Below, piece after piece: positions 1 to 12,873 of a stretch of 12,873 bases of DNA (its first letter is position 1; every line of letters starts with the position of its first letter). Source of the DNA: Minisyncoccota bacterium. Its GTDB lineage: Bacteria; Patescibacteriota; Minisyncoccia; UBA6257; 2-01-FULL-56-20. Under the pieces are notes generated by a model. That model was given only the letters and a program-made list of their open reading frames with translations. It was not told the origin of the DNA and did not search any database. The position numbers were made by a program, and so were the translations under genes. The DNA lies in assembly GCA_035541855.1 (NCBI GenBank), contig DATKMM010000022.1, forward strand, positions 1-12,873, written 5' to 3'.

Positions 1-168
1 GCCATTTACTTCGTTTCACCCTATCTCGACAACTTCATCCCCGGACTCGGCTTGTTCCATTATTTCTACACCCACCTCATCCAGCTCCTGCTGTATGAAC
101 TGCTCTTCGGCGTCGTGATCGGCGGCTTCTCGAGCTTCTTCTCGGTTCGCCGGTATCTCAAAAATTAA
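1..168 (+). CDS. 3' end of a membrane protein gene, truncated at the window edge (…FYTHLIQLLLYELLFGVVIGGFSSFFSVRRYLKN*)
   Basis: Frame 1 reads open from base 1 to TAA at 166-168. Third codon positions are strongly C/G, matching the high-GC coding bias elsewhere in the window. The translation is hydrophobic and helix-like. A strong intrinsic terminator follows immediately. The ORF track omitted it only because it has no in-window start. Confidence 0.45.
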   Translation, partial: AIYFVSPYLDNFIPGLGLFHYFYTHLIQLLLYELLFGVVIGGFSSFFSVRRYLKN

Positions 169-197
169 AAAGACCGGGGCCATCCCCGGTCTTTTTA
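167..197. terminator. Rho-independent, bidirectional-type terminator
   Basis: AAAAAGACCGGGG-CCAT-CCCCGGTCTTTTT forms a perfect 9-bp GC-rich stem (171-179 with 184-192) and a 4-nt loop, with an A-run upstream and a T-run downstream. It lies directly after the stop codon at 166-168. Confidence 0.8.
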
Positions 198-247
198 ATT
201 TCTTCTTCACGAAGTCTTAAGGTTTTCTTCAGGCCGCCTGTGGCACG

Positions 248-955
248 ATGGAGGAAAGTCGTTTTGATTTAACAAAAATTAATATGCGAATCCTCCTGGT
301 GGAAGACGAAAAGGACATAGCCGGTTTCATTATAAAAGGGCTGAAGGCCGAAAAGTTCGTGGTGGACTGGACGCCGCGGAGCGAGCAGGCGCTTTTCTGG
401 GCAAAGGTCAACAATTACGATCTCGCGATCATGGACATCACGATCTCGGGCGACAAGACGGGCATCGAGGTATGCCGCCTCGCCCGCGAAAAGGGGCGGG
501 CATTCCCCATCCTTATGCTGTCCGTCGTGCACGATACGGCGACCAAGGTCAAAGCGCTCAACGCGGGCGCCGACGATTATCTCACGAAACCGTTCTCGAT
601 GATCGAGCTCCTGGCGCGGGCTAGGGCGCTTATGCGGCGCGAGAAGAAGATCGTCGGGCCGGTCCTCGCGGTCGGCGACCTATCCCTCGACCTCAACGCC
701 CATACCGTCACGCGGGGGCGGAAAGCGATCACGCTCAACCGCAAAGAGTTCGGCCTGCTCGAGTACCTCATGCGCAATCCCGGCACGACGTTCACGCGGA
801 GCATGATCCTCGAGCATGTGTGGGAGACCACGACGGACCCGTTCACGAACACCGTGGACGTCCACATCCGGTTCCTCCGCCGCAAGATAGATGACGACCG
901 CAAAACCAAATTGATCAAGACCGTGCACGGGTACGGCTACAAAATCGAGGAATGA
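248..955 (+). CDS. Two-component response regulator, OmpR/PhoB family (receiver plus winged-helix DNA-binding domain)
   Basis: The receiver domain reads MRILLVEDEKDIA…DLAIMDITISGDKTG…PILMLSVVHDTATKVKALNAGADDYLTKPF, with the acidic pocket, phospho-acceptor Asp, the S/T and the Lys all present. The C-terminus (ITLNRKEFGLLEYLMRNPGTTFTRSMILEHVWE…VDVHIRFLRRKI…HGYGYKI) is a typical OmpR-type winged helix. An alternative start at ATG 284 (MRILLVEDE) is possible. The GGAGG at 250-254 is too far upstream to serve either start. Confidence 0.9.
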   Translation: MEESRFDLTKINMRILLVEDEKDIAGFIIKGLKAEKFVVDWTPRSEQALFWAKVNNYDLAIMDITISGDKTGIEVCRLAREKGRAFPILMLSVVHDTATKVKALNAGADDYLTKPFSMIELLARARALMRREKKIVGPVLAVGDLSLDLNAHTVTRGRKAITLNRKEFGLLEYLMRNPGTTFTRSMILEHVWETTTDPFTNTVDVHIRFLRRKIDDDRKTKLIKTVHGYGYKIEE

Positions 956-1683
956 GCCGCGACGCTGAACGGGCCAGGTTGCTTTCGGAGCTGGCGCACG
1001 AGTTCCAGACGCCGATCGCCATCCTGAAAAGCAGCATCGAAGCGCTGGCGGAGTCCGGCAGCGCCGGTGCCAACGCCAATGCCAAGCGGGCCAACGCCGC
1101 TTACATCGCGCAGGCCACGCTCGACCGGCTTTCCCGCCTCGTAAGGGAATTCCTCGATGCGGCCGCGCTCAAAAATCAGGCAAACGCGTTCCGCATGGCC
1201 CCGATCGCGCTGTCCGACCTGCTTTCCGGCGTCTGCGAGGATTGCGCGCTCCTCGCCGAGGACAAGGGCGTCCCCCTTTCGTGCGTGAGCGACGTCGTCT
1301 CGATCGCGGGCGACCGGGACAAGCTGAAGCAGGTATTCCTGAACCTCATCAGCAACGCGCTCAAACATACCGGAAGCGGCGGCTCCATCGCCATCGCCGG
1401 GAAGGCCGTCGGGCGGGACGTCGCGATCACTGTCGCCGATACCGGCACCGGCATCGCGCCGGAACACCTGCCCCGCGTCTTCGAACGGTTCTACCGCATC
1501 AGCACGCCCGGCATGCCCGATGCGCCAGAAGGGAACGGCATCGGCCTCTCCCTGTGCCGCGATATCGTGATGGCGCACGGCGGCACCATCGCCGTCGAAA
1601 GCGAACCGGGCCAGGGTGCCTGCTTCACCGTACGCCTGCCGGCGCTCGCCGACCAACCCCAAAAGTCGTGTTATAATCAATAA
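952..1683 (+). CDS. Sensor-less (cytoplasmic, HisKA plus HATPase_c only) histidine kinase
   Basis: The H-box LSELAHEFQTPIAILKSS sits at residue about 16. The N-box NLISNALKHT, the D-box/G1 ITVADTGTGIAPEHLPRVFERFYR and the G2 GNGIGLSLCRDIVMAHGGTIAVES are present. There is no hydrophobic segment or N-terminal sensory region. The start overlaps the regulator's stop as ATGA, indicating translational coupling. Confidence 0.85.
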   Translation: MSRDAERARLLSELAHEFQTPIAILKSSIEALAESGSAGANANAKRANAAYIAQATLDRLSRLVREFLDAAALKNQANAFRMAPIALSDLLSGVCEDCALLAEDKGVPLSCVSDVVSIAGDRDKLKQVFLNLISNALKHTGSGGSIAIAGKAVGRDVAITVADTGTGIAPEHLPRVFERFYRISTPGMPDAPEGNGIGLSLCRDIVMAHGGTIAVESEPGQGACFTVRLPALADQPQKSCYNQ

Positions 1684-2454
1684 ATGCAAACCTCACTCAT
1701 TATGCCAGCCAAGACCCGCTTATACGAACAGCCGGACGGTGACCTCATCCTGGACGAGGATGGCCGCCGGGACAAAAAATACACCCTTCGCCTCCGCGAC
1801 CTCCCCGCCGGGGAAAAACCCCGCGAGAAACTGATGAAGCACGGCCCGTCGGCCCTTTCCGTCGCCGAGCTCCTCGCGATCGTCCTCAATGTCGGCACCA
1901 CCAAAGAGGACGTGCTCGCCATGTCGCGCCGCCTCCTCAAAGAATACGGCGACAGCATCATCGTGACCCAGAAGGACCCGCAAAAGATAAAAGAGATGCT
2001 CGGCATCCCCATCGTGAAGGCCTGCCAGCTTGTCGCCTGCTTCGAGCTTGGACGGCGGCTCTTCAGGAACGCGGACGGCCGTAAGCCCGTCACGCTCCGC
2101 ACCGCAAGCCAGGTGTATGAATATTTGAAGGACATGCGCGAGCTGCCCAAGGAATATCTGCGCGGGCTATACCTCGACAGCCATTACCAGCTCATCCACG
2201 ACGAGGTCATTTCCATCGGCACCGTGAGCTCGAACGTCATCCACCCGCGCGAGGTCTTCCGCCCCGCGCTCGAATACTCCGCCGCCGCCGTCATCCTCGC
2301 GCACAACCACCCCTCCGGCATCGCGAAGCCCAGCGAGGCCGACCTCGTGATCACCCGCCAGGTCATCGAGGCCGGCAAAGTGCTCGGCATCGGCCTCCTC
2401 GACCACGTCATCATCGCCAAGACCAAATACCAGAGCATCCCCGCGGAGTATTGA
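1684..2454 (+). CDS. radC: RadC-like JAB/MPN-domain protein (UPF0758 family) with an N-terminal extension of about 40 aa
   Basis: The N-terminal helix-hairpin-helix reads PREKLMKHGPSALSVAELLAIVLNVGTTKEDVLAMSRRLL. The C-terminus carries the JAMM-like RadC signature AHNHPSGIAKPSEADLVITRQ. The ATG lies 0 nt after the kinase's TAA stop. An alternative start at MPAKTR (1702) is possible. Confidence 0.85.
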   Translation: MQTSLIMPAKTRLYEQPDGDLILDEDGRRDKKYTLRLRDLPAGEKPREKLMKHGPSALSVAELLAIVLNVGTTKEDVLAMSRRLLKEYGDSIIVTQKDPQKIKEMLGIPIVKACQLVACFELGRRLFRNADGRKPVTLRTASQVYEYLKDMRELPKEYLRGLYLDSHYQLIHDEVISIGTVSSNVIHPREVFRPALEYSAAAVILAHNHPSGIAKPSEADLVITRQVIEAGKVLGIGLLDHVIIAKTKYQSIPAEY

Positions 2455-2479
2455 CAAATTTCTCATAGCGTGCTATCAT
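2451..2479 (+). promoter_or_regulatory. Sigma70-like promoter for the SPFH operon
   Basis: TTGACA (2451-2456), a 17-nt spacer and TGcTATCAT (an extended -10 TGn plus hexamer at 2474-2479) lie in the only AT-rich intergenic stretch, about 85 nt upstream of the SPFH start. Confidence 0.45.
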
Positions 2480-2500
2480 ACTAGCGGCATAATTTGTTGC

Positions 2501-2514
2501 GTGCATTAACGCAC
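2501..2514. promoter_or_regulatory. Imperfect 14-bp palindrome GTGCaTTAAcGCAC between the -10 element and the ribosome-binding site (candidate operator)
   Basis: Six of seven base pairs are symmetric about the TTAA centre. It lies downstream of the predicted -10, where repressors often bind. Confidence 0.3.
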
Positions 2515-2562
2515 AAAAACAAGTTTTTGACATCTCAAAATCTGAATTGAAAAGGAGTGGAT

Positions 2563-3855
2563 ATGTTGACACAGGTCTTAGCGTTAATCATTGGCGTACT
2601 TGGGATGGCTCTATGCGCTCTGTTCGCCACATATTGGCTTTGGTTGCCCTGGGTTATCTCGGTGTTCGCGGCGCACAATTTCCTAATCACATCGGTTGAG
2701 GAAAACACGGGAAAATGGATAAAGAAGGGCGCGGGAAAACGGGGACGCGCATGGCGTTTTATCACGCCAAGCAGAGAAACCGACCCAGCACCCGATCCGG
2801 ATCCGGATAAAAGCTGGAACATCGAGCAGACCCGGCAACCAATACATGGCCATCTCCTGAATGCGGAAGGAGAAGAATCTTGGTTCGTGGACTGGATCGA
2901 CCGTAAACTGCCCGGCAGCATACGTTGGATAGGGTTGCCGTTCATTTATTCCATCCATGAATACAACTTCCGTTGGGAGGTTCAAAGGGAAGGTAAGCCT
3001 GGTACGACCCAAAACGGCAAAATCAAGACGGAAGACGGCTTGATTGAAATGGAAAAACTGAGTAACGACAAGTGGGTGGCAACGTTTGCAAAGCGGCTTG
3101 ACTATATCTACTTGCGGGACGCAGTTTACTATTTCGAAGTGATCGGCGCTGAAACAAAAGCCATCGTCAAGGGCGCAGGCATCGATCAAACGGCTCGTGT
3201 GGGCATGCCGCTCGAGGTTTATATGCTGGCGACCATTCGCGTCGTCAATCCTTATCGCGCACTGTTCCTCGTCCATGATTGGCTGGAATCGACTTTTGAC
3301 CTATTACGGCCGAACGTCAGGTCGTGGATCGCTGCGAACTCCTACGAAGATGTCGTCGGCAAACCCGAAGTCGCCGAGCGGGAATATGACCAGTTCCTGA
3401 AGCAAAGCAATGTTCCCGATGGGCTCATACCACCGGGAACGCCGCCGGATAAAATGCCGAAGGCAATTGGTGCGTACATTGAGTGCACCTATGGTGTACG
3501 GGAAAAACGAATCGCATTTGACGATGTCATCCCGCCGGAAGAATACACCCAAGCAACCGTGAGGCGGATGGAGGCTGAGCAGAACAGAAATGCCACCATC
3601 ACCAACGCCGAAGCGGAACGCGAGAAGCAGACTATCATAGCGCAAGGCGAAGCCAATCGGATTGCTACCGTCACTGCGGCAATCGCCGCAGGTGGCGACC
3701 TCGCTATGGAGTTACGGCGGCTCGAAGCACTTGAGTCTGTCGGGAATAATGGCAATATGGTCGTGGTGAGCGACAAAGGCGCTCAAATGCTCATTAATAC
3801 GAATACGGCCAAACAACCCAGGCTTATTGAGCCGGGAAAGGAGAAGAAAGAATGA
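2563..3855 (+). CDS. SPFH/band-7 (stomatin/flotillin/HflKC-like) membrane protein with a long N-terminal extension
   Basis: A Shine-Dalgarno AAAGGAG (2551-2557) sits 5 nt before ATG 2563. The ORF track's start at 2557 is an in-frame GTG two codons upstream. The N-terminal TM segment is LTQVLALIIGVLGMALCALFATYWLWLPWVISVF. The SPFH core reads LEVYMLATIRVVNPYRALFLVHDW…LRPNVRSWIAANSYEDVVG … YGVREKRIAFDDVIPPEEYTQATVRRMEAEQNRNATITNAEAEREKQTIIAQGEANRIATVTAA, with the characteristic Ala/Glu-rich coiled region. About 200 aa between the TM segment and the core, including DPAPDPDPD, are not typical of the family. Confidence 0.8.
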   Translation: MLTQVLALIIGVLGMALCALFATYWLWLPWVISVFAAHNFLITSVEENTGKWIKKGAGKRGRAWRFITPSRETDPAPDPDPDKSWNIEQTRQPIHGHLLNAEGEESWFVDWIDRKLPGSIRWIGLPFIYSIHEYNFRWEVQREGKPGTTQNGKIKTEDGLIEMEKLSNDKWVATFAKRLDYIYLRDAVYYFEVIGAETKAIVKGAGIDQTARVGMPLEVYMLATIRVVNPYRALFLVHDWLESTFDLLRPNVRSWIAANSYEDVVGKPEVAEREYDQFLKQSNVPDGLIPPGTPPDKMPKAIGAYIECTYGVREKRIAFDDVIPPEEYTQATVRRMEAEQNRNATITNAEAEREKQTIIAQGEANRIATVTAAIAAGGDLAMELRRLEALESVGNNGNMVVVSDKGAQMLINTNTAKQPRLIEPGKEKKE

Positions 3856-4649
3856 AGCTCGCGATACCTCCCTTCGCCAAGGGACATCTAGTCCGTCACG
3901 TATTTGCGATCATTTTTTGGCCAGTTTTGATGCTGGCTCTCGCAACCTGGACCATGAAAACGTTTCTTGGCCAGCATGGCCACGGAACTATTCTGGCTGG
4001 TGGCATCATCGCTCTCGTGCTAATATTCCTCGTCGTCGTTGCGTGGATCATCATTAGCATGATTGGGAAAGCATGGAACCAGAACACTTCAATGGCTGAG
4101 GCGGACGACGAGACCGAAGAGAAAACCGCCGACAAAGCGCAACCACACGGGTCAAAGCTGAAGAAGATGATTTGGGCTATGGTGGTAATAGCCATAATTT
4201 CGACTTTTACCATCAAAACGCTTCAGCTCAAACGGGGCGATGCGATATTGCCTCAACCGGGAGCGCTCTGTTCCGGTAGGGATGGCGATGCAATTGATTT
4301 CGATTATTCTGCCTTCGCAAAACGGAGGTTAGTAATCGACGTCCCGTCCACGACCGAAGGGACGGGATGCTTCTCCATGTTCGATCTTCCAAAGGCATGG
4401 GGTATGCGCGCGCGCTTCCGGCGCCTCGGCGACGATCCCGACACTTACCTGTACTTTATGGTCCCGGGCGGTGCAATACAGGGGCCATTTGGCAAGGGCG
4501 ACGTCGTGAACCTGCCCGCCGTGCCAACGCTCTGGATACAAGCAACCAAGAAGGGCACCCGCATTGAATTCTGGTCGGATGCGTTACTGCGGACACCGGC
4601 CAGTACCACGACCCCTCCTCCGGAGCCGGCCACCCCTGCTAGACAGTAA
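3852..4649 (+). CDS. 3-TM membrane protein translationally coupled to the SPFH gene; possible NfeD-like partner (unverified)
   Basis: GAAAGGAG lies 7 nt upstream of ATG 3852, which overlaps the SPFH stop as ATGA. It has three hydrophobic helices (FAIIFWPVLMLALATW; ILAGGIIALVLIFLVVVAWIIISMI; MIWAMVVIAIISTFTI). A roughly 130-aa C-terminal soluble domain, possibly beta-rich, ends in a Pro/Thr-rich tail. SPFH genes commonly pair with NfeD-type membrane proteins, but no NfeD motif was recognised directly. Confidence 0.7.
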   Translation: MKLAIPPFAKGHLVRHVFAIIFWPVLMLALATWTMKTFLGQHGHGTILAGGIIALVLIFLVVVAWIIISMIGKAWNQNTSMAEADDETEEKTADKAQPHGSKLKKMIWAMVVIAIISTFTIKTLQLKRGDAILPQPGALCSGRDGDAIDFDYSAFAKRRLVIDVPSTTEGTGCFSMFDLPKAWGMRARFRRLGDDPDTYLYFMVPGGAIQGPFGKGDVVNLPAVPTLWIQATKKGTRIEFWSDALLRTPASTTTPPPEPATPARQ

Positions 4650-4670
4650 TTCGGCGATTAGTTCTTTGCT

Positions 4671-4709
4671 CCCCCACGGCGCCTTGACCGGCCTCGTGGG
4701 GGATTTTTT
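4671..4709 (+). terminator. Rho-independent terminator of the SPFH operon
   Basis: CCCCCACGgcGCC-ttgacc-GGCcTCGTGGGGG forms an 8-bp perfect GC stem with further pairing across a bulge, followed by TTTTTT (4704-4709). It lies 22 nt after the stop at 4647-4649. Confidence 0.75.
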
Positions 4710-4713
4710 GTAC

Positions 4714-4740
4714 AAAAAGACCCCGCGAAGGGGCCTTTTT
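4714..4740. terminator. Small bidirectional terminator-like hairpin serving the convergent minus-strand operon
   Basis: AAAAA-GA-CCCC-GCGAA-GGGG-CC-TTTTT has a 4-bp GC stem and a 5-nt loop flanked by an A5 and a T5 run. It lies 26 nt beyond the minus-strand pilin gene's stop at 4766. Confidence 0.5.
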
Positions 4741-4765
4741 GAGATAGCTTCGTGAAACCTGAAAG

Positions 4766-5161
4766 TTAACAAGTCCCGATACTGCCCGAAGCGCCGAGGA
4801 AGCTCGCCACGATCAACGGGATCGCGCGGGCCAAGAGCGCCACGCCGACCGCGATAGCCGCATAGAGCAGCGTGCTGCCGGCACCCTTCACCTTCTCCGG
4901 ATCGCCTGCGGCGGTCAAATATTTGAACGCGGCGACGATAATGAAGATGACGGCGAGCGCGACCAGGAAATAGAACAGCCAGCTGAAGACGACGCAGACC
5001 GTATTGAGGACGCCCTGAATGCTCGTGATCTGGCCCTGCGGAACCGTGCTCTGTACTGGAGGAGCCGGCTGGGGGATGTTCTGCGCCGATGCCAAGACCG
5101 GCAACGCCAGGGACAAGATCGGAAGCCCGAACTCCTTCGCGAAATTGATTGCTTTTTTCAT
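4766..5161 (-). CDS. TrbC/VirB2-like pilin paralog 1 (secreted two-helix membrane protein, 131 aa from ATG 5161)
   Basis: The signal peptide MKKAINFAKEFGLPILSLALPVLASA is followed by a Q/P-rich variable segment. The conserved core is VCVVFSWLFYFLVALAVIFIIVAAFKYLTAAGDPEKVKGAGSTLLYAAIAVGVALLARAIPLIVASFLGASGSIGTC, two TM helices around a short loop with a C-terminal Cys. It resembles VirB2 in the …NNICTFI… and …ASFLGKTLTGGG elements. The track start at 5167 is a GTG two codons upstream of the ATG. Confidence 0.8.
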   Translation of the reverse strand: MKKAINFAKEFGLPILSLALPVLASAQNIPQPAPPVQSTVPQGQITSIQGVLNTVCVVFSWLFYFLVALAVIFIIVAAFKYLTAAGDPEKVKGAGSTLLYAAIAVGVALLARAIPLIVASFLGASGSIGTC

Positions 5162-5217
5162 AAACACGTAGGATTTTCGACCTTTCAGGATGCCGTTTCA
5201 GTATACCATTTCCAACG

Positions 5218-5676
5218 CTAACACGCCAGGAAGCCCCCTCCCCCGAAGCCGCCTCCGGACGAAGAACCCGCGCCGAGGAAACTCGCGACAATGCTCGGAA
5301 TGGCTTTCGCAAGGAGTGCCACCGCTACCGCGATAGCCGCATACATCAGCGTGTTGTTGGCGCTCTTCACCTTTTCGGCCTCGCCCGAGCTCGTCAGATA
5401 CTTGTAAGCGCCGACCACGACGAAGACGACCGCCAAGACGATAAGACCGTAGAACATCCAGCTGAAGACGGTGCAGCCGAAGTTGAGCACGCTTTGGGTC
5501 GAAACGAAACCAGAAGCATACGGCACGTTCGTGCCGGTCGGCAGCTGCGGCTGGGCGCCAACCGTCCCGCCGCTCCCCGTGCCGCCCGTTGGAGCAAATG
5601 CTCCAGCCGAAAGAGGTATCGCCAAAGACAAAATCGAAATGCCGAATTCTTTTATAAACCGTTTTATCTTTTCCAT
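5218..5676 (-). CDS. TrbC/VirB2-like pilin paralog 2 (152 aa from ATG 5676)
   Basis: MEKIKRFIKEFGISILSLAIPLSAGAFA aligns with the paralog 1 signal peptide. A G/T/S/P-rich variable segment follows. The core is GCTVFSWMFYGLIVLAVVFVVVGAYKYLTSSGEAEKVKSANNTLMYAAIAVAVALLAKAIPSIVASFLGAGSSSGGGFGGGGFLAC. The 22-nt block ccgtagaacatccagctgaaga is shared with paralog 3. The track start at 5706 would add 10 non-homologous residues. Confidence 0.8.
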   Translation of the reverse strand: MEKIKRFIKEFGISILSLAIPLSAGAFAPTGGTGSGGTVGAQPQLPTGTNVPYASGFVSTQSVLNFGCTVFSWMFYGLIVLAVVFVVVGAYKYLTSSGEAEKVKSANNTLMYAAIAVAVALLAKAIPSIVASFLGAGSSSGGGFGGGGFLAC

Positions 5677-5699
5677 AAGAATTTTAGTATTCCGACCTT

Positions 5700-6041
5700 T
5701 TAACATGCCAGGAAGCTTCCGCTCGTCGCCTTCGCGCCAAGGAGGCTTGCCACGATCGCCGGAATTCCCTTCGCGAGAAGCGCCACCGCGATAGCAATGG
5801 CGGCATATAGGATCATCTTGTTCGCCTTACTGACTTTTTCCGCCTCGCCGTTCGCCGTCGCATAATTATATGCGGCGACCACGATCATGATGAGCGACAG
5901 GACGATGAGCCCGTAGAACATCCAGCTGAAGATCGTGCACATGAACTGCAATAATTCCTGGGTAGTGGTGATGGGCGGTTTAAAGCTCAGAGAGGAACCG
6001 CTGCTAGTAGCCTGTGCAAATGCCTTGGAGACGAATGTCAT
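5700..6041 (-). CDS. TrbC/VirB2-like pilin paralog 3, lacking a canonical signal-peptide N-region (113 aa from ATG 6041)
   Basis: MTFVSKAFAQATSSG… is followed by the core MCTIFSWMFYGLIVLSLIMIVVAAYNYATANGEAEKVSKANKMILYAAIAIAVALLAKGIPAIVASLLGAKATSGSFLAC. The ATG sits 1 nt after paralog 4's TAATAA double stop. The 28-codon upstream extension in the track overlaps paralog 4 out of frame and is not hydrophobic. Confidence 0.6.
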   Translation of the reverse strand: MTFVSKAFAQATSSGSSLSFKPPITTTQELLQFMCTIFSWMFYGLIVLSLIMIVVAAYNYATANGEAEKVSKANKMILYAAIAIAVALLAKGIPAIVASLLGAKATSGSFLAC

Positions 6042-6045
6042 TTTA

Positions 6046-6450
6046 TTATTTACCGCCGAATAGATTTTTAATGATGGACACGATGCCGCTCGCCAAGACC
6101 ACCACGGCAAAACCGATGGCCGCATACATCAATGTCTTTCGACCATTTGCGAACTTCTCGGGACTGCCGCCTGCCGTGATCATCTGGAATCCGCCGATGA
6201 GCGCCATAACGGCAACCAGCGGTATGGCGATCATGACCAAAAAATTGGAGATCGCCGCCACAACAGCCTGAAAGTTATTGATAGAACCGAGAGGATTGGG
6301 GAGGGAAACGGAGGTCTGGCTTCCAGTTCCACTCGCATTACCGCCGCCAATCGTACCCTGCTGCGCAGATGCGTACCGCACCAAACCAATTCCGAACAAC
6401 CAAGCGGCCACCCCGACCCTTCGCAATAGCTTTTCCGGCATTGGATTCAT
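6046..6450 (-). CDS. TrbC/VirB2-like pilin paralog 4 (divergent, no C-terminal Cys)
   Basis: The signal peptide is M(NPM)PEKLLRRVGVAAWLFGIGLVRYASA, then a G/S/T-rich segment. The core is FQAVVAAISNFLVMIAIPLVAVMALIGGFQMITAGGSPEKFANGRKTLMYAAIGFAVVVLASGIVSIIKNLFGGK. Candidate starts are ATG 6450 or 6441, or GTG 6471, which overlaps the preceding gene's stop as GTGA. Confidence 0.7.
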   Translation of the reverse strand: MNPMPEKLLRRVGVAAWLFGIGLVRYASAQQGTIGGGNASGTGSQTSVSLPNPLGSINNFQAVVAAISNFLVMIAIPLVAVMALIGGFQMITAGGSPEKFANGRKTLMYAAIGFAVVVLASGIVSIIKNLFGGK

Positions 6451-6467
6451 TATAGCAGATTCCCGCT

Positions 6468-6983
6468 TCACTGGGGCTGGAAGGCGCCGGCGGCACAGAA
6501 GCTCAACCCGAGGTTCACGCCGGCGTAGTCCGGATCAACATCTATCGTCGTCCCGACCTTGACGTTCAACTTGCACGCATCGGCCTGCGAAATACCAAGC
6601 GCCTGAAGGAACGCCTGTTCCGCCTCGGCGCGGACGGTCTCGAACGGCGCGGCTTCGATGAGAATATTGAAACTGCTGTCGGGCGCATAATAAGTAATGT
6701 TGTAAGTGCTGGTCTGCTCGATAAGGATGGCCGTATGGTCGGCGCTTACCTGCCGGGTGGTGTTATAGAAATTGTTCATGACGACGCCTCCCTCCGGCGT
6801 CCCGATGGTCAGCGTCGCCCCGGTTGGCGGCGTGAATGGCGCCGTACCGGTCGCAACCGGCGGCAAGGTTCCCGTCGTTCCGCCGCCGCCCGCGGGCGAC
6901 GACCCGCCGCGAAGAACGAAGAACAGCGCCCCAGCGGCGATGGCGATGACTACAACGGTTCCGATGATGATTGTTTTTCTCAT
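6468..6983 (-). CDS. Membrane-anchored extracytoplasmic protein of unknown function (171 aa)
   Basis: An N-terminal TM anchor TIIIGTVVVIAIAAGALFFVL is followed by a G/T/P-rich linker (SSPAGGGGTTGTLPPVATGTAPFTPPTGATLTIGT) and a roughly 110-aa globular region with two Cys. It lies 6 nt after the fusion gene, overlaps paralog 4's GTG, and shows good high-GC codon bias. No family was recognised. Confidence 0.65.
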   Translation of the reverse strand: MRKTIIIGTVVVIAIAAGALFFVLRGGSSPAGGGGTTGTLPPVATGTAPFTPPTGATLTIGTPEGGVVMNNFYNTTRQVSADHTAILIEQTSTYNITYYAPDSSFNILIEAAPFETVRAEAEQAFLQALGISQADACKLNVKVGTTIDVDPDYAGVNLGLSFCAAGAFQPQ

Positions 6984-6989
6984 GTTTGT

Positions 6990-7802
6990 TTATGACCCGC
7001 AGGCCTTCCGGGTGGCCGGCCCCCACAAGCTCCAGTTGGTGCCGCTCTTGGAGAGCAAACACGCTTCCGTGATATTGGTCGTCGGGTTCTTCGCGGCGGC
7101 CAGGCATTGCTGGTAGAGCGACTGGTTCGTCACGGTGCAGTGGGGATTACTGCCGGTATAACGATTGCTGAACGCGCTCGGGCAGTTGAGCGTCTGGCCG
7201 GTGGTCGGGTCCGATATGGTGTTCGCGGAAAGGTTGATCTGGAAGAGCCCTATGGACGCGTAATTGCCGTCGTCGCATTTGTCCCCTTGCGCGTTCGGGT
7301 TGCCGCTGCTCTCCACGTTGCAGACCCCGCCGGCCTTCTGGGCATTATTGCTCCCCATGCAGCTACCCTGCAATTGCGCCGTACTGCACGGGCCACTGGA
7401 AGGCGCCTGGCATCTCCCGCCGGTACCGCTGCCCCCTCCCGTCGTACTGCTCCCGTTCCCTCCACCGATCCCATTGACCGCGCCCTGCGGCAGGGCGGAA
7501 AGCAACGGCAGCGAGCAGCTGGTCAGGCCAGGATTGATGGTATAGAGGATCAGGTAGGCGCCGGCGAGCAGGAGAATGCCGATAAGCGCGCTCCAGATCC
7601 AGCTTCTCCCTTCGCTTTGGCGGCTGGCATTTCCGGCCGACGTGGCGTACTTGAGCCCCCCATATACTATAGCGCCGAACGCCAGAATGCCCGCAGCCAG
7701 CAGGGCGAAATAATAGAAATTCACGATCCATCCACAGGGGCCCGCGGAAAGCGGGATGCCGCCGGGGAGGTTGGTGCCGATGGTGATCGCTGCCTGGTTC
7801 AT
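6990..7802 (-). CDS. Fusion protein: N-terminal TrbC/VirB2-like two-helix module plus C-terminal Cys-rich lysozyme-like/lytic-transglycosylase (VirB1/GH23-GH22-like) domain
   Basis: Residues about 20-90 (PCGWIVNFYYFALLAAGILAFGAIVYGGLKYATSAGNASRQSEGRSWIWSALIGILLLAGAYLILY) align with the pilin core, including the Cys before TM1 and the KY[LA]T[SA][AS]G loop. The C-terminal ~180 aa contain CNVESSGNPNAQGDKCDDGNYASIGLFQINLS. This resembles the catalytic Glu-Ser and GLMQ(I)N motifs of SLT/VirB1 and the ES…DGSTDYGILQIN of C-type lysozyme. There are about 13 Cys in all. Confidence 0.75.
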   Translation of the reverse strand: MNQAAITIGTNLPGGIPLSAGPCGWIVNFYYFALLAAGILAFGAIVYGGLKYATSAGNASRQSEGRSWIWSALIGILLLAGAYLILYTINPGLTSCSLPLLSALPQGAVNGIGGGNGSSTTGGGSGTGGRCQAPSSGPCSTAQLQGSCMGSNNAQKAGGVCNVESSGNPNAQGDKCDDGNYASIGLFQINLSANTISDPTTGQTLNCPSAFSNRYTGSNPHCTVTNQSLYQQCLAAAKNPTTNITEACLLSKSGTNWSLWGPATRKACGS

Positions 7803-7806
7803 GTCA

Positions 7807-8271
7807 TTACAGGGTGCATGCGGCTGTTCCGAAACCGCCGATCAATCCCGTGAGATGGAAGAATTGGACGACAGTCGAAACCAGGACCCAAGCGCAAAGC
7901 ACGATGACCACGCCCCAGACCGCTCCCGTGATCGTCTTCTTGCCCCGCCCGACCATTTCGGGACTGGCGCCGGCGAGGATGATCATGATGCCGCCGACCA
8001 GGATCAGGATCGGGGCGATGATCCACAGGATGAACGCGATCACGAAATAGATGACGTTCGCCATCTCCGCGACGAAGTCGCACAGATTACTGCATGCGGG
8101 AAGCGAGGCCGTCCCCGAACTGCCGGTCCCGGTGCAGACGACGAGCGGCCCGTTCAGGATGGTCGGGTCGAACACGTTGCTCTTGACGGGCGCATGGCCG
8201 GCGGCGGCAACGTATGGCAGCGCCAGCAGGGCGATGGCGAAAATCAACTTGATGGCCAGCGGATGTTTCAT
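7807..8271 (-). CDS. TrbC/VirB2-like pilin paralog 5 (divergent)
   Basis: The signal peptide is MKHPLAIKLIFAIALLALPYVAAAG. A variable Cys- and Gly-rich segment follows. The core is CDFVAEMANVIYFVIAFILWIIAPILILVGGIMIILAGASPEMVGRGKKTITGAVWGVVIVLCAWVLVSTVVQFF, with a Gly-rich tail GLIGGFGTAACTL. Its loop AGASPEMVGRGKK is homologous to the loop in paralogs 1-4. Confidence 0.75.
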   Translation of the reverse strand: MKHPLAIKLIFAIALLALPYVAAAGHAPVKSNVFDPTILNGPLVVCTGTGSSGTASLPACSNLCDFVAEMANVIYFVIAFILWIIAPILILVGGIMIILAGASPEMVGRGKKTITGAVWGVVIVLCAWVLVSTVVQFFHLTGLIGGFGTAACTL

Positions 8272-8280
8272 GGCGTTGCC

Positions 8281-9585
8281 TTACTGTCCCCTCATCACGG
8301 TGGTTATGGCGTTCTGCGCGACGCCAAGCGCGTTCGCGGCATTCGACGAGCCGTTCAATACGTTCTCAATGGCCGCATCCATGATCGAATCGATCTGGGC
8401 GTCGTCCGCCTCGTACCACGCCCGCGCCGTGAGCGCCTGGGCCGCGAACGTCCCATAGGTCGGGTCGGTGAGAGCCGCGGCGATGAGACTTCGTCCGGCA
8501 GGCGGCTGGGCCATATCCTTAAGATATACCTCTTCGGCCGCCGGGGTAGTGGTCATATAAATGATAAATTGCCACGCGGCATCAACTTGGCCCCGTTTGG
8601 AAACCGCCAGGCCCTGATAACTTGGATAGTTCACGGCGATCGTGGCGCTGGCCGGCTGCAGCATGGGCGCCACGCCGTAGTCCAAAAACGGCGCCTTCTC
8701 TTTGATCTCCGACATCGCCGATGCATAATCGAACACGATCGCCGTCTTGCCGGCCAGGAAATTTTGCATGGAATCCCCCATCGCGTCGTTCCAGGTATAG
8801 TTCGGCGAGGCCGAATTCGCGAACTGAAGGTAGAAATTAAAAGCCGCCAAACCCGGATTGCTGCCGTCCGGGGCGACGGAAGCGAACGTGGCGGCTGTCC
8901 CATCGTTGCTCACCATATTCGTCCCGTTCTGCAGCATGAGCAGGAAAAGGATGTCCGGCGCATCCGCGATGCTGGCTCCCGAACCGCCGAGCGCGACCGC
9001 CGCCTGCGTGATCTGTCCTTGGGCGTTCAGCGTCCGGAGTTTCGGGATATCGGAATCCAGGTCGTTCCATGTTTTCGGCGGATATACGATGCCGGCCGAA
9101 TCGAACAGGTCTTTGTTGTAATACATCGCGAGCGTGTCGAGCGAAAGCGGCAGGGCATAAACCTGGCCGCCAGCGACGAAATTCTGGGTCACCACCGTCG
9201 GGAAGTCGCCCGCGACCGTTGCCGCCGTGAACGCGGGAGTAAGCGTCGCCGGCGCCGGCGCCATCACCGAATACCATTTCGGCAGGTCGTGGTCGCCAAC
9301 CTCGAAAATGTCCGGGCCGGTACCCGCCGCGAACGCCTTCAGGAGGTCGCCTGCGTACGTCGCCGGATCGTCCTGCAGATAATCGACCGTCACGTTCGGC
9401 GCGACCGCCTTGTACGCCGATGCCATATCGGAAAAGACGGACTTCGGGTCGGTGCCCCAAACCGTCAGCGTGATCTTCTGCGTATTTCCCGTCGGGCGCA
9501 GGCCGAAATAAACGGCGGCAACGACAGCCAAAACCAGCACGACCCCTGCCGCCACGATGACAATTTGTTTTTGGGTGAATTTCAT
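8281..9585 (-). CDS. ABC-transporter-type extracellular solute-binding protein, family 1 (sugar/MalE-like), TM-anchored; no cognate permease or ATPase in the window
   Basis: An N-terminal signal anchor IVIVAAGVVLVLAVVAAVYFGL is followed by ITLTVWG, AAGTGPDIFEVGDHDLPKW (compare MalE ATGDGPDIIFWAHDRFGGY), LPLSLDTLAMYYNKDLF…PPKTWNDL and FDYASAMSEIKEKAPFLDYGVAPM. The ATG at 9583-9585 directly abuts the gyrA stop codon at 9586-9588. Confidence 0.85.
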   Translation of the reverse strand: MKFTQKQIVIVAAGVVLVLAVVAAVYFGLRPTGNTQKITLTVWGTDPKSVFSDMASAYKAVAPNVTVDYLQDDPATYAGDLLKAFAAGTGPDIFEVGDHDLPKWYSVMAPAPATLTPAFTAATVAGDFPTVVTQNFVAGGQVYALPLSLDTLAMYYNKDLFDSAGIVYPPKTWNDLDSDIPKLRTLNAQGQITQAAVALGGSGASIADAPDILFLLMLQNGTNMVSNDGTAATFASVAPDGSNPGLAAFNFYLQFANSASPNYTWNDAMGDSMQNFLAGKTAIVFDYASAMSEIKEKAPFLDYGVAPMLQPASATIAVNYPSYQGLAVSKRGQVDAAWQFIIYMTTTPAAEEVYLKDMAQPPAGRSLIAAALTDPTYGTFAAQALTARAWYEADDAQIDSIMDAAIENVLNGSSNAANALGVAQNAITTVMRGQ

Positions 9586-12009
9586 TTACACCACGATCGT
9601 TCCCGCCAGCCGGTCGCCGCTCTTCAGGTCCATGATCCGCACTCCTTGCGCCGCGCGACCCGTCGTCCGCACCGTTCCAAGTTCCATCCTGATCATCTGT
9701 CCTTTCGCGGAAAGCGCGAATACCTCCTTCTCTCCCGTGATCACGTGCGCGGAAACCACCGGCCCGGTCTTTGGCGTGATCTCGGCGGTCTTGATCCCCG
9801 ACCCGCCGCGACCCTGTGTTTTGTATTCCGCCAGCGAGGTCTGCTTGGCGAACCCGTGCTCCATGACCACGAACAGCTTCGCATCCTCTCCTTTGATAAT
9901 TATATCAAACCCGGCGACCTCATCGTTCTGCTTCTTCAGTTTGATCCCGCGCACCCCTGCCGCCGTCCGCCCCATCGGGCGCACCTGCTTCTCGTCGAAC
10001 CGGATGGATTGGCCCTGGCGCGTCGCGAGCACCGCCTGGTCGGTGCCGCCCGTGAGCTCCGCCCACTTCAACTGGTCGCCCTTTTTGAGCTTGATGGCGA
10101 TGATGCCCGTCCGGCGGATGTTCTCGAAGTCGGCGAGCGGGGTCTTCTTGATGTTCCCCTGCTTCGTCACCATCATCAGGTATTTCTTTTTCTCCCCTTT
10201 GGCCGAATAGTTCACGATCGCGGTCACCCGCTCATCGGCCGGCAATTCGAGGAAGTTCTGGATCGCTTTGCCCTTGGATATGCGCGTCGCCTGCGGAATT
10301 TCGTGGACCTTCGTCTGGAACACGCGGCCGCGGTCCGTGAAGAAGAGCACGTTGTCGTGCGTCCGCGCGCTGAAGAAGTGCGACAGGAAATCGTCTTCCG
10401 CCACGTCGGAACCGATCAGCCCCTTGCCTCCCCGCTTCTGCGCCTTGAACGTGTCCGGCGGCAGGCGTTTGATGTAGCCGCCGGCCGAGACCGTGACGAT
10501 CGCGTCCTCGTCGGTGATCAGGTCCTCGTCGCTCACCGCCTCTACCGCGCGCGCCACGACCTGCGTCCGGCGCTCGTCGCCGTATTTCTCCTTGAGCTCC
10601 TTCACTTCGTCCTTGATGATCTTCAATATCTTCGCCGGGCTCTTCAGGATGAGCGACAGTTCCTCGATGAGCGCCCGCTTCTCCTTCAGCTCGTCGTCTA
10701 TCTTCTTATGCTCCAGCGCGGCGAGCGTTTGCAGCCGCATCTCGAGGATCGCGGTCGCCTGGACGTCGCTCAGTTTGAAAAGCTTCACCAGGTTCGCATG
10801 CGCCTCCTCTTTGTCCTTCGATCTCTTGATGGTCGCGATCACGCGGTCGATCGCATCCAGCGCCTTCGCCAACCCTTCCAATATATGGGCGCGCTCCTCT
10901 GCTTTTTTGAGGTCGAACTGCGTCCGCCGCCGCACGATCTCCTTCCGGTGCGCGATATATTCGGTAATGAAGTCGCGGATCGGCAGCAGGCGCGGCTCGA
11001 TGCCGTTCACGAGCGCGATCATGTTCAGGTTGAAATTCTTCTCGAGGTCGGTGTGCTTATAGAGGAAGTTCAAAACCTTCTGCGGCGGCACGTCGTTCTT
11101 GAGCTCGATCACGATGCGCATCCCCTCCCGGTCGGATTCGTCCCGCAGGTCCCGGATGCCCTCCACCTTCTTTTCAGTGTGCAGCTCGGCAATGGTTTTG
11201 ATGAGCTCCGATTTGTTCACCTGGTACGGGATCTCGGTCACCACGATATCGAACTGTTTGCCTGCCTTGTTCTCCACGATCTCCGCCTTGGCCCGCGCGA
11301 GGATGGCGCCCCGTCCCGATATGTAGGCTTCGCGGATCGCCTTCGCGTCGTAGATAATGCCGCCCGTCGGGAAATCCGGACCCTTGATGAACTGCAGAAC
11401 ATCCTCGTTCGTGGCGTCCGGATTGTCGGCGATATGCAGGATCGCGTCCGCGACCTCGTTCAGGTTGTGCGGCGGGATGCTCGTCGCCATGCCGACCGCG
11501 ATACCAAGCGATCCGTTCAAAAGCAGGTTCGGCAATTTCGCCGGCAGGACCCGCGGCTCCTCGCGCGTCGCGTCGTAGTTCGGGGTCCAATCAACCGTGT
11601 CCTTCTCGATGTCCCCCATCATCTCGCTCGCGATAGCGGAAAGCTTCGCCTCGGTATACCGCATCGCGGCCGGAGGGTCGCCGTCAACGCTCCCGAAGTT
11701 CCCCTGTCCTTTCACCAACGGATAACGCAGTGAAAAATCCTGCGCCAGGCGCACCAAGGTGTCGTAGATCGCCGAATCGCCGTGCGGATGATACCGCCCC
11801 ATCGTGTCGCCGACCACCGTGGACGACTTCCTCGTCTTCGCGTTCGAGGTCAGGCCGCTCTCCCACATAGCCCACAGCACGCGGCGGTGCACCGGCTTCA
11901 GGCCGTCGCGCACGTCGGGAAGCGCGCGCGCGACAATGACCGACATTGCGTAATCAAGGTATGACTCGCCAAGTTCCTTTGTGATCTCTCTTTTTTCCGA
12001 GTTTGCCAT
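9586..12009 (-). CDS. gyrA: DNA gyrase subunit A
   Basis: [28 protein letters not shown] and the [21 protein letters not shown] are present. The active-site Tyr is in [10 protein letters not shown]. The GyrA-box QKRGGKG precedes the beta-pinwheel repeats. At 807 aa the protein is full length. Confidence 0.97.
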
Positions 12010-12017
12010 AATTGGAA

Positions 12018-12308
12018 TTATTGCGGTTTAACGTTGTATTGCCCCGGCCCGCGCAGTTCCTTCACCGCACCCGCGATCCCGCTCCCGATCGCCTGCCACC
12101 AGCTGCCCGCAGAATTCCGCCCCGCATCCGCGTCTGCCGTTGCCGGCGACGTTGGCGGGGAGATCGAAACCAGGTTGTTGAAATATCCCAACCATATATA
12201 GATCACGGCAAACATGATAACAACGGTGGACGCCACGAGGATCTTCCGCTTCGCCGGCTCGCTGAGCGATCGCAGCTCCTCGAAAAAAGTTTTCCTATTT
12301 TCCTCCAT
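12018..12308 (-). CDS. Small single-TM membrane protein (hypothetical, 96 aa) immediately upstream of gyrA
   Basis: A positive-inside KRK is followed by [21 protein letters not shown]. The stop lies 8 nt before the gyrA ATG. The start overlaps the hydrolase gene's end by 14 nt. Codon bias fits. No family was recognised. Confidence 0.45.
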
Positions 12309-12873
12309 CTTGTAATATCACCGGCCGCCCTTTGTCGCTCGCGATATCCTTCAATCGAAAGACGAATTTTTCCACCGGCTCCGCCTTTTTCCCAAGCGCC
12401 TTCAGGAAATCATCCGGCGTTTTATAAAAACCCGGGATCGCGATCCGCGCCTCAAGCTGCTTCACGATCTTGGCGGCAACCTCGGGTTCCAAAAAATGGC
12501 CGCCGCCGACCGGCAGGATCAAGACATCCGGATCGGAAAACTCTTCCATGAGCGTCGCGTCGATCGGCCCGGAAAGATGTCCCAGAAAAACGATCTTCAT
12601 TTCTTCCCAGAGAACCGAGTACGCGGTCTTCGCGAATTTCTCCGTCGACTCGCCCTTGATCGGGAACCCTAATATCTCGATCCCCTTGATCTCATACTCT
12701 CCGGGAAATGAGATGACCGGCGCGTCTGAAAAATCTATCGCGGCATCGGTCTCCGTCGAAACAATGGTCTTCAGCGTCACATCCGCCTTCAATCTATTAC
12801 TCTCCGGGTTCACCAAAATCGAGGTGTCCCCGCTTTGCAAACGAAAACATCCGTTTCCAAAATAATTTATAAC
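12295..12873 (-). CDS. MBL-fold metal-dependent hydrolase (Lactamase_B_3/UPF0173-like), 5' end beyond the window
   Basis: The frame stays open to the window edge, where it reads …VINYFGNGCFRLQSGDTSILVNPES. This matches the family start …ITWLGHSCFLIE…ILIDPF. Further on, VFLGHLSGPIDAT…DVLILPVGGGHFLEPEVAAKIVKQLEARIAIPGFYKT matches the C-terminal …DVALLPIGG.FTM…EAA…VIPMHY.T segment. Confidence 0.75.
   Translation of the reverse strand, partial: VINYFGNGCFRLQSGDTSILVNPESNRLKADVTLKTIVSTETDAAIDFSDAPVISFPGEYEIKGIEILGFPIKGESTEKFAKTAYSVLWEEMKIVFLGHLSGPIDATLMEEFSDPDVLILPVGGGHFLEPEVAAKIVKQLEARIAIPGFYKTPDDFLKALGKKAEPVEKFVFRLKDIASDKGRPVILQDGGK

Follow-up and report, generated by a model that had tools for sequence, protein, structure and literature searches.

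The analysed stretch of DNA (12,873 nucleotides; hereafter, the window) carries five small pilin-like ORFs, all of which were found on the minus strand at the coordinates given by the first-pass annotation. Read along this strand, the a-type gene P7 (7807–8271; 154 aa) is followed by F (6990–7802; 270 aa), a pilin-hydrolase fusion gene situated between P7 and the four tandem pilin genes, and by u (6468–6983; 171 aa), which is unrelated to pilins and lies between F and P4. The tandem genes are P4 (b-type, 134 aa; 6046–6450), P3 (c-type, 113 aa; 5700–6041), P2 (d'-type, 152 aa; 5218–5676), an extra copy that only some relatives have, and P1 (d-type, 131 aa; 4766–5161), the last gene of the array. 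The starts of P1, P2, P3 and P7 are likely the true ones, and P4 likely starts at ATG 6450, with its ORF reaching GTG 6471. The earlier count of five paralogs, four of them in tandem, holds for the separate ORFs, but a sixth pilin domain exists in F. The five ORFs are mutually alignable, as had been claimed, with identities of 57% for P1–P2, 45–46% for P1–P3 and 22–30% for P1 versus P4 or P7, and the cores of P1, P2 and P3 form a 223-nt direct repeat (61–71% DNA identity; spacing, 464–479 nt). An identical 113-aa gene to P3 is called in an independent Logan assembly. The source contig comes from a metagenome-assembled genome of Candidatus Paceibacterota, ultra-small bacteria of the candidate phyla radiation (CPR).

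PF18895 (T4SS_pilin, 'Type IV secretion system pilin') was the top Pfam match of all five ORFs. Four of them passed the gathering cut-off of 26.6 bits (P1, 37.7; P2, 31.1; P4, 43.0; P7, 29.8), and P3, with 22.8 bits (E-value, 9e-5), is a sub-threshold match just under it. A comparison with PF04956 (TrbC/VirB2), suggested earlier, gave a weak match for P4 (E-value, 0.009), the closest of the set to the generic family model, but no array ORF matched PF04956 above threshold in the Pfam scan. The best NCBIfam match of all five was NF045849, the Mycoplasma ICE 'pilin-like conjugal transfer protein' (E-values, 3e-8 to 7e-3; 16–33 bits, all under the 40-bit equivalog cut-off), with P1 covering positions 7–79 of the 80-position model (E-value, 3e-8). 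The family search returned no match of the array ORFs to holins or other phage families, which, together with PF18895 being the top hit in every case, speaks against an unrelated family. Homologs of the family are numerous: at E ≤ 1e-3, 46,995 cluster representatives match.

A profile of the array pilins and their relatives from three related loci was further compared with one built from eight VirB2/TrbC proteins annotated on MPF_T plasmids. In hhalign, the alignment was co-linear over 94 columns (probability, 62%; score, 32.8) and spanned the AxA/Q site, the pre-TM1 position, TM1, the loop and TM2; of 61 controls, the reversed profile reached 10.8, no column shuffle exceeded 13.1 and no block shuffle exceeded 22.0. 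A profile dominated by P1 orthologs gave no alignment to VirB2. AlphaFold2 predicted a helical hairpin for P1 (residues 45–83 and 88–121; mean pLDDT, 71). Foldseek comparison of this hairpin with the PDB gave a best E-value of > 1 and was uninformative, because a bare helical hairpin offers a fold search nothing to discriminate, and a sequence-profile search of PDB chains found no pilin. Taken as sequence evidence, the PF18895 matches and the alignment to VirB2/TrbC support the proposed TrbC/VirB2-like identity, and the view that the five ORFs represent real, homologous, secreted two-helix pilins of the T4SS kind.

In each of the five proteins, two strongly hydrophobic segments flank a short loop whose last residues are PEK or PEM. 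A signal peptide ending in AxA had been ascribed to all of them; it is present in P1 (ASA, with the cleavage site ...ASA/Q), P2 (AGA), P4 (ASA) and P7 (AAA), but P3 retains only '...AFA' without the hydrophobic core, its signal peptide being truncated compared with orthologs such as L004_c, where it is complete. P3 and F are the two module members here that lack a canonical signal peptide. The conserved Cys and Cys-ended tail likewise apply to three proteins, P1 (Cys56 before TM1 and terminal Cys131), P2 (Cys68 and terminal Cys152, with a long Gly-rich tail) and P3 (Cys35 and terminal Cys113), but not to P4, which has neither a Cys nor a Gly-rich Cys tail, nor to P7, which contains five Cys (three in its longer N-region, one in TM2 and one near the C-terminus). 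In a set of 174 unique small pilins, 71 contain the full Cys pair, 57 contain neither Cys, 33 only the C-terminal and 13 only the pre-TM1 one; the 33 are mostly a-type proteins, in which the N-side Cys cluster lies further upstream than the test covers. Exactly two Cys are found in 26 of 36 single-unit representatives (none in five, one in a single protein). This pairing of a pre-TM1 with a C-terminal Cys suggests a disulfide that would close the hairpin.

The array is part of a module conserved in the core genome, with the gene order gyrA, SBP, pilin a, F (pilin plus cell-wall hydrolase), u, and pilins b, c, (d') and d. The module is shared by about 30 related species; in the survey of gene orders, the exact order gyrA-SBP-a-F-u-b-c-d was seen in 15 species and variants in about 25 more. 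Its surroundings are the housekeeping genes gyrA, rpsO, pnp and recA. The product of F consists of a pilin-like two-TM hairpin followed by a Cys-rich lysozyme-like (SLT_3) domain, the signal peptide of its orthologs being missing. It scores 22.7 bits against PF18895 (under the cut-off of 26.6) and 32.8 bits against PF18896 (SLT_3), or 35.3 bits when the C-terminal domain is taken alone. In orthologs occupying the F slot, this domain is weakly CHAP-like in two relatives and replaced by unassigned Cys-rich domains elsewhere. By its domain composition, F is a candidate VirB1-like cell-wall hydrolase. The protein encoded by u, a conserved module member, is anchored by an N-terminal TM segment, which a G/T/P-rich linker joins to an alpha/beta domain of ~110 aa; this domain contains two conserved Cys. 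The SBP_bac_1 solute-binding protein gene (8281–9585, minus strand; PF01547 E-value, 2e-26) is an orphan ABC-type gene that in ~35 loci is invariably flanked by gyrA and the array, abutting both, and its status as a module member is uncertain. The rest of the window contains genes for a response regulator, a histidine kinase, RadC, SPFH, a 265-aa membrane protein, SBP_bac_1, gyrA and a metallo-beta-lactamase-fold protein; SPFH, the 265-aa protein and SBP_bac_1 were scanned against Pfam/NCBIfam, and the others were named from their translations and precomputed Pfam matches of their counterparts in related loci.

As noted earlier, no VirB4, VirD4 or VirB6 is seen within the 12.9 kb of the window, and none was detected within 10 kb on either side of the array in ~45 related loci (precomputed Pfam matches for three loci, Pfam scans of large ORFs in the others). 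Genes for the machinery that assembles the pilins presumably lie in another part of the genome. According to the literature, VirB4 occurs in 2,417 of 3,035 Patescibacteria assemblies. Quinonero-Coronel et al. (2025) report VirB2-like pilins in 1,948 assemblies that have VirB4, 1,135 of which carry them near virB4, and 441 arrays of 2–11 such genes each. In Wang et al. (2023), the pilin series of Southlakia epibionticum is described as essential, as are the lysozyme and peptidase genes beside virB4 inside its T4SS cluster (Wang et al. 2023; Quinonero-Coronel et al. 2025). Because such arrays were published for Patescibacteria in 2023–2025, the present array is another example of a published phenomenon and not a discovery. 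The new details are the gyrA-linked module, the separate orthogroups, the expression signals of P1 and the Cys pairs; no mention of orthogroup structure, a leader motif or Cys pairing was found in the available sections of either paper.

We consider it likely that this region supplies the pilin set for a chromosomal, conjugation-derived T4SS typical of Patescibacteria. The arrays described in the literature (Wang et al. 2023, Cell; Quinonero-Coronel et al. 2025, Microb Genom) belong to the same protein family, PF18895, whose cut-off four of the five genes here exceed. They are chromosomal, occur in the same phylum, encode a signal peptide and a two-TM hairpin, are arranged in tandem with an occasional non-pilin gene interrupting, and have lysozyme/peptidase partner genes; paralog identity is low in both (22–57% here; mean 25%, maximum 54% there). 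Unlike them, the present array is not near virB4 but fixed beside gyrA in a conserved module, its hydrolase and a pilin-like domain form one polypeptide, and it is found in Paceibacteria, whereas published arrays are most abundant in Microgenomatia and Saccharimonadia.

Drawing on sequence features and on established VirB2/TraA biology, assembly may be pictured as follows. The small proteins would be made with a Sec signal peptide, which signal peptidase I would remove by cleavage behind AxA, so that the mature protein mostly begins with Gln. The mature pilin would then be a membrane-embedded hairpin of two helices with both ends outside and a short Lys/Arg-containing loop in the cytoplasm. 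A VirB4-type ATPase and a VirB6-type platform, encoded elsewhere, may extract hairpins from this pool and polymerise them into a pilus or a short conduit through the wall, while F may play a VirB1-like role by cutting peptidoglycan, of the cell's own or the host's wall, at the assembly site. The Cys pair probably forms a disulfide that holds the open end of the hairpin together or joins subunits to one another, and might be comparable in function to the head-to-tail cyclisation of VirB2/TrbC. T-pilins of diderms are reportedly cyclised head to tail via a peptide bond, and the Cys pair of the array pilins suggests a disulfide instead.

In other respects, the TrbC/VirB2 T-pilins (PF04956; Agrobacterium VirB2, RP4 TrbC) share with the array pilins the AxA/Q cleavage, a short exposed N-segment, two TM helices, a small loop, a Gly-rich C-terminal end and a co-linear profile. 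A lytic transglycosylase gene is near the pilins in both, VirB1 being encoded directly upstream of virB2 in VirB systems. The differences are the below-threshold PF04956 matches, the location of virB2 inside the virB operon beside virB3 and virB4, and a diderm instead of a monoderm host. The NF045849 (Mbov_0395) family also comes from a monoderm source, and the Mycoplasma ICE system is, according to the literature, a conjugation system of the MPF_FATA type, a class that the CPR VirB4 is related to; its genes are single-copy on mobile elements, whereas those of the array are multi-copy and core-chromosomal.

It is possible, though unlikely, that the same family builds no extended pilus and that the hairpins stay in or just above the membrane as a ring, a channel lining or a short pseudopilus of a T4SS conduit spanning the wall and S-layer. 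Single polypeptides of relatives contain 7, 11 or 16 hairpins without internal cleavage sites, and one such fused-hairpin ORF, in the same locus type, translates correctly in two independent assemblies; extraction of single subunits is hard to reconcile with these ORFs of 7–16 fused hairpins. Fused c-ring subunits of ATPases offer a parallel for such multi-hairpin polypeptides. No experimental sighting of a PF18895 filament in any CPR bacterium was found in the literature searched. Gram-positive-type T4SSs, the source of the CPR system, are generally without pili according to Wang et al. (2023) and Quinonero-Coronel et al. (2025). Against this, a processed signal peptide and exposed tails at both termini are features that membrane-extracted pilins typically have, and the literature treats the proteins as pilins, a review citing a potential of theirs for building conjugative pili. 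The present data fit both a short conduit and a long filament.

Independence of the gyrA-linked module from any T4SS, with small secreted membrane proteins and a wall hydrolase serving envelope maintenance or division and Sec/YidC sufficing for assembly, is highly improbable. The housekeeping setting, the failure to detect an adjacent VirB4, VirB6 or VirD4 gene in ~45 loci, the lack of an ATPase in the module, and the envelope nature of the SBP and hydrolase partners would agree with it. The proteins are, however, homologous to VirB2 and to ICE pilin-like proteins, and the sources cited above describe both the strong family-level linkage to virB4 elsewhere in Patescibacteria and the essential pilins, lysozyme and peptidase inside the T4SS cluster of S. 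epibionticum.

The evolutionary relations of the paralogs were examined next to those of their orthologs. Paralogs inside the genome share 30–57% identity, compared with 65–88% for P1 orthologs, essentially over the full length (best 120 of 405 homologs at E ≤ 1e-3). P4 orthologs share 41–58% identity, those of P7 occupy the first array position in related loci, P3 aligns with L004_c and L002_c, and the counterpart of P2 is L004_d. Each paralog type forms a separate conserved orthogroup, with orthologs in fixed gene order across dozens of species. On this evidence, the five genes are four old orthogroups (a, b, c and d) plus one extra d-like copy, and not interchangeable variants. The paralogous cores of P1 and P2 (dN 0.25, dS 0.97) appear to be under purifying selection. 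In their N-regions, dN is 1.31 versus a dS of 1.34, which is saturated, so that dN/dS is unreliable at such divergence. The N-region had been described as hypervariable, which is not the case among P1 orthologs: it is moderately variable (59% identity, versus 75–91% in the core), with P41, Q42, I45, S47 and Q49 each at least 90% conserved. Of the two evolutionary readings offered earlier, the orthogroups therefore favour distinct major and minor pilins, and diversifying selection is unsupported. That the paralogs form a cassette of alternative versions of one pilin, diversified for antigenic or host-range variation, can hardly be credited: the N-region identity of 18–27% between paralogs, the N-region dN close to dS, the one to three c/d-type copies, a relative with four copies of 79–82% identity, and the adaptation to different hosts suggested by Quinonero-Coronel et al. 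(2025) are outweighed by old orthogroups in fixed order, conserved N-region residues, and the finding of no long identical tracts as a sign of gene conversion and of no inversion or recombination sites, the dN/dS values themselves being unreliable. The VirB2 paralog arrays of Bartonella/Anaplasma, cited in the same paper, resemble the present one in that T4SS pilin genes of a host-dependent bacterium have been amplified in tandem and have diverged, but they are recent, lineage-specific and thought to be antigenic variants, whereas the paralogs here are old and ordered.

P1 is flanked by putative expression signals on the minus strand. An intrinsic-terminator-like hairpin (4713..4741) lies downstream of P1, between convergent genes, and has a 12-bp stem, a 5' A-run and a 3' U-run (RNA fold, −19.3 kcal/mol; z = −2.4); it was absent from the output of a consensus terminator scan. 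The 5' region of P1 contains the leader motif GAAAGGTCGAA (5176..5186), whose 10-mer core does not vary across 29 related loci, where it precedes the last pilin gene by 6–41 nt; where present, the 11-mer is, with one exception, the sole copy in ~20 kb. The region has no Rfam match and no consensus structure. Upstream lies an extended -10-like box, TGGTATACT (5200..5208), unique in the window; when 29 leader regions are aligned, the TGnTAnnnT positions hardly vary, which suggests a promoter element. Because P1 is the most conserved paralog and combines a promoter-like box, a leader motif and a terminator hairpin, it is a candidate major pilin; the a, b and c types might serve as minor or initiating subunits. 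A variant of the leader motif, AAAGGTCGGA (5691–5700, minus strand), is associated with P2.

In the window, nine genes on the minus strand form a head-to-tail run with intergenic gaps of 0–56 nt. The run comprises gyrA (9586–12009), the gene of an orphan solute-binding protein of the SBP_bac_1 family (SBP; 8281–9585), the small pilin-like ORF P7 (7807–8271), a gene for a pilin–SLT_3 fusion (F; 6990–7802), a gene for an anchored protein of 171 aa (u; 6468–6983), and four further small pilin-like ORFs, P4 (6046–6450), P3 (5700–6041), P2 (5218–5676) and P1 (4766–5161). The P1 sequence is identical to HVO28549.1 (NCBI; locus tag VMT81_01020) from a Candidatus Paceibacterota metagenome-assembled genome, in which the window (12,873 bp) is the longest contig. 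A search for a longer contig of the source organism returned nothing beyond this one (12.9 kb) and a Logan contig of 4 kb. The solute-binding protein is of the ABC type, and its gene, which has no neighboring permease or ATPase genes, abuts both of its neighbors (gaps of 0 and 9 nt); in almost all of the related loci, too, such a gene separates gyrA from the pilin array.

Bioinformatics analysis confirmed that the five small ORFs recognized in the first-pass annotation encode related proteins that can be aligned to each other throughout. P2 is 57% identical to P1, P3 is 45–46% identical to it, and P4 and P7 share 22–30% identity with it, while the cores of P1, P2 and P3 constitute a direct DNA repeat of 223 nt (61–71% identity). 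Each of the five has two strong hydrophobic segments flanking a short loop that ends in PEK or PEM. Hydropathy and inspection of AxA sites supported a signal peptide, two TM helices and a short loop in P1, P2, P4 and P7. The cleavable AxA signal peptide ascribed to all five proteins is present in four; that of P3 is truncated and most of it is lost. Also, the array described as consisting of five pilins contains a sixth pilin-like domain, located in the fusion gene F.

PF18895 (T4SS_pilin) was the top Pfam match of all five ORFs. Its gathering cut-off (26.6 bits) was exceeded by P4 (43.0 bits), P1 (37.7 bits), P2 (31.1 bits) and P7 (29.8 bits), and P3 (22.8 bits) and F (22.7 bits) scored slightly under it, with E-values of about 1 × 10−4. 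No match to holin or other phage proteins was found in a PHROG search. The interpretation of the ORFs as pilin genes holds. The TrbC/VirB2 family named in the first-pass annotation (PF04956; cut-off, 27.9 bits) gave no score above the cut-off, the sole match being that of P4 (16.6 bits; E-value, 0.009). The best NCBIfam match of all five proteins was NF045849, a pilin-like conjugal transfer protein of Mycoplasma integrative conjugative elements (ICE), with a top score of 33.3 bits (P1; E-value, 2.9 × 10−8) against an equivalog cut-off of 40 bits. Judged by these scores, the five proteins are related to NF045849 and are not members of it. The family to which they belong is large, with 46,995 representatives of 50%-identity clusters (E-values ≤ 1 × 10−3).

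For a more distant comparison, a profile of 15 CPR pilins from the window and three related loci (A3; mixed paralogs) was aligned with a profile of eight annotated VirB2/TrbC proteins (A5), each encoded on an MPF_T plasmid by a gene that has virB1 and virB3 as its neighbors. The two profiles showed a collinear match of 94 columns (probability, 62%; score, 32.8; E-value, 7 × 10−5), and the alignment spanned the signal peptide, the AxA|Q site, the position preceding TM1, TM1, the loop and TM2. In the controls, the score fell far lower, to 10.8 with the profile reversed, and it did not exceed 13.1 in 30 column shuffles or 22.0 in 30 block shuffles. A profile dominated by P1 orthologs (A2) gave no match. 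The AlphaFold2 model of P1 consists of a signal helix, a disordered stretch (residues 28–44) and a long helical hairpin, with a mean pLDDT of 71. A Foldseek search of the PDB with this model returned nothing below an E-value of 1, only generic helical hairpins, and the structure search added nothing because a bare helical hairpin is too simple a fold. Comparison of the pilin profile with all PDB chains produced a designed repeat protein and GPCR noise, and no pilin; nor was an experimental structure of a PF18895 filament found among the PDB chains or in the literature consulted. The Ig-like donor-strand pilins of the "Pam pilus" described in a 2026 preprint are unrelated to the pilins of the window.

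The arrangement of the array was compared with that of orthologous loci, collected from long metagenome contigs and from GTDB species-representative genomes (48 loci), the ORFs of which were classified by profile and BLAST searches. The order gyrA-SBP-a-F-u-b-c-d, where a to d denote the pilin types, was found to be exact in 15 species, and about a dozen further species deviate from it only in extra c or d copies or at contig ends. A short form, gyrA-SBP-a-b-(c/d), occurs in about a dozen species. The window carries the full order, in which P7 is of type a, P4 of type b, P3 of type c, P2 of type d' and P1 of type d. The module is surrounded by housekeeping genes (rpsO, pnp, recA, secG). Copy number at the c/d end is dynamic, with one relative harboring four copies that are 79–82% identical.

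For the variable N-terminal region, either diversifying selection or a repertoire of major and minor pilins had been proposed in the first-pass annotation. This region indeed diverges between paralogs, but it is conserved among orthologs. The orthologs of P1 are 65–88% identical (best 120 of 405), which is far above the identity of paralogs within a genome, and so the paralogs represent old specialized classes rather than a variation cassette. The dN/dS comparison between paralogs, which had been put forward as a check, was informative for the core, which is under purifying selection (about 0.26 for P1 and P2). Paralog dS is near saturation (0.97–1.3 in the core, and from 1.3 to infinite in the N-region), hence only the core ratio is meaningful and the N-region estimates are not.

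The conserved Cys attributed to each of the five proteins is missing from P4, which has no Cys at all. Among 174 unique small pilins from related loci, 71 possess both a Cys preceding TM1 and a C-terminal Cys, and 57 have neither. The C-terminal Cys alone was scored by the same test in 33 of the 174, mostly a-type proteins with the N-side Cys cluster further upstream, and the pre-TM1 Cys alone in 13. Most c and d types contain exactly two Cys and most b types none; among single-unit representatives of the family, exactly two Cys are present in 26 out of 36 and one Cys in 1 out of 36. Both of these Cys map to the open end of the hairpin predicted by AlphaFold2, and, together with the paired counts, this makes a disulfide within or between subunits plausible. 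The sequence begins with Gln after the AxA site and ends with Cys. Such a disulfide would mimic the head-to-tail cyclization of T-pilins.

The C-terminal domain of F (6990–7802, minus strand) matches PF18896 (SLT_3; cut-off, 27 bits) with 32.8 bits in the full-length protein and 35.3 bits as a separate domain, while the classic SLT family (PF01464) is matched with E-values of 0.02–0.07 only. Comparison of the window with the corresponding slots of loci L002, L004, L012, L017, L018, L027, L029, L035, L040 and L046 revealed that the C-terminal domain varies between species: SLT_3-like, CHAP-like (a weak match under the cut-off; E-value, 8 × 10−4), and no fewer than three Cys-rich types that contain His/Asp motifs and gave no Pfam match. 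LAS-type metallopeptidase motifs read in other domains of this slot were unsupported by Pfam. A domain that is swapped in a fixed slot behind a pilin-like anchor fits a putative VirB1-like, wall-cutting role. The slot echoes the essential lysozyme and peptidase genes located beside virB4 in Southlakia epibionticum. As for protein u, a small alpha/beta domain was predicted with confidence, and it has no counterpart in the PDB. Unlike their orthologs, both P3 (5700–6041, minus strand) and F lack an N-terminal signal peptide, and each starts 4 nt past the preceding stop codon. The short form of P3 was confirmed in an independent Logan assembly (L001).

P1 closes the run, and a stable hairpin with a U-run is located downstream of it. 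The array has a single intergenic gap of appreciable size, which lies upstream of P1 and contains an extended −10-like box, TGGTATACT, and an invariant motif, (G)AAAGGTCGAA (5176–5186, minus strand); a one-base variant of the motif (5691–5700, minus strand) precedes P2. The motif is also found in related loci L002 (9964–9974), L004 (9976–9986) and L006 (9968–9978), and in 20+ others. Its 10-mer core is invariant across 29 related loci, in which it precedes the final pilin gene by 6–41 nt. Wherever the 11-mer is present, no second copy exists in about 20 kb, except in one locus. An extended −10-like box is situated 14–25 nt upstream of the motif. No Rfam match and no conserved structure were found for this leader motif. 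(G)AAAGGTCGAA may mark strong or regulated expression of P1, which is a candidate major pilin. One candidate for a protein binding the motif is the OmpR-type response regulator encoded nearby (248–955).

No VirB4, VirD4 or VirB6 was detected in the window, nor in any of the related loci over the 10 kb to either side of the array, and no clustering of virB4, virB3 or virB6 with the pilin genes was seen over the same range. Pfam analysis of 20 ORFs that are large or adjacent in the related loci yielded RecG, FtsH, IF-2, RNase J, EF-G, EF-Tu, DUF2079, a serine recombinase and others, and no VirB4, VirD4 or VirB6. According to the data reported by Quinonero-Coronel et al. 2025, who applied PF18895 and PF04956 to 3,035 genomes, VirB4 is encoded by 2,417 (80% of Patescibacteria assemblies), and VirB2-like pilins by 1,948 VirB4-positive assemblies, in 1,135 of which they lie near virB4. 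From these figures it can be derived that pilins are found only far from virB4 in 813 of the 1,948, so in the published data the location of pilin genes away from virB4 is common. In view of the published arrays and T4SSs, the machinery for the pilins of the window is likely a VirB4/TrsD/VirB3/VirB6 system encoded at another chromosomal site, such systems often being near dnaA.

A series of predicted pilins within the essential T4SS cluster of S. epibionticum was reported by Wang et al. 2023, and a 2025 review describes the T4SSs of these bacteria as the sole Gram-positive-type systems with VirB2-like pilins. The array is an example of this published phenomenon, known in substance, and adds no new principle. 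Of somewhat greater interest than the array itself are the regularities seen at the level of the module, the leader motif and the fused poly-pilins. CPR bacteria, which account for a large part of bacterial diversity, depend on host cells, and, to our knowledge, no T4SS other than theirs has been found to be essential for growth. Their pilins are unusual for a T4SS of the Gram-positive type, and the module offers testable handles on them: the identity of the major pilin, a candidate regulatory motif, and a candidate disulfide replacing cyclization. The switching of the hydrolase domain of F among species might track the type of host cell wall. The similarity to the Mycoplasma ICE protein bears on the origin of the pilins, that is, whether they came along with the monoderm-type T4SS or were acquired from diderm systems, a question raised in Quinonero-Coronel et al. 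2025.

Some relatives possess single ORFs with 7, 11 or 16 successive pilin hairpins and a signal peptide at the start only (poly-pilins P0145, P0156 and P0209). P0145 (606 aa; 8001–9821, plus strand, of L063, a locus of the gyrA-SBP-pilin type) is correctly translated in two independent assemblies. Five further pilin genes come after it, and four of these are 79–82% identical. Among the 150 top family matches, 114 are longer than 175 aa, and most of these have at least two matched hairpin units.

It is conceivable, albeit rather unlikely when all elements of this reading are taken jointly, that the Paceibacteria module linked to gyrA constitutes a pilus kit that is distinct and self-contained. 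Such a kit would comprise four ordered pilin classes, closed by disulfides and not cyclized; a pilin-anchored wall hydrolase with a catalytic domain swapped between species (lytic transglycosylase, CHAP-like or metallopeptidase-like); the dedicated protein u, of unassigned fold; and a private expression signal of the major pilin (the GAAAGGTCGAA leader). The poly-pilins of relatives, with their 7–16 hairpins, would then be pre-assembled filament layers. If this were true, an enzyme suited to the host wall would be displayed on the filament, which would thereby help to set the host range.

Convergent with the array, an SPFH/Band-7 gene and an overlapping gene for a membrane protein of 265 aa are located at 2557–4649 (plus strand), and in many relatives, two genes of comparable size come after the array; this may be an SPFH/NfeD-like pair that simply belongs to the conserved synteny. 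An ORF of 1,325 aa (7756–11733, plus strand) is antisense to both gyrA and the SBP gene. Its composition is Arg/His/Asp-rich and low-complexity-like, as expected opposite GC-rich genes, and it is almost certainly no gene. In L004, a relative's contig of 511 kb, gyrA and a peptide chain release factor gene (recognized by its Pfam RF-1/PCRF matches) are each broken into many short ORFs (2999–5457 and 17711–18607), a pattern that resembles indel errors of long reads more than true pseudogenes.

Follow-up and report, generated by a model that had tools for sequence, protein, structure and literature searches.

A gyrA-linked row of pilin-like genes in Paceibacterota, with probable read-through transcription and candidate promoters of its own

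In a contig of 12,873 nt from a Minisyncoccota bacterium (GCA_035541855.1, DATKMM010000022.1:1-12873; the whole stretch is hereafter termed the window), the gene for a solute-binding protein (SBP) directly follows gyrA, and a series of pilin-like genes continues on the same strand. This arrangement raises the question of how a surface-protein module adjoining an essential topoisomerase gene is expressed, and why the two are kept together. A sequence-only reading had proposed that gyrA heads a single operon ending in a pilin, muralytic and SBP module. Our analysis favors, with moderate confidence, an account in which the locus is a conserved row of Paceibacterota genes whose gyrA-linked surface module is served by read-through transcription as well as by promoters of its own.

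Gene content and conservation of the row

The row comprises eleven same-strand genes followed by a terminator:

12295..12873, minus strand: Lactamase_B_3 (metallo-hydrolase fold), first gene of the row (Pfam PF13483, E = 1.4e-15)
12018..12308, minus strand: small single-pass membrane protein, 96 aa, its position and sequence kept in relatives L081-L083 (41-53% identity)
9586..12009, minus strand: gyrA, DNA gyrase subunit A, 807 aa (PF00521 and six PF03989 repeats)
8281..9585, minus strand: membrane-anchored family-1 sugar-type SBP, 434 aa (SBP_bac_1, PF01547, 94 bits against a cut-off of 26)
7807..8271, minus strand: pil1, VirB2-like T4SS_pilin, 154 aa (PF18895, 29.8 bits against a cut-off of 26.6)
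6990..7802, minus strand: fusion protein (pilSLT), 270 aa (PF18896, 32.8 bits against a cut-off of 27)
6468..6983, minus strand: unk171, clade-restricted membrane-anchored alpha/beta protein, 171 aa, with two invariant cysteines
6046..6441, minus strand: pil2, T4SS_pilin, 131 aa from the ATG at 6441 (PF18895, 43 bits)
5700..6041, minus strand: pil3, T4SS_pilin-like, 113 aa (PF18895, 22.8 bits, under the cut-off; aligns with its paralogues)
5218..5676, minus strand: pil4, T4SS_pilin, 152 aa, a pil5 paralogue (PF18895, 31.1 bits)
4766..5161, minus strand: pil5, terminal T4SS_pilin, 131 aa (PF18895, 37.7 bits)
4713..4741, no strand assigned: hairpin with A-run and T-run, probable bidirectional intrinsic terminator (RNA fold about -18 kcal/mol, z = -2.4)

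The gyrA product passes the NCBIfam equivalog models for GyrA (NF004043, 1136 bits against a cut-off of 902; TIGR01063, 1098 against 877). Residues 28-469 form the N-terminal topoisomerase domain PF00521, the six PF03989 repeats correspond to the six-bladed C-terminal domain, and the translation includes the GyrA-box-like sequence QKRGGKG, which we take to be the GyrA box. A ParC identity was rejected, as the ParC models scored below their cut-offs (parC_Gpos, 713 bits against 813).

Rather than heading the row, gyrA is preceded by two genes on the same strand. The Met codon of the Lactamase_B_3 gene lies just past the contig end, and its product aligns with relatives from residue 2 (72-79% identity). 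The gene for the 96-aa membrane protein, for which a Pfam search returned zero matches, shares 14 nt with Lactamase_B_3 and stops 8 nt short of the gyrA ATG. At the far side of gyrA, the stop codon TAA (9588-9586, minus strand) runs directly into the SBP ATG (9585-9583) to give TAAATG, exactly as the sequence-only reading had described. Its further claim, that the later genes are 0-56 nt apart or overlap, is likewise borne out, with gaps of 9 nt (SBP-pil1), 4 nt (pil1-fusion), 6 nt (fusion-unk171), 4 nt (pil2-pil3, TAATAAaATG), 23 nt (pil3-pil4) and 56 nt (pil4-pil5), none after the SBP exceeding 56 nt; the GTGA overlap between unk171 and pil2 holds for the alternative pil2 start, GTG at 6471, and the ATG start leaves 26 nt instead. 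No canonical Shine-Dalgarno sequence was found within 12 nt for any gene in the row. Such tight packing is ordinary for a contig that is about 95% coding, and it is the retention of the arrangement among relatives that goes beyond chance; three of these relatives (L081-L083, annotated with Pfam) have an identical gene order within differing outer flanks.

The comparison suggested by the sequence-only reading, that of synteny downstream of gyrA among relatives, places the module after gyrA rather than elsewhere: gyrA lies directly 5′ of the SBP gene, on the same strand, in 75 of 76 evaluable related loci, although these counts are not independent events, because the SBP served as the query that retrieved the relatives, which also share a phylogenetic history. 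The linkage is retained over 38-67% SBP identity. The gap between the two genes is 0 nt or less in 18 relatives, 1-30 nt in 21, 31-150 nt in 27 and more than 150 nt in 8, and the 18 overlapping or abutting junctions (TAAATG, TAATG, ATGA) fit read-through combined with translational coupling. This synteny appears to be absent from the literature searched. The speculation that the host might resemble the candidate phyla radiation (CPR) has gained support, the SBP being 100% identical to a protein from a 'Candidatus Paceibacterota bacterium' MAG.

Linkage of this breadth could reflect functional coupling, whereby expression of the appendage follows DNA supercoiling or growth state, or the module gains from origin-proximal gene dosage. 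In model bacteria, gyrase promoters are responsive to DNA relaxation. Besides the 75 linked loci, gyrA and the SBP gene are also neighbors in Saccharibacteria and Vogelbacteria loci (L031, L033), and in many Patescibacteria T4SS genes are found close to dnaA (PMC12102498). However, L031 and L033 both have a T-run hairpin and a separate promoter between gyrA and the next gene, and in Falkowbacteria-type CPR the SBP-pilin pair comes after SMC and a Mg-chelatase-like gene, not gyrA. We consider functional coupling of this kind distinctly improbable.

Termination and promoter-like boxes

The absence of any terminator before about 4714-4740, as the sequence-only reading had it, holds up on closer inspection, the hairpin at 4741-4713 being the sole convincing one. 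It is probably common to the row and to a convergent plus-strand gene (3852-4649). A consensus scanner missed it because its T-run pairs with the upstream A-run, a pairing that also makes it look bidirectional. The remaining terminator-like matches on this strand fall within coding sequence, score weakly and are no more frequent than chance would give (12, with 8.6 +/- 3.1 expected). Among relatives, a comparable T-run hairpin follows the terminal pilin gene in 17 of 30 loci, against 6 of 162 control windows, and none was found in the gyrA-SBP gaps of at least 30 nt (0/32). The proposed co-transcription of gyrA with the surface cluster stands to this extent, in that read-through is likely and terminators are absent from the gaps; as the sole route of expression it does not stand, given the promoter-like boxes within the row:

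9899..9909, minus strand: TTTGATATAAT, extended -10 promoter-like box inside gyrA (codons F701-D-I-I)
6449..6457, minus strand: TGCTATAAT, extended -10 box of the leaderless promoter type, 7 nt before the pil2 ATG
5200..5208, minus strand: TGGTATACT, extended -10 box within the 56 nt that separate pil4 from the last pilin gene
5177..5186, minus strand: GAAAGGTCGA, invariant linear motif in the pil5 leader (9-mer core AAAGGTCGA)

A scanner for two-hexamer sigma-70 promoters reported zero on this strand, and the extended -10 sites have no clear -35; the promoter assignments throughout the row are comparative, drawn from consensus matches and their conservation. The box inside gyrA lies about 310 nt before the gyrA stop codon and 313 nt upstream of the SBP ATG. 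A box of the TTTGATATAAT type occupies the same gyrA position in 52 of 65 unique loci, and 48 of the 65 have a match 300-330 nt before the stop. The codons that spell it are nearly invariant (TTT in 46/46, GAT in 45/46 and ATA in 46/46, compared with 40%, 45% and 15% over gyrA as a whole), whereas the adjoining synonymous sites vary freely among loci, and the constraint is local, without a long structured region. Of the 13 loci that lack the gyrA box, 12 have a box in the intergenic gap, most often 7 nt from the SBP ATG, as opposed to 4 of the 52 loci with the gyrA box (Fisher p = 5e-9; p = 0.0013 when controlled for gap length). These observations suggest that the likely promoter of the cluster resides within the gyrase coding sequence. 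The literature searched seems to contain no precedent for such a gyrA-internal box, held at synonymous sites and replaced by an intergenic one in loci that lack it. A second embedded -10 box, TGTTATAAT, was seen elsewhere in the window, in the last codons of a kinase gene and 6 nt before the RadC ATG.

The signature TGnTAnnnT, for which the background rate is about 4% per 70 nt, was also sought in the 70 nt upstream of the other genes among relatives. It precedes pil2 in 15 of 36 loci and pil5 in 24 of 44, and is not enriched before pil1 (1/75), pilSLT (2/50) or unk171 (0/30). The pil2 box falls 6-7 nt before the ATG in 12 of the 36 orthologues. The gap at 5162-5217, which had been singled out for an internal-promoter search, does contain a conserved promoter-like box, TGGTATACT; boxes of pil5 orthologues mostly lie 39-51 nt before the ATG and, as read from the alignment, are in most loci separated from the downstream leader motif by 14-16 nt. 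That motif, GAAAGGTCGA, is invariant in 27 aligned leaders, around which no consensus RNA structure was detected; its core AAAGGTCGA occurs at 39 sites in related loci, against 6.4 expected, and about 31 of these lie 15-29 nt before the ATG of the terminal pilin. pil4 carries a degenerate AAAGGTCGG leader motif. The two conserved promoter-like sites before distal pilin genes likewise appear to be absent from the searched literature. Farther upstream, a conserved TTTGcTAAAAT box lies 6-11 nt before the Lactamase_B_3 start in 33 of 39 related loci, while the signature precedes the small gene in 0 of 20 and gyrA in 1 of 42.

The row has the single strand, short gaps and lack of internal terminators expected of a single operon transcribed only from upstream of gyrA, yet it departs from that picture in having candidate internal promoters: conserved extended -10 boxes in gyrA, before pil2 and before pil5. 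A competing account, along the lines of the sequence-only reading, would be a plain read-through polycistron made only from a promoter upstream of gyrA, with non-functional internal boxes and with packing that reflects streamlining. The 0-56-nt gaps, the stop/start overlaps, the lack of a terminator before 4741-4713 and the coding density of the window all agree with it. Against this, the synonymous positions of three successive gyrA codons hold the TTTGATATAAT spelling in 46 loci, whereas neighboring synonymous sites vary, the gyrA box is complementary in its distribution to the intergenic boxes, and boxes occur at least 10-fold over background before pil2 and pil5 but not before pil1, pilSLT or unk171. 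We regard this account as unlikely. The promoter-less polycistron headed by gyrA that had been envisaged also conflicts with the upstream site, which in relatives precedes Lactamase_B_3 and not gyrA.

Instead, we propose that the module is probably co-transcribed with gyrA and has its own promoters in addition. A leaderless promoter just off the contig end would transcribe Lactamase_B_3, the small gene and gyrA, and the transcript, meeting no terminator, would continue through the surface module. The extended -10 element in gyrA codons F-D-I-I would give rise to a separate SBP-pilin transcript, with the 3′ end of gyrA serving as its leader; the length of that leader, roughly 310 nt, counts against the proposal where translation of the SBP is concerned. 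A leaderless promoter would act immediately before pil2, and a further promoter, together with the conserved GAAAGGTCGA leader motif, would boost the last and best-conserved pilin gene, with the terminator next. With a module promoter sitting in an essential gene, the module and gyrA would be hard to separate, which would explain both the near-universal synteny and the shrinkage of the gap to 0 nt.

The solute-binding protein and the pilin-like proteins

The nearest solved relatives of the SBP are sugar/maltose ABC binding proteins (E = 3e-19). In a search confined to the window and 118 CPR loci (1.35 Mb), no BPD_transp_1 permease was found, whereas this domain is present in all 45 non-CPR loci. 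A permease gene lies beside the SBP gene in 10 of 10 non-CPR homologues, in the slot that a pilin-like gene occupies in CPR: a pilin-like ORF directly follows the SBP gene in 25 of 27 distant CPR loci, all 10 tested match PF18895, and pil1 is the conserved SBP partner across CPR. This CPR-wide placement of a pilin-like gene in the permease slot appears not to have been described in the literature searched. The permease-less sugar-binding protein probably works alongside the pilins on the cell surface.

The module is richer than the single pilin previously recognized, as it contains six T4SS_pilin-domain genes, with the SBP gene as its first rather than its last. When aligned, the six copies share a signal peptide and two hydrophobic helices with a short polar loop between them, and PF18895 scores above cut-off in four of them (pil1, pil2, pil4 and pil5). 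In the fusion protein, which scores 22.7 bits with PF18895 (under the 26.6 cut-off), an N-terminal pilin-like transmembrane hairpin is joined to a C-terminal SLT_3 lysozyme-like (VirB1-like) domain at residues 155-260; its translation includes NVESSGNP and GLFQIN, corresponding to the Glu-Ser and GLxQ motifs of a VirB1-like lytic transglycosylase. pil2 weakly matches TrbC/VirB2 (E = 0.009), and pil5 reaches 33.3 bits, under a cut-off of 40, with the NCBIfam model 'pilin-like conjugal transfer protein'. pil5 is the best-conserved pilin, its 119 closest database homologues being 65-88% identical, and is a candidate for the major pilin subunit. An AF2 model of it has helices at 2-24, 47-83 and 88-121, consistent with a signal helix followed by a helical hairpin. 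Foldseek found no match to this model in the PDB with E < 1, short hairpins carrying little fold signal; its top matches above that value were generic transmembrane hairpins, those of HtrII.

Patescibacteria carry arrays of 2-11 VirB2-like pilin genes that are in tandem or one non-pilin gene apart (PMC12102498), and in Southlakia such arrays are essential and lie within the T4SS cluster (PMC10633639). Between 8271 and 4766, the window has six PF18895-domain genes with one non-pilin gene (6983-6468) among them. By domain content and order, these six genes, one of them a VirB1-like muramidase fusion, are a known kind of patescibacterial pilin array. We infer that the module encodes the extracellular parts of a patescibacterial type IV-secretion-like apparatus, namely pilins and a wall-cutting enzyme; the assignment is indirect because VirB4, VirB6 and other core secretion genes are absent from the window and from the 10 kb flanks in L081-L083.

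The lack of a nearby VirB4, the two-helix gene that follows the SBP gene in CPR where non-CPR homologues have a permease, and a fold search returning only generic hairpins such as HtrII would also accord with a different role, in which the two-helix proteins are membrane partners of the orphan SBP in a permease-less receptor or uptake complex and not pilus subunits, such that calling them T4SS_pilin would mislead at this locus. Several features argue otherwise: above-cut-off PF18895 scores in four of the six genes, sub-threshold matches to TrbC/VirB2 and to a mycoplasma ICE pilin-like conjugal protein, the VirB1-like muramidase fused to one copy, and the homologous arrays inside the essential Southlakia T4SS cluster (PMC10633639). 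We judge this role rather improbable, and retain the secretion-like assignment.

Comparison with known systems

As in the VirB2 arrays of patescibacterial T4SS (Quinonero-Coronel et al., 2025, PMC12102498; Wang et al., 2023, PMC10633639), divergent tandem PF18895 genes are interrupted by one non-pilin gene, a VirB1-like wall hydrolase is associated, and no relaxase or coupling protein lies nearby; the number of pilin-domain genes, six, is that of Southlakia. Unlike those arrays, that of the window begins with an orphan sugar-type SBP, abuts gyrA with its internal promoter-like box, ends in a pilin that is strongly conserved rather than variable and, in relatives, has neither virB4 nor other core genes within 10 kb. 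No mention of gyrA or an SBP was found in PMC12102498 and those of its supplements examined.

The SBP resembles the binding proteins of family-1 ABC sugar importers (MalE/UgpB-type) in its SBP_bac_1 domain and sugar-binding closest solved relatives, and those of monoderms in being surface-anchored. It differs in that neither a permease nor an ATPase gene occurs in the window or the 118 CPR loci, a VirB2-like gene taking the permease slot.

The promoter-like boxes recall intragenic and leaderless promoters: they have the form TGnTATAAT without a clear -35, a start codon follows 6-11 nt downstream at the leaderless sites, and boxes are written in coding sequence both in gyrA and in the kinase gene before RadC. 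Unlike leaderless promoters, the gyrA-internal site is about 310 nt from the next start codon, and unlike known intragenic promoters, this putative one is held at synonymous sites clade-wide.

In pilus operons of the pap and fim types, expression is differential and the gene for the major subunit is separately boosted. The row described here differs from these in that the gene predicted to be boosted is last rather than first and in that its products are of the VirB2-like kind rather than chaperone-usher or type IV pilins, but it resembles them in giving its best-conserved pilin a promoter-like box of its own, a conserved leader and a terminator directly after.

Gene order around gyrA

An unbroken series of minus-strand open reading frames (ORFs) runs through the window from 12873 down to 4766, in the order Lactamase_B_3, a small membrane-protein ORF, gyrA, the gene for a 434-aa solute-binding protein (SBP), the pilin gene pil1, a pilin-SLT fusion, an unknown 171-aa gene, and pil2 to pil5. 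The final codons of gyrA (12009-9586) read ...GTG GTG TAA, and the SBP gene opens with its ATG immediately after them. The junctions after SBP measure 9, 4 and 6 nt, followed by a GTGA overlap (26 nt with the pil2 ATG at 6441) and by gaps of 4, 23 and 56 nt. Together with the measurement of a hairpin beyond the last pilin gene, these values establish that the coordinates and spacing in the sequence-only reading, including the direct abutment of gyrA and SBP, are correct. That reading had also placed gyrA at the head of the row, a position that belongs to other genes: a 96-aa membrane-protein ORF (12308-12018) ends 8 nt ahead of gyrA and is overlapped by 14 nt by the Lactamase_B_3 ORF, which reaches the contig end with only its Met codon missing. 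The gyrA gene is a true GyrA gene, as its product matches NCBIfam equivalogs above their cut-offs, with ParC models below theirs, and contains PF00521 and six PF03989 blades. The suggestion that the host belongs to the candidate phyla radiation (CPR) was right, the SBP being identical to a protein from a metagenome-assembled genome of 'Candidatus Paceibacterota bacterium'.

No canonical Shine-Dalgarno sequence precedes any gene of the row, and the window contains no RNA family at Rfam gathering thresholds and no tRNA detected by ARAGORN. A 1325-aa plus-strand ORF (7756-11733), antisense to gyrA, SBP and pil1, was dismissed on its Arg/His-rich, low-complexity content as an artefact of GC-rich codon usage. 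Adjoining the pilin array and convergent with it are plus-strand genes (248-2454) for an OmpR-type response regulator, a short soluble histidine kinase and RadC. This neighbourhood is shared by the window and two Pfam-annotated relatives (L081 and L082) and is absent from a third (L083); a regulatory link to the pilin module is possible. Between 2500 and 4500, an SPFH/Band_7 gene and an overlapping gene for a 265-aa membrane protein have a GC content of 49-54%, with about 60% in the remaining contig.

The same three relatives (SBP identity 54-66%) keep the order Lactamase_B_3, small ORF, gyrA, SBP, pilins, and differ in their outer flanks. More broadly, gyrA lies directly upstream of SBP on the same strand in 75 of the 76 metagenome loci that reach far enough upstream; this clade does not show the unrelated genes after gyrA that would have refuted the sequence-only reading. 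Contigs of this clade occur in soil, peat and groundwater samples. The gyrA-SBP gap is 0 nt or less in 18 loci (TAAATG, TAATG, ATGA), 1-30 nt in 21, 31-150 nt in 27, and longer in 8. The gaps of L089, L094, L097 and L135, which are among the wider ones, contain tandem repeats or long perfect palindromes of 19-27 bp with no trailing T-run; small repeat elements seem to land at this junction. In L082, gyrA is split by an intein that carries a LAGLIDADG endonuclease domain (6127-9939; 1270-aa product) and also in L141 and L146, and the gyrA-SBP-pilin order is unchanged in these relatives. The order differs outside the clade. In Falkowbacteria-type CPR, SBP comes after genes for SMC and a Mg-chelatase-like protein, and in one Saccharibacteria locus and one Vogelbacteria locus a T-run hairpin, a separate predicted leaderless promoter and a methyltransferase gene stand between gyrA and SBP.

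Promoter-like boxes and a conserved site within gyrA

A two-hexamer sigma-70 scanner found no minus-strand promoter in the window. Lactamase_B_3 orthologues are preceded by a strongly conserved ...cTGGAAatTTt-N12-TTTGcTAAAAT box, whose position 6-11 nt from the start codon has the geometry of a leaderless promoter. Promoter-like sites were scored with the signature TGnTAnnnT, for which the background is about 4% per 70 nt.

Table. Loci with a TGnTAnnnT box upstream of each gene of the row.
Lactamase_B_3: 33/39
Small ORF: 0/20
gyrA: 1/42
SBP: 17/79, with a cluster at 7 nt
pil1: 1/75
Pilin-SLT fusion: 2/50
Unknown gene (6983-6468): 0/30
pil2: 15/36, mostly at 6-7 nt
Terminal pilin: 24/44, mostly at 39-51 nt

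Three such boxes lie within the row in the window:
9907-9899, minus strand: gyrA-internal box TGATATAAT, a signature match in coding sequence
6457-6449, minus strand: pil2 box TGCTATAAT, 7 nt from the ATG at 6441
5208-5200, minus strand: terminal-pilin box TGGTATACT, a signature match

Within gyrA, a signature match falls in the same 30-nt bin, 300-330 nt ahead of the gyrA stop codon, in 48 of 65 loci. Where gyrA encodes the residues G-F-D-I-I at this site (46 loci), the codons are TTT in 46/46, GAT in 45/46 and ATA in 46/46; across gyrA as a whole, these codons are used at 40%, 45% and 15%, respectively. Synonymous sites in the conserved residues on either side vary freely, and a gene-wide scan of gyrA indicates that the synonymous constraint is local. 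A long structured leader was therefore rejected, since a sliding synonymous-diversity scan revealed no extended constraint in the last 310 nt of the gene. Inspection of the sequences likewise found no conservation of an in-frame start within gyrA, or of a small leaderless ORF, downstream of the box, and both ideas were discarded. Just after the box (9889-9895, minus strand, and orthologous sites), a Gly codon is GGA in 27/28 loci and is followed by G. A GGAG is thus conserved at 4-8 nt beyond the box, and constraint at the nucleotide level may reach as far as the predicted transcript start.

Intragenic and intergenic boxes are complementary in their distribution. Of the 65 unique junctions, the intragenic box stands alone in 48 and an intergenic one in 12, with both present in 4 and neither in 1 (Fisher p = 5e-9; p = 0.0013 for gaps of 26-150 nt only), and in loci without the intragenic box the intergenic box is usually 7 nt ahead of the SBP ATG. 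Elsewhere in the contig, TGTTATAAT (1669-1677, plus strand) falls within the closing codons of the histidine-kinase gene, 6 nt ahead of the RadC ATG, at a junction with zero intergenic gap (1683/1684); it is a second predicted -10 box embedded in an upstream gene, with a leaderless-type start.

The hairpin at 4741-4713 has a predicted fold of about -18 kcal/mol, with an A-run on one side and a T-run on the other. In a consensus terminator scan, the only matches were weak, lay within genes and occurred about as often as chance predicts (12 versus 8.6 +/- 3.1); the scan overlooked this real terminator because the T-run belongs to the stem. Downstream of the terminal pilin, 17 of 30 loci have a hairpin with a T-run, compared with 6 of 162 control coding windows; gyrA-SBP gaps of at least 30 nt have none (0 of 32).

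On this comparative evidence, the row is most likely transcribed by a combination of read-through and internal promoters. Transcription from an upstream promoter would pass through gyrA into the module, a gyrA-embedded promoter would additionally serve the module, and two further promoters would serve the distal pilins. A promoter located inside an essential gene would make the module inseparable from gyrA, which would explain why the synteny is kept and why the gap between the genes has collapsed. Co-transcription, as originally proposed, appears partly right, but gyrA does not stand first in the row, and the module, with its conserved internal boxes, is probably not promoter-less. The locus may be a clear illustration of gene order being frozen, in a streamlined genome, by a promoter that lies within an essential gene.

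The pilin array and its terminal gene

The PF18895 T4SS_pilin domain is present in six genes, four of which exceed the curated cut-off, and the second of the six is a fusion with a PF18896 SLT_3 lysozyme-like domain. Alignment of the six copies reveals a shared plan of a signal peptide, a variable Ser/Gly/Pro-rich stretch and two hydrophobic helices with a short polar loop. The AF2 model of pil5 is a helical hairpin that, when compared with the PDB, matched generic transmembrane hairpins only and no solved pilin; against NCBIfam, pil5 gave a below-cut-off match to a pilin-like conjugal transfer protein of mycoplasma ICEs. The gene at 6983-6468 is clade-restricted, with only 24 homologues, and its 171-aa product yields a confident model, yet no fold match.

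Most pilin copies (4766-8271 and related loci L081-L164) carry one Cys directly ahead of the first helix and another in the last 8 residues. This arrangement is found in 94 of 177 pilins, where about 15% would be expected, and the commonest number of Cys residues is 2. Some VirB2/TrbC pilins undergo head-to-tail cyclisation, which the Cys pair could mimic as a disulfide clamp of the hairpin ends.

The closest database homologues of pil5 are 65-88% identical, and in full loci the terminal pilin has a median identity of 53%, compared with 51% for SBP and 40-48% for the remaining pilins; judged by these identities, the last pilin is the best conserved. A leader motif, GAAAGGTCGA (5177-5186, minus strand), is invariant ahead of the terminal pilin gene across some 30 related loci. 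It lies 15-29 nt ahead of the ATG and, by inspection of the alignment, about 14-16 nt past the -10-like box. A degenerate copy, AAAGGTCGG, occupies the equivalent place of pil4, near 5692-5700. No known family or RNA structure matches GAAAGGTCGA, and RNAalifold predicted zero pairs across 27 terminal-pilin leaders, so the motif is linear rather than a structured element. A Shine-Dalgarno role, through pairing with an altered 16S rRNA tail, is argued against by the 15-29 nt spacing. Its conservation, its own box, the invariant leader motif and the terminator lead us to take pil5 as the candidate major subunit. The inferred promoter map supplies start-site predictions, about 7 nt past 9899, at 6441 and about 7 nt past 5200, and it singles out pil5, with its conserved leader motif, as the candidate major pilin.

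An orphan solute-binding protein paired with pilins

CPR bacteria constitute a large uncultured share of bacterial diversity, and their life on host cells depends on surface machines. In the sole genetically tractable CPR member, the VirB2-like pilin arrays are essential. The protein encoded after gyrA is a family-1 sugar-type SBP with an N-terminal membrane anchor. The ORF directly after SBP is pilin-like (130-226 aa) in 25 of 27 distant CPR loci, and 10/10 of those tested match PF18895. In non-CPR homologue loci, this slot is occupied by a BPD_transp_1 permease (10/10), and a permease homologue is present in 45/45 non-CPR loci and in 0/118 CPR loci (1.35 Mb total). The SBP is therefore an orphan in its neighbourhood, with a VirB2-like partner across the CPR.

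Candidate roles for the SBP are those of an adhesin, a filament receptor or part of an uptake route, and such an orphan sugar-binding partner hints at what the pilins may bind or deliver. It is conceivable, though we consider it improbable, that across the CPR a surface-anchored sugar-binding protein has lost its ABC permease and teams up with VirB2-like pilins in its place, perhaps as a receptor at the tip or base of a T4SS-derived filament, which would bind glycans of the host or pass captured host material on to the cell, and that in Paceibacterota it became welded to gyrA because the promoter sits in the gyrase coding sequence. If true, this would represent a surface device of a new kind, dependent on a binding protein.

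The literature searched describes neither the proposed promoter within gyrA nor the linkage of gyrA, SBP and pilins throughout the clade, and the same holds for the conserved leader motif and for the pairing of SBP with pilins across the CPR; the searched texts of PMC12102498 and its supplements, PMC10633639 and PMC12857230 mention neither gyrA nor a solute-binding protein. The pilin array itself is a known kind of system: VirB2-like arrays of 2-11 genes are known from Patescibacteria (PMC12102498), one such array is essential inside the T4SS cluster of Southlakia (PMC10633639), and the patescibacterial VirB2-like array has been reviewed (PMC12857230).

Follow-up and report, generated by a model that had tools for sequence, protein, structure and literature searches.

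One gene of the window (the whole stretch of DNA analysed, 12,873 nucleotides, or 12.9 kb, from an uncultured, ultra-small bacterium of the Paceibacteria/CPR) joins a pilin-type membrane hairpin to a lysozyme-like domain in a single reading frame. We think it very probable that its product is a modular pilin associated with a type IV secretion system (T4SS) and carrying a tethered, peptidoglycan-cleaving enzyme. On the narrower reading, in which this protein acts as the VirB1 equivalent and opens the wall of its own producer, our judgement is evenly balanced. The design itself is conserved and catalogued by Pfam, and is undescribed in the literature searched, where neither PF18896 nor any pilin-hydrolase fusion was mentioned. 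A first, sequence-only reading had not recognised the architecture as a described one; the literature search agrees with it, but PF18895 and PF18896 are already precomputed together on dozens of homologues. Each test that this reading had put forward as able to refute it came out on its side.

The fusion gene and its parts are the following:

6990-7802 (-): pilin::lysozyme-like fusion gene, 270 amino acids, stop codon at 6990-6992 (open reading frame list, Pfam PF18896 and PF18895)
7731-7802 (-): N-tail, residues 1-24, without K, R, D or E, with an L-P-G motif and Cys23; predicted extracellular
7656-7730 (-): first predicted transmembrane helix, residues 25-49 (hydropathy; hhalign to TM1 of the neighbouring PF18895 pilins)
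7605-7655 (-): basic loop LKYATSAGNASRQSEGR, residues 50-66, with 3 K/R versus 1 E; predicted cytoplasmic
7536-7604 (-): second predicted transmembrane helix, residues 67-89 (hydropathy, highest at residue 77; aligned with the neighbouring pilins by hhalign)
7413-7535 (-): junction and flexible linker, residues 90-130, 63% G+S+T+N (conservation, composition)
6993-7412 (-): disulfide-rich lysozyme-like domain, residues 131-270 (Pfam SLT_3)
7308-7313 (-): Glu164-Ser165, where helix 154-165 (domain-model helix H29-40) ends on its C-terminal side; predicted to supply the catalytic acid
7233-7256 (-): Ser183-x-Gly-Leu-Phe-Gln-Ile-Asn190, putative beta-sheet substrate-groove motif (translation of 7233-7313 checked; register to GILQIN of hen lysozyme)

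The open reading frame is intact, starts with ATG and is the only long one of its frame. The identical protein is present in NCBI/JGI/ENA; the NCBI record calls it hypothetical and assigns it to a 'Candidatus Paceibacterota bacterium' MAG. From its N-terminus it consists of a short uncharged tail, a two-helix membrane hairpin, a 40-residue Gly/Ser/Thr linker and a 140-residue domain with 10 cysteines. The whole protein has 12 cysteines (positions 23, 96, 131, 139, 148, 161, 176, 207, 222, 233, 248 and 268), 11 of them in the C-terminal ~180 residues, where about 13 had been announced. Scanning the fusion and its variants against NCBIfam and PHROGs gave no useful match, and in the 12.9-kb window the searches for Rfam families, tRNAs, promoters and terminators gave nothing above chance.

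The pilin hairpin

The first third of the protein had been said to resemble the neighbouring pilins, and profile comparison upheld this: the N-module profile aligned by hhalign to a profile of 24 neighbouring pilins with 98.3% probability (E 1.2e-14) over 73 columns spanning TM1, loop and TM2. The KY.T.AG loop, reported as common to the neighbours, is found in three of the five (YKYLTSSG, FKYLTAAG, YNYATANG), while the other two deviate. Against Pfam, the fusion scored 22.7 bits with PF18895 T4SS_pilin (E 1e-4), below the gathering cut-off of 26.6, and relatives exceeded it (L021 with 26.8, P0107 with 37 and P0051 with 46 bits). The N-module profile retrieved no VirB2/TraA or other pilin among PDB sequences, only generic transmembrane hairpins, and TrbC (PF04956) was matched by one neighbouring pilin, at E 0.009 only. 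'VirB2-like' is thus used here as the Pfam and literature name of PF18895, without a match to a solved VirB2.

Conservation is spread over the whole module. Pro13 of the L-P-G motif is kept in 85 of 89 homologues; Gly48 in the first helix, Tyr52, Gly57 and Asn58 in the loop and Ala72 in the second helix are near-invariant, Gly75 is invariant, and so is Asn90-Pro91 at the hairpin/linker junction (113/113). The junction also holds Cys96 and Leu98-Pro99, ahead of the Gly/Ser/Thr/Asn-rich stretch. By the positive-inside rule, the hairpin would have its basic loop on the cytoplasmic side and its two ends outside the cell. Cys23 and Cys96 are both present in 13 sequences and both absent from 76, and no sequence has one alone, a perfect co-occurrence which suggests that a disulfide staples the outer ends of the hairpin. 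In the majority of homologues, the N-tail segment is directly preceded by a signal peptide with a cleavage site (..AFAQ|). In the window copy none was found on examining the N-tail and the sequence before it: the stop codon of the upstream pilin lies 4 nt before the fusion ATG, and an in-frame stop occurs 14 codons upstream of this ATG.

The lysozyme-like domain

Residues 131-270 belong to a Pfam family of their own, SLT_3 (PF18896), with a lysozyme-type fold: residues 155-260 scored 32.8 bits, above the cut-off of 27 (E 9.9e-8). The likeness to SLT and C-type lysozymes that had been read from the peptide CNVESSGNPNAQGDKCDDGNYASIGLFQIN (residues 161-190, window positions 7233-7322) therefore stands for the Glu-Ser pair, the GLFQIN motif and the SLT_3 assignment, but not for the two families named at the time. 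PF01464 SLT matched residues 159-192 only and reached 13.2 bits where 21.3 are required (E 0.066), PF00062 (C-type lysozyme) gave no match at E≤1, and sequence membership in either is not supported. Searching all PDB sequences with the domain profile returned only noise, with no solved lysozyme or SLT. At the level of structure, the closest solved fold is the GH22 C-type lysozyme; in Foldseek against the PDB every match was a C-type lysozyme, none of them significant.

Glu164-Ser165 is invariant in 89 of 89 homologues ranging from 34 to 70% identity. G185, L186, F187 and Q188 are equally invariant (89/89), and S183 and N190 are each kept in 88 of the 89. In the hhalign register, which has a probability of only 2.5%, Glu164 faces Glu35 of hen lysozyme, and we infer that it is the catalytic acid. 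This sole available, low-confidence register places Ser183 at the position of lysozyme Asp52. Lytic transglycosylases of family GH23 use a single catalytic Glu and have Ser or Ala at the Asp52-equivalent position. The Ser at this position suggests a chemistry nearer to that of a single-acid lytic transglycosylase than to that of a retaining C-type lysozyme. The GH23-type features present are the Glu-Ser at a helix end and G185-L-F-Q188; A-Y-N-x-G, which is motif III of family 1 lytic transglycosylases, is absent from the fusion sequence and from the family consensus.

The domain thus shares with GH22 C-type lysozyme and with GH23 enzymes (Slt70, MltE, EtgA, VirB1) the lysozyme fold, a Glu-Ser pair at a helix end and a strand reading G-L-x-Q-I-N, but its sequence matches neither family significantly. 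It differs from C-type lysozyme by the Ser in place of Asp52 and by its probable disulfide pairs (139-161, 148-248 and 176-222), which are off the C-type pattern, and from GH23 by the missing AYNxG motif.

Distribution, domain exchange and genomic context

The fusion is encoded in 117 GTDB species, all of them Patescibacteria, and the pilin module is carried by 103 of the best 150 domain matches. Among the 120 homologues listed, which come from independent samples and sources, 89 have both halves in one gene; at E≤1e-3, 80 of these 89 match PF18895 and 70 match PF18896, far beyond what chance would give. The single polypeptide proposed by the sequence-only reading is in this way confirmed, and the orthologous fusions that it suggested looking for in related genomes do exist. 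A frameshift or a chimeric assembly joining a pilin gene to a hydrolase gene would suit the fact that the window is a MAG contig, and the missing signal peptide of its copy. But at least 89 homologues, and the genomes of 117 species, have the halves in one gene, and the junction (Asn90-Pro91 and linker) is conserved, so that such an artefact is excluded to near certainty.

In close relatives, at the same syntenic position, the lysozyme domain is replaced by an NlpC/P60-CHAP-like or by a LAS/M15-fold peptidase domain. In these relatives the N-module keeps 63-79% identity (over 36-66% of the query), while the C-terminal domains are non-homologous. Searches with the NlpC/P60-CHAP-like variant reached CwlO (profile match, E 0.005, the Cys and His residues falling in register) and the Pfam family CHAP (E 0.003). 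Both alternative domains keep their catalytic residues (Cys/His for NlpC/P60, His/Asp/His for LAS). A fourth type of C-terminal domain, with the signature HxxGxKAD...HWD, is found at the locus in P0078, P0096 and others; its profile had no match in the PDB, and its LAS-like H-x6-D...H spacing is a lead only. Since other cell-wall peptidase domains are mounted on the same pilin module at the same locus, peptidoglycan is the likely target of the enzyme domain.

The genes surrounding the fusion are:

7807-8271 (-): simple pilin, upstream of the fusion and translationally adjacent to it (PF18895, 29.8 bits)
6046-6471, 5700-6125, 5218-5706 and 4766-5167 (-; within 4766-6471): four further PF18895 pilin paralogues (Pfam, alignment)
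8281-9585 (-): membrane-anchored solute-binding protein SBP_bac_1 (Pfam, 94 bits)
6468-6983 (-): conserved partner gene, encoding a 171-residue bitopic membrane protein with two invariant Cys (synteny)

The pilin array of the window has therefore six members, the fusion and five simple pilins, and it is syntenic in five other Paceibacteria contigs. In the lineage of the window the SBP_bac_1 gene heads a gyrA-SBP-pilin array, and it is at the same place in L001, L002, L004, L005 and the P0103 contig. The surroundings of the locus are housekeeping genes (gyrA, RadC, FtsEX, RF-1). The 171-residue partner is present in 65 of 86 related loci, directly downstream of the fusion in 62 of 79, and had no Pfam or PDB match, profile search included. 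It is homologous (36-54% identity) regardless of the hydrolase type on the fusion, which rules it out as a lysozyme-specific immunity protein or inhibitor.

In a quarter of the related loci the gene is linked, on one strand, to VirB4, to PrgI/VirB3 and to a weak match of VirB6. Of 86 loci, 24 have VirB4 (P-loop_TraG, 102.6 bits) no more than 10 kb from the gene, at a distance of 1-5 genes and without exception on its strand; PrgI occurs in 21. In L021 the operon reads VirB6-like, PrgI, VirB4, pilin::SLT_3, with both Pfam matches of the fusion above threshold. No simple pilin was detected nearby in 20 of the 24 VirB4-linked loci, and in 10 loci an SLT_3 domain on another, non-pilin two-TM anchor directly adjoins virB4. 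Neither the 12.9-kb window nor the 10 kb around the locus in the five syntenic Paceibacteria contigs contains VirB4, VirB6 or VirD4, so that in the lineage of the window the link to a T4SS is by homology only.

Proposed mechanism and its alternatives

T4SS clusters of Patescibacteria contain essential pilin arrays (PMC10633639; PMC12857230), and the T4SS of CPR epibionts is essential for growth on the host, one species having been tested genetically (PMC10633639). In a 2025 survey, most Patescibacteria with VirB2 had no recognisable VirB1 (PMC12102498). We propose that in the type IV secretion/pilus system of Patescibacteria the fusion takes the role of VirB1, most likely as a membrane- or pilus-tethered protein, and that it probably supplies the 'missing' wall-opening enzyme of the apparatus. 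The pilin module would bring the enzyme to where the machinery handles pilins. The tethered domain would then cleave those glycan strands in the wall of the producing cell itself that the flexible linker of ~40 residues lets it reach, and this cleavage would leave a gap in the wall for the channel or the pilus. That the enzyme acts at the base, on the wall of its producer, has in our estimate about an even chance of being right. Counting against the mechanism are the PF18895 score of the fusion, below threshold, and the lack in the window copy of the signal peptide usual in homologues. So do the absence of VirB4, VirB6 and VirD4 from the window and from the 10 kb examined in the syntenic contigs, the profile searches that retrieved no solved lysozyme or SLT, and the rapid exchange of the enzymatic domain.

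The closest known counterparts are the VirB1-type hydrolases of conjugative T4SSs in monoderms (PrgK of pCF10, TraG of pIP501, TcpG, CwlT). These are membrane-anchored extracellular peptidoglycan hydrolases, co-encoded with VirB4-, VirB3- and VirB6-like proteins (PMC12102498), an arrangement which here is predicted. Their repertoire of lysozyme/SLT-like, CHAP/NlpC-P60 and metallopeptidase domains recurs across the fusion orthologues. Unlike them, the fusion is anchored by a two-helix pilin hairpin instead of a single N-terminal TM helix, has one catalytic domain, whose type is exchanged between lineages and not combined with others, has a Cys-rich SLT_3 glycosidase instead of PF01464 and, in the lineage of the window, is not beside virB4. 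The tandem of divergent PF18895 pilins resembles SEML1_0014-0019 of Southlakia epibionticum (PMC10633639; PMC12102498; PMC12857230). That array is essential for epibiotic growth, and its cluster also encodes, separately from the pilins, lysozyme-like/Cys-peptidase and M15B proteins (PMC10633639 and its supplement), whereas here one member of the array bears the hydrolase covalently. Our literature search found no description of a hydrolase-bearing member of a PF18895 pilin array. By analogy only, the fusion recalls the modular type IV pilins such as PilB of Streptococcus sanguinis (PMC8179133), where a C-terminal functional module is carried by a pilin among ordinary pilins. The latter belong to an unrelated filament, with a class III signal peptide and a single N-terminal helix, and the modules grafted on them are adhesive (PMC8179133), not muralytic.

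The same protein might instead arm a pilus. As a minor pilin of a T4SS-type pilus, at the tip or sparse on the shaft, it would present the enzyme outwards and cut the wall of a host or prey; the breach at the contact site would clear a path for the uptake or transfer channel of the epibiont, and lineages would swap the hydrolase type to fit the host wall. We regard this as possible, on the unlikely side. It fits the obligate epibiotic life of CPR bacteria and their need of the T4SS for growth on the host (PMC10633639), and the place of the fusion within an array of five simple pilins having the same hairpin and loop. The N-module is conserved beyond what an anchor needs (70-79% identity between proteins whose C-domains are non-homologous, and the invariant and near-invariant Gly, Tyr, Asn and Asn-Pro positions listed above), and the swapping of lysozyme, CHAP-like, M15-fold and fourth-type domains at one locus resembles polymorphic effector systems; so fast an exchange among close relatives is more typical of an effector directed at hosts or rivals than of a housekeeping space-maker. 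With a foreign target, an immunity gene specific for each type is not expected, and none was found. In F-type pili the C-termini of the pilins are on the exterior, so that a domain borne by a linker is sterically conceivable. Against the armed pilus, the 20 of 24 VirB4-linked fusions that lack a nearby simple pilin have no evident filament to carry them, the SLT_3 domain also sits on a non-pilin anchor beside virB4, and an exposed enzyme would meet the wall of its producer too; moreover, we know of no pilus of this T4SS type visualised in a monoderm. The more elaborate version, a monoderm T4SS-type pilus with interchangeable lysozyme-, NlpC/P60- and M15-like 'warheads' on a conserved minor pilin drilling the host wall, we hold to be somewhat more doubtful. 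If true, it would be an enzymatic drill for the epibiotic feeding or transfer connection, and the type of warhead would track the chemistry of the host wall.

Two other explanations were judged improbable. The lysozyme-like domain could be a non-enzymatic glycan-binding or adhesion module, with which the tip of the pilin array would bind walls or sugars. Alpha-lactalbumin is a non-catalytic homologue of lysozyme, and Ser183 at the Asp52 position would suit this analogy, but lytic transglycosylases manage with one Glu and such a Ser, Glu164-Ser165 is as invariant as a catalytic acid would be, and the alternative domains at the locus retain their catalytic residues. Slightly less probable again is an ordinary autolysin of growth or division, for which the pilin-derived hairpin would be a mere anchor, with no tie to secretion or pili. 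The housekeeping neighbours and the lack of a T4SS ATPase in the window and syntenic contigs speak for it; the fixed place in a pilin array or VirB4/PrgI operon across 86 loci, the adjacent conserved partner gene (62/79) and the strong conservation of hairpin and loop speak against it.

Patescibacteria (CPR) make up a large part of bacterial diversity and are obligate epibionts. For them, the fusion family offers a testable answer to how a VirB2-type pilus crosses a monoderm wall, and to why most genomes seem to be without VirB1: in many lineages the hydrolase would sit hidden in a gene that surveys score as 'pilin'. The fusion is also a naturally occurring VirB2-like pilin of modular design, and SLT_3 is a compact, disulfide-rich lysozyme family without a characterised member. 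Finally, the orthologous loci with exchanged enzymatic domains can be mined for correlations with host range or wall chemistry.

Gene string and pilin module of the fusion

The window is a complete 12,873-bp MAG contig ('Candidatus Paceibacterota bacterium'), in which the fusion lies within a tight minus-strand gene string.

Genes of the string
9586-12009, minus strand: gyrA, at the head of the string
8281-9585, minus strand: membrane-anchored solute-binding protein (SBP_bac_1), between gyrA and the pilin array
7807-8271, minus strand: PF18895 simple pilin, directly upstream of the fusion
6990-7802, minus strand: the fusion, an intact ORF of 270 residues
6468-6983, minus strand: the partner, a 171-residue membrane protein, between the fusion and four further pilins
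down to 4766, minus strand: four more PF18895 pilins, ending the string

The fusion starts 4 nt past the stop codon of the upstream pilin gene, and no T4SS-like gene besides the pilins was found in the window. The binding protein, with its N-terminal membrane anchor, is kept between gyrA and the array in related loci L001, L002, L004 and L005 too, and no ABC permease or ATPase gene adjoins it; its co-transcription with the pilins hints at a link of the array to nutrient capture. The gyrA gene of L004 (4198-8010) encodes 1,270 residues, with an intein carrying a LAGLIDADG endonuclease (Pfam Intein_splicing, LAGLIDADG_3). A 1,325-residue plus-strand ORF (7756-11733), antisense to the pilin, SBP and gyrA genes, was rejected as an artefact of high G+C content; it misled our simple greedy ORF caller, so that the tallies of neighbouring SBP and gyrA genes at related loci are lower bounds. 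The longest ORF of the pilin paralogue at 5700-6125 (minus strand) shares 80 nt with the upstream pilin gene, and its N-terminal region (..KIYSAVNNKMTFVSKAFAQ) has no convincing hydrophobic signal peptide, a point in which the L004 and L005 orthologues differ; its start should be taken as provisional.

Residues 1-24 of the fusion form an uncharged tail, followed by two hydrophobic helices (25-49 and 67-89) joined by the loop LKYATSAGNASRQSEGR, which has three basic residues. By the positive-inside rule, the loop would be cytoplasmic and both ends outside, the known topology of VirB2/TraA pilins. The claim made from sequence alone, that this part is a pilin module like the neighbouring pilins, was borne out: a profile of 27 homologous N-modules matched that of 24 simple pilins, taken from the window locus and four syntenic loci, over TM1-loop-TM2 (probability 98.3%, E 1.2e-14), and 80 of the 89 full-length homologues match PF18895 (T4SS_pilin) at E<=1e-3. 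The window copy itself scores 22.7 bits on residues 25-88, just below the cut-off of 26.6. No solved VirB2/TraA sequence was matched by the N-module, so that the label 'VirB2-like' rests on Pfam and on the name given to PF18895 pilins in the Patescibacterial T4SS literature (PMC12102498, PMC12857230, PMC10633639).

Most homologues carry a cleavable signal peptide ending just before an I-P-G motif (..AFAQ/ATISINPNIPG). The window fusion (7731-7809) has none: its first residue is the cleavage position of the homologues, where the mature N-terminus would be, and no coding sequence that could supply a signal peptide was found 5′ of its start. The homologue P0009 starts in the same way, and P0002, P0086 and P0098 likewise have no clear hydrophobic signal peptide. 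The 24-residue uncharged tail could still cross the membrane.

Cys23 and Cys96 of the fusion co-occur perfectly (both in 13 sequences, neither in 76). Simple pilins (4766-6125 and 7807-8271; L001, L002, L004, L005) have a Cys immediately ahead of TM1 and another at the very C-terminal end (..LAC, ..GTC, ..ACTL); among the 24, both are found in 19, neither in 4 (the 6046-6471 paralogue type), and one has an internal pair. This suggests a disulfide that links the hairpin at its two outer ends, which would be a non-covalent-backbone counterpart of the head-to-tail cyclisation of T-pilin and TrbC.

Residues 90-130 comprise an invariant Asn-Pro junction and a linker (63% Gly/Ser/Thr/Asn). Asn90-Pro91, directly after TM2, is present in 113/113 carriers regardless of the C-terminal domain (residues 90-96, 7515-7535), and is frequently followed by L-P-x-L-[ST]-[GA], Leu98-Pro99 being found in about 80 of the 113. 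The motif is not found in simple pilins; it may cap the helix, serve in docking or mark a processing site.

The lysozyme-like domain

Residues 131-270 form a 10-Cys domain. The sequence-only reading had likened it to SLT and C-type lysozymes: a lysozyme-like Pfam family did match (SLT_3, 'lysozyme like domain', residues 155-260, 32.8 bits for a cut-off of 27), but SLT PF01464 reached only 13.2 bits and the C-type lysozyme family did not match. The proposed fold was confirmed by the AlphaFold2 model (55-sequence alignment, pLDDT 94.7, pTM 0.88): the first 50 structural matches, and the majority of the 60 listed, belong to enzymes of the lysozyme superfamily or to close relatives (chitinases, for example), among them alpha-lactalbumin (7.5), Slt, EtgA, Cj0843c, DslA, MltE, MltC and phiKZ gp144 (6.6-6.9), and Rpf (5.8). 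Foldseek listed C-type lysozymes and lactalbumins only, none significant.

Glu164-Ser165, at the end of modelled helix 154-165, and G185, L186, F187 and Q188 are invariant (89/89 homologues), S183 and N190 being present in 88/89. The domain profile matched nothing in the PDB, and the sole available register with hen lysozyme (Glu164 = Glu35, GLFQIN = GILQIN, Ser183 at the Asp52 position) is of low confidence. In that register, a single-acid arrangement results, as in lytic transglycosylases. Co-loss across homologues pairs Cys 139-161, 148-248 and 176-222, a pattern that differs from the disulfides of C-type lysozyme. The domain is a predicted enzyme of lysozyme fold, in a family of its own; membership of neither GH22 nor GH23 is demonstrable.

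Spread, domain swapping and neighbourhoods

Both halves are present in 89 of the 120 best homologues, and scanning one genome per GTDB species yielded 117 loci, all in Patescibacteria lineages (Parcubacteria/Paceibacterota, Moran-, Doudna-, Kuenen-, Nomura- and Liptonbacteria; some of the bins carry another automatic label). The orthologous fusions sought thus exist, and the pilin::lysozyme fusion is a conserved design. The domain profile hit 1,230 cluster representatives (clustered at 50% identity) out of 1.84 billion; nearly all have the domain at the C-terminus, and in 103 of the best 150 a pilin module lies upstream of it. Some variants have a PKD domain between hairpin and lysozyme domain (365-380 aa) or Cys-rich beta-defensin-like N-terminal extensions (about 400 aa) (P0036, P0049, P0052, P0053, P0061; P0071, P0079). 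Since the two families are both in Pfam and are found together on many database entries, the architecture is already catalogued; no mention of PF18896 or of a pilin-hydrolase fusion was found in the literature searched, specialist surveys included.

In 29 close homologues, the N-module is 63-79% identical over 36-66% of the query and the C-terminal domains are unrelated. On five contigs, these swapped-domain genes are the same syntenic gene as the fusion (gyrA, SBP, pilin, pilin::X, partner, three or four pilins), with SPFH, RadC, a two-component system and FtsEX next in four of them; no T4SS-like gene other than pilins lies within 10 kb. An NlpC/P60-CHAP-like type matches the CwlO endopeptidase (E 0.005, with Cys and His of the active site aligned) and Pfam CHAP (E 0.003); the profile of a fourth type matched nothing in the PDB. 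That one carrier bears three different wall-cleaving folds points to peptidoglycan as the common target.

Genes of 86 loci were clustered. In 24 of the loci a VirB4-type ATPase (P-loop_TraG, 102.6 bits; AAA_10; CagE_TrbE_VirB) is encoded within 10 kb of the fusion-type gene, in every case on its strand and 1-5 genes away; PrgI/VirB3 occurs in 21 loci. L021 is a typical operon, with the order VirB6-like (weak), 304 aa, PrgI, 228 aa, VirB4, 219 aa, 219 aa, 887 aa, pilin::SLT_3 (both Pfam domains above threshold), partner and a beta-propeller-like protein. In 10 of the 24, the lysozyme domain ends a larger protein directly after virB4, mostly of 870-1,124 aa (two have 330 and 636), with a large charged N-region, two hydrophobic segments and no pilin-profile match. 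In proteins of this kind of about 850-1,190 aa (loci L050, L053, L061, L064, L065, L067, L072, L084, L085; proteins P0125-P0198) the N-region is also of low complexity, and their topology is puzzling, with no signal peptide and a basic loop. No simple pilin was detected nearby in 20 of the 24.

The partner is bitopic, with two invariant Cys, occurs in 65 of the 86 loci and has no Pfam or PDB match; a role as hydrolase-type-specific immunity protein was ruled out. Its gene immediately follows the lysozyme-bearing gene in 62/79, in pilin arrays and VirB4 operons alike, and also comes after those of the virB4-adjacent larger proteins. The 171-residue protein probably serves the fusion as a core partner.

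Proposed wall cleavage at the base or on the pilus

The best supported reading is a tethered VirB1 equivalent with predicted wall cleavage. The hairpin would insert with both ends outside, the Cys23-Cys96 pair would staple these ends, and the linker would give the lysozyme-fold domain reach to the wall. As the fusion shares its hairpin and loop with the pilins, the pilin-handling machinery should take it too, which would place wall cleavage where the channel or pilus emerges. The fusion could also be built into the filament as an armed pilus, a reading we keep alive given the very high conservation of the carrier module, the position of the gene inside the pilin array and the effector-like swapping of the enzymatic domain. 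Three points favour a machinery-associated role: the non-pilin form next to VirB4, the loci in which no simple pilin is detected and the precedent of monoderm VirB1-like enzymes. The wall that is cut may be the producer's or a host's.

A 2025 survey of 3,035 Patescibacteria genomes, seeking VirB1 with other profiles, found most VirB2 genomes without VirB1 (PMC12102498); fusion-like proteins would have been scored there as VirB2. In the essential T4SS cluster of S. epibionticum, the lysozyme-like/Cys-peptidase and M15B-like enzymes are proteins of their own, encoded alongside six PF18895 pilins (PMC10633639 supplement); these are the enzyme classes that are here fused to the pilin module. What is new is the tethering mode of a predicted T4SS-associated wall hydrolase, and a VirB2-like pilin that is modular.
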